A stretch of DNA of 42,615 nucleotides, from positions 1 through 42,615 of the IMG/VR virus record IMGVR_UViG_3300048848_000234; one strand, given 5' to 3'. Both the position numbers and the translations under genes were made by a program. The DNA is from a virus. Its lineage: Duplodnaviria; Caudoviricetes. The notes beneath the pieces are model-generated. The model saw nothing but the letters and a program-made list of their open reading frames with translations. It made no database searches and was not told the DNA's origin. Positions 1 to 42,615 of the stretch are shown here, one piece after another (position 1 is the first letter of the stretch; each line of letters begins with the position of its first letter).

Positions 1-732
1 CGGCTCGGCGGTGACCGGGTAGCCCAGATCGTCGGGAATACAGAGGTATGGGGTTCCGTCGCGGTCTTCGGCGAACGGGGTGATCGTCCGTAACGGATAG
101 GCCCGCGCCTGCGCGACCGCATCGTCGTAGCTCGCGAACAGCGCGAGCCGCTCCAGATTGCGGCGGGTGGGATAGATGATCGTCGCGCGGGCGGCATCCG
201 CCTCCGCCAGCAGATCGGCGGCGGTGGTCCAGATCAGGCGAACGTTCTCGGTTTCGTCGACGCTCGCCGTCGTATCCGCAGGGGCCCGCGCGAGAAAGAA
301 CAGCGTGTCGAATATGCGCATCTGCGGATGGGCAGGCAGCCAGCGCGCGAAGGGGATCAGACGGTCGAGATCGAGAATCATGTCCACCTCCGCCAGCACG
401 GCGGCGAAGGGCGTACCGGCATGCAATCGCGCACGGATCGTCGCCAGTTGCGCGGCGGTCGGTTCGGGGGACAGGCCGATCGCGACGCCGGCTTCCTCGA
501 TCGTCTCGCGGATCGCGGCGATGCGGGCGGCGCCCTCGTCATCGACGCCCATCGTTGCGGCCAGCGCGCGGTCGCCGGGATCGATGCGACCGCCGGGGAA
601 TACCATCGCACCGCCCGCGAACGCCATTGCCCTGGCGCGCTCGACCATCAGCAGTTCGGGCGGCGTTCCGTCCGCGCCCCTGGAATCGCGGATGATGACG
701 AGGGTCGCTGCGGGGATCGGGTCGTTGGCCAT
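1..732 (-). CDS. NUDIX hydrolase (host gene, runs off the left edge)
   Basis: Hand translation from ATG at 732: MANDPIPAATLVIIRD...LLMVERARAMAFAGGAMVFPGGRIDPGD...AAIRETIEEAGV, a Nudix box. No stop before position 1. Confidence 0.85.
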   Translation of the reverse strand, partial: MANDPIPAATLVIIRDSRGADGTPPELLMVERARAMAFAGGAMVFPGGRIDPGDRALAATMGVDDEGAARIAAIRETIEEAGVAIGLSPEPTAAQLATIRARLHAGTPFAAVLAEVDMILDLDRLIPFARWLPAHPQMRIFDTLFFLARAPADTTASVDETENVRLIWTTAADLLAEADAARATIIYPTRRNLERLALFASYDDAVAQARAYPLRTITPFAEDRDGTPYLCIPDDLGYPVTAEP

Positions 733-813
733 GTCGCGATGTAACGCGCGGGCGCCGCGATGCTAGCGCGGATCGTCTCGCCGGTTCCGCGCGGGACGAC
801 GATGGCGGGGTGG

Positions 814-861
814 TGGTGGAGCTGAGGGGAATCGAACCCCTGACCTCTGCAGTGCGATTGC
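814..861 (-). other. att core: duplicated 3' 48 bp of tRNA-Ala(CGC), left prophage junction
   Basis: Minus strand reads GCAATCGCACTGCAGAGGTCAGGGGTTCGATTCCCCTCAGCTCCACCA: anticodon loop (CGC), T-arm GTTCGATTC, acceptor 3' strand and CCA. D-arm and 5' half are absent. Confidence 0.85.
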
Positions 862-1146
862 TCCCCAGGCTGCACTTTGCCCGGTCGCTACGAGAGAAGG
901 TGCAGAAAATCGCTCCTGTCATCCGCTGCCATAGAGGCGTTTGCGATACCAGCGCGATACCAGACCACGATCCCATGAGCATGGCGATCTGCGGATCGGG
1001 CACCGGGATCGAGTTCAGGTCCAGGTTAACCGCCGGGATACTGATCGCGGGTATCGTCGTCGTCACGAGCCAGCGATCGCGTAATTCGCCCTATACAGAC
1101 CGCAGGGATCTCTCATAAAATAACCTTGGTTACAAAGGGGGTTAAG

Positions 1147-2445
1147 GTGGAAGAATCTACACGCGGCGTTATCCATCGCCGTCATCTACTGACATTCATT
1201 GGGGGTGGGGCGCTGACGCTTGCAGGGTGCGGCGGCTCGGGTGAAAACGGCAGCAGCGTTCCGGTGGTCACCGGCCCAAACACGGGAACGCCCGCTCCGA
1301 CGCCTCCTGTCGAGGTGTTGCCGCCCGCTCGGAGCTCGAACATCCTCGTGCTCGGCATGTCGGTGTTTAAAGGCGCCGATCTCGTTCCAGAGAATTATCC
1401 GGCTCGCGAAGCGTTCTTTGTCGACAATGCGCCGGTTCAGTACTTTCGGGGGGCGTTGTTGGCCACAGCTGGCTATACGCCCGCATTGGTCGGGTACGAT
1501 ATGCAGGCAGTCGGCGGTGCCTTCGATCATGAAGTCGAGGCGCAATACACTGCTTCTCGCCAATCGCCGAAGAACCTCGTGTTTCTCGGCTTGGGTATGA
1601 ATAGTGGCTCGCCGTATGGCGTCTATGGTACAGGGCCGAACGCGGGCTACACCAAGGAAGTGCTCCGTTCGCAATTGCGCCGGATCAAAGCAGACGGCGC
1701 CCGCGCCATTGTCTGCAACACCGTACATCCATGGCCCGCCAAGATCACAGCCGCTGATATCAGCACAAGCCTGTCGCAAGGCCTGTCATGGCCTCCTGAA
1801 CGCCGCACTCTGTTCGCGTACAACGTCTTCCACTTCGACGCTGCTGCCGGCACGCTGTCGCTGCCAGGGACCTACGCGGATGGCGTCGCGATATTCGATC
1901 ATCCGTCGGGCGGATCGCGTATCAAGGCCGGTTCGCAGCTATTCATCACAGGCGAGGGGCAGCATGTCGGCCGCACGCTGATCGTGACCGAGCGGGTCGA
2001 CGGCAATACCGTCCGGGTTCGTGGCATCGTCGCGACCGAAAACGTCCCGGCTGGTGTCCGCCACATCAATCCACCGCTCGAAGAGATCATGGAAACACCA
2101 CCGTCGCGACAGCTCCAGGTGAAGGACTGGACGGGCGGCGGTGTATCTGTCGAAGGGCTGGCGAGCTTCGCCCTTTGGAACGCGATGCTGCTCGATCTCT
2201 GCCGTGAGGAAGACGTAACGTTGCTCGACTTCGAGTATCGCGGCTTCAAGTGGGTCGAGCGGCGTGGGTGGCCTTCGGTCTACACCGCCGAATACATGGG
2301 GAAGACCATCAGCAATGTGAATCACCCCGTCTATGCTGCGCAGCGGGTGATCTACGGCGAGTTGATGGCGTCACTCGCTTCGTCCTATGCCCGAGGCACG
2401 CTGGCGGCGGGCTTTCAGGTCCTCCGCGGGCCGGCGATCGCTTAG
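1147..2445 (+). CDS. Tat-signal lipoprotein with SGNH-type esterase domain, paralogue of the tail spike tip (moron)
   Basis: Likely GTG start at 1147 after AAGGGGG (ORF open from TTG 1126). HRRHLL twin-Arg motif, h-region, lipobox LAGC, G/S/P/T-rich tether, then LGMS / GMN / NVNHP motifs collinear with the C-terminus of 7649-10072. Confidence 0.85.
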   Translation: MEESTRGVIHRRHLLTFIGGGALTLAGCGGSGENGSSVPVVTGPNTGTPAPTPPVEVLPPARSSNILVLGMSVFKGADLVPENYPAREAFFVDNAPVQYFRGALLATAGYTPALVGYDMQAVGGAFDHEVEAQYTASRQSPKNLVFLGLGMNSGSPYGVYGTGPNAGYTKEVLRSQLRRIKADGARAIVCNTVHPWPAKITAADISTSLSQGLSWPPERRTLFAYNVFHFDAAAGTLSLPGTYADGVAIFDHPSGGSRIKAGSQLFITGEGQHVGRTLIVTERVDGNTVRVRGIVATENVPAGVRHINPPLEEIMETPPSRQLQVKDWTGGGVSVEGLASFALWNAMLLDLCREEDVTLLDFEYRGFKWVERRGWPSVYTAEYMGKTISNVNHPVYAAQRVIYGELMASLASSYARGTLAAGFQVLRGPAIA

Positions 2446-2462
2446 TCGCGACCGCAGTATGC

Positions 2463-2493
2463 TGGTCGTGTGGAAAGGCTTTCTACACGACCA
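2463..2493. terminator. 14-bp stem-loop downstream of the lipoprotein gene
   Basis: TGGTCGTGTGGAAA-GGC-TTTCTACACGACCA (one G-U pair) between convergent units; no long U tract. Confidence 0.5.
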
Positions 2494-2584
2494 AATCCTC
2501 GCGCCCGCGCGCGGTACTTCCCCAGAGCAGAACGGTAGGCGCGCTCACCAATCAACCACGAAAGGGAAGCGCGCCGCTCGTTAT

Positions 2585-2623
2585 TTAGCCGCGGGTCGGA
2601 CGGCCGGGTTTCCAGTAACGCAT
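2585..2623 (-). CDS. Candidate 12-aa small ORF MRYWKPGRPTRG
   Basis: Preceded by AAAGGAGGTGAT (2629-2640), a 12-nt complement of the 16S rRNA 3' end, 5 nt before the ATG. Confidence 0.4.
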   Translation of the reverse strand: MRYWKPGRPTRG

Positions 2624-2726
2624 GTGAAATCACCTCCTTTCGAGTCGGTTGTACGGCCCGCACGGCGCAGACTGATCCGGGATTGGGTGGTCGGCACGCG
2701 CGGGAGCTGCGCGATCGCGAGGCCGA

Positions 2727-4727
2727 TCAGGCCGCGATGCTGGTGTTGCTACAGAGCGAGTTGGCGTTGTCCGGGTGCTTGCCCTGGAAGTAGGCGATCT
2801 CCGCCGCGGCCGGCTTCTCGGCCACCACGACACGTACCTGGTTCGGCGCGACGATCACGGCCGACGCGACGTTCAACTGCGTCACGAATTGCCCGATCGT
2901 CGCGTCGATGACGCCATCGGGCGAGGCCGTGAAGCCAGTGATGTTCGACTGCCCGGTCAGACCGACAAGCGAGTTCGCGCCGCGCAGATCGAATGTCACG
3001 ACGAAGGCGCCGGTCGCCGGATCGTAGGTACGAGACAGCGGCTTCGGGCATTTATAGGCCCGACCCGACGCCCGCATCACGCCTGCCATCTGCGTGCCCA
3101 GCCGGGTGCCGGAGTGCTCGACGCCGGCAGGCGTCATATGCGTGCCGTCCGTGCTATAGGATCGATCCCGGTAGGAGCAGGACGTGACGTTCGGGTCGTT
3201 CATCTCCATCTGGATGGTCGCCTGCACCTGGCCATAATCGGCAGCGACCGGCCCGTTGGCGTCGTCCGTTTGGCCGCCGATCGACAGGAACACCGGGAGG
3301 GTCGGCTGATTGCAGGCGGTCCGCACCTGACTGATCAGCGTGGTGAAGCGGGAAACGTTGGTCGCCACGTCGGAGGTAACGTCGGTTGCGAGGAACGGCA
3401 CACAGAAGCAGGCAACGATGCCCTGATGCTTCGTGATGTAATCGGTCAGCGCGACCCGGTTGCCATCGCCGGCGTTGACCCATGCTTCGAGCTTCGACCC
3501 GGTGACAGCGAAGTCGAGGAAGGCGATTGGGACATCCGGCTCCAATGCCCGCAGGCGGTTGCCGATGGCTCGGATACCACCCCCGAGATTGTTGCTGGCG
3601 TACACACCATTGCCGTTCGCATCGACCGTCAAGCGATCCATGCGATAGCTGTTCGCCGGGTTGGGCTCGTTAACTGCTCCGGCAGCGCAGAACATGCTGG
3701 CCGTCGACGATCCACCGACTGCCACGACGTCACCGACGCCGAACGTCGTCGTGGTGAGCGCGGAGGTCGCGAGCAGGGTGGTGCCGACATAGGTGCGAAG
3801 CTGCACCTGATATCCGACGAACCCGACCGGAACGCCCGGCAGGAAGCCGGTGATATAGCCGCCCGCGATGCTCACGCCAGTCATGTCTGTCCAGTCGAGA
3901 ACCGTAGCGGCCCCTCGGACGACCTTACCCTGCACCCGCGTCGGCGTGTTGGCGACCGTTCCGGTGTAGGCACCCTTGACCTTGATGTTGCCGGCCTTGG
4001 TGCCGGTCACCCGTTGCAGGATTTCGTTCTGCGTGAAGTCGTTGACGGTGACGGCCGAAGGGGTCGCTGAGTTGTCGTCGTAGGCGTAGGACGCCGCGCC
4101 AATGGCGTTGGGATATGCCGCAGGGAACATCGCTTTGATGGCGTGCGCTGTCTCTGCGTCCGGATGGCCGCTGTACGTCCGCAGCCCGCCCGTCCCCTTC
4201 GTGTTCGTCGGAATTTTATACTCAGGGGTCGCCTCGACACCCGACCACGTGATTGCGGGGATGTCGTCGGTGATTACGGCAGCGAGCGTCAGGCCACCGG
4301 CATAGGTGTCAATCGCAACGCCCGTCGAACCATCGTTGAGCCCACCGGCGCCGACCAAGCGTCGAGCGCTGTTCCCGGTGATGCCGGTACATGCCACGGC
4401 GATGATTGCGATACGGGTGAAGCTCTTGTCTACCGTAGCTGTAAGCGACGCCGTCGTGCCATCGGGCACGTAGACCGGCCGACCGAAGAATACGTGCTGG
4501 TATAGCCCGTTCCCGGTGTAGCTGACCTGACTGTTCGGCAGGAAGGCATCGATGCCATTGACGGTGCAGGACACCACGTCGCGCTTCACCGAGGATGCGG
4601 AGAAGATTACGACGGGGACAACCCAGCGCGCCGGATCGGCAGCGCCAATAGCCAGGGCAAAAGTGCGAGTAATATCCCCGGCGTTGTAGAACCCACCAGC
4701 GATGTTCGTAGGGACTGCGTTGGCCAT
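2727..4727 (-). CDS. Sialate O-acetylesterase (SASA/SGNH)-like protein with beta-rich N-terminal domains
   Basis: GVGDVVAVGGSST resembles VGEVWxxSGQSN; AVTGSKLEAW resembles GGTxIExW; DGTH is the DxxH motif. No signal peptide seen. Confidence 0.65.
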   Translation of the reverse strand: MANAVPTNIAGGFYNAGDITRTFALAIGAADPARWVVPVVIFSASSVKRDVVSCTVNGIDAFLPNSQVSYTGNGLYQHVFFGRPVYVPDGTTASLTATVDKSFTRIAIIAVACTGITGNSARRLVGAGGLNDGSTGVAIDTYAGGLTLAAVITDDIPAITWSGVEATPEYKIPTNTKGTGGLRTYSGHPDAETAHAIKAMFPAAYPNAIGAASYAYDDNSATPSAVTVNDFTQNEILQRVTGTKAGNIKVKGAYTGTVANTPTRVQGKVVRGAATVLDWTDMTGVSIAGGYITGFLPGVPVGFVGYQVQLRTYVGTTLLATSALTTTTFGVGDVVAVGGSSTASMFCAAGAVNEPNPANSYRMDRLTVDANGNGVYASNNLGGGIRAIGNRLRALEPDVPIAFLDFAVTGSKLEAWVNAGDGNRVALTDYITKHQGIVACFCVPFLATDVTSDVATNVSRFTTLISQVRTACNQPTLPVFLSIGGQTDDANGPVAADYGQVQATIQMEMNDPNVTSCSYRDRSYSTDGTHMTPAGVEHSGTRLGTQMAGVMRASGRAYKCPKPLSRTYDPATGAFVVTFDLRGANSLVGLTGQSNITGFTASPDGVIDATIGQFVTQLNVASAVIVAPNQVRVVVAEKPAAAEIAYFQGKHPDNANSLCSNTSIAA

Positions 4728-4729
4728 GA

Positions 4730-5194
4730 TTATGCGCTCGCGATTAGGCCGGCAGACGGAAACACCGACATGCCAGGAGTGGTGACGCTGGGCGTGAAAG
4801 CTGCGGTGCTGCCCGCGGCCGCGACTGCGACTGACGTTGTACTGGTCGCCTGGATGGTGGAGCCATCCGTGCCCGTGGCGGTGTTGCGGAAGGTGATCGC
4901 CTTGCCGGCATCCGCTGCCTGGGTGACGTAATCAGCGGCGACGACTCCCCCGGCAAGGAGATAGTCGCGTGCCGACACCGTTCCGTTGGCGACGACGCCA
5001 TCGGTGAAAGTCAGTACGTTGACCGCCTGACCTGCCGTGATGGCACCGGTGACGCTGGGTCGGTTGGTGAAGCTCGGCGCAGGTGTGGGCGGGGGAGTGA
5101 CAATCACCCCGCCGGTTGCAACGAAACCGGCCCGTGACTGAGCCTTGGCAGCAGCCGAGCCCGAAACACGGGGATATCGAGGATTGCGGGCCAT
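4730..5194 (-). CDS. Hypothetical T/A/V-rich protein, possibly Ig-like or virion-associated
   Basis: 154 aa ORF with GAAAGG upstream; stop 2 nt before the start of the SASA-like gene. Confidence 0.6.
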   Translation of the reverse strand: MARNPRYPRVSGSAAAKAQSRAGFVATGGVIVTPPPTPAPSFTNRPSVTGAITAGQAVNVLTFTDGVVANGTVSARDYLLAGGVVAADYVTQAADAGKAITFRNTATGTDGSTIQATSTTSVAVAAAGSTAAFTPSVTTPGMSVFPSAGLIASA

Positions 5195-5292
5195 ATCGAC
5201 CTTTCAGGAGACGAGGAGGAGGATCACTGCCCACAGGGCGAGTGATACGGGGATGCCGAGGCGCAGGCCTGCGAAGGCAGATCGGACAGCCA

Positions 5293-5646
5293 TCACCGGC
5301 AGCCAGCAGGCGCGAGGCCGGTAGCAATCACCGCAGCGGTGCAGCGGCGCTCCAGCGCGACCGCGACCGCCCGGCTGTTGCCGCGCTCGACTGCGCCGAT
5401 CGCCTCGGCGAACCGCTCCACGATCTCGGCAAGGATGCCGCGGTCGATCGTCACCGCCTCGCCCGACGGCTTGGCGGCGAGCGGCGTCAGCTGCTCGGTG
5501 CGGGTGAGGTCAGGTGCCAGAGGGGGCAGCGTCGGCCGCTCGGTTCGCGCGAGCGATGCCGGCGTTGAGCGTGTCGCGCAGGCTGTCGACAGGAGCGGCA
5601 GGAGCAGGAGCGCCGGCAGCAGCAGGCGGGACGGTGTCGATCGCAT
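5293..5646 (-). CDS. o-spanin (Rz1-like lipoprotein)
   Basis: Hydrophobic signal ending LSTAC, Pro-rich body, overlaps the 3' end of the i-spanin in another frame. Confidence 0.7.
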   Translation of the reverse strand: MRSTPSRLLLPALLLLPLLSTACATRSTPASLARTERPTLPPLAPDLTRTEQLTPLAAKPSGEAVTIDRGILAEIVERFAEAIGAVERGNSRAVAVALERRCTAAVIATGLAPAGCR

Positions 5647-5908
5647 TGCGCAGATCCTTGATCGTGGCCTTCACGGCCTGGGTGGAGAGGTCGTCGGCAC
5701 GAGCGACACGCCTGCTGATCGAATCGGCGACGACAGCCGCGGTGCGCTCGTCGGCTCGAGCCTCCGCGATGCGCTCGGTCCGCTGGTGCTCGACGGCCTG
5801 CGTTACCTTCGCAGCGCCGGCCTTCTCGCCGTCGTGGCGGACCAGCCAGACGACCAGCAGGATCGCGAGCAGCACGCCTGCGCCGATGATGAGGCGAAGG
5901 CGGGTCAT
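5510..5908 (-). CDS. i-spanin (Rz-like)
   Basis: MTRLRLIIGAGVLLAILLVVWLV N-terminal TM followed by coiled coil; ATGA overlap with the endolysin stop. Confidence 0.7.
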   Translation of the reverse strand: MTRLRLIIGAGVLLAILLVVWLVRHDGEKAGAAKVTQAVEHQRTERIAEARADERTAAVVADSISRRVARADDLSTQAVKATIKDLRNAIDTVPPAAAGAPAPAAPVDSLRDTLNAGIARANRAADAAPSGT

Positions 5909-6489
5909 GTCGGCAGGCCCTGCACGCAGATCGCCCGCTCGCGCGCCCGACGATTGACCAGCCCGGCGATCACCCGCCCACCAGCCTTGTTCCAGAGCAG
6001 GAACCGATCGCAGCCCGCGCGCCACTGGCCCGCGTTCCACAGCTTGGCGATGCTCGACTTGCAGAAGCCGGTGGTGCCGATGTTGTAGGAGAGCGAGACC
6101 GCGGCGATGACCTGGCTGCTGCGCCCCTTCAACGCCGGGACGCAGCTGATGATCGGCTCCGCATGCGCGATGAGCTCCTCCTCCAGCATGTCGTTGCACT
6201 GCGCGGGCGTGAACCGCATCCCCATCTTCACGCCCTTGGTGATGCCGTCGCAGGCGGTCGGCACCCTCACGATGTCGAGATAGGCATCGAGGTACTGCTT
6301 GCCGGCGACGTGAGTGACGGTGACGGTCTGGTCGGCATTGACCGTCGCCTTAACCCGCCGGCCGCTTTCCTCCTTCGGCACGAGGACGAACAGCGCGGCC
6401 GCGGCGACTACCGATCCGACGACGCCAGCCAACGTCTTCTTGCCGGGCTTCACGGCCGTCGTCTGCGTCTTGCGATCAGGCGCTGCCAT
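5905..6489 (-). CDS. SAR-type endolysin, GH24 lysozyme
   Basis: Basic N-terminus plus G/A/V-rich SAR segment; AYLDIVRVPTACDG, SLSYNIG, WNKAGGRVIAGLVNRRARERAIC motifs. Confidence 0.9.
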   Translation of the reverse strand: MAAPDRKTQTTAVKPGKKTLAGVVGSVVAAAALFVLVPKEESGRRVKATVNADQTVTVTHVAGKQYLDAYLDIVRVPTACDGITKGVKMGMRFTPAQCNDMLEEELIAHAEPIISCVPALKGRSSQVIAAVSLSYNIGTTGFCKSSIAKLWNAGQWRAGCDRFLLWNKAGGRVIAGLVNRRARERAICVQGLPT

Positions 6490-6748
6490 TGGCCGCCTCC
6501 TCGATCTTCGCCGCGGCCTTCGGCTGCGGGATCAGGCGCGCGACGATCGTCCCGACGAACAGGAGGAACGGGATCGCCTTGCCGACGCTCTCCGGCACCA
6601 TCGCCTGCACTTCGGCCGGCAGCGCGTTCCACGCCTGCAACAGCGCGTCGGGGGTCAGCGCTGCCCAGCCCATGATGATGGCCCCGAGCGCGGACAGCCG
6701 CACGGACCAGAGGCGCCATGCCTGGCGCCAACCGTCAATCACCTTCAT
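6476..6748 (-). CDS. Holin
   Basis: 90 aa, WRQAWRLWSVRL start, two hydrophobic segments, directly upstream of and overlapping the endolysin. Confidence 0.75.
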   Translation of the reverse strand: MKVIDGWRQAWRLWSVRLSALGAIIMGWAALTPDALLQAWNALPAEVQAMVPESVGKAIPFLLFVGTIVARLIPQPKAAAKIEEAANGSA

Positions 6749-6787
6749 GATGTCTCCTGTGGTGGCGGCTGCCGGCCGCCTGCGGTG

Positions 6788-7042
6788 TCAGCGATCCCGG
6801 CGGGATCGGAAGAAGTGGCGCGCCTGGTCGCGGCGGAGCTTCGCGCTCTCGACCGATGCCTCGGCGCTGATCGCGAGCCGCTCCAGATCCTGCTTCGGAG
6901 GAGGCGGCGGGAAGGCCCGGCGCAACGCCGGTTCGATGAACTCGGTGCGGACCCACCGGCGGTTGGCGAGCAGGCGCTCGGCCGGGGCGATCGCCAGCAC
7001 CAGAGCGCCGATGAGCATCACGATCAGCCCCCCGTCGATCAT
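6788..7042 (-). CDS. Small membrane protein, lysis region
   Basis: MIDGGLIVMLIGALVLAIAP N-terminal TM; ATGA coupling with the upstream ORF. Confidence 0.55.
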   Translation of the reverse strand: MIDGGLIVMLIGALVLAIAPAERLLANRRWVRTEFIEPALRRAFPPPPPKQDLERLAISAEASVESAKLRRDQARHFFRSRRDR

Positions 7043-7305
7043 GGCGCCTTGCTCCTCGGGTCCGCCATCATCTCCAGCTTCACCTCGATGCGCGCGAGGC
7101 GGAGATCCATCTGCTGAAGCATCTCGGTCCGCGCCTTTGCGTCGGTCCGGGCGTCCGTCTCCAGCTGCTCGATGCGCTTGGTGTGATCCTTCAGCGTGGC
7201 GATGTAGCCACCGCTCATCTGGATCACGCCAGCGATGACGATGATCAGCGAGATCACCGGCACGAACGGTGCCCACCAGGGCGGGGAGCTGGATGGCGCG
7301 GTCAC
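7039..7305 (-). CDS. Single-TM plus coiled-coil protein, lysis region
   Basis: WWAPFVPVISLIIVIAGVI TM followed by heptads RIEQLE...RLARIEVKLE. Confidence 0.65.
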   Translation of the reverse strand: MTAPSSSPPWWAPFVPVISLIIVIAGVIQMSGGYIATLKDHTKRIEQLETDARTDAKARTEMLQQMDLRLARIEVKLEMMADPRSKAP

Positions 7306-7428
7306 GCGTCAGCCGTCTCTCCCGCGGCCCTGTCGGCCGCGAAGCTGTCTTTGTTCATGATCGTCTCCGAAGGGTCCGGCACTTCGCCGGCTCGACATGC
7401 GTTAGGCGGGTCCAGAGGAGACCAAGCC

Positions 7429-7605
7429 ATGATGACCAACTATCGCGTGATCGTAGAAGGCAGTGACGAGACGGTGAGCCACGAGTTCGACGGCGAGCCG
7501 CAGATCAACCTGACCTTCGAGAACGATGGCAAGGTCTACAAGATCACCAGCCGCGCTCATGATGAGCACGCCGACGAGCCGACGGTGCACGCCGTATTGA
7601 TCTGA
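7429..7605 (+). CDS. 58-aa acidic hypothetical protein, antisense to the late operon (moron)
   Basis: GAGGAG RBS then ATG 7429: MMTNYRVIVEGSDETVSHEFDGEPQINLTFENDGKVYKIT...VHAVLI. Confidence 0.7.
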   Translation: MMTNYRVIVEGSDETVSHEFDGEPQINLTFENDGKVYKITSRAHDEHADEPTVHAVLI

Positions 7606-7611
7606 TCGCTC

Positions 7612-7644
7612 CAGCCGACCAGCCTTACCCCGGCCGGTCGGCTG
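7612..7644. terminator. Stem-loop between convergent genes
   Basis: CAGCCGACC...GGTCGGCTG perfect 9-bp outer stem. Confidence 0.5.
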
Positions 7645-7648
7645 CCAC

Positions 7649-10072
7649 TCAGCCGATCTCCGGCCCGCGGATCACGTGATAGCCCGGCCGCATCGTCCCG
7701 CGCGCGAAGTCCGCGCCGATCGCGGCCAGCGGCTGACCGTAGATGACCTTCTGCGCCGGGTAGACGGGATGATTGACGTTCGACTGCGTCACGCCCTCGT
7801 AGGTCATCTCGTAGACCGCGCGCCAACCGTACAGCTCGACGAAGCGGAAGCCGCGATAAGCGAAGTCGAGCAGCGGCACGTCCTCTTCGCGGGCGAGGAC
7901 GTCGAGCATGTTGTTGTACAGCGAGAAGCTGGCGAGGCCTTCGACGGGAATGCCATGGCCGGTCCAGTCCTTGGTCTGGCGCTGCTTAGACGGTGGCACC
8001 GTCATGATCTCTTCCAGCGGGGGCTGGGTATGACGGATCAGCGCGGTCGTGGTCGCGAGCGTCTGGGCAATCTGGCCCGCGGCGATGCGGGCCGTCGTGG
8101 CGTTCACGACCTCGGCAACTGTCAGGATCAGGCCGGCATTGGCACCGGGAGCGCCATCGGCATGGACGTAGAGCAGCGAGCCGGGCTTGATCTTCGTGCC
8201 GCCGAACTTGCCGCTGGCGAAGATGCCCTCTGGCGCGTTGCCATCGGGCGCGCAGCTGAGCGTGTTCGCTGCCTTGTCGAACGACCAGACGCCGAAGAAG
8301 GCGAGCGTGCGCTGATCTGCCGGCCAGTTGATGCCCATGCCCAGCGCGGCCGCCTGATCGGCTGGCACGATCTTCTCAGGCCAAGGGCAGATCGTGTTGC
8401 CGAGGAATGCTATGCCGCCCTGCGCCCTGATCGTGCGCAGCGTCTGGCGCAGCGAGGCAATCGCGACATCGGCACCGATGCCATGCACGCCGTACATCGA
8501 GCCGGTGTTCATCCCGGCGATGATGGGCACGAGCAACTTCGGCGCGAAGCCCGACGCCGCCAGCTGCGCACCGAAGCTGTCATCGAACGAGGCGTTGACC
8601 GACCGATTGTCGAACGGGACCGAGTAGACGCCGTGGCCCAGCACCCCGGTGATGCCGTCGACCAGGTAGCGCATCGGTGAGTGGTCGAAGTTGAAGACCT
8701 CGCGATCCGGATAGTTCAGCGGCGTCAGATCTGCGCCACGACCGACCGAGGTGCCGAGACCGACCACCGGCAGCACGGTCGCCGTCGTCGTTCGAAGACC
8801 GCGAACGTACGTCGAAACACCATGCGGGTTCGCATCGCGCATTGCCTCGACGGCGCGGAAGGTCGCAATGCTGGTCGGCGTGACGCCGGCAGGATCGACG
8901 CGGGCGGGCAGACCGACCGATTCCAGCGACCATATCGCCCCACCGAACCCGTCCCAGGCGATCCGGGTCTTGGTAAACGGCGGGAGATCACCCGCTTCGA
9001 GCTGATCATTGCCGCCCTTCAGCAGGGGCCGCGCTCCGCCGCCATTGAGCGCAATCGTCACCGGTCCGGTGTTCGCAGCTGGTCCTGTGGTGAAGGGTAT
9101 GGAAAAGCCCCGGACAGGTTGCTGCCCGAGCGGCGCGGTCAGCACGATTGCATTCGCCGTGCCGGAGACCTCGGCATAGTCCGGGAACGCCTGGCGGAGA
9201 TCGTCGCGCAGATGACCGTAGCTGACCACCTGCCAGTTTCCGCCCGCGGCGCTGTACATCACGAGGTACGGATACCCCGCGCGGAAGTCCCGCGCCTTCA
9301 GCGCGCTGCCGCCATCGGCCTGCGCGACCGGGATCGGGCCGAGGCCGTTGACGTTGAGCGTCACACCTCCGGTGTTGTCGGCGACGGCGCGGAACAGGAT
9401 CTTCAGGCCGGGGACCAGCCCCGGCAGCACAGCCGCGCTCGCCGTGATGACGTTCGGGGTTCCCGCCACGTCGCCGAGGACATAGGTGCCGCCGGCGCGA
9501 TAGGCGTCGACCGCTGCTGCCGCGGCCGTAGCGCGATCGATCAGCGGACCGATGAAGCTGAAGCCGTCGATCGACACCTGGACGATGTCACTGGCGAACA
9601 CGAGTTCCGCGGCGCTCCACGTCGCGGCGTCGGCGCTGGCGTTGCCATAGCCCGCAGGACGATCGGTTGGGGCACCTTCCGCGCCTGTGACGCCGGGCAG
9701 GATGACCAGATTGCCATAGATCAGGCGCCGCTCGTCGCCACCAAAGGTGCCGATCAGGTCATAGGCCAGCGTCGTAGCGGAGCCGAGCTCACCCGCGTAG
9801 GGCAGCCCTTTCATCGTAGTCTTGTTGATCCGGACCAGCAAGGTCGTGACCGGAACGCCGTTCTCGATCACGACGCTCTCGATGAAGAGGCCCTCGGCGG
9901 TCTTCACCTGCTGCTGCTGAAGATCGACCAGCGCGAGTCCCGGCGTGTCCTCGATCAGGCGCACCTGCATGCGCGGATTCGCGTTGGTCGCGTCGATACC
10001 GACCAGCCGGATCGTGCGCACGCACGCCGTATATCGGTCCGCCCCGATGGACAGACGCGCAGCAATTCCCAT
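7649..10072 (-). CDS. Tail fibre/spike with two tandem repeat domains and a C-terminal SGNH-type esterase domain
   Basis: Last gene of the tail module. Repeats GTPNVIT...NTGGVTLNVNGLG and GTANAIV...NTGPVTIALNGGG; C-terminal LGTS / GMN / NVNHP. Confidence 0.8.
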   Translation of the reverse strand: MGIAARLSIGADRYTACVRTIRLVGIDATNANPRMQVRLIEDTPGLALVDLQQQQVKTAEGLFIESVVIENGVPVTTLLVRINKTTMKGLPYAGELGSATTLAYDLIGTFGGDERRLIYGNLVILPGVTGAEGAPTDRPAGYGNASADAATWSAAELVFASDIVQVSIDGFSFIGPLIDRATAAAAAVDAYRAGGTYVLGDVAGTPNVITASAAVLPGLVPGLKILFRAVADNTGGVTLNVNGLGPIPVAQADGGSALKARDFRAGYPYLVMYSAAGGNWQVVSYGHLRDDLRQAFPDYAEVSGTANAIVLTAPLGQQPVRGFSIPFTTGPAANTGPVTIALNGGGARPLLKGGNDQLEAGDLPPFTKTRIAWDGFGGAIWSLESVGLPARVDPAGVTPTSIATFRAVEAMRDANPHGVSTYVRGLRTTTATVLPVVGLGTSVGRGADLTPLNYPDREVFNFDHSPMRYLVDGITGVLGHGVYSVPFDNRSVNASFDDSFGAQLAASGFAPKLLVPIIAGMNTGSMYGVHGIGADVAIASLRQTLRTIRAQGGIAFLGNTICPWPEKIVPADQAAALGMGINWPADQRTLAFFGVWSFDKAANTLSCAPDGNAPEGIFASGKFGGTKIKPGSLLYVHADGAPGANAGLILTVAEVVNATTARIAAGQIAQTLATTTALIRHTQPPLEEIMTVPPSKQRQTKDWTGHGIPVEGLASFSLYNNMLDVLAREEDVPLLDFAYRGFRFVELYGWRAVYEMTYEGVTQSNVNHPVYPAQKVIYGQPLAAIGADFARGTMRPGYHVIRGPEIG

Positions 10073-10087
10073 GGATGTCTCCGAAGA

Positions 10088-10738
10088 TCAGGCGTTGAGG
10101 CGGAACAGCTTGCCGGCGATGGGCGGCATGGCCGCGCCGATGGCGAGCAAGGGGCCAGAGACCCCGAAGTTGAGCGACGTGGCTGACACCGCGACGACGT
10201 CGTGCACGGCGTATCCGGCAGCGACGGCAGTCGGGCAGAAGGTTAGCGCGTCGCCGGCCGCGACGCCAAGGCCGGTGGGGACCGTGACCGGAACTCGGCG
10301 GACGCCCGCGGCGAGAATCGCCGTTGCGGTCTGGGCGACCGTCACACTGCCCAGATAGGCGCTGGCCGGAGCGCCCTTCAGGCTGGCGATCCACTGCGTC
10401 TTCGTGCCACCGTAGCCGAGCTCGCGCGCAATCGCGTAAGCGTCCGCGCCTGCCGCCCCGACGAGCGACGCCAGCCACGCCGTCAGCGTGCCGCCGTAGC
10501 CCTCCTGCCGCGCCAGCTGGTAGGCCGACAGGCCCCGCAACGTCGTATCCGCGGCGGGGTCGCTGACGAGGTCGATCGTCATGCCATCGGTGGCGATCGA
10601 GCCACGCGACAACAGGGCGACCATGGCACCGCTCTGCGGCTGAAGCCGCGAGAACGTGACCTTCACACGCCCGGCGTCTCCCCGCTTTACCTGAAGGTAG
10701 ATGCGCTGGTTCGTGTTCAGCAGAGGATCCATCGTCAT
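10088..10738 (-). CDS. Minor tail/fibre protein
   Basis: Two copies of the phage fibre repeat: SAYQLARQEGYGGTLTAWLASLVG and DAYAIARELGYGGTKTQWIASLKG. Confidence 0.7.
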   Translation of the reverse strand: MTMDPLLNTNQRIYLQVKRGDAGRVKVTFSRLQPQSGAMVALLSRGSIATDGMTIDLVSDPAADTTLRGLSAYQLARQEGYGGTLTAWLASLVGAAGADAYAIARELGYGGTKTQWIASLKGAPASAYLGSVTVAQTATAILAAGVRRVPVTVPTGLGVAAGDALTFCPTAVAAGYAVHDVVAVSATSLNFGVSGPLLAIGAAMPPIAGKLFRLNA

Positions 10739-12762
10739 GCCTCCGACACCGTCGGCTGCTGGTAGCCGCCGTCATAGCCGCCGCCACCGTCGCCGCCCGG
10801 CGTCGTCGGAACGGGCGGATAGGTCCCGTCGCTGTTGGCCGTGGTGTAGTAGCGGACGATGACGTTGTCGGCCGACAGCGTGCCGGGGCCGCCGCGCGGC
10901 TCGATGCTGTACGCCTGCGCCGACAGGCTCCACAGGATCGTATAGGCGGTGGCTGGCGTCAGGCCTTCGAACGTCGTCGCCGGGAACGTGAGCCGCTCCG
11001 TCGTGTCGATGTTCGCCGAGAACTCGACGACGGAGATCGTCGTGGCAGTGCTGGTCACCGGCAGGCCGTTGGAGGCCGTCGAGCTGATGATCGTGTGGGC
11101 GGCCCGCGCCGTATCCACCGGAGCCGCGACCCCGTCCAGCGCGGCGGTGTCGCGGAGGGCGGGGATCGGAGGTGCAATCGCCGTCTGACCGAGAGCGAAC
11201 GCATGCTTCTCCGGCGTCTCGCTGCGCAGAACGAACTTCCAGGCCATGCGGTCTGGCATCGGCATGCGTTTGAGGATGATGCACGGTGTGAGCGGCAATC
11301 CTTCATCGGGAAGATCGACGACGATCAGATCACCCGGCCCGTATTTCCGTAGTCGCGGCTTCACGACGAGTTCGATCTCGCCGATCTCCCGCCGGTCGAA
11401 CAGCTCGTAGGCACACAGCTGCGCCGCCTGGTCCTTCCACTGGACGAGATTGTACTGGCGCTCCGCCCGCTTCACCTCGCCGTCGATCACGACCTGCGCA
11501 GCGACGCTCACCGGCAGGGTACTTGCCACGTACTCCCACTTGTGATCGCGCGACCGGTATTTCGGGATCAGCGTGTTGAGCCGCTCCTCCCAGCCGACAC
11601 CGTTGCAGACGACGATTTCGTCGTCGGCGAGGTCTGCGGCCGTGATCGTGTCGAGCGCGACACGCGGCGCGCTAATCTTCAGGCCGAGCTTGCCGTCGCG
11701 GAACGCAGGCTCGGCTCCCCCAGCGGCCAGCATGTCCTTCAGGTTCTGCCACCGCGACGACGCAGCGCCGGTCGCAGGTTCGAACACGAGGCCACCCACC
11801 TTCCACCCGTTCGCATCGCAGACGTTCGCCAGGTGGACGAAGTCCTCGACGATAATGGTGTCGATCGGCAGACCGATGCCCGCCACCTTCTGATAGGTCG
11901 ATCCGGCGACCTTCGGATCGCGGTGCCAGGCGCCCAACGCGTAGCGGAGCGCCTGAAGGCCTGGGCACTCGCTATACGTCCATGTCGCGCGTGCCGCGCC
12001 GTGCGCAGCCATGTCGGACGGCGCCGCCCAGCGATGCGCGCCCTGTCCACCAGCCACCGTAGAATCCTGTCGCGGGTCGTAACTTAGCTGGCCACGCCAG
12101 ATCGCGCCGAGTTGGGGGACGCCGGAGGCGAACACCTTCCCCTTCTTGTCGAACAGCAGCGACCACGCGATGGCCGCATAGCCGGAGAGGCGGTAACTCG
12201 CCCCCCAGCCGGGCGCTCCCGCCCAGCGCGGCGCCAGCGCAGCCGCTTCGGGCGTCATGCCACGCTGGACGCTCGCCCAGAGGAAGCCGCCCGCATAGCC
12301 CGTCGCCGCTCCACCGCCTGCGGGAATGCCGAGGCTGACGAAATCGGCCTGACAGTCCACCAGCCCCTGCACCGGACCTGCACCGGAATAGACGTCGACG
12401 ATCAGCGCATAGGGATTGGGCACCTTGTCGATCGTCGGGCCATAGCCCGTCTGATGCTCGCGACTGCCGCCGTAGTAGGTCTCGCCGATCAGATATGGGA
12501 TCGGCTGATCGGTGCCGATCGAGGTAGACGTTAGAGATCCGCGGGCAGGTGGGGCTTTGGCGAGCGCACCTGACGCGAAGCTCGCGATGCCACTGATGGT
12601 CGCGGCCGTGCTGGCGATCGCCGCGAAGCTGCCGACGCCGGCGATGCCAAGCCCGGCGCCGAACCCGGCCACGGCGAGGCCCGCGCCGATGCCAGTCGCC
12701 GCCAGCGCCACCACGCCTGCCACCAGCGCCACCTTGCGCGCAACGCCGCTCACAGCCGCCAT
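10735..12762 (-). CDS. Tail tip/hub protein (J/Tal-like)
   Basis: 675 aa after the tape measure and Dit-like genes; YDPRQDST, ALRYALG, LANVCDANGW motifs typical of siphophage tip proteins. Confidence 0.75.
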   Translation of the reverse strand: MAAVSGVARKVALVAGVVALAATGIGAGLAVAGFGAGLGIAGVGSFAAIASTAATISGIASFASGALAKAPPARGSLTSTSIGTDQPIPYLIGETYYGGSREHQTGYGPTIDKVPNPYALIVDVYSGAGPVQGLVDCQADFVSLGIPAGGGAATGYAGGFLWASVQRGMTPEAAALAPRWAGAPGWGASYRLSGYAAIAWSLLFDKKGKVFASGVPQLGAIWRGQLSYDPRQDSTVAGGQGAHRWAAPSDMAAHGAARATWTYSECPGLQALRYALGAWHRDPKVAGSTYQKVAGIGLPIDTIIVEDFVHLANVCDANGWKVGGLVFEPATGAASSRWQNLKDMLAAGGAEPAFRDGKLGLKISAPRVALDTITAADLADDEIVVCNGVGWEERLNTLIPKYRSRDHKWEYVASTLPVSVAAQVVIDGEVKRAERQYNLVQWKDQAAQLCAYELFDRREIGEIELVVKPRLRKYGPGDLIVVDLPDEGLPLTPCIILKRMPMPDRMAWKFVLRSETPEKHAFALGQTAIAPPIPALRDTAALDGVAAPVDTARAAHTIISSTASNGLPVTSTATTISVVEFSANIDTTERLTFPATTFEGLTPATAYTILWSLSAQAYSIEPRGGPGTLSADNVIVRYYTTANSDGTYPPVPTTPGGDGGGGYDGGYQQPTVSEA

Positions 12763-13175
12763 GCTCCGATGAACGGGTCGAGACCGGTCGGCACGAGGTT
12801 CACCAGCCCGTCGACCAGATGATCCTCATGATAGCCGAGGATCTTGCCTCCGGCGACGATGCCGATGCCGTCGAAGTCGCCATCGGCACCCGTCATCAGG
12901 ACGAGATCGCCTACCCAGGTCGCCAGCGGCGCGATACGCGGGAACAGCCGGTCGAGCAGCTGCTCCAGCGTGTCGCAGCCCTGCGCACGCAATGCCGTCT
13001 TCGCACCGCGTGGCGACCGGAAGTCCGGAACCGGCGGTAGGCGATGGCCGAGTGCACGTCCCTGCGCACGCGCCAGATGGATGCACGTCCTCCGCTGATC
13101 CCAGGCGAAAGGCTTGTTGCGGAAGCGGGCCACGACCTTCTCGGTCGCAGCGACGCGGGCGACGAGGTCAACCAT
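12750..13175 (-). CDS. Tail-associated NlpC/P60-like protein (DUF6950-like)
   Basis: PFAWDQRRTC and VGDLVL...GIGI motifs at the usual position; start taken at ATG 13175. Confidence 0.65.
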   Translation of the reverse strand: MVDLVARVAATEKVVARFRNKPFAWDQRRTCIHLARAQGRALGHRLPPVPDFRSPRGAKTALRAQGCDTLEQLLDRLFPRIAPLATWVGDLVLMTGADGDFDGIGIVAGGKILGYHEDHLVDGLVNLVPTGLDPFIGAWRL

Positions 13176-13737
13176 AGGTGTTGCTCGCCACGACACCGCG
13201 GGGCGGTGACGCCACGCCCCAGGCGAAGTTGACACCCAAGCCCGTGGCATTGTCGAAGCCGCGCTCGCCGGGGAAGATGGCGGAATGCGACGCACTCGAC
13301 AGCACCACGCCCTCGACCTTGGCGAGCAGACGCTGCGCGCGGCTCACCATGTCGATCTCCAGCTTCCGCGACCCCTTGCTGGAGCGGAGCGTGGTGCGGT
13401 CGAGCTGCCAGTCGGCCTGTAGATCCGGATCGCCCAGCACCTGGCCGGTCGATTCGACGATCTCCGCGACCCAGAAGCGGACGCGCGAGCCCTGATATTC
13501 CGGACGCGAGAGCGCGATCGCTGCGGCCGAGCCCCTCGGCAGCATCGTCAGCGTGCCCGACGGGATGACGTCGCCGACGCCCTCCTCGGGCGGCTCGAAG
13601 CTGTCGATCGTTCCGAAGATGTCGTCGGCGCTGAGGAAGATTTCGCCGTTCCAGGGCACGAAGCCGCCGTCGCAGAGCAGGATCGTATGACCCGGCAGTT
13701 CGGCCTTCATGAGACCGGCGAGCAGGATGCGTTCCAT
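13168..13737 (-). CDS. Minor tail protein
   Basis: Start MERILLAG at 13737 coupled by TGATG to the upstream gene; ends GERGFDNATG...FAWG. Confidence 0.7.
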   Translation of the reverse strand: MERILLAGLMKAELPGHTILLCDGGFVPWNGEIFLSADDIFGTIDSFEPPEEGVGDVIPSGTLTMLPRGSAAAIALSRPEYQGSRVRFWVAEIVESTGQVLGDPDLQADWQLDRTTLRSSKGSRKLEIDMVSRAQRLLAKVEGVVLSSASHSAIFPGERGFDNATGLGVNFAWGVASPPRGVVASNTYG

Positions 13738-14333
13738 CAGGCAGCCTCCTCCACTGTGAACTCGATACCCACGTGATGCTCGACCGACAGGCTCCACGCC
13801 TGCTCGTCGCCGTCGACCAGCCCCTCGATCATCGGCTGCACCAATTTGACCCTGTCGCCATCGCCGAACGGTCGGCGGAGCATCTCCGAAAGCGGCAACG
13901 CCGCGCGCCCGCCTGCGTCGATCACCACCTCGCCAGCGACGTTGTGCAGGAAGTGCTGTCCAGTCGACCGGACGATGCTGAGCCAGAAGCCTTCGCGCAC
14001 GACCATCCCCGCAGCGATGCCGCGTATCCTGAGCGTCGTGCCTGCTTGGCCGGCACCGTCGACGACGGCGTCCTGAAGAGGCTGCGGACACATCAGGGGA
14101 TATTCGGTGCGGATCCCCATCCGCTTGGCCCGGATCAGGCGCGAGACGATGATGCGGCCTTGCGCCAGATCGTCGAACGGCGGGAAGCTCAGTCGGACCT
14201 TGTAGCGCGAGCCCAGCCGATCGACGCGGAGCAGCTCGGCACCCGTGGATGGCCGAAGCACGCTGCCGAAGTCGAGGAACGACGGCGAAGCGGCGTTCGG
14301 CACCGCCCACGCCGGCAGATCGATGATGGCCAT
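13737..14333 (-). CDS. Distal tail (Dit-like) protein
   Basis: Immediately downstream of the tape measure gene with 1-nt overlap; RLGSRYKVRLSFPP. Confidence 0.65.
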   Translation of the reverse strand: MAIIDLPAWAVPNAASPSFLDFGSVLRPSTGAELLRVDRLGSRYKVRLSFPPFDDLAQGRIIVSRLIRAKRMGIRTEYPLMCPQPLQDAVVDGAGQAGTTLRIRGIAAGMVVREGFWLSIVRSTGQHFLHNVAGEVVIDAGGRAALPLSEMLRRPFGDGDRVKLVQPMIEGLVDGDEQAWSLSVEHHVGIEFTVEEAA

Positions 14334-17300
14334 CAGGACACCGTCTGCCGCGCACGCCAGGCGTTGGAGCGTCCGGCCTGCTGCATGCCGGTGGCCGTGC
14401 TCGCCTGGGCGATCGGCAAGGCACCACGAACGACCCGACCGTCGACGACCGCGTTGAAGTAGGGCGATGGCTCGATGCGGGCGATACCGCCTGCGGCCGG
14501 ACCGGCGCCGCGACCGTCGTTGGGTACGATCGTGCCGCTGATGCCGGGATAGAAGCGCTCCGGCCCATCCTCCCCGACGTTGTACCAGCTGCCGGCGGAG
14601 ATCCCCCCGCCGCTCTTCCGCGATCCGCCGAACTTGCTGCCGAAGAAGCTGCCGATCGCGCCCATGAAGCCACCACCGCCTCCGTCACCAAACAGGCTCT
14701 TGGCGAGCGGCTTGATCAGCATCTGCTGTATGCCGATGTCCAGCAGGGATGCGACGATGCGCCGGCCGGTGTTGGCGAACACGTCCCCGAGGCTCTTGGC
14801 GCTGAGGATCGCATCGGAGAGTTCGCTGTTGAGACCCCGCAGCGCATCCACTCCAGCGTTCTCGATCGACTCGCCGATCGCGGCGCCGGAGCGGTTGAGC
14901 TCGCGGTTGAAGGCCTCCCCCGACGTCTCGTTGCCGCGCATGACGCCCGCCGTCCGACGCGCATAGACGGTGTCCAGCGACTGCTTTCGGTCCAAGGCGT
15001 TCTGCCATTCGGCCGAGGACGTCGCTTTGGTGGCGAGGATCAGATCGAGATCCGCTTCCTCTTGCTGACGTTGCAGCTCCAGGAGGCGGAGCTCGCCGGC
15101 GCGCCGGTCCGCCAGGCTGTCGACCATGTCGAGGCGGGCGCGCACCTCGTCCTGCGCGGTATCGTTGCGCGCCTTGGCGAGGTCGTACTCTTCGCGAGTG
15201 AGCGCATCCGTCAGATCGCGCTGCGCGACCATCCGCTCGATCTCCAGCTGCGCGTCCTTGGCTGCAAGCAGCGTTGCACGCTTCGTGGCGCCCAGCCCCT
15301 CGTCGTTCGCCAGCTGGCGGGCGTAGGAGGCGCGTTCCTCGTCGATCGACGCCAGCTCGGCCCGGCTGCGGGCCCTTGCATTGTCGGAGAGGTCGGCCTC
15401 GGCGCGGAGCCGCTCGACGCGCAGGCGGCCGAGATCATCCTGATACTGGGCATCATTGCGTGCAGCCTCACGGGCAAGATCGGCAGCCGACTTCCCGGCG
15501 CCGCCCTTCTTCCTGCCAGAGCCTTCATCGCCGAAGTCGAGGTCGATCTTGGCACCGCCGGACTTGCCCTCGGCCGTCTTGATCGCCGCATCGAGGGTGT
15601 TGAACGTCGCCTCCGCGGTCGTCGCGTTCTTCGTCCGCTGAGCGACTTCCGTGCGAGCCTGAACGACGCTGCCGGTGCGCGGCAGCATGCCGGTCGGATC
15701 GAAGCCGGCCACAGCCAGAGCACCAAGGACCTGCTGCCCCCTCGTCTTCATCGTCGGCGCGCTCGCGTTGGCGCGGGCGAGTTCGGCGCGTGCGGCGACC
15801 AGATTGTTGCGAGCGGTCACCAGCGCCTGCGCCGCGGCGATCTTGTCGGCCTTCGCCTTCTTCAGCACCGCATCGCGAGCCTTGTCCGTGGCGGTCGCGA
15901 GGTTGGCCACCGTCTCGGCCGCCGCACCGTTCGCCTCGCTCAGCTGCTGCCCGGCGCTCGTTGCTGCCTCCGACGCCTGACCGGTCTTCATGAGCAGCGG
16001 CACGAACAGGGTCAGCAGCGAGATAGCGAGCCCGACTGGGCCGGCCAGCGCCAGCATGCGCGTCCCGAGGAGGCCAAGCAGGGTCGAGGCACCCGCCTGA
16101 AGCGCCAGTTGGCCAAGCAGGCGAATGATGACGCCCATCGGGTTGATCAACGCGGCGAAGCCGAGCGCTACCGGACCCAGCCGCAGCAGCAGCAGTGGCA
16201 GCATTACCTTGGCAAGCGTCAGCCCCACGATGATCATCGGACCGGTCGCAGCCGCGACGGCGCCGATCGCGACGCCGAGCTTCAGGAACCAGGGCGGTGC
16301 AGCACCGATCGCGTTGAGCATCGCCGCACCGGAGTTCTTCACGGCGGTGAAGGCCTGCACCAAACCGGCGTTGCCGACCGCGATCTTCACGCGCTCCCAC
16401 GCTGTCGCAAGGCGCTGCGTTGCCGCGATCTCGCCCTCCTGCACGATCGCCAGCTGCTGATCGGCGCGGACGGCATCGATCTGCTTGCGGATGCGCTCCA
16501 GTCCGTCGGAGCCTTGGTTCATCAGACCGATGGCCGTCCGCATGGCATCGGTGCCGAACAGCGTCTCCAGAGCCTTGTTTTTGGACCGGTCGGACAGGTT
16601 CGACAGCTTGTCGCGGAGAACGTCCGCAATCTCACTCAGCGGCTTGGCATTGCCAGTTGCATCGAAGAAGCTGATGCCGAGCTGCTCCATCAGGGCAGCA
16701 GCTTCCTTCGACTTCGGATTGAGCGATGTCAGGAACGTCTTGAACGACGTGCCCGCGTCAGAGCCGCTGGCGAACAGCGAAGCGGTGGCCGCAAGCGCGA
16801 CGTTGGTGTCCTCGAAGGTGAAGCCGAGGCCACCGGCGACGCCGCCCGTCTGACCCATCGCCAAGCGATAGTCGTCGAAGGCAAATTTTGACACGTTCAT
16901 GCCGCCGGTCAGCTTGTCGACGACCCCGTCGAGATCGCTCGCCTGCTTGCTAAACTGCTGCATGATGTCGGTCGTGAGATCGGCCGCATCGCCGAGATTG
17001 GCATAGCCGACTACCGACAGGTTCAACGACGCCTTCAGGGCACCGCCGAGGATCTGGGAGGCCGACAGGCCGTTGCGCGCCAGCCCCTCGATCGCATCGG
17101 CGGCCTCGACGGCGCTCTTGCCGGCGGCAGGGCCGAGCTCCTGTGCCGCCACGGACAGCTTCGACAGCTGCTCGGGCGTGATATCGGTCAGCGCCGCGCG
17201 CACGCGGTTCATCGACGCCTGGAAATTGGCCGCGGCGTCCTTCGAAACCTTGCCGAGTCCGCCGAGACCGAGCGTCAGACCGGCCGTGAGGGCGAGCCCC

Positions 17301-17527
17301 GTCGTGCGGACCTTGGCACCCGCCGCGGCGACGGCGTCGGCGATCTGGATCGCGGCTTGGTTGACCCGCTTGGCGGTGCGCTCGACGGCACTCGCCATGC
17401 CGTCAGTGCTCTTGTCGAAGTCCTGCTGCGTCTTCTTCGCTTCGGCGCGCGCGGCCGCCATGCCCGTCTTGTACGCGTTGTCCTTCACGCCCATCGAGAC
17501 GACGAGCGATGCCAGCAGTGCTTGCAA
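14333..17527 (-). CDS. Tail tape measure protein (TP901-type core)
   Basis: 1064 aa, Ala-rich helical; GSDAGTSFKTFL, LFGTDA and C-terminal VGEDGPERF motifs. Confidence 0.95.
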   Translation of the reverse strand: MQALLASLVVSMGVKDNAYKTGMAAARAEAKKTQQDFDKSTDGMASAVERTAKRVNQAAIQIADAVAAAGAKVRTTGLALTAGLTLGLGGLGKVSKDAAANFQASMNRVRAALTDITPEQLSKLSVAAQELGPAAGKSAVEAADAIEGLARNGLSASQILGGALKASLNLSVVGYANLGDAADLTTDIMQQFSKQASDLDGVVDKLTGGMNVSKFAFDDYRLAMGQTGGVAGGLGFTFEDTNVALAATASLFASGSDAGTSFKTFLTSLNPKSKEAAALMEQLGISFFDATGNAKPLSEIADVLRDKLSNLSDRSKNKALETLFGTDAMRTAIGLMNQGSDGLERIRKQIDAVRADQQLAIVQEGEIAATQRLATAWERVKIAVGNAGLVQAFTAVKNSGAAMLNAIGAAPPWFLKLGVAIGAVAAATGPMIIVGLTLAKVMLPLLLLRLGPVALGFAALINPMGVIIRLLGQLALQAGASTLLGLLGTRMLALAGPVGLAISLLTLFVPLLMKTGQASEAATSAGQQLSEANGAAAETVANLATATDKARDAVLKKAKADKIAAAQALVTARNNLVAARAELARANASAPTMKTRGQQVLGALAVAGFDPTGMLPRTGSVVQARTEVAQRTKNATTAEATFNTLDAAIKTAEGKSGGAKIDLDFGDEGSGRKKGGAGKSAADLAREAARNDAQYQDDLGRLRVERLRAEADLSDNARARSRAELASIDEERASYARQLANDEGLGATKRATLLAAKDAQLEIERMVAQRDLTDALTREEYDLAKARNDTAQDEVRARLDMVDSLADRRAGELRLLELQRQQEEADLDLILATKATSSAEWQNALDRKQSLDTVYARRTAGVMRGNETSGEAFNRELNRSGAAIGESIENAGVDALRGLNSELSDAILSAKSLGDVFANTGRRIVASLLDIGIQQMLIKPLAKSLFGDGGGGGFMGAIGSFFGSKFGGSRKSGGGISAGSWYNVGEDGPERFYPGISGTIVPNDGRGAGPAAGGIARIEPSPYFNAVVDGRVVRGALPIAQASTATGMQQAGRSNAWRARQTVS

Positions 17528-17566
17528 CCTTGGTCTCCTGATGAGCGATGCGGATCCCGGACGGGA

Positions 17567-17929
17567 TCAGCCGGGAAAGTCGACGAGCTCGATCTTGATC
17601 GGGGCGCCGGAGGAAGCGCGAGACGCATAGGCCGCGAGCATCTCGGCTGGCGTCTGACGTGCTGACGCCTTTTCGGCCGGAGCCGTGAGGACGGTCAGGT
17701 AGTGTTTGAAGCCCTTCAGCCGCTCCTCGCGAGCGAAGAACTCACCCTTCCAAGCACTGAACAGCGTCTGTTCGTAGGCGTCGGCTCTTGCCCTCAACCG
17801 TCCGCGGAGCGCGGCCCCGTACGACGCGGGGCTTTGGCTCCAGAACGTTGAGGCGTCGAAGCCGAACCGCGTCCATTCGCGGAGGAGGTCTTCCCAGTCC
17901 GTCCGCTCGCGCGGGTCGCGAGCTTTCCC
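17567..17929 (-). CDS. Tail assembly chaperone T segment, reached by -1 frameshift
   Basis: -1 frame open from GGGAAAG (17923-17929): KARDPRERTDWEDLLREWTRFGFDASTFWSQSP...DFPG stop. Confidence 0.75.
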   Translation of the reverse strand, partial: GKARDPRERTDWEDLLREWTRFGFDASTFWSQSPASYGAALRGRLRARADAYEQTLFSAWKGEFFAREERLKGFKHYLTVLTAPAEKASARQTPAEMLAAYASRASSGAPIKIELVDFPG

Positions 17930-18345
17930 GGGGCGGCGTCCGCGCCATCCCCCTTGCCCTGTGCCGAACGGATGGCGGTGCCGATCAGCTCGCCGAACGC
18001 CTCCTGGCCGAGGTGGTCTGTGATGTCGCTGATCTGGGCGAGCGTCACCTGCGGATGATGCTTCTGGAGACCGTGCCAGGCTAGATCGCGGAGGACGGAA
18101 AGACGCACCCGGCGCATTGCCGAGTTTATCTTCTCCAGCGCCGACAGGGACAGCCCTTCGGCGGTCCCTGTCGACATGGCAGTGGCGATGGCGAACGCGG
18201 TTTCCGGATCGACGTCGGGCACCGCGTCAGCGACGACGGCGAAGAAGCCCTTGTCGTATTGCTCCTCGACCGCGCACTGCGCGGCGTTGCCGAGGAACAG
18301 CGTCCAGCGCTGGCCGATCGCGTCGAAAACCTGTTCGCCGAGCAT
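17794..18345 (-). CDS. Tail assembly chaperone (gpG-like)
   Basis: Start MLGEQVF coupled to the tail tube stop; lies between the tube and tape measure genes; contains G GGA AAG in frame. Confidence 0.75.
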   Translation of the reverse strand: MLGEQVFDAIGQRWTLFLGNAAQCAVEEQYDKGFFAVVADAVPDVDPETAFAIATAMSTGTAEGLSLSALEKINSAMRRVRLSVLRDLAWHGLQKHHPQVTLAQISDITDHLGQEAFGELIGTAIRSAQGKGDGADAAPGKLATRASGRTGKTSSANGRGSASTPQRSGAKAPRRTGPRSADG

Positions 18346-18827
18346 CAGGCGCCTCCGCCAGCGGCCGGGATGACCGGCTGCGCGTCGGCGCCCTCTTCGC
18401 CAGCCGCGCCGGTGAACTGGACGTTGATGGTCTGCACCATGCGATCGTTGATCGGGATCGCACGGCCGCGCGAACGCACGATCAGGAAGCCGCTGACCTT
18501 CCACCACTTGCCCGCCGGCGCCGGCAGATAGGTGGCATAGCCTTGCGGCTTGCCCGATTCGTGCGCCGCCCGGAATGCAAGGTCGGTCGGGCTGCCGGGG
18601 ATGTAGTTGATCTCGATCGTGTCCTCGCCCGGCTCGATCAGGCCGCGACCGTATTCCTTGCGCCCGCCAGGCGACTTGAAGTGCGTCTTCTCGAACGTCT
18701 CCGCCATCTCTTCGGCGAATGGCACCTTGGTGACCTCGTCGATCTCGATCTGCGGCCCCCCTGGAGGGGTGAGGAAGAAGCCGGTGCCGTAGCCCGACTG
18801 CGCCTCGCTGTTGCCGTTTGCGTCCAT
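18345..18827 (-). CDS. Major tail tube protein
   Basis: THFKSPGGRKEYGRGLIEPGEDTIEINYIPG motif and position. Confidence 0.85.
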   Translation of the reverse strand: MDANGNSEAQSGYGTGFFLTPPGGPQIEIDEVTKVPFAEEMAETFEKTHFKSPGGRKEYGRGLIEPGEDTIEINYIPGSPTDLAFRAAHESGKPQGYATYLPAPAGKWWKVSGFLIVRSRGRAIPINDRMVQTINVQFTGAAGEEGADAQPVIPAAGGGA

Positions 18828-18843
18828 GGCAGGCTCCTTGTTG

Positions 18844-19254
18844 CTAACCGTTGTGGAGGAAGATGAAGTCGATGATCTCGCGATAGAGTTCGCCGCGTGG
18901 CTGCTCCTCGGAGGCGGTGCTGTCGCCGTCGAAGCCGGGACGCACCGACGGCACCGCCGCGCGATCGAAGCGAACGTCGTCGACCTGTGCAGCTGGCGTC
19001 AGCACGGCGATGGCGATGTCGCGCAGCGCGATCGCGCCGGCGAACGTGGCCGACCAGCAATCGAGCTGCACACGCGTGGTGCGAACACCCTGGAACCCTT
19101 TGTAGTGCTGCGGCCGGACGTCGCTGATTATCTGGAGCGTGTAGGCGTCCAGTTCGCGGCCCGGCCTGCGCATCCAGTCGACCCGCGTGCCGGCCCTTGC
19201 CTTTGCAGCGTTGTCGTCGAGCAGGCGCTTGGCGAGTGCGGCTTCGAAACTCAT
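18844..19254 (-). CDS. Tail terminator (DUF3168-like)
   Basis: Start MSFEAAL (ATGA overlap); RVQLDCWS motif. Confidence 0.75.
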   Translation of the reverse strand: MSFEAALAKRLLDDNAAKARAGTRVDWMRRPGRELDAYTLQIISDVRPQHYKGFQGVRTTRVQLDCWSATFAGAIALRDIAIAVLTPAAQVDDVRFDRAAVPSVRPGFDGDSTASEEQPRGELYREIIDFIFLHNG

Positions 19255-19649
19255 CGCAACGCCTTCTTCACGCTCGACATCAAACCTTGGACGACCACGT
19301 CGGCGGCTTCGTCGGCCTTGGTATCGACCGCGGGACGGGCGAACGGGTGTGGCCCGGAACGCGATGTTCCGTCCTCGACCAGCCCGCCGTACCAGCCGTC
19401 GGGGAGCGACGGTCCGAAATAGACCGTGTCGCTGTTCTTCGGCAGGCCTTCTGCCTCGGCCGTCACGACGATGCTGCCGGCGAGCTCGCCGCTGCGCGAA
19501 TGAACCAGGCGGCGCTCCTCGTCGGCGATGATGGTCGCTCCCTTCATCAATGCGCGCTGCTTCGCCTGCGGCGTGGCGGCACGCTCTAGCTGGGCGAACT
19601 TGCGGTCGAGCTCGCGAAATCCGCTCGACTTGAACGACCCGGCGGCCAT
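19251..19649 (-). CDS. HK97 gp10-like tail completion protein
   Basis: GFRELDRKF, SGELAGSI, LVEDGTS...HPFARPA motifs. Confidence 0.85.
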   Translation of the reverse strand: MAAGSFKSSGFRELDRKFAQLERAATPQAKQRALMKGATIIADEERRLVHSRSGELAGSIVVTAEAEGLPKNSDTVYFGPSLPDGWYGGLVEDGTSRSGPHPFARPAVDTKADEAADVVVQGLMSSVKKALR

Positions 19650-19993
19650 CAGCCGGCACTCACCGCGCGGCAGGTCAGCTCCAGTCCGTCGCGACGACCG
19701 ATCTCGCGAGGTGCTGCGATGATGTCGAACAGCTGCTCGCGGTAGCGAACGCGATCGGCAGGACCGACATCCGCGACGGTGCGCGACCAGCGGATGATGA
19801 AGGCGACCGGGGTTTCGGCCTCGCGCGTGGCGAGTTCGAACCGCTCGACACCGCGTGCCGGCTTGTACTGGGCCCAGACAGTAGCGAGGACGAACGGCAC
19901 TCCGGGGACGTTCTGGAGGCCGTCATGCGTCGCCGGACCATCGCGCTCGATCTGGATGCGACGATCTAAGGCGCCTTCATCTATCCCCGGCAT
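19649..19993 (-). CDS. Head closure / head-tail adaptor
   Basis: GALDRRIQIER, TVWAQ, FIIRW, DRVRY motifs. Confidence 0.85.
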   Translation of the reverse strand: MPGIDEGALDRRIQIERDGPATHDGLQNVPGVPFVLATVWAQYKPARGVERFELATREAETPVAFIIRWSRTVADVGPADRVRYREQLFDIIAAPREIGRRDGLELTCRAVSAG

Positions 19994-20529
19994 CAGCGGT
20001 AAACCCTATAGGTCTCAAGCAGCATACTAGCGGCGCTGAAGTCCGCGGTTCCGCCTCCACGATTGCGATATAGCTCGGAGGTCATCATGAGGATGGCTGC
20101 ACGAATAGGCGCAGGCAAAATCTCGTATCCGGCCTTGAAGCGTAGGCGAATGCCTTCCGGGTTCGCGGGATCCCATGAGGTCGCACCGGCCCTGAACTCG
20201 ACGGTGGAACCCCGGATGATATAGGCGGATGTATCGATCGGCGTCCAAGCGTCGCCATACGGGAATTCCACTGTCAGAAGCTCGATGATCGGCGGATAGG
20301 GAAGCGACACCCTCGACGAAAAGATCGGTGCGGGGCGATATAGCTCCAGTGTCTGGAGCCCCAAAGCTCGGCCAAGCCAACCATCAGGCCCATCGAGCAG
20401 CCCCGTCGCTGCCGCGATCAGGCCTTCGACGTACAGCCGTTGCGTGTCGTCCCCGTCGAGCTTCAGCTGCTCATTCGCATCCTGCCACGTGACGACGGGA
20501 GCGGGAGCCTCAACGACGACGACACGCAT
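19993..20529 (-). CDS. Head-tail connector (gp6-like)
   Basis: LIAAAT...GRAL..QT, FKAGY, PAPIRAAILMM..ELYRNR motifs. Confidence 0.85.
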   Translation of the reverse strand: MRVVVVEAPAPVVTWQDANEQLKLDGDDTQRLYVEGLIAAATGLLDGPDGWLGRALGLQTLELYRPAPIFSSRVSLPYPPIIELLTVEFPYGDAWTPIDTSAYIIRGSTVEFRAGATSWDPANPEGIRLRFKAGYEILPAPIRAAILMMTSELYRNRGGGTADFSAASMLLETYRVYR

Positions 20530-20532
20530 AGA

Positions 20533-21057
20533 TCAGGCCTTGGTCTTGGGCGACGTCGCCTGCTTGTTCTCAGGTGCCGGAGCATGCTTGTTCTCCGGCG
20601 ACTCGGCGACCTTCTCACCGCCCACCTGCGCTGTCGCTGCGCTCAGCGCAGCTCGCGCCTCATCGCGCTCCTCGGTAAGGCTGGCGACCATGGCAACGTG
20701 TTCCTCGATCGTGGTCTTGCTGGCGGCCAGTTCGCCGATCACCTGATCGAGCTGCTGCCGTGCGTCGTCCCGTTCGCCGATAGCGATGATGATGGCTTCG
20801 CCCTGCTCGTCGAGCCGAGCTCGCAGCGCACTCAAGTCGTCGACATCGATGACGATCGTCGTCGCCTGCGGCTTCTGTTTGGCTTCGGCAACGAACCGGG
20901 GCTGCCAGTTCTTTACCTCGTCACCGGTGGCCTCGCGCACGAGGCCGAGCTTCTCCAGATCCTCGAAGCGGTTGTTCGACAGGTCGAGGACGACATCGCC
21001 TTCATCCAGCCGACCGCGATCCCCGGCGTGTGCCACCAGGACGTAAGCGTCTTTCAT
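20533..21057 (-). CDS. Hypothetical coiled-coil protein after the capsid gene
   Basis: 174 aa with GGGAG RBS; LEKLGLVRE, coiled coil, PENK repeats at the C-terminus. Confidence 0.7.
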   Translation of the reverse strand: MKDAYVLVAHAGDRGRLDEGDVVLDLSNNRFEDLEKLGLVREATGDEVKNWQPRFVAEAKQKPQATTIVIDVDDLSALRARLDEQGEAIIIAIGERDDARQQLDQVIGELAASKTTIEEHVAMVASLTEERDEARAALSAATAQVGGEKVAESPENKHAPAPENKQATSPKTKA

Positions 21058-21073
21058 TCTGGGTCTCCCAAAG

Positions 21074-21101
21074 GCGGGAGGCGGAGCGCACCGCCTCCCG
21101 C
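21074..21101 (-). terminator. Stem-loop downstream of the major capsid gene
   Basis: Perfect 11-bp stem GCGGGAGGCGG/CCGCCTCCCGC with 6-nt loop, followed by CTTT on the minus strand. Confidence 0.6.
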
Positions 21102-21107
21102 ATCAGC

Positions 21108-22343
21108 TCACAGCAGGGTGCCGCGAACCATCGCTGCCGCGCGGCGGACGGCGAGCGCCAAGCGCTTCTCCGCACGAACGGTCAGCATGTTCTTGATGAA
21201 GTTGTCGCGGTCCTGATCGGAGATGCGGACCTCGGTCTCCATGCGATCGAAGATCTGGGCGGCGAGCTTGAACGCGCCGACCAGGAAGTTTGCGGTGCCG
21301 ATGCCCTTGGTCGGCACGACCGGGCGACCCCACAGGACCGGGCCTGCGATGCCCTGCGGATTGGCGAAGATGTATCCGCCGGCCGCATCCTTGGTCAGCT
21401 CAATGCCAGTCCATGCCGACGGGTGCAGCACGATGCCGTCAGGATCGTAGTCGGCGAGTTCGACCTGCAGGATCGCGAGGCGCAGCTGATCGATACGCGT
21501 TGCGCCGCTGATCGTCAGCGGGGCAGAGTACGGCGTCGCCTGCGGGTACAGGCCAGCGATGTTCTGGCCGGTGCCATCACCGAGCAGCAGCTGGGTGTCC
21601 TCGACGTCGTCGAGGCCATAGCGCAGCTCGCCATCGATCAGGCTTTCCAGCTGCGGGATGTCGTCCATCGCCTGACGCGATGCCGGCACCCAGTGCGCGA
21701 TCGTGCGGACCGGCGCATTGGCGACTTCCCAGGAGTAGTTCGACTCCGGCTTCTGCGCGCTTTCTGCGACCGGTGCCGCGTTGTTCGTGCGACCGACCTG
21801 ACGGGCATACTCGATCGAGTTGCTGGTCGTGCGGCCGGGGGTGAGCAGATCGCGAATGCGCAGCTTGCGCTGCGGGATGCCGACGATGCCGGGCTGGCGG
21901 TCGGTGGTGATCAGGGCGCCGCCCGATCCAGTGGCGCTGGTGACCGCCTTCACCGACATGGTGACGGTGCCGACACCGCCGCGGTCTGCGAATTCCTTCA
22001 GCTCCGGGCTTTCGCCTACCTGCTGCCCGATCGACTTGTGACCGACATGTTCATCGGATGGACGGCGTGCATCGAACTTCTGCGCCAGCTCCGTGAATTC
22101 CGACCGGATATTGGCCAGCTCGACAAGCGCCTTGTCGGCCTTCTCCTTGGTCTCGGTCGAGATCTTCTCGCCAGCCTCGCTCTTGGCTTTGAATTCGGTG
22201 GCGAAACCCTTTACCTCGGTCAGGGCGTTGGCGAGGCGAGCGTCGAGCGACGCGCCTTCACCGGCGCCATCCTTGCGGCCGAATTCCGGGACGTGCGCGG
22301 CCGGCGGCATGAGCATAGCCGTGGCGGCAATCATCTTGGTCAT
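21108..22343 (-). CDS. Major capsid protein, HK97 family
   Basis: Coiled-coil delta domain; LRIRDLL, VRTIAHW, LLLGDGTGQN, FIKNMLTVRAEKRLAL motifs. Confidence 0.95.
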   Translation of the reverse strand: MTKMIAATAMLMPPAAHVPEFGRKDGAGEGASLDARLANALTEVKGFATEFKAKSEAGEKISTETKEKADKALVELANIRSEFTELAQKFDARRPSDEHVGHKSIGQQVGESPELKEFADRGGVGTVTMSVKAVTSATGSGGALITTDRQPGIVGIPQRKLRIRDLLTPGRTTSNSIEYARQVGRTNNAAPVAESAQKPESNYSWEVANAPVRTIAHWVPASRQAMDDIPQLESLIDGELRYGLDDVEDTQLLLGDGTGQNIAGLYPQATPYSAPLTISGATRIDQLRLAILQVELADYDPDGIVLHPSAWTGIELTKDAAGGYIFANPQGIAGPVLWGRPVVPTKGIGTANFLVGAFKLAAQIFDRMETEVRISDQDRDNFIKNMLTVRAEKRLALAVRRAAAMVRGTLL

Positions 22344-22358
22344 AGAAATACCTCGTCT

Positions 22359-23117
22359 TTACGCGGACTTCAGGGAGAAGCCCGCCAGGGTGTCCGACAG
22401 GGCCTTCAGCCCTGCATCGTTGCTTGGTTCGCGATCGGACTCCCTCCGCCGCAGTTCGGTCAGGCCATGGGCGACCACGCCCGCGGCCCGCGTCTTGGAG
22501 AACCCTAACTCCCTCAGGGCCTTCTCCATCTCGCGCTCGGTCGGCAGTTCGCCGTGTGCGAGCTTGAACTTCACCGCCTCGACTCGCGCATCGTCGTTCG
22601 CTGGAAACGTCACGAGGCTGATCTCGACGAGATCCAGCTTGGTCAGGGTCCGAATGCCGGTCTTTTCGTCATAGCTGCTCTCGCGGACCCAGTACCCGAT
22701 CGACAGCCCGGTCACGATGCGGCGCTTCATCAGCGCGTGCGCTTCGCGTGCCTGCGCGACGTCCGCGATCAGCAGCTCGCCCTTGCCGGCAAGGCCATGC
22801 TCATCCTCGACGAGGTCGGTCCATGCGCCGATTGGCTCGCCCGCACGATGCTGCCACAGCACTGGCACGGGGCGGCCCTTCGCCTTCAGCTCGCCGAGGC
22901 TTTCGGTGAAAGCGCCCGGTGCGACGATCTCTTGGTAGCTGTCGACCACGCCCCAGACTGAGCCATAGCCGTCGAAGCTGCCGTCATCGCCGACGGACTT
23001 GGTCGTAAGGTCGAAGTCACGCACCTTCAGCGCGCCGGTGTGCTTGCGCTCGAAAACCGACCGCGCGAGACCCTTCTGCTCGCCGGACAGCGAGTTGCTG
23101 GTGGTGGCAAATTGCAT
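22359..23117 (-). CDS. HK97-type prohead protease
   Basis: FDGYGSVWGVVDSY, VLWQH, GLSIGY, LVEISLVTFPAN motifs. Confidence 0.95.
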   Translation of the reverse strand: MQFATTSNSLSGEQKGLARSVFERKHTGALKVRDFDLTTKSVGDDGSFDGYGSVWGVVDSYQEIVAPGAFTESLGELKAKGRPVPVLWQHRAGEPIGAWTDLVEDEHGLAGKGELLIADVAQAREAHALMKRRIVTGLSIGYWVRESSYDEKTGIRTLTKLDLVEISLVTFPANDDARVEAVKFKLAHGELPTEREMEKALRELGFSKTRAAGVVAHGLTELRRRESDREPSNDAGLKALSDTLAGFSLKSA

Positions 23118-23120
23118 GGC

Positions 23121-23393
23121 TCAGTCCTCAGAGCGGATGAATGGATCGGTGCCCGAGATCCAGATCGGCGGGTGCGTTTCGCCCCACGAACCGAACCAGA
23201 GAGCGCCACCATTGGCGACGACCTCAGCCAGCTCCTCAGGCGAAAGCTGCCACTTGCTGATCACGTTCGGATTACCGTCGAGGTCCCGATAGCGGTGCAC
23301 GTGTAGATCGTAGACGGTGCCCGCTGCGGCATCTTCCGGGGTTGGCGCGGTCAGCACCAAGTTAGCGTCCGCGAAGGGCACTCCCGTCGCCAT
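23121..23393 (-). CDS. Hypothetical protein between portal and protease
   Basis: 90 aa ORF packed 2-3 nt from both neighbours; ISKWQLSPEELAEV...HPPI. Confidence 0.7.
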   Translation of the reverse strand: MATGVPFADANLVLTAPTPEDAAAGTVYDLHVHRYRDLDGNPNVISKWQLSPEELAEVVANGGALWFGSWGETHPPIWISGTDPFIRSED

Positions 23394-23395
23394 GC

Positions 23396-24781
23396 TCAGT
23401 TCTCCAACCGCGGGCCGCCGTTATGGCCCAGCATCGAGTTAACCTTGGCGGCGATCAGAGATTCCAGATCGCCGCCTCCCACGCCCAGCATCCCGAACAG
23501 TGCCGATCGCAGCTGCTGCTCCGACGACCCAGCTGCAGCCGTTCCGAGCTGATCGAGACGCACAAGGTTGGACTGAACGGTCAGAAACTCTCCGCCTGCG
23601 CGGTGCTCCAGATTCTCACGCGAGCGCATCTCGTTGCGATCCATGACGCCGTTCTGCCCGAACGCAGAGTACAGGGCGGCGCGAGCAGTGCTGTCCGCCG
23701 CTAGCGCGGCTTCCCGGTTGAACTCTGGATACACCTTCTTCCGCTCGATCACCGGCAGCAACTGCTTGCGCGCCTCCTGCTCGATGCGCCGTAGCAGCGG
23801 GTTGAGGCGTAGCGTCTGCCAGCCGAGCAGCAGCTGCTCGATGCCGGAGCCCCACATGGTCTGCCCCTGCGCGGCGTGCCCGATCAGTACGGGCAACATG
23901 CCGAACCACCGACACATCTCTTCGACGTCCCAGCGCCGGCTCTCCAGCAGCTGCGCGTCGGCTGGTTTCATCGTCAGCGGGACGAACTTGAAGTCCTTCT
24001 CCAGCGGCATGACCTTGCCAGCCATGTCGCCGCCCGTGAACTCGCCGAAGATATCGACCAGATCCTTGCGCTGATCGCGGGTCAGCTTGCTTGCCCCGGT
24101 CTCCATGAACCCGGAAACTTGAAGACCGCTGGCGAATGCGGCGTTGGCCGTGCGGTTCGCTGCCAACGCGGCACCAATAGTGCGCCGGCCGAATTCCACC
24201 GCAGATAGGCCTACATCGCCGCCAAAGGACATGCCCTTGACGTGAAAAACCTTCTCGGCCGGCAGCTCAGCCGTTTGACCGCGGTCGCGATAACGATACA
24301 TGCGGACGCCGTCTTTCCGGAACGGCTCCATCTGCGCTGGATGTACGCGTGACAGCGAGGTAACCCGCTGACCAATGCGCTCGATCAGTGCGTAGCTGTT
24401 GCCCCACAGGTCGATCGACGCGGTCTGCCCCGCCCAGAAGTCGAGCGGCGTCTGATCAGCGTTCGGCGACTCATGCAGCAGATCGTAGAGCCAGTGGTCA
24501 TCACGCGACACCCGGCCACCCGAAGGGCTTTTGCTGTAGACGCCGCAGCCCATCGAGCCGACCAGCTCGGACTTCAGCCCGACACATGCCCAGGCAGTCG
24601 ATAATCCCATCGTGGTCTGCGGATTGACGGGACCGCTGCTGAGATCACGCCCCATCTCAATCCGGATCCGGGTCGGCTCGTCTTCCGGTGCGCCGCTCAG
24701 CTTCGCCGATTCACCATCGGCCACGTAAGCCGAGGCCGCACCGGTGACATACGACCAGGCGGTTGAAAGCCACGTCGCCAT
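23396..24781 (-). CDS. Portal protein, HK97 family
   Basis: LLHESPNADQT, LWGNSYA, DAQLLESRRWDVEEMCRWF, NEMRSRENL motifs. Confidence 0.95.
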   Translation of the reverse strand: MATWLSTAWSYVTGAASAYVADGESAKLSGAPEDEPTRIRIEMGRDLSSGPVNPQTTMGLSTAWACVGLKSELVGSMGCGVYSKSPSGGRVSRDDHWLYDLLHESPNADQTPLDFWAGQTASIDLWGNSYALIERIGQRVTSLSRVHPAQMEPFRKDGVRMYRYRDRGQTAELPAEKVFHVKGMSFGGDVGLSAVEFGRRTIGAALAANRTANAAFASGLQVSGFMETGASKLTRDQRKDLVDIFGEFTGGDMAGKVMPLEKDFKFVPLTMKPADAQLLESRRWDVEEMCRWFGMLPVLIGHAAQGQTMWGSGIEQLLLGWQTLRLNPLLRRIEQEARKQLLPVIERKKVYPEFNREAALAADSTARAALYSAFGQNGVMDRNEMRSRENLEHRAGGEFLTVQSNLVRLDQLGTAAAGSSEQQLRSALFGMLGVGGGDLESLIAAKVNSMLGHNGGPRLEN

Positions 24782-26523
24782 CAGGCCGCCTTCAGCGCGG
24801 CAATGAAGTCATCCACGCCGTCGCCTCCCATTGCTTCCGGATTACGGCTCATCAGCATGACCGCGTTGAACATTGCCGCCAGCGGGTCGATTTTGGCCCC
24901 AGGCGATGATTTGACGATCGCCACCGCGCTTGCGCCGCGCGGCTCCATCTTGGCGTTGCCGACGCACCACTGCATCAGCGCCGTCCCTCCGTGACGCATC
25001 GTGCGGGCGGCCAGCTTCCTAGCGGCACCCTTCACTGCGCTACTCAATTTGAAGCCCTGTCCGATCGAGGTCAGCTGTTCGTCGGCGAACTCGCGGCTGG
25101 CTAGTTCGTCGACCAACGTCGTGACACCGACCGGATCGAGGCCGATCGCCTCCCGATCCGGAAAAAGGCCAGCATCGCGGACCTGCACCAGCGCGTCCAC
25201 AACACCGCGGATGTCGTCCGTCAGGTCTTCTTCGGCTTCATCGTCCGCCGAGAGCTCGTTGTCGTCGTCGGGCAGCTCACACCGCGTCAGCGTACCTTCG
25301 GCGATCAGCTCGTCGAGCTTGGTCGCGATGTCGGAACGCCGCTTCCAAACGATCGACCATGCCCAAGCATGGGTCCAGACGAGCCAGCGCTTCGATCCTT
25401 TCTCGCGGCCGATGAGACACAGGCCGAGCAGATCGTCTAGGCCGCCACCGTCGACCCCACCAACGATGACCTCAGAACGACGGATGAGATCGTCGAGGCT
25501 TAATCCCGGCTCAGCCGCCGCGTCCCAGAACTCGGCGCCGGTCCACCGATCACGGCTCAGGCGAGTGCCGATCTCGACGTTGAGATGCTTGGCAAGGAAG
25601 ATCTGGAGTGCACCAGGCTCACCGAGCTGCGCCTCCGCGAGCTTTTCTTCGATGTACTCCGCGTCAACTGACCGGCCGATATTGGGATTGGTGACGTAGA
25701 AGTTGGCGGGATCGAGGTAGGCCTCTTCCTCCAGCATCTTCTCCGGCCACTCATACAGCACGCCGAGTTTACGCTTGTTCGCGATCGTGCCGTCGCGGAT
25801 GCCGCGGAACTGGTCGAGCTTTTCCTTGAACACGCCGCGAGGCGGCTCGTCGCTATGAGTCGACAGATACACCACGAAGCCTTCTGGCCTCGATACCCGC
25901 CCGCCCGTCGCCTCCATGAGCATCGCCGCGGCATTTGCCTGCTTGCCGAACTGCCAGAGCTCATCGACCAGGACGAACGCGGCCTTCTTCCCGCTGACGA
26001 CGCCGGCGTCAGCGGCGACAACCTTCAGCTCTGACTCGTTGTGCAAGTGCTTGATCTTCCGCTCGTGGTCGATCGGCTTCAAGATCTCCAGCAATTCAGG
26101 GTCGGCGCGGACCATGCCAGCGGCAGGCGTAAAGACGTTGTTCGCGACCTCGATCGTTGGGGCGAGCACCAGCAGCTCCGCCGAGTGTCGCCAGTTGCGT
26201 ATAAGCGCTGTCACCATGATGCCGGCCGCGATGGTCGACTTGGAATTCTTCTTGCTGATCAGGAGCATGAACTCCCAGATCAGGCGTCTGCCCGTTTCAG
26301 GGTCCTGCGCTCCGAAAATCGCCTCGACAAAATCGAAGACGAACTGTTCACACGCGTCGCCGAACGTCGGCATTCCCGGCACGTCGACGATGCGCAGCGA
26401 CTTGAAGACCTCCAGTGCTGCTTCAGCTTCGTCGGGGAAGAGCGGCTCCATCGGCACCAGCGACTGCCCAGCGACGATTCTGTCCCGCCAGTCGGGGCAG
26501 GCGGTCGACCAAGTCCGCTCCAT
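24781..26523 (-). CDS. terL: Terminase large subunit
   Basis: Walker A variant ISKKNSKST, Walker B VLVDELW, nuclease DGGGLDDL, KIDPLAA. Confidence 0.95.
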   Translation of the reverse strand: MERTWSTACPDWRDRIVAGQSLVPMEPLFPDEAEAALEVFKSLRIVDVPGMPTFGDACEQFVFDFVEAIFGAQDPETGRRLIWEFMLLISKKNSKSTIAAGIMVTALIRNWRHSAELLVLAPTIEVANNVFTPAAGMVRADPELLEILKPIDHERKIKHLHNESELKVVAADAGVVSGKKAAFVLVDELWQFGKQANAAAMLMEATGGRVSRPEGFVVYLSTHSDEPPRGVFKEKLDQFRGIRDGTIANKRKLGVLYEWPEKMLEEEAYLDPANFYVTNPNIGRSVDAEYIEEKLAEAQLGEPGALQIFLAKHLNVEIGTRLSRDRWTGAEFWDAAAEPGLSLDDLIRRSEVIVGGVDGGGLDDLLGLCLIGREKGSKRWLVWTHAWAWSIVWKRRSDIATKLDELIAEGTLTRCELPDDDNELSADDEAEEDLTDDIRGVVDALVQVRDAGLFPDREAIGLDPVGVTTLVDELASREFADEQLTSIGQGFKLSSAVKGAARKLAARTMRHGGTALMQWCVGNAKMEPRGASAVAIVKSSPGAKIDPLAAMFNAVMLMSRNPEAMGGDGVDDFIAALKAA

Positions 26524-27005
26524 CAGTTTACCAGCCGGGTAGGCACGGGGGGAGGCGCGAACTTACCTCGCACCTCAGCAGCGGCCGCCTTGGCTGCCGC
26601 CTTCTTTCCCAACTTCGGCGTGCGTGCCGGGCTACCGTTGGTGCCCCGCTCGGCGACGCGTTTCGACAGATCGGCGATCGCCTCCTTGTCGAGCCGCTTC
26701 AGCAGCTCCTTCTCGGCAGCGACGTTGCCGGCGGTCGCGGCGTTGTTGAGCCGGCCGAGCTGGGTCAACTTCATGCGCAGGCGGGCTGCACCCCGTTTTC
26801 CCACTTCGGAAGAATAATGCTTGCGAAGCGTCGGCACCGAGACCCCGATTGCCGTTGCCGCATCCTTGACGCTCAGCCCGCATGCGAAAGCGATCAGCAC
26901 CTTGTTTGAGTTTTCGCGGGACCACGAATGCTCCGGACGCCCACGCCCATCTTTGCCCGGCTGAATGGGATCGCCGAACAGATCGTGATCCAGAATTTCA
27001 GCCAT
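26523..27005 (-). CDS. Terminase small subunit (putative)
   Basis: GRP plus HTH (AATAIGVSVPTLRKHY), GNVAA; TGATG coupling to terL. Confidence 0.75.
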   Translation of the reverse strand: MAEILDHDLFGDPIQPGKDGRGRPEHSWSRENSNKVLIAFACGLSVKDAATAIGVSVPTLRKHYSSEVGKRGAARLRMKLTQLGRLNNAATAGNVAAEKELLKRLDKEAIADLSKRVAERGTNGSPARTPKLGKKAAAKAAAAEVRGKFAPPPVPTRLVN

Positions 27006-27088
27006 GGGATAAAAAATTCTCTGCGTGAGAGGACATGCGGTCTAGGGGCCGCGCCCCTCCCGGAGTTTTCACCCCCCCCCGGGGGGTC
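27006..27088. other. Putative cos/packaging region
   Basis: Intergenic between the HNH block and terS, with a C-run/G-run inverted element near 27071-27087 and a T tract just before terS. Cut site not determined. Confidence 0.45.
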
Positions 27089-27290
27089 AGGCCACGGCAG
27101 CCGCCTCGCTGCCCTTGCTCACCAACGGCAACTCGGTGAACCGAAGATCGCGAGTGCTGTGGATGTAGAACTGCCGCTCCGTGTGGGGCGGCACGGTCTC
27201 GGTAACAGAGCAATAGGACCGCTCGGTGCTGTCGATCGTCTCGACGTCGACCGGCCAGTCGTGGGTCTTCAAGGTGACAGTCGTGGTCAT
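27087..27290 (-). CDS. Hypothetical protein (67 aa)
   Basis: GGAGG RBS before ATG 27290: MTTTVTLKTHDWPVDVE. Confidence 0.6.
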   Translation of the reverse strand: MTTTVTLKTHDWPVDVETIDSTERSYCSVTETVPPHTERQFYIHSTRDLRFTELPLVSKGSEAAAVA

Positions 27291-27327
27291 ATCGGCCTCC
27301 TCAGCCATCAAAGAACGGGTCACTCCG

Positions 27328-27690
27328 TCACGCGTCCCGGCGACGCTCCTCGCGCTGCTTCAGGCTGTCATGACAGGGCTTGCACAGGCACCAGAGGTTG
27401 CCCTCATCCCAGAACAGCGCCTCGTCGCCGCGATGCGCCTTGCGATGATCGGCCACCAGCTGCGAGGTGTTCGCCTCGATCCGGCCGCAGCCGGGCCACT
27501 GGCAGGTGAACAGATCGCGACGCAGGATCGACATGCGCAGCTTCTGCCACCGCGACGTCTTGTACCACTTGCGCCAGCTGCGCTGATCGCGCTGTCGATC
27601 GAATGACTGGCGGTCGACGGGCGCGCTCGCGAGCCGAGGCCGCAGGCTGCCGAGGCGTGGCCGCAGGCTGGTCAGCTTCGCCACGTGCAT
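27328..27690 (-). CDS. Packaging-associated HNH endonuclease (HK97 gp74-like)
   Basis: WYKTSRWQKLR..LRRD..TCQ, VADHRKAHRGDEALFWD..NLWCLCKPCH. Confidence 0.9.
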   Translation of the reverse strand: MHVAKLTSLRPRLGSLRPRLASAPVDRQSFDRQRDQRSWRKWYKTSRWQKLRMSILRRDLFTCQWPGCGRIEANTSQLVADHRKAHRGDEALFWDEGNLWCLCKPCHDSLKQREERRRDA

Positions 27691-27703
27691 GTCCCGGAAA
27701 CGA

Positions 27704-27739
27704 CGACGGGCGGCGAGACCGAAGCCGCGCCGCCCGTCG
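27704..27739 (-). terminator. Stem-loop in the late-operon leader
   Basis: 12-bp stem CGACGGGCGGCG/CGCCGCCCGTCG followed by TCGTTT on the minus strand, just before the HNH gene. Confidence 0.5.
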
Positions 27740-27845
27740 AGGAGAGGAAGTCACCGTGTCGCGTCCGAAGGCCCAACCCAGTGTGTCAATAAATAGGCCG
27801 ATTTTGTCGTGTAGGCGAACAGGGAAAATGATCGAGCGTGCAACT

Positions 27846-28376
27846 TTATGGCATTGACACGTGTCGGCCAGCATTTCCGCCATTTACCGCAATGCAGATG
27901 GCGTGGAGCGCGCGGCCGTAGCGCATGCGCAGGCCGTCCGCACCGCGATCGAGGCCGATCCTATCGAGCATGTCGATCCACGACACCTCGCGCTTGCCCC
28001 GCGCCAGCTGGCCGATGGCGAGGGCCACCAGCTTTCGATCCTCCGGCGAGATGGCGTCGAGCCAGCCGAACGCCTCTTCCATCTCGGCGACCTCTACGCG
28101 GGTCAGCGAGGCAGGGCGGATGGCGACGTCGGAGCTGCTGCCTTCACCACCACGCGCATCATAGTCCCCACGCTGCTCCTCGCGGCTGATCTCCGGCCAG
28201 GCCGACCGGATGCGCTGCCAGCCGCGTTCACGATCCGGATAGCGCCAGCACGTCAGCACCGCCTCTACGAGCCGGTCCTCGACCTCGCAGAAAGTGAGGA
28301 CAGCCGTTGGAAGGATGGCTCCTTCCACTGGAGATTGCGTCTTGATCGTCCGTCCTTCCATTTCGCCGTTCCTCAT
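27846..28376 (-). CDS. Putative late-gene regulator (Q position, DUF6362-like)
   Basis: Last early gene before the packaging module; VEDRLVEA, MEEAFGWL and a C-terminal HTH-like segment. Confidence 0.6.
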   Translation of the reverse strand: MRNGEMEGRTIKTQSPVEGAILPTAVLTFCEVEDRLVEAVLTCWRYPDRERGWQRIRSAWPEISREEQRGDYDARGGEGSSSDVAIRPASLTRVEVAEMEEAFGWLDAISPEDRKLVALAIGQLARGKREVSWIDMLDRIGLDRGADGLRMRYGRALHAICIAVNGGNAGRHVSMP

Positions 28377-28607
28377 GTTCGCTGAAAATGGCGGATTTCC
28401 GCCGTTGTTGGTGATGTTGATCTGATCAACAGATCAGAATGGAAGGACTGGAAGGATAATTTAGGGTGTTTTCGTGTGCGCACAGGCGCGCACACACACA
28501 TATGACGGGGGAACCTAGCAAAGCCCTTCCACCCCTTCCAAAGCCGCAGAAAACCGTCATTTTTGTCCTTCCAAACGTACTTCCACCCGGAAGGACGTGT
28601 CCTTCCA
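28308..28607. repeat. Cluster of about 11 TCCTTCCA/TGGAAGGA-like repeats in both orientations (candidate replication origin)
   Basis: Copies near 28308, 28320, 28353, 28440, 28449, 28524, 28533, 28566, 28579 (degenerate), 28588, 28600, in a relatively AT-rich gap after the primase-helicase. Confidence 0.65.
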
Positions 28608-28616
28608 AAACGGTGA

Positions 28617-31442
28617 TCACAACGGCACGTCATCATCCGGATAGGGTCCGGGATCGTCGTGATCACGACGCGAACGGCTGGCGGCGTCCGTGTCGGCGTA
28701 GTCGTCGGGCGACTTGGTCATCTCGATGTCGAGCCACTGGATACCGTTCGACGTCTTCTTCTCGAAGCCGCGGTCTTCCATGGCCTTCGAGAAGCCCTGA
28801 GTCTGCCACTCGGCGGACCCTGTTGCCTTGGACCATGCGGTGAACAACTGAAAGAGCGTAGAGGACTTAGACCGGGCACCGGAGACGGCTCTGGTGCACT
28901 CATCCAGGAACCGGCCTAGCTGATCGCTCTGCTCCCGGTACTTGGCAGTCGCGGCGAGCACGCTGTCGGGTTCGACGAGGCCGTGCTCCCGCCAGTCCAG
29001 CAGGCCCTCCAGCAGTCGGTTGAAGATGCCGGCGGCTTCCTTCCTGAGCTTCTCCGGGAGAGCCTTGTCGACGTCCTCCTTCGGGATTTGGACGTCCCAC
29101 GGCACCAGCATCACGCGCCGCCATATGCCGTCATCGTGGCCGGTGATCTTCGGCTTGTGATTGCCCGAGATCGTGACCTTGAACGACGGCAGGAACGAGA
29201 AGAACCCCTTGTTCAGGAAGCGCGCGTCGATGAGCTCGCCGCCCGTGATCAGCTTGATCAGCGCTTCGGCGAGCTTCGCACCCTTCTCCGGCTCCGACGT
29301 ACGCAGGAAGCGGATACCAGGCAGGCGCGCCAGATCCGGCGTCGCTTCGCCACCCTTGCGTCCGCGGCCCTGGTCGAGGAACGTCTCGATCGCGACCGAT
29401 CCGCCATAGTCGCCGGCGATGTGGCTCCACGCGTCGACGAGCGTCGACTTACCGTTGCGGCCCTTGCCATGGAAGAACGCCAGCTTCTGCTCGCTGATGT
29501 CCCCGGTGAGGCTCAGGCCGCCCCATTGGTGGAGGAAGCGCCGCATCTTCTCGTCCGGCTGCACGACCGCAAGGAAGCCGTCGTAATCCGGGCAGGTGGC
29601 CGCCGGATCGAACGCGACGTGCGCGATCTTGCTGATCAGATCCTCCGGCCGATGTTTGAACAGCCGAAGCCCCCAACGGGAGCCGATAGTGATCTGCTTC
29701 AGGACGCCCTCGACCATCGCCCAGCGCTTGCCGTCCTGCGTCAGTCGCAGCGTGCCGTTGAGCAGGTTGATAGCCATGCGGTCGCGATCCATCGCATCGG
29801 CGCGGATGGAGACGTCGGCAAACGATTTCACGAGGTTGGCAATGCACCCGAGGCGCTGCGAACCCTCGCTCGACTTGGCGTGATCGCGCAGCGTGTCGCT
29901 ATAGTAGATCGGAACCTTGCTGTCGCCGCTGCCCTTCCAGCGCACGATGAAGTCGAGCGTCGCCTTGCGCTGCTCGTCGGTCGCGTCCTCGCCTAGATCC
30001 TCCTTCAGCCCGCTGGCCTGGACGAGGTCGGCTTCGTGGCGGATCGAACGCACCGTGTCGAAGACCGCGAGACTTACCTTGCCCGGGATCTTGTCCTTCT
30101 CCTCCGACAGGAGCTCCCAGCGCCGGCCGTCCCACACGAACCATCCCAGCTCGTTGCAGAACCGAAAGCGCCACGCGTGCCGCGCCCGGAAGCGTTCTGC
30201 GTTTCCGAGATCAGTGGTGGAGAACAACGCGCATTGGCGATCCAGCACCTCGTCCTTGGCCGGCGCAATGCGCCCCCCGAACCCCACAGCGTCTGCCGCC
30301 GGGCTTTGGGTTCCGGATTGGAAGGACTCCTCCTCCTCCCCTTGGTCGGGTGCGGGTGCGAAGCGCTCGACATCCTCGGCGTAAGCCTCCGGAGGCGGAC
30401 TCTCGGATGACGAGGGCGGCGATGATGACCGACCGCTGTCGCGGTCGCGCGTCCTGCCGGCGCCTACGGCGCCGAGATCGCGGGGCTTGGCGTTCGCGAA
30501 GCCGTTGTCGATCGCTGCCAGCGCGCCGGCGAGGTCGTTGTTCTGCGGCATGCCACGCACCACCGATTCGAGACCTGCCCGAACGAAGCCCTCGGCGATC
30601 GCGCCCGCGAGGACCAGGCCGCCCATCTTCAGCGCGGCGTGGTAGATGCCGGCATTCCGCCCACCCCAGCGACCACCGCCGACCGGCGTCGCGGCGAGCT
30701 CGTCCATCTCCTCCTGGAGCGCGATCTGGGCATAACGCCGGTGCCGGGCGTCGACGTCGACGGGGAACACGTCACGGGGCACGTACGTCGATGCGCCGGA
30801 TGCCTGATCGTTCGCCGGCTTGGCGGCCGGGGCCCGCAGGATCTGTACAAGCTCCGCCGGCATGTCGACGATCGACGCCTCTGCATCGCCTCGCAGCCAC
30901 CGGTAGGTGCCGGTCGCGTTCTTGGCGTCGCCGTCGCAGTGACTGGGAGGGACGATGGTATAGCCGCCGAGGCCGCGCACATCGATGTGCATGGGCAGGT
31001 TGCCGCGATTGCCGATCGGATCGCCCTCCGGCATCCGGAAGTAGACATGGACGCCGCCCGAGGGGGTACGGACGGACAGGCTAACGGGCAGGGTGCAGCC
31101 CATCATCTGCTCCAGCTCCGCCTTCAGCTGTTCCAGCGTCCACTCCTCACCGGTCTGCTCATCGATGCGCGGATCGAAGTCGATGACGATCATGCCGGCG
31201 CGCCCGACCGCGACTCCGATCATGGCGTCGGGCCACTTGCGCCACCAGGCACGGACCTGCTCTTGGTCGTCGGTGGCCTTACTGACGCCGCCCGTGCCAT
31301 TGATCGGCTTGCCCGCGGCGTCCTTGTCCCGCGCCAGGAGAGGGCGCTTGTTCTTCGGCGAGCACGGGAACACCGGCCAGCCACGGCGCGCGAATAGGAG
31401 TGCCGCCTCCAGCTGAGACGGCAACGATGTGGATACGCTCAC
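28617..31442 (-). CDS. Bifunctional primase-polymerase fused to a P4/D5-type SF3 helicase
   Basis: GWPVFPC, VIDFD, RTPSGGVHVYF, IDVRGLGGY; TDLGNAERF; Walker A GKGRNGKST; NHKPKITGHDDGIWRR. Confidence 0.92.
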   Translation of the reverse strand: MSVSTSLPSQLEAALLFARRGWPVFPCSPKNKRPLLARDKDAAGKPINGTGGVSKATDDQEQVRAWWRKWPDAMIGVAVGRAGMIVIDFDPRIDEQTGEEWTLEQLKAELEQMMGCTLPVSLSVRTPSGGVHVYFRMPEGDPIGNRGNLPMHIDVRGLGGYTIVPPSHCDGDAKNATGTYRWLRGDAEASIVDMPAELVQILRAPAAKPANDQASGASTYVPRDVFPVDVDARHRRYAQIALQEEMDELAATPVGGGRWGGRNAGIYHAALKMGGLVLAGAIAEGFVRAGLESVVRGMPQNNDLAGALAAIDNGFANAKPRDLGAVGAGRTRDRDSGRSSSPPSSSESPPPEAYAEDVERFAPAPDQGEEEESFQSGTQSPAADAVGFGGRIAPAKDEVLDRQCALFSTTDLGNAERFRARHAWRFRFCNELGWFVWDGRRWELLSEEKDKIPGKVSLAVFDTVRSIRHEADLVQASGLKEDLGEDATDEQRKATLDFIVRWKGSGDSKVPIYYSDTLRDHAKSSEGSQRLGCIANLVKSFADVSIRADAMDRDRMAINLLNGTLRLTQDGKRWAMVEGVLKQITIGSRWGLRLFKHRPEDLISKIAHVAFDPAATCPDYDGFLAVVQPDEKMRRFLHQWGGLSLTGDISEQKLAFFHGKGRNGKSTLVDAWSHIAGDYGGSVAIETFLDQGRGRKGGEATPDLARLPGIRFLRTSEPEKGAKLAEALIKLITGGELIDARFLNKGFFSFLPSFKVTISGNHKPKITGHDDGIWRRVMLVPWDVQIPKEDVDKALPEKLRKEAAGIFNRLLEGLLDWREHGLVEPDSVLAATAKYREQSDQLGRFLDECTRAVSGARSKSSTLFQLFTAWSKATGSAEWQTQGFSKAMEDRGFEKKTSNGIQWLDIEMTKSPDDYADTDAASRSRRDHDDPGPYPDDDVPL

Positions 31443-31510
31443 GATTCATGCCCCCGGTGGGATTGGTGGCAGACGACCGTCGCCGGTCTGCCGTCGGCGC
31501 GATGCGCCGG

Positions 31511-31975
31511 TTAGAAGGGGACGTCGTCGTCCAGATCGTCGACGGGGGCTCCGCCACCGCCGCTGCCGCGAGATCCGCCGCGGCTGTCGCCGTAGCTGGA
31601 GTAATCGTGCCGTCCCGGATCGGCTTCGCGGCGATCGAGCAGCACCAGCGACGAATTGAACGCCCCCAGCACGATCTCGGTCGAATAGCGGTCGTTGCCC
31701 TGCTGATCCTGCCACTTGCGCGTGCGCAGCTGACCCTCGACGAAGACCTTCGAGCCCTTCTTCAGGTACTGCTCTGCGACCTTCACCAGCCCATCGTTCA
31801 TGACGACGACGGAGTGCCACTCGGTGCGCTCCTTGCGCTCGCCGGTCGACTTGTCCTTCCAGCTTTCCGACGTTGCGAGGCTCATGTTCACGATCTTCCC
31901 GCCGCTGGGGAAGCTGCGACTGTCAGGGTCTTTGCCGAGATGACCGACGAGGATCACCTTATTCACGCTGCTCAT
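31511..31975 (-). CDS. ssb: Single-stranded DNA-binding protein
   Basis: VNKVILVGHLGKDP, TEWH, acidic tip DDLDDDVPF. Confidence 0.97.
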   Translation of the reverse strand: MSSVNKVILVGHLGKDPDSRSFPSGGKIVNMSLATSESWKDKSTGERKERTEWHSVVVMNDGLVKVAEQYLKKGSKVFVEGQLRTRKWQDQQGNDRYSTEIVLGAFNSSLVLLDRREADPGRHDYSSYGDSRGGSRGSGGGGAPVDDLDDDVPF

Positions 31976-32457
31976 CAGATCATCCCCAGTGCTTGCATGT
32001 AGACTTCGAGGATCGCCTCCTCCTCCTGATACTCTTCCTTCTTCTTCTTCCGGATCGAGAGTATCTTGCGGATGGCCTTCGGGTCATATCCGCGTCCTTT
32101 CGCCTCCGACATGACGTCCTTGATGTCATCCGAGATGCCCTTCTTCTCCTCCTCCAGGCGCTCGGCGCGCTCGATCAGGAGGCGGAGTTCGTCGGCTGCG
32201 ATGTTGCCGCCTTCGGGCATGGGATCGTCGCCATCGGGTGCGTTCGGCGGCCGGAACGTGGTGGTGCCCGCTCGGGTTTTCGCCGTCTTCCAGCCTGCCT
32301 CCATGATGGCGCGGACGATCGCCTTGCGAGACGGGCTGGCCGACCGGATATGGCTCGGCAGCGCATCCAGGACCGTCTCTGCGGTCACCTCGTCCTCACG
32401 GCCGTGGAGCAGCTGCTCCACAGCGAGAGCGACTTGCGTGTCGAGCGTCGGTCTCAT
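31975..32457 (-). CDS. gapR: GapR (DUF2312) family DNA-binding protein with N-terminal extension
   Basis: C-terminal half AADELRLLIERAERLEEEKKGISDDIKDVMSEAKGRGYD...LEVYMQALGM. Confidence 0.85.
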   Translation of the reverse strand: MRPTLDTQVALAVEQLLHGREDEVTAETVLDALPSHIRSASPSRKAIVRAIMEAGWKTAKTRAGTTTFRPPNAPDGDDPMPEGGNIAADELRLLIERAERLEEEKKGISDDIKDVMSEAKGRGYDPKAIRKILSIRKKKKEEYQEEEAILEVYMQALGMI

Positions 32458-33017
32458 GCGGGCAACGCCTCGCGGACCTTCACAAGCGCAGCCTCGGCAG
32501 CGTTAGCACGCGCTTCGGCCGCCTCCGCGCGCGCGATCGCCGCGGCGAGGTCGGCGGACTGGTCGGGGCGATCGGCGAAGCGCGCGCGCAGAAGCTCGAT
32601 GAGCGTGTCGAAATCGACGACGGGCATCGGCACCTCGGCCGCAGGAGCGGGCGTGAGGCCGCGCTCGATGAGCTCGGCGGCTGCTGCGCCGAGCGAGAGC
32701 ACCTGCGATTGTGCGTGCCGCTCGACCGCCTGGATGGCGAGCTGCGCCGACGCCGGCAGCTGTATGGACTTGGGGCTCACTACGTCCTCCTTCGTTGGCG
32801 CCGGACTGGGCGTCGGCACCTTGCCGATGGGGTTGGTGGGACGACGCCGACCGTCGCGACAGAAGGCGCAGCGGCCGCCCACCAGGCGGGGGCTGTCCTC
32901 GAAGCACTGCTCGCATTCGCCGGCGACGCCCTCGGCGATCGGCACGCGGGCACGACGAAGGCTATGGGCGAGATGCTCGGCCTGAAGCTCCGCTGCCATG
33001 TCGACGACGTCGCTCAT
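32454..33017 (-). CDS. TraR/DksA-like C4 zinc-finger protein with long C-terminal extension
   Basis: MSDVVDMA (DxxDxA), CEQC...CAFC. Confidence 0.7.
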   Translation of the reverse strand: MSDVVDMAAELQAEHLAHSLRRARVPIAEGVAGECEQCFEDSPRLVGGRCAFCRDGRRRPTNPIGKVPTPSPAPTKEDVVSPKSIQLPASAQLAIQAVERHAQSQVLSLGAAAAELIERGLTPAPAAEVPMPVVDFDTLIELLRARFADRPDQSADLAAAIARAEAAEARANAAEAALVKVREALPA

Positions 33018-33019
33018 GA

Positions 33020-33217
33020 TCAGGCTGCGGCGCGTGCGATCGCGACGCGTTCGGTCAGCGCGTCGGCGTTCGGATGGTCCCGCACCAGGCGGTTGATGTT
33101 CGCCAACGCGTCCGCCCGGTCACCGCGCACGATGCTGACGACGAGGTCGTGCAGGATGTTCTCGTCGAGGTCCGGCGAGGCGTCGCCGCATTCGTCGCAG
33201 ATGTGGGTGCTACTCAT
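33020..33217 (-). CDS. Hypothetical protein (65 aa, CxxC)
   Basis: Fits the gap between dnaN and the TraR-like gene. Confidence 0.6.
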   Translation of the reverse strand: MSSTHICDECGDASPDLDENILHDLVVSIVRGDRADALANINRLVRDHPNADALTERVAIARAAA

Positions 33218-33228
33218 CTCTCGATCCT

Positions 33229-34350
33229 TCAGACGCGCATCGGCATGCAGACGCCGATCAGATCGGGATCCTTGTCGGAGCTGAAGCGCAGGGGTGATGC
33301 ATTCCCGTCGAGCGAGATCGTCAGAGCCGATCCCTCGGCGAAGATGCTGGCGACGTCGCGGCCGTACTGGCTGTTCAGGCCGAATCTGATCGGCTCGCCC
33401 GTCAGCGAAGCCTCGACGGGTTCGGTCGCGCTCGTGCCTGTCTGGTCCTTGGCGCTGACCTCGTGCGCGTCCTCGTCGCTGCCGAAGTCGAACGCGACGG
33501 CGCGGACCTTGATCTTGTCGCCCTCGGCGTTGACGATCGCTGCGACGGACGCGACGGGAGCGATGAACTGCTCCCGCGTGACGCTGATCACGTGCCGGCC
33601 CTGAGCAGGGATGACGCGCGTGTAGTCGGGGAAGGTGCCCTCGACGAGCTTGCTGATGATCGTCGACGTGCCGATCCGGAACTGGATCGCCTTGGCGTTC
33701 ACCTCGATCGCGACCTCACCGCTGATCTTGCCGATCAGCGCCAGCACCTGACCCACGGCCTTGCTCGGCACGATGATGTCATCCATCCCCGCAGCGCCAG
33801 CTGGCAGGACGGCCTCCGCCCGCACCAGCCGGTGGCCATCGGTGGCCGCCGCCCGCAGCTTCTGGTCGACCGTGTGCATGAAGACGCCGCAAAGGTAGTA
33901 GCGGGTCTCCTCACTCGACTGGGCGATACGGCAGGCGCCGAACAGGCGCGCCAGCGCATCGCTGGTGAGCGTGAATCGCACGGCGTTCACCAGCGCCGGC
34001 AACTTCGGGAAGTCGTCCGCAGCGAGCGTCGAGATCGTCCGGACGCCGCGACCCTGCTTCACTGTGACGGCGGACCGTCCGGCGACGGCTGCGATCATCA
34101 GCTTGCCGGGCTTGAAGCTCTTCGCAGCCGCGAGGATCTTATCGCTCGGCAGCGTCGTCTTCATCTCGCCGACGGCAGCTGCGGTGGCGTTCGCCTCGAT
34201 ATCAAGATCCGTGCCGGTCAGCGTGACGGTGCCGTCCTGGACAACGAACAGCACGTTGCTGAGCACCGGGATGGTGTTGCGCGCCTCGATCACGCCGTTG
34301 ACCTGCTGAAGCGCGCCGAGCAGCGCGTCACGTTCGATTTCTACCGTCAT
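33229..34350 (-). CDS. dnaN: DNA polymerase III beta sliding clamp (phage copy)
   Basis: 373 aa; RNTIPVLSNV, GTDLD, SSEETRYYLCGV, ATDGHRL, SKLVEGTFPDYTRVIP, CMPMRV. Confidence 0.95.
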   Translation of the reverse strand: MTVEIERDALLGALQQVNGVIEARNTIPVLSNVLFVVQDGTVTLTGTDLDIEANATAAAVGEMKTTLPSDKILAAAKSFKPGKLMIAAVAGRSAVTVKQGRGVRTISTLAADDFPKLPALVNAVRFTLTSDALARLFGACRIAQSSEETRYYLCGVFMHTVDQKLRAAATDGHRLVRAEAVLPAGAAGMDDIIVPSKAVGQVLALIGKISGEVAIEVNAKAIQFRIGTSTIISKLVEGTFPDYTRVIPAQGRHVISVTREQFIAPVASVAAIVNAEGDKIKVRAVAFDFGSDEDAHEVSAKDQTGTSATEPVEASLTGEPIRFGLNSQYGRDVASIFAEGSALTISLDGNASPLRFSSDKDPDLIGVCMPMRV

Positions 34351-34982
34351 GCTGCCAGTCCTGTCATTGCGCCGGTGGAAAGGATGAGGACCCTGCGATT
34401 GGTGGGCCCGCGCGCGCCCTCGATGCGGATCAGATGAGCGGCGATCATCGCCTCCAGCGTCGGCTGGACAGCGTCGGCCGCGATGCCGGCACGCTCGGCC
34501 AGCTGCTTGTCGGTGGGGCAGGGGCGGCCCTTAGACGCGAACCGCTCCAGCACGGGCAGCAGCGCGTCGATCGCCGCAGCCTCGTTGTCCGGAAGCGTCG
34601 CGGCGGTGAGGACCAGGCGAGGTCGGGCGGGCTTGGTCAGAGCCGACGACACCGACGACCGTTCCGCGAGGAAAGTGAAGTACCGGGTGTCGAGCTTCGA
34701 ACGCGACTGGCACAGGTGCACCAGGTTGCGCGCGGCGAGCACGCGCATGCGCTCGATACCCGCCGACTTGCGGGGAAGCGTGATGCGACTGGCATAGACG
34801 AAGCGATCGCCATGCTCGGCGACCTCCATCCACGCGTCGATGCGCTCGACGCTCGCGACGAAGTCGGGGACCTCGTCGACGATCAGACCCGAGGAGACGG
34901 AGGCTCGGGGGAACACCCCCGCCTCCTCGGCACACACGCGCCCGTCAGCGTCGTGCATGGTCAGGGACGCGGGCTTAGCCAT
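34347..34982 (-). CDS. Hypothetical protein with C-terminal winged-HTH-like segment
   Basis: Start MAKPAS; CPTDKQLAERAGI..VQPTLEAM..AHLIRIE; ATGA overlap with dnaN. Confidence 0.6.
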   Translation of the reverse strand: MAKPASLTMHDADGRVCAEEAGVFPRASVSSGLIVDEVPDFVASVERIDAWMEVAEHGDRFVYASRITLPRKSAGIERMRVLAARNLVHLCQSRSKLDTRYFTFLAERSSVSSALTKPARPRLVLTAATLPDNEAAAIDALLPVLERFASKGRPCPTDKQLAERAGIAADAVQPTLEAMIAAHLIRIEGARGPTNRRVLILSTGAMTGLAA

Positions 34983-35096
34983 GCGGCACCGCGAAGGTAA
35001 CCGGCGAGACGGTACGCGTCTTGGGGGCTGCGGGAGCCGCCTCGCCGACACGCGCGAGGCGGGGGTTCGGAACCCCGCGCGTGATCTCGTGAAACA

Positions 35097-35384
35097 TCAG
35101 GCGGCTTTCCGATCGGCGAATGCGTCGACCGCATCGAACCAGCCACCGCGTGGAGCCGTGCGCCAGTCCGCGCGCGTGATCGCGTTGTTCGTGGCCTTGG
35201 CCACGTCCGCCACCAGCTCCTCGCCGGGGATCAGGTCGCCATCGACGAGCTTCATGATCGTCGGGATCGACAGCTTCATCGCCCCCGCCGCGACCGGGAC
35301 GATGCCGCGATAGCCGGCCATGATGCGCCGCCCGAGCAGGCGCGCGCCCTCGTTCTTCGGACTGCCCTTAAGGTGCAGCTTCAT
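35097..35384 (-). CDS. Hypothetical HTH-like protein
   Basis: Start MKLHLKG (ATGA overlap); AAGAMKLSIPTIMKLVDGDLIPG. Confidence 0.6.
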   Translation of the reverse strand: MKLHLKGSPKNEGARLLGRRIMAGYRGIVPVAAGAMKLSIPTIMKLVDGDLIPGEELVADVAKATNNAITRADWRTAPRGGWFDAVDAFADRKAA

Positions 35385-35854
35385 GCGGATATCCCTTCGC
35401 TGGTGTGGCGGGCGACAGCCCGCATCTGGACGACCACGCGCAGCAACTGATCGAGCTCGCCGTCGAGGCGCTCCCCATCCTTGCTGCACCACTTGTTGTC
35501 GGCGAGGCCGGCGCAGACGGCACCGATCGCGTCGTTGAACTCGCTCGACAGCTGCGACGACAGTGCGAGCAGATCGGCTCCCGTCGCGGGTGCGTCGGGC
35601 TCGGGGACGAACGTGCCGCCCATCGCCTTGCAGAGCGCCTGGGTGACGTGCGGCCAGCCGGAGCGCTCCCGAGCGAGCGGTTCGAGATCGGCGACGACGT
35701 CGATCGGTGCGAAGCAGTCGGGCTTGTTCGGGGAGCCGTAGTCGGCGAGCATGGATTTACCGACGCGGGTGAACCCGGCGCCAGCCTCCAGACCGCCAAC
35801 GCCGCGGATCATCTCCACGGTGGCGCGCTTCAGCAGCACCTTCTCCGGCGTCAT
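35381..35854 (-). CDS. CII-like phage regulatory protein
   Basis: Directly after cro; GVGGLEAGA...VGKSMLADYGSPN...PIDVVADLE pattern. Confidence 0.6.
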   Translation of the reverse strand: MTPEKVLLKRATVEMIRGVGGLEAGAGFTRVGKSMLADYGSPNKPDCFAPIDVVADLEPLARERSGWPHVTQALCKAMGGTFVPEPDAPATGADLLALSSQLSSEFNDAIGAVCAGLADNKWCSKDGERLDGELDQLLRVVVQMRAVARHTSEGISA

Positions 35855-36147
35855 GCTGCCGCTCGCGCGGAAAAGTCGTTTCCGATTCCGGCTGACGCAG
35901 CCGCAGGATCGGAGCAAACGTCCTCACCGTGAGACACCTCGAACCCAGCTTCCTCGTCCTTGCCGCGCATGAACGCGACGATGCGATTTGCCGTGTCGAG
36001 ACTCGGGGAGCGGCCTCTGCGCAGGCTTTCCAGAAGCTGCGGCTCTCCGGTAGCCTCGCGGCCGAACCGAGTGGGCGCCATGTCCTGATGCCGTTCGAGG
36101 AACCGCTCGATTGCGGCGACCATGTCAGAGGTTGTCGGAACGTCCAT
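35851..36147 (-). CDS. Cro-like HTH regulator
   Basis: Divergent from cI; IERFLERH.MAPTRFGREATGEPQLLESLRRGRSPSL. Confidence 0.8.
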   Translation of the reverse strand: MDVPTTSDMVAAIERFLERHQDMAPTRFGREATGEPQLLESLRRGRSPSLDTANRIVAFMRGKDEEAGFEVSHGEDVCSDPAAASAGIGNDFSARAAA

Positions 36148-36161
36148 GTGCTCGCTTGTAG

Positions 36162-36242
36162 ATCAGCGATCGCTTACGTTGCAAGCGTATTTGTAAGCGA
36201 TGGCTTCAATCGACGTCGCGACTCATGTTAGCTATTGCTGAC
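36162..36242. promoter_or_regulatory. OR-like operators: three variants of GTAAGCGATCGCTTAC
   Basis: ATCAGCGATCGCTTAC 36162-36177, GTAAGCGATGGCTTCA 36193-36208, GTTAGCTATTGCTGAC 36227-36242 in the cro-cI gap. Confidence 0.7.
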
Positions 36243-36248
36243 AGGGTC

Positions 36249-36974
36249 ATGTCAGACCCCCTATCGCTATACGATCGCCTCATGGCGGTTAAGCCTGCCG
36301 GCATGTCCAACACGAGTTGGATGATGAAGGCCGGGCTCAGCCGGATGGCGCTCACCGACATCAAGCGCCGCGGCAGCGCCAATCACGATACGATCGAGAA
36401 GCTACTCGCCGCGATCGGTGCCACCTTTGCCGAGTTCGAAGCGGGTGAGCGGAAGACGGAACGGGAGCCGGCGCCGGCGCAGGAGCGCGGCGCCTACCTC
36501 GCATTCCGCGGGCCCGATCGGCCACGAGACGTGCCAATCGTCGGCACGGCGCTTTGCGCAGATTTGAAGTTCGAAGATGATGGAAGCACGGTCGATATCG
36601 AGGCTATGGAAATGCATTTCGACGACGTGATCGATCACGCTCGCCGGCCGCTTACCTTGGATAATCGCCGAGATGTGTACGCCTTGTATTTCCGCGGCGT
36701 GTCAATGGCGCCGCGATACGAACCCGGCGAGCTGGGATATGTCGATCCTCGCCGTCCGCCGGTGTCGGGAGACTATGTCGTCGCGCAGCTGCGGGCACCA
36801 GATGGCGTCGATGGTGAGCGGATCACGACCGTTATTGCTAAGCGCCTAGTACGACAGACGGCTCATTACTACGAGTTCGAGCAGTTCAATCCGGCACTGC
36901 TGTTCAAGGTCGAGCGCATCCGCGTCGCCCATCTTCATCGGATCATCCCGTGGGACGAGCTAGTGACATTCTGA
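36249..36974 (+). CDS. CI-like repressor with S24 autopeptidase domain
   Basis: N-terminal HTH (AGLSRMALTDIKRRGS), VPIVGTA, GVSMAPRY catalytic Ser, AKRL Lys. Start 36249 or 36225. Confidence 0.88.
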   Translation: MSDPLSLYDRLMAVKPAGMSNTSWMMKAGLSRMALTDIKRRGSANHDTIEKLLAAIGATFAEFEAGERKTEREPAPAQERGAYLAFRGPDRPRDVPIVGTALCADLKFEDDGSTVDIEAMEMHFDDVIDHARRPLTLDNRRDVYALYFRGVSMAPRYEPGELGYVDPRRPPVSGDYVVAQLRAPDGVDGERITTVIAKRLVRQTAHYYEFEQFNPALLFKVERIRVAHLHRIIPWDELVTF

Positions 36975-37029
36975 TCGCGTGCGCGGAGTGCCCGCGCTAG
37001 ACTGGAGGTTGCAGTCGGAGAGGGCGAAG

Positions 37030-37449
37030 ATGCAGGCGAAGAGTTCGGTCGGCGCGATCACGATCGACGGCGATCTTGTCAGCATAAGCCGGACGGCCAT
37101 CCCCGGTTTGGCGCAGGCCACTAGGACGGTCGCCATTGTCGACTTGGTCGGAGTGGATCTACGGCAGGCGACCGCCCTGGAGCCTGGCTACATCCGGCTC
37201 ATCTATCCCGGCGCGAGCGCTGGTGTCGCAGGCAAGCTGCGCCTCTATGATCCAGATACGATCATGTTCAACGTCGAGCATCAGGAAGGCATGCTCAACG
37301 TACACGACGTGTTGATGACCAGGATCAGCGGAAACCCGTTCGTTACGCCGCGCAGGTCACCGCCCGAGCGGTCGACCGCCGCAACACTCGCGTCATTGAT
37401 TGGCGCGACCATCGGCTTGGGGCTTCTGGCGTGGTGGGTACTGGGCTGA
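37030..37449 (+). CDS. Membrane-anchored protein downstream of cI (DUF4429/PH-like)
   Basis: GAITIDGDLVSISR...VDLRQAT..PGYIRL beta-rich domain plus C-terminal TM. Confidence 0.6.
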   Translation: MQAKSSVGAITIDGDLVSISRTAIPGLAQATRTVAIVDLVGVDLRQATALEPGYIRLIYPGASAGVAGKLRLYDPDTIMFNVEHQEGMLNVHDVLMTRISGNPFVTPRRSPPERSTAATLASLIGATIGLGLLAWWVLG

Positions 37450-37452
37450 TTT

Positions 37453-37505
37453 GTAAGCGGACGCTTATAGATAGTTGACTGTAAGCGATCGCTTACGGTA
37501 AGCGA
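37453..37505 (+). promoter_or_regulatory. OL-like operators and PL-like promoter
   Basis: GTAAGCGGACGCTTAT 37453-37468, TTGACT 37475-37480, perfect palindrome GTAAGCGATCGCTTAC 37481-37496, half site GTAAGCGA 37498-37505. Confidence 0.75.
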
Positions 37506-37541
37506 GCTTCATCAGGGCACCCCGCCCGATGGGAGCACGCC

Positions 37542-37949
37542 GTGCAGATATCCTCCATCCCGACGGACGCGATTGCGTTCGCCCGTCACCGCGCCGACAT
37601 GCAGGGCGCGGACCTCGACCTCTCCGCTTATCCCGCCGTCCATTCGATCGGCGCCACGCCGCGCACGATCCGCGCCCACACCGGTGCCCGCGAGTTCGGC
37701 AGCTTCGGCGTGGCACTGGCCAGGCGTGATCCCACCGCCCGCCGCCTCGGCGACGTCGTCCGCCGCGCGCGTGCTCGTGATGCCGTCACGCAGACTGCGC
37801 GCACCACGCCCCGGCTGATCGCCCTGCGTAGCGCTGCCGAGGAGCAGCAGACCCGGTTCACTGATCGGCTGACCACGATCGTCCTCGTCGCGCTCACGCT
37901 GTGGTTTGGGTTGCCGACCGCACTCGCGATGATCGCGGGGTCGCTGTGA
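37542..37949 (+). CDS. Hypothetical protein with C-terminal TM
   Basis: GGGAG RBS and GTG start; first gene after the PL-like promoter. Confidence 0.55.
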   Translation: MQISSIPTDAIAFARHRADMQGADLDLSAYPAVHSIGATPRTIRAHTGAREFGSFGVALARRDPTARRLGDVVRRARARDAVTQTARTTPRLIALRSAAEEQQTRFTDRLTTIVLVALTLWFGLPTALAMIAGSL

Positions 37950-38022
37950 TGATCGTCATGCACCCCGGGATCGATGGACCTGTCTTTCTACTCGAAAGCA
38001 CGAACTCGCAGGAGGTTCAGTG

Positions 38023-39861
38023 ATGGCCACCGCAGTGAAGGACATTGCAGCACCAGCGCCGAAGGCTGGCGCCGCCAAGGCACCAGCTGCCGCTACCAAA
38101 GCGCTCGCGCCGACAACAATCACCACGATCCCATACGGCCGGCTGGTCCGCGCGCCGCAGAACGTCCGCAAGACGGACGTCGCAGCTGACGTGGAGAGCC
38201 TCGCAGACGACATCGCCGCCCACGGCCTGCTCCAGTCGCTGATCGGCTTCGCAGGCAGCACGACGATCGACGCCAAGGCGGTATACATCGTCGGGGGAGG
38301 GCGCCGGCTTCAGGCGTTGAAGCTGCTGCGCGAGCGCGGCACGATCAAGGACAACTGGCCGGTGCCGGTCCTCATCCGCCCGGAGGAGGAGGCCGTCGAG
38401 CTGTCGCTGTCAGAGAACCTCGCCCGGCGGGACATGAACCCGGCTGACGAATTCATTGCATTCGCAGCGCTGATGGCGCCCGGCAACCGCTCGCCCGCCG
38501 ATCTGGCCAAGCAGTTCGGTTTCACCGAGCGCTACGTCAAGCAGCGGCTCCGGCTTGCAGGGCTGGCGGACGAGATCCTCGACGCATTGCGCGAGGACAA
38601 GATCAGCCTGGAGATCGCGACCGAATATGCTCGCACCGCCGATCAGGCGCTGCAATCGAAGGTCTTCAAGCGGGAGTGCCGCCCGAACAATTACCAGCGA
38701 CACAGCCTCTGGAACATCCGCGCGGCTTATGGCGCCGAACAGCTGACCGAGGCGAGCATTATCTTCCAGTTCATCGATCGCGACACCTACGAGCGCGAGG
38801 GCGGCGGCTATGAGGAGGATCTGTTCACGGCCGTCGGCGAGGATGCACCTCGCAAGCTCGCGCATGGGCAGATCGCGCGCGACATCGCCAGCCGATGCAT
38901 CGAGTTCCAAGCCATGCGCGTCCAAACGCAAGCGCAACGTGAGTTCGCGAGCGTCATGGGCGCCGTGATCCCGGCCGATCTGACGGAGGACGGCAAGGTC
39001 GATGCGCCCACCGGGCATGCGCTGATCAGTGGCGGCTGGAACGCGGACCTAGAGCAGCAAGTCAGTATAGCTGAATGCTGGAAGCGCGCACTCGACCAAG
39101 CCGTCCCGATCCAGATCGTCGTCGGCATCGGTCGTGAGGAACCGATCGGCGAGGACGACGACGGAAGTCCGCTCGGCTTTACCGCCGTATGGGACCGCTC
39201 GCGCTTTTTCGTGCCGCGCGACAACAGAAAGGCCGTTCTGCCACCGAAGCAGGTGACATCCTACGGCGGACAGCAGCTGACGCCGGAACAGGAGGAGGAG
39301 CGGGAAGTGACGCGGCTCGGGCGGGTCTGGGCGGCTCGGCTAGCGGTCCCGAAGTTCAGCGATCTTCCAGGTATGGACGGTCGCGCCTTCTACGCCAGCA
39401 ACTGGCTGGGCGAAAAGACCAAGCCGGGCGACCCCCTATCCGGTCCGCGCACACCGTGCTTCGAGATCCAGATGTTCGTCAGCGAGGAGGAGATCGCCGC
39501 GAACCTCTCCGCCGGTATCGCGCAAGCTCGCGAGGAGATCGCTGATCGGAAGCGCCGGAAGGAAGAACGCGAGGCCGCCGCCAGCGCGGCCAAGGATGCC
39601 GTTGAAGCGAAGTGGCAGGAGCTCTGCGCGGCCGATCCCGCCCCCGAGGTACTCCTCACGGTCGACGGCGACCTGTGGATCAAGGGCGCGCAGGGATGGG
39701 GCATGGACGGCGAGGAGGACGGTGACAACATCGCCGAGGACTTCAGCGAGCTTCTTGAGGTTCTCGATCCCGGCTACGTCGCCGGCTGGTGGTCAACGCG
39801 CGCCGAGTATGACGCCAGCCGAGATAACGTCGCGCAGGACGGGGCGACGGGCGGCATATGA
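38023..39861 (+). CDS. ParB/RepB/Spo0J family protein
   Basis: AGGAGG RBS; NVRK, LADDIAAHGLLQSL, GGGRRLQAL, SLSENLAR, HTH LAKQFGFTERYVKQRLRLA. Confidence 0.85.
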   Translation: MATAVKDIAAPAPKAGAAKAPAAATKALAPTTITTIPYGRLVRAPQNVRKTDVAADVESLADDIAAHGLLQSLIGFAGSTTIDAKAVYIVGGGRRLQALKLLRERGTIKDNWPVPVLIRPEEEAVELSLSENLARRDMNPADEFIAFAALMAPGNRSPADLAKQFGFTERYVKQRLRLAGLADEILDALREDKISLEIATEYARTADQALQSKVFKRECRPNNYQRHSLWNIRAAYGAEQLTEASIIFQFIDRDTYEREGGGYEEDLFTAVGEDAPRKLAHGQIARDIASRCIEFQAMRVQTQAQREFASVMGAVIPADLTEDGKVDAPTGHALISGGWNADLEQQVSIAECWKRALDQAVPIQIVVGIGREEPIGEDDDGSPLGFTAVWDRSRFFVPRDNRKAVLPPKQVTSYGGQQLTPEQEEEREVTRLGRVWAARLAVPKFSDLPGMDGRAFYASNWLGEKTKPGDPLSGPRTPCFEIQMFVSEEEIAANLSAGIAQAREEIADRKRRKEEREAAASAAKDAVEAKWQELCAADPAPEVLLTVDGDLWIKGAQGWGMDGEEDGDNIAEDFSELLEVLDPGYVAGWWSTRAEYDASRDNVAQDGATGGI

Positions 39862-40418
39862 CACCACCCGTTGCCTCACGAGAGTTCGCCGGCATTGCCG
39901 TGATCGCCGAGCAACTGCGCGACGCTCGTGCTGCCGGCGATCAGCGTCTGGTCGCCGACGAGAAGATGTCGGCCGCCAGTGCCGCCGATCGCCTGCGGAT
40001 CGCGACGGCACTGGCGGCCGACTGGCGACGCGTCGCCGGGTGCGCGCCCCGCCCGGAACGCACGGCTACCGACGCGGAGATCCTCGCCATGCTGAAGCAG
40101 GCACTGCCGGCAGCGATCGCGCGCCGGGATCGCGCATACAAGGCGATGACGACCAACGCGCCGGCGTACCGACACTACGAGATCACCGAGCTATGGGCGG
40201 TGTCAGATCGCTATCGGTTCTTCAGCGAGGGGGTGCAGGACGACATCGTCGAATACGTCCGACCCTACCTCAACGCCGACACGACCGCGACGGCATTGGC
40301 CGCCATGCTGTGGTGGCAGCAGCAGATTGGCGCCGACTCGATCCACTTCCTGACCGACGCGACGATCGAGCTGCGCACACGGGCCGCCGGGTCGCAGCTC
40401 GATCGCGAGGCCGCGTAA
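39858..40418 (+). CDS. Hypothetical protein
   Basis: ATGA-coupled to the ParB-like gene; 186 aa. Confidence 0.65.
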   Translation: MTPPVASREFAGIAVIAEQLRDARAAGDQRLVADEKMSAASAADRLRIATALAADWRRVAGCAPRPERTATDAEILAMLKQALPAAIARRDRAYKAMTTNAPAYRHYEITELWAVSDRYRFFSEGVQDDIVEYVRPYLNADTTATALAAMLWWQQQIGADSIHFLTDATIELRTRAAGSQLDREAA

Positions 40419-40804
40419 TGGGCGCGGAGCCGATCTTCGCCGAGATGCTGGGGCGCATTCGCCGCGCGGCGCGAAACGGCACACGCCTCCATCTTGACCC
40501 CGAACACGTCGCGGCCTTGCTGCACGACGACATCTATGCAGTTCTAAGCGCCCGCGAGGCTCAGGAGATCAGATCGCAATGCCGTCCGGAACGTCAGGAC
40601 CCGCCGGAGGAGGCAAGCGACGCAGCGCCGGCAAGTCCGCCAGTGCTCCCGCCCGCTTTGAACTTGGCCCCTTCTGGCTCTGGCACCGGCGCGATCGGGA
40701 CGATTGGAACATCTGCTGGCTCGATGGACGTGTCACGCGCCGCACATCGACGGGTATCGGAGGTGGCGGCGGGGCTCCGCCAGAAGAGGCGAGGGAGCGC
40801 CTAG
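40418..40804 (+). CDS. Hypothetical protein at the excisionase position, overlapping int
   Basis: TAATG coupling; MGAEPIFAEMLGRIRRAARNGTRLHLDPEH. Confidence 0.5.
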   Translation: MGAEPIFAEMLGRIRRAARNGTRLHLDPEHVAALLHDDIYAVLSAREAQEIRSQCRPERQDPPEEASDAAPASPPVLPPALNLAPSGSGTGAIGTIGTSAGSMDVSRAAHRRVSEVAAGLRQKRRGSA

Positions 40805-41994
40805 CCGACCATTGGACGGCGTGGCGCGCTGCCGCGAAGACGATCCAGCCGGTCGGGCCGATGGCGCCCGGCGACGTCCTCCTTGCCGAGCTCACCGCCA
40901 TGTGGCTGGAGCAGCACGTCGCCGGACTGGAGGACCCAAACCGCTACATCGATTCGGTCGAGGTGCTGGAGACGTTCTGGGAGCACATGCGCAGCCGCCG
41001 GCTGCTGCCCGAACCGCTCACCGTCCTGTCCATCACCAACGGCCTGGTCGACGCCTTCATCGCGTGGCGATCGGAGCAGGGCGCCTCGGCGCCGACGATC
41101 TCGCGGGACATCGCGGCGCTGCGCGGACCGATCAGCTGGGGCATGCGCAACAACCATCTTTCGGCCGCGCCACGGATCAAGGACGTGAAGGGCCGGAAGA
41201 AGCGCAAGGATCTGGAATGGAGCCCGGAGCAGGTCGCCGCCATCCTCGACGCGGCGATCGCCGAGCCGACCCGCGCGCACGTCCATCTGTTCTCGATGAT
41301 CAACCTGTCGACGCACGGTCGGACAGAGGCCATTCTGGAGCTCGATGCCGACACGCAGATCCGGCAGGGACTGATCTACTTTCTCCGCCCGGGTGAGGAG
41401 CAGACCCGCAAGCGCCGCGCGATCGTGCCGATCTGTCCGACCCTCGCGCCTTGGCTGGAAGGGATCAGGGGGAAGGTCATCGTCTACCGCGCTCCGACGT
41501 CGGAGAAGACGCGAGCGGCAGGCGGACCGGATTTCTTCGAACGACCGACGGCGAACATCGGCAACGGCTTCGAAGGCGTGCTGCTCGCCGCGCACGAGCT
41601 GCGTCCGGATCTCGGCCTGGCGCGCCAAGCCGTCGACGCGGACGGCAAGCCGGTGTGGCTGGAGCCGCGCCGGAAGCTGGGCGAGACGAAGCCGCGACCA
41701 AAGATGGTGGGGATCGGATCGCCGAACACGCTGCGCCATACGATTCACACGTGGCACAAGCGGCAGGGCGTGCCGGAGGCCCAGATCGATGCGGCTGCGG
41801 GACACAGCGAGCAGGGCACCGGCGCAAGCTATACCCACCTGCGTCCCGAGTACCTGAAGGAGTTCATCGCGTCGACCGAGGCCTTCTGGGCGGCGGTCGG
41901 GGAGTTCACCGAAAGTCACCTACGATACGGACGTGGTTCAAACGTTGTTGCTCTCGTGAATGGTCGCCCTAGGCGTCAATCCTCGGGCGGATGA
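40579..41994 (+). CDS. int: Tyrosine recombinase / integrase
   Basis: APTISRDIAALR, THGRTEAILEL (Arg), TRKRR, PNTLRHT, AGHS, YTHLRPEYL (Tyr). Confidence 0.9.
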   Translation: MPSGTSGPAGGGKRRSAGKSASAPARFELGPFWLWHRRDRDDWNICWLDGRVTRRTSTGIGGGGGAPPEEARERLADHWTAWRAAAKTIQPVGPMAPGDVLLAELTAMWLEQHVAGLEDPNRYIDSVEVLETFWEHMRSRRLLPEPLTVLSITNGLVDAFIAWRSEQGASAPTISRDIAALRGPISWGMRNNHLSAAPRIKDVKGRKKRKDLEWSPEQVAAILDAAIAEPTRAHVHLFSMINLSTHGRTEAILELDADTQIRQGLIYFLRPGEEQTRKRRAIVPICPTLAPWLEGIRGKVIVYRAPTSEKTRAAGGPDFFERPTANIGNGFEGVLLAAHELRPDLGLARQAVDADGKPVWLEPRRKLGETKPRPKMVGIGSPNTLRHTIHTWHKRQGVPEAQIDAAAGHSEQGTGASYTHLRPEYLKEFIASTEAFWAAVGEFTESHLRYGRGSNVVALVNGRPRRQSSGG

Positions 41995-42299
41995 CCATCG
42001 GCAGGCCGTTGACCAAGGTCAGCGGTTTGATCGGCCTCGGTATCTTCTGGTGGCGGAGGCGTCTCCAAAAACTCCTTCAACGCCGCAGCCTCCTGTGCGT
42101 TGGTCACTTTGAAAGCGGTCGCACCCGCTTGGTGTGCGTCGCCTAAGTCGTCGAACCAAATGCGTGGAGCGTGCTTATCAACACACATCCGACCCGACGG
42201 TCCGTGCAGCCATAAAAGGCTGTCGTCCTCAGCGATGACATCAATCCCGAATAGAGGAAGATGCACTAGCTTATCGGGTGGGATGCGTGCCCAAACCAT
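41976..42299 (-). CDS. Hypothetical protein, second gene of a lower-GC pair
   Basis: ATG 1 nt after the upstream stop; 107 aa; convergent with int. Confidence 0.6.
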   Translation of the reverse strand: MVWARIPPDKLVHLPLFGIDVIAEDDSLLWLHGPSGRMCVDKHAPRIWFDDLGDAHQAGATAFKVTNAQEAAALKEFLETPPPPEDTEADQTADLGQRPADGHPPED

Positions 42300-42300
42300 A

Positions 42301-42615
42301 TTAAGCGGCCAAAGCGAAGATTGGCTTTAGCTGGCCGATTGGAGTGCCGCGTTCTACGGCAACCGATCCACCATCCTCTGCCGGCTTGACAGTGGGCTCT
42401 TCCAGATCATGGAGGCCGAAGAAAAGCCGACCATACGAGACGATGGTTTTAGAGACGAGCTTAGCTGCCTCCTCTTGGGTATCGGCGTCGTAGCAAAAGA
42501 ACGGCTCAGACGTGGTGCAGACGGTGTACACACCGTCCTTGTTGACCGAAAGCTCGATATCGAGGTCGGCGACATGACGAATGAACGCGTCATAATCACG
42601 GATATCGTGGGTCAT
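42301..42615 (-). CDS. HicB-like fold protein (putative); start at the window edge
   Basis: DGVYTVCTTSEPFFCYDADTQEEAAKLVSKTIVSY resembles the HicB pattern Y.V..P.LPGC...G.T.EEA.....AI..Y. Confidence 0.5.
   Translation of the reverse strand: MTHDIRDYDAFIRHVADLDIELSVNKDGVYTVCTTSEPFFCYDADTQEEAAKLVSKTIVSYGRLFFGLHDLEEPTVKPAEDGGSVAVERGTPIGQLKPIFALAA

Follow-up and report, generated by a model that had tools for sequence, protein, structure and literature searches.

Beside its attachment site, a Sphingomonas-type prophage encodes a predicted lipoprotein whose main domain resembles the C-terminal domain of the tail spike of the same phage. This raises the question of where the lipoprotein came from, and what it does for a cell that carries the prophage. 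An earlier note on this DNA had proposed that the gene is a membrane-anchored copy of the phage's own spike esterase domain and that it acts in superinfection exclusion. We analyzed the window, that is, the entire virus record of 42,615 bases (66% GC), together with related phage loci and Sphingomonas genomes, and asked which parts of that proposal the data support.

The prophage and its att-proximal gene

After ~0.8 kb of host DNA and the att site comes the prophage, most of whose genes (for lysis, tail, head and replication) are read on the minus strand (Table 1). The att sequence was first suspected to be part of a tmRNA, which was ruled out as its loop and loose contig ends showed a tRNA-Ala, the 5' half being supplied by loose ends at position 861. 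The same 36–48 nt were present in 3 of 120 related loci, and there is a single copy within the window. The host is probably a Sphingomonas that is not yet sampled, because the six loci with lipoprotein relatives that bear an organism name all come from Sphingomonas and the host flank had matches of up to 78% nucleotide identity among 361 Sphingomonas genomes. Overlapping contigs of the probable source run join the att site, the lipoprotein gene, the lysis genes and the spike gene, with the stretch 1819–2611 covered by depth and without a listed piece, and contigs of a second study span the junction of att and lipoprotein gene and the end of that gene. Because these pieces agree, it is unlikely that the layout is an assembly artefact. 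Prophage genes for a GapR-like DNA-binding protein and for a DNA polymerase III beta clamp lie elsewhere in the window (31975–34350, minus strand).

Table 1. Features of the window discussed in the text.
Feature	Position	Strand	Remarks
Host flank: NUDIX-like hydrolase gene	1..732	-	ORF; outside prophage; weak CoA pyrophosphatase match
att, 3' half of tRNA-Ala	814..861	-	Anticodon CGC read from loop; tRNA-like 3' end
Candidate sigma70-like promoter	1092..1121	+	TATACA-18-TAAAAT, 9/12; AT-rich stretch
Twin-arginine signal and lipobox (predicted)	1147..1230	+	LAG-C28, Gly at +2
Predicted Tat lipoprotein, 432 aa	1147..2445	+	Tether, SGNH core, beta insertion at ~223–307; from sequence and model
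Hairpin after lipoprotein stop codon	2463..2493	+	14 bp; z -3.2
Protein of 666 aa with another carbohydrate-esterase domain (SASA), unrelated to the first	2727..4727	-	PF03629, E 4e-7; after lysis genes
Lysis module: spanins, lysozyme, holin	5293..6748	-	Gene annotation
Tail spike/fibre, 807 aa	7649..10072	-	N-terminal attachment domain, two tail-type repeats, C-terminal SGNH domain (7649–8780)
Tyrosine integrase	40579..41994	+	At far end; second att copy beyond window

The lipoprotein gene is oriented opposite to the late operon and begins 286 bases from the tRNA-Ala 3' half, with a GTG start codon and a GGGGG ribosome site 5–9 nt upstream. The AT-rich upstream region described in the earlier note is present, as positions 1081–1146 have 44% GC and only 0.13% of 66-nt windows are equally low; a promoter scan found two sigma70-like sites against 0.4 expected. 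The hairpin described downstream of the gene is also real, but it has no U tract and a terminator scan found none. The GC content at third codon positions was 0.71, compared with 0.79–0.90 in nine other genes or gene parts, and dN/dS relative to two relatives was 0.17–0.21. No close homologue of the lipoprotein was found in 119 related loci, and scans of its locus against PADLOC, NCBIfam and Rfam gave nothing that passed curated thresholds. The gene is inside a prophage, absent from related phages and foreign in composition, as is expected of a phage moron, and its sequence indicates that the moron is real and intact. The slot it occupies is variable, with unrelated genes there in three other prophage loci (of 120) that share the att site. 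Two of these loci have low-GC genes in that slot at the same tRNA-Ala att (L158:10094–11089 and L157:9566–9919), one of which encodes a DUF4238 protein.

The N-terminus has the arginine pair, hydrophobic stretch and lipobox Cys that would place the protein in the Tat lipoprotein class, followed by the P/T/S/G tether previously reported. Export, lipidation and membrane sidedness are predicted from a motif search; by the E. coli sorting rule, Gly at +2 suggests the outer membrane. The signal and tether form a module (RR-LAGCGG-PTPTP) with weak matches in 127 of 132 matching genomes; these were set aside, nearly all being confined to the signal and tether. Weak matches of this kind, mostly to the module by itself, occur in many Sphingomonas genomes, where it would offer captured domains an easily available anchor.

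Fold and active site of the spike and lipoprotein domains

The spike gene comes after the tail hub genes, and the spike shares its N-terminal attachment domain with Sphingomonas prophages (38 of 401 Sphingomonas genomes). A BLASTP alignment of lipoprotein residues 66–431 with spike residues 436–806 had 173 identities over 374 positions (46%, E 5e-102), and a recount of the last 129 residues returned exactly the 79 ungapped identities that had been counted by hand. At the nucleotide level, the two genes could be aligned over 386 nt only, with 68% identity. Structure predictions for both domains, as had been suggested, gave an SGNH fold with the same order of elements. The lipoprotein model (pLDDT 83) has an unstructured tether (pLDDT <50 for residues 1–41), and a beta domain is inserted into its SGNH core; the model of the spike C-terminal domain had pLDDT values mostly of 75–98 in blocks of ten. 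All of the top VIA matches of the lipoprotein model (Z 15–17) were SGNH proteins. The best solved matches were SGNH esterases, and they included the coliphage protein G7C gp63.1 (Z 16.2, rmsd 3.1, 202 residues aligned), tied with others at ranks 1–8, and PatB was also matched. A top Foldseek match was protein F8R4T7 of phage K30 (E 7e-9).

The modelled domain has the alpha/beta/alpha fold of the SGNH hydrolase superfamily, and its sequence contains the Ser, Gly, Asn and His of blocks I, II, III and V, which by alignment are Ser72, G123/G124, N152 and H393, respectively. Ser72, Asn152 and His393, the residue types that the earlier note had recognized in both proteins, were invariant in 25 of 25 aligned rows of lipoproteins and spikes. 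The acid of block V (DxxH) is absent: both window proteins have Asn at that position (Asn390 in the lipoprotein), the lipoprotein family has Asn or Thr, and the acid is missing across the spike clade. Asp327 is also invariant in the 25 rows and is a possible substitute acid. Based on sequence and model, the lipoprotein is predicted to be a carbohydrate-ester esterase. The missing DxxH acid would also be in keeping with a non-catalytic mask or decoy, an anchored domain that binds and hides the receptor polymer, especially as the inserted beta domain could bind sugar. We consider such a mask highly improbable: the putative catalytic residues, including Asp327, are invariant, and stoichiometric masking of a capsule, for which the protein would need to be exposed at the surface, seems implausible.

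The domain passed from tail proteins to lipoproteins

The family search scored 7,996 candidates and returned 33 clusters, one tail-type and 32 of lipoprotein length, the latter being 47–77% identical to the query (the query itself aside). A lipobox with Gly at +2 was present in 26 of these 32, 25 of which also had the arginine pair; the records of the other six, which include the basal P0014, start at or after the catalytic motif and have no N-terminus. The search with the spike domain found three near-spike clusters among 7,997 candidates, and a profile run over 1.84 billion representatives had 71 hits, comprising the same few above 500 bits and more distant, mostly long proteins. Of 30 distant relatives that were scanned, 22 matched tail PHROGs and 8 matched none; 18 of the 30 matched PHROG 18703, a tail fibre SGNH family that represents the wider clade of the window domain. 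The two window proteins, which have a longer beta insertion, do not match that PHROG themselves. Direct searches with the lipoprotein of IMG/VR, GenBank phages and plasmids found nothing, and the ESM Atlas gave only leads under 0.9. A search of 401 Sphingomonas genomes with the spike domain had one match, which was the search centre itself.

A tree was built from 50 domains, near-duplicates being omitted: 31 lipoprotein-type rows, three near spikes and, as outgroup, 16 distant proteins (11 of which match tail PHROGs) that were classed from their protein sequences. The lipoprotein-type rows formed one clade (100/99), to which first the three near spikes and then the outgroup proteins were successive sisters. 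The sister of the lipoprotein clade was P0028 (100/96) and not the spike of the window phage. In tests with 34 rows, a clade of the window's spike and lipoprotein was rejected (p-AU 2e-6), as was the window spike as sister of the lipoprotein family (p 8e-4). The window lipoprotein is 64–77% identical to 13 free relatives compared with 46–47% to its own spike, and it is no closer to that spike than its relatives are. Based on the AU test, the absence of excess identity and the short nucleotide match, the claim that the lipoprotein is a duplicate of its cognate spike had to be abandoned. Gene conversion between the two genes was also considered, as the lipoprotein has 12 private residues in common with the window spike, compared with two and eight for the other two spikes and with 2–8 shared by six relatives and the window spike; there was no nucleotide tract, and this candidate was rejected as weak.

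Because the lipoproteins nest among tail proteins, the clade of spike and lipoprotein is rejected and there is no excess identity, it appears that the domain passed from a tail protein to a Sphingomonas lipoprotein once, long ago, and without copying in this phage. The match between spike and lipoprotein is best explained by common descent, with a substrate that the two presumably share, rather than by duplication in this phage. Chromosomal homologues with no cognate spike, which the earlier note would have taken as a sign that the spike had captured a host domain, were indeed found (see below), but capture in that direction is contradicted by the position of the lipoproteins among phage tail esterases. 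In six unsaturated pairs of lipoproteins, dN/dS was 0.11–0.21 (0.11–0.15 for hosts' copies), which suggests that the family is under purifying selection.

Chromosomal relatives are tied to one polysaccharide cluster

Fourteen loci of relatives were fetched, and none of the 14 was in a recognizable prophage with a near spike. No homologues of the window's other phage genes were found at these loci; at one (L009), a distant spike-like gene is 7.5 kb from the family member. Whole genomes had one lipoprotein match each in five cases, and full-length matches were present in 5 of 401 Sphingomonas genomes, again one each. Three of the loci (L002, L007 and L008) fall within, or on the border of, the same orthologous Wzy-type cluster, which encodes Wzc, Wza, a ligase-like protein, two GT4 proteins, a 418-aa protein that we used as a marker, a hexapeptide acetyltransferase and a beta-helix protein, and at L010 the family member adjoins the cluster's beta-helix gene. 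The marker, which was picked from L002 after the link to the cluster had been seen and then sought in the same 401 genomes, was present in 11 of them, including all five lipoprotein carriers (Fisher p 2e-7 when the query genome is left out; 4e-4 when, in addition, three close relatives are merged). Physical linkage adds to this association: in two genomes, the distance between gene and marker is ~46–48 kb, with a second polysaccharide cluster in between. In genome G160, the gene is ~0.8 kb from half of an AT3 acyltransferase gene, the other half of which seems to begin the cluster's contig; we infer that the two contigs adjoin, and a search for an exact overlap between them found none. A sixth carrier genome (G002) is without the marker, and at L003, L009, L011 and L014 there was no cluster in the DNA examined. 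The cluster is present as well in G271, the only genome in which a distant spike of the clade was seen; this is a single case.

The lipoprotein gene is at differing positions in or near the cluster, and six of the 11 marker-positive genomes have no full-length lipoprotein. An empty site was found at L171 relative to L007, with 82% nucleotide identity on both sides, and the gene is absent from the clusters at L166 and L167 that are orthologous to that at L002. Because of these absences and empty sites, the gene is accessory, and it is tied to one polysaccharide type; a role as a core gene of polysaccharide biosynthesis was rejected on the same grounds. At L004:8965–14270 (and in part at L005, L006, L012 and L013), the family member comes after a GDSL gene and before genes for a small lipoprotein-like protein, a HigBA pair and an integrase, an arrangement inside the polysaccharide region that is possibly a mini-island. 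At L011:9800–11258, it stands alone between secE-nusG and tRNA-Trp.

The location of most relatives with known context, chromosomal and in or near the cluster, would also suit an accessory host enzyme that trims capsule or slime, affecting viscosity, adhesion or the release of stalled polymer, and that the phage carries as cargo because it lives in polymer-making strains, i.e., lysogenic conversion without exclusion. The purifying selection on hosts' copies is in keeping with such a role, and WceF of Pantoea stewartii provides a precedent, as it is described as a Tat-exported enzyme that resembles a tail spike and is encoded within a host exopolysaccharide operon (PMC7949094). WceF differs in being a beta-helix glycosidase and a conserved core gene product, for which the available text describes no lipid anchor or anti-phage role, whereas the window protein is an accessory SGNH lipoprotein that is also carried by a prophage. 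We think trimming unlikely to be the main role, since the domain descends from receptor-binding proteins, the gene is dispensable and at differing positions, and anchored forms recur in phage moron positions.

The AT3 acyltransferase, which goes with the cluster in several genomes, is relevant to an account in which acyl groups are added rather than removed. PatB and AlgX are periplasmic SGNH partners in acyl transfer, and the lipoprotein could similarly be the periplasmic SGNH partner of the cluster's AT3 protein and mask the receptor. In agreement with this, the AT3 proteins (336–383 aa) have the AT3 domain only, one lipoprotein gene is close to part of an AT3 gene (G160), block V is non-canonical, and known converting phages mostly add acetyl groups, as far as the available descriptions of Sf6 oac and JBD44 go. 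However, no AT3 or hexapeptide gene resembling the cluster's is present in the prophage, the same change in block V is shared by every spike of the clade, for which the virion provides no acyl donor, and a spike esterase is expected to favour an acylated receptor. We therefore rate acyl addition as very unlikely.

Recurrence of the spike and lipoprotein pair

A second pair was sought in Sphingomonas-type phages and was found in none of 119 related loci, many of which are short or partial. Of these, 79 were viral loci retrieved by a search with the tail hub protein, from which the best 80 of 106 matches were used. Another 39, out of 47 genome places, came from a search with the spike N-terminus, and one was a contig of G271. 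Three near-spike and 32 lipoprotein clusters are known from our searches, and one 42 kb prophage has both. A phage fragment with a sister spike, whose domain is 63% identical, lacks the lipoprotein gene throughout its 19.9-kb record, which is 44% complete. Together with the absence of near spikes at the 14 loci of relatives and the lack of excess closeness between the two window proteins, this speaks against the idea that the specificity of the lipoprotein is matched to the spike through co-variation.

Since only a single phage lineage showed the pair, we considered that the gene may be a passenger that entered the att-proximal slot by chance and is of no benefit to the phage. The unrelated genes that fill the slot in three prophages with the same att would fit this, as would the location of relatives near IS elements and an integrase island. 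On the other hand, the frame, signal and catalytic residues are intact and dN/dS is ~0.2, the gene is also present in contigs of the second study, and, given how rare both families are, a meeting by chance is improbable if host range does not unite them. Overall, a passenger seems to us decidedly unlikely.

The paralogous pairs that did occur within single loci among the 119 consisted of integrases, of host genes, or of tail-type duplicates that lack a signal. The last were found in two Sphingomonas prophages with a second copy of the spike catalytic domain and no evident signal peptide (L146:1468–5690 and L144:9204–16102), and the second copy in L146 begins with PVTEP repeats. Six loci (L071, L073, L089, L100, L137 and L156) have at one end two paralogous genes on opposite strands, 40–46% identical, which were assigned to an integrase-like family by reading the sequence.

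For the wider clade, we looked at 50 viral loci, only 28 of which have 3 kb or more downstream. At L207:9920–12283, a tail-type SGNH gene is followed by a convergent gene for a 303-aa paralogue (38% identity over 248 aa) with an N-terminal hydrophobic anchor and tether, and a GC-rich inverted repeat separates the two. At L228:8472–13810, an SGNH lipoprotein of the tail clade is encoded between integrase and lysis genes. The spike of that phage is a beta-helix protein unrelated to its lipoprotein, and anchored copies are thus not bound to resemble the spike of their own phage. A single origin of these anchored proteins with the Sphingomonas family was rejected (p-AU 8e-5), and a search for their relatives found none beyond themselves and one tail protein. 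They appear to be separately derived anchored versions in phage moron positions.

These cases raise the wider idea that spike esterases have more than once become anchored immunity enzymes that circulate between prophage slots and host capsule loci. Having gained a signal and tether, such a domain would erase the acyl groups on which its parent spike depends; in prophage slots it would provide superinfection exclusion and protection of progeny, and in capsule loci anti-phage defence. We put this forward tentatively, as a generalization somewhat more apt to fail than to hold.

A proposed role in receptor de-acylation

For the window itself, we propose that the moron is an anchored SGNH esterase derived from a tail-spike domain, which de-acylates the host polysaccharide and thereby erases the phage receptor, a reading that we judge to have an even chance of being correct. 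The lysogen would express the gene, and the folded enzyme would be exported by the Tat system and anchored through Cys28 in the periplasm or outer membrane, presumably where polymer passes en route to Wza. There it would strip O-acyl groups from the surface polysaccharide as this crosses the envelope. Spikes that need the acyl group would then fail to grip, and superinfection by this phage and its relatives would be blocked. For this to work, the polysaccharide made by the cluster should be O-acylated and be the receptor of the spike, and the prophage host should make it. The chromosomal copies may serve their hosts as an accessory anti-phage or serotype-switch gene. Each functional step of this mechanism is conjectural; the link of the family to a cluster with acyltransferase genes fits receptor de-acylation.

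That de-acylation would block adsorption is suggested because there are precedents in two other phages. In G7C, the deacetylase is reported to be essential and the O-acetyl group to be needed, with acetylation-deficient mutants being resistant (PMC10743462). In JBD44, modification of the receptor is described as saving progeny from re-adsorbing, and deletion of the modifying genes as costing ~1e4-fold in free phage (10.1101/2024.03.05.583538). Epsilon15 represents a different case, as the available text indicates that its spike esterase is apparently dispensable and that acetyl groups are not needed for infection (10.64898/2026.07.31.742079).

In favour of the proposed de-acylase, we count the co-occurrence of two very rare families in one prophage, the SGNH fold, the nesting among tail proteins, the link to the cluster and the anchored proteins of L207 and L228. 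Against it are that no second pair was found in Sphingomonas, that the phage fragment with the sister spike has no such gene and that G002 has no marker; the absence of the canonical catalytic acid and the use of SGNH folds by acyltransferases such as PatB count against de-acylation in particular. The SASA protein (Table 1) also has to be considered. It has a 154-aa partner at 4730–5194 (minus strand), and no homologue of either protein was found in 120 related loci. The SASA protein is possibly a second receptor-binding protein, and the phage may carry two of esterase type. It could even be the phage's real receptor-binding enzyme, which counts against the proposal.

Relation to known systems and significance

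G7C gp63.1 (PDB 4QNL) shares with the lipoprotein the SGNH fold and, likely, the chemistry of polysaccharide de-O-acetylation; it differs in being a virion protein, whereas the window domain is found also as a host-envelope lipoprotein, and the two are 11% identical in sequence. SGNH domains are reported as common in receptor-binding proteins of prophages, namely temperate Klebsiella phages (PMC13123978), and the word "lipoprotein" is absent from the main text of that paper. JBD44 gp40-41, the D3 O-acetylase, Sf6 Oac and BTP1 OafB are, like the moron, encoded by prophage genes near tail and lysis genes and change receptor acylation, and such converters are described as protecting lysogen and progeny (PMC13434031, PMC9558356, 10.1101/2024.03.05.583538). 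These enzymes add acetyl groups, and the available parts of the sources describe no relation to a spike, whereas the window lipoprotein is predicted to remove groups and appears to derive from a spike. T5 Llp, as far as the available text goes, resembles the window protein in being a phage lipoprotein that acts in the envelope against adsorption. The same is true of Cor, a lipoprotein of lambdoid phages. Llp and Cor are small, non-enzymatic blockers of a protein receptor, and no homology with the window lipoprotein was seen or expected.

In line with the earlier note, which knew of none, no exclusion lipoprotein derived from a spike was found described in the open-access literature (titles and abstract openings). 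We regard the moron as a variant of receptor-modifying exclusion, and its novelty lies in the predicted de-acylase being derived from a spike. Prophage serotype conversion is known mostly as the addition of groups by enzymes unrelated to the virion; a de-acylase derived from a spike, if true, would be its mirror image and would lead straight from attack to defence, with weapon and shield from one ancestor sharing this prophage genome. To our knowledge, the receptors of Sphingomonas phages are little known, and the cluster tracked by the lipoprotein allows a receptor to be read from genomes, as it predicts the polymer that is bound by the spike clade, which is so far unassigned. A further prediction is that some lone GDSL lipoproteins in capsule loci would be domesticated anti-phage genes.
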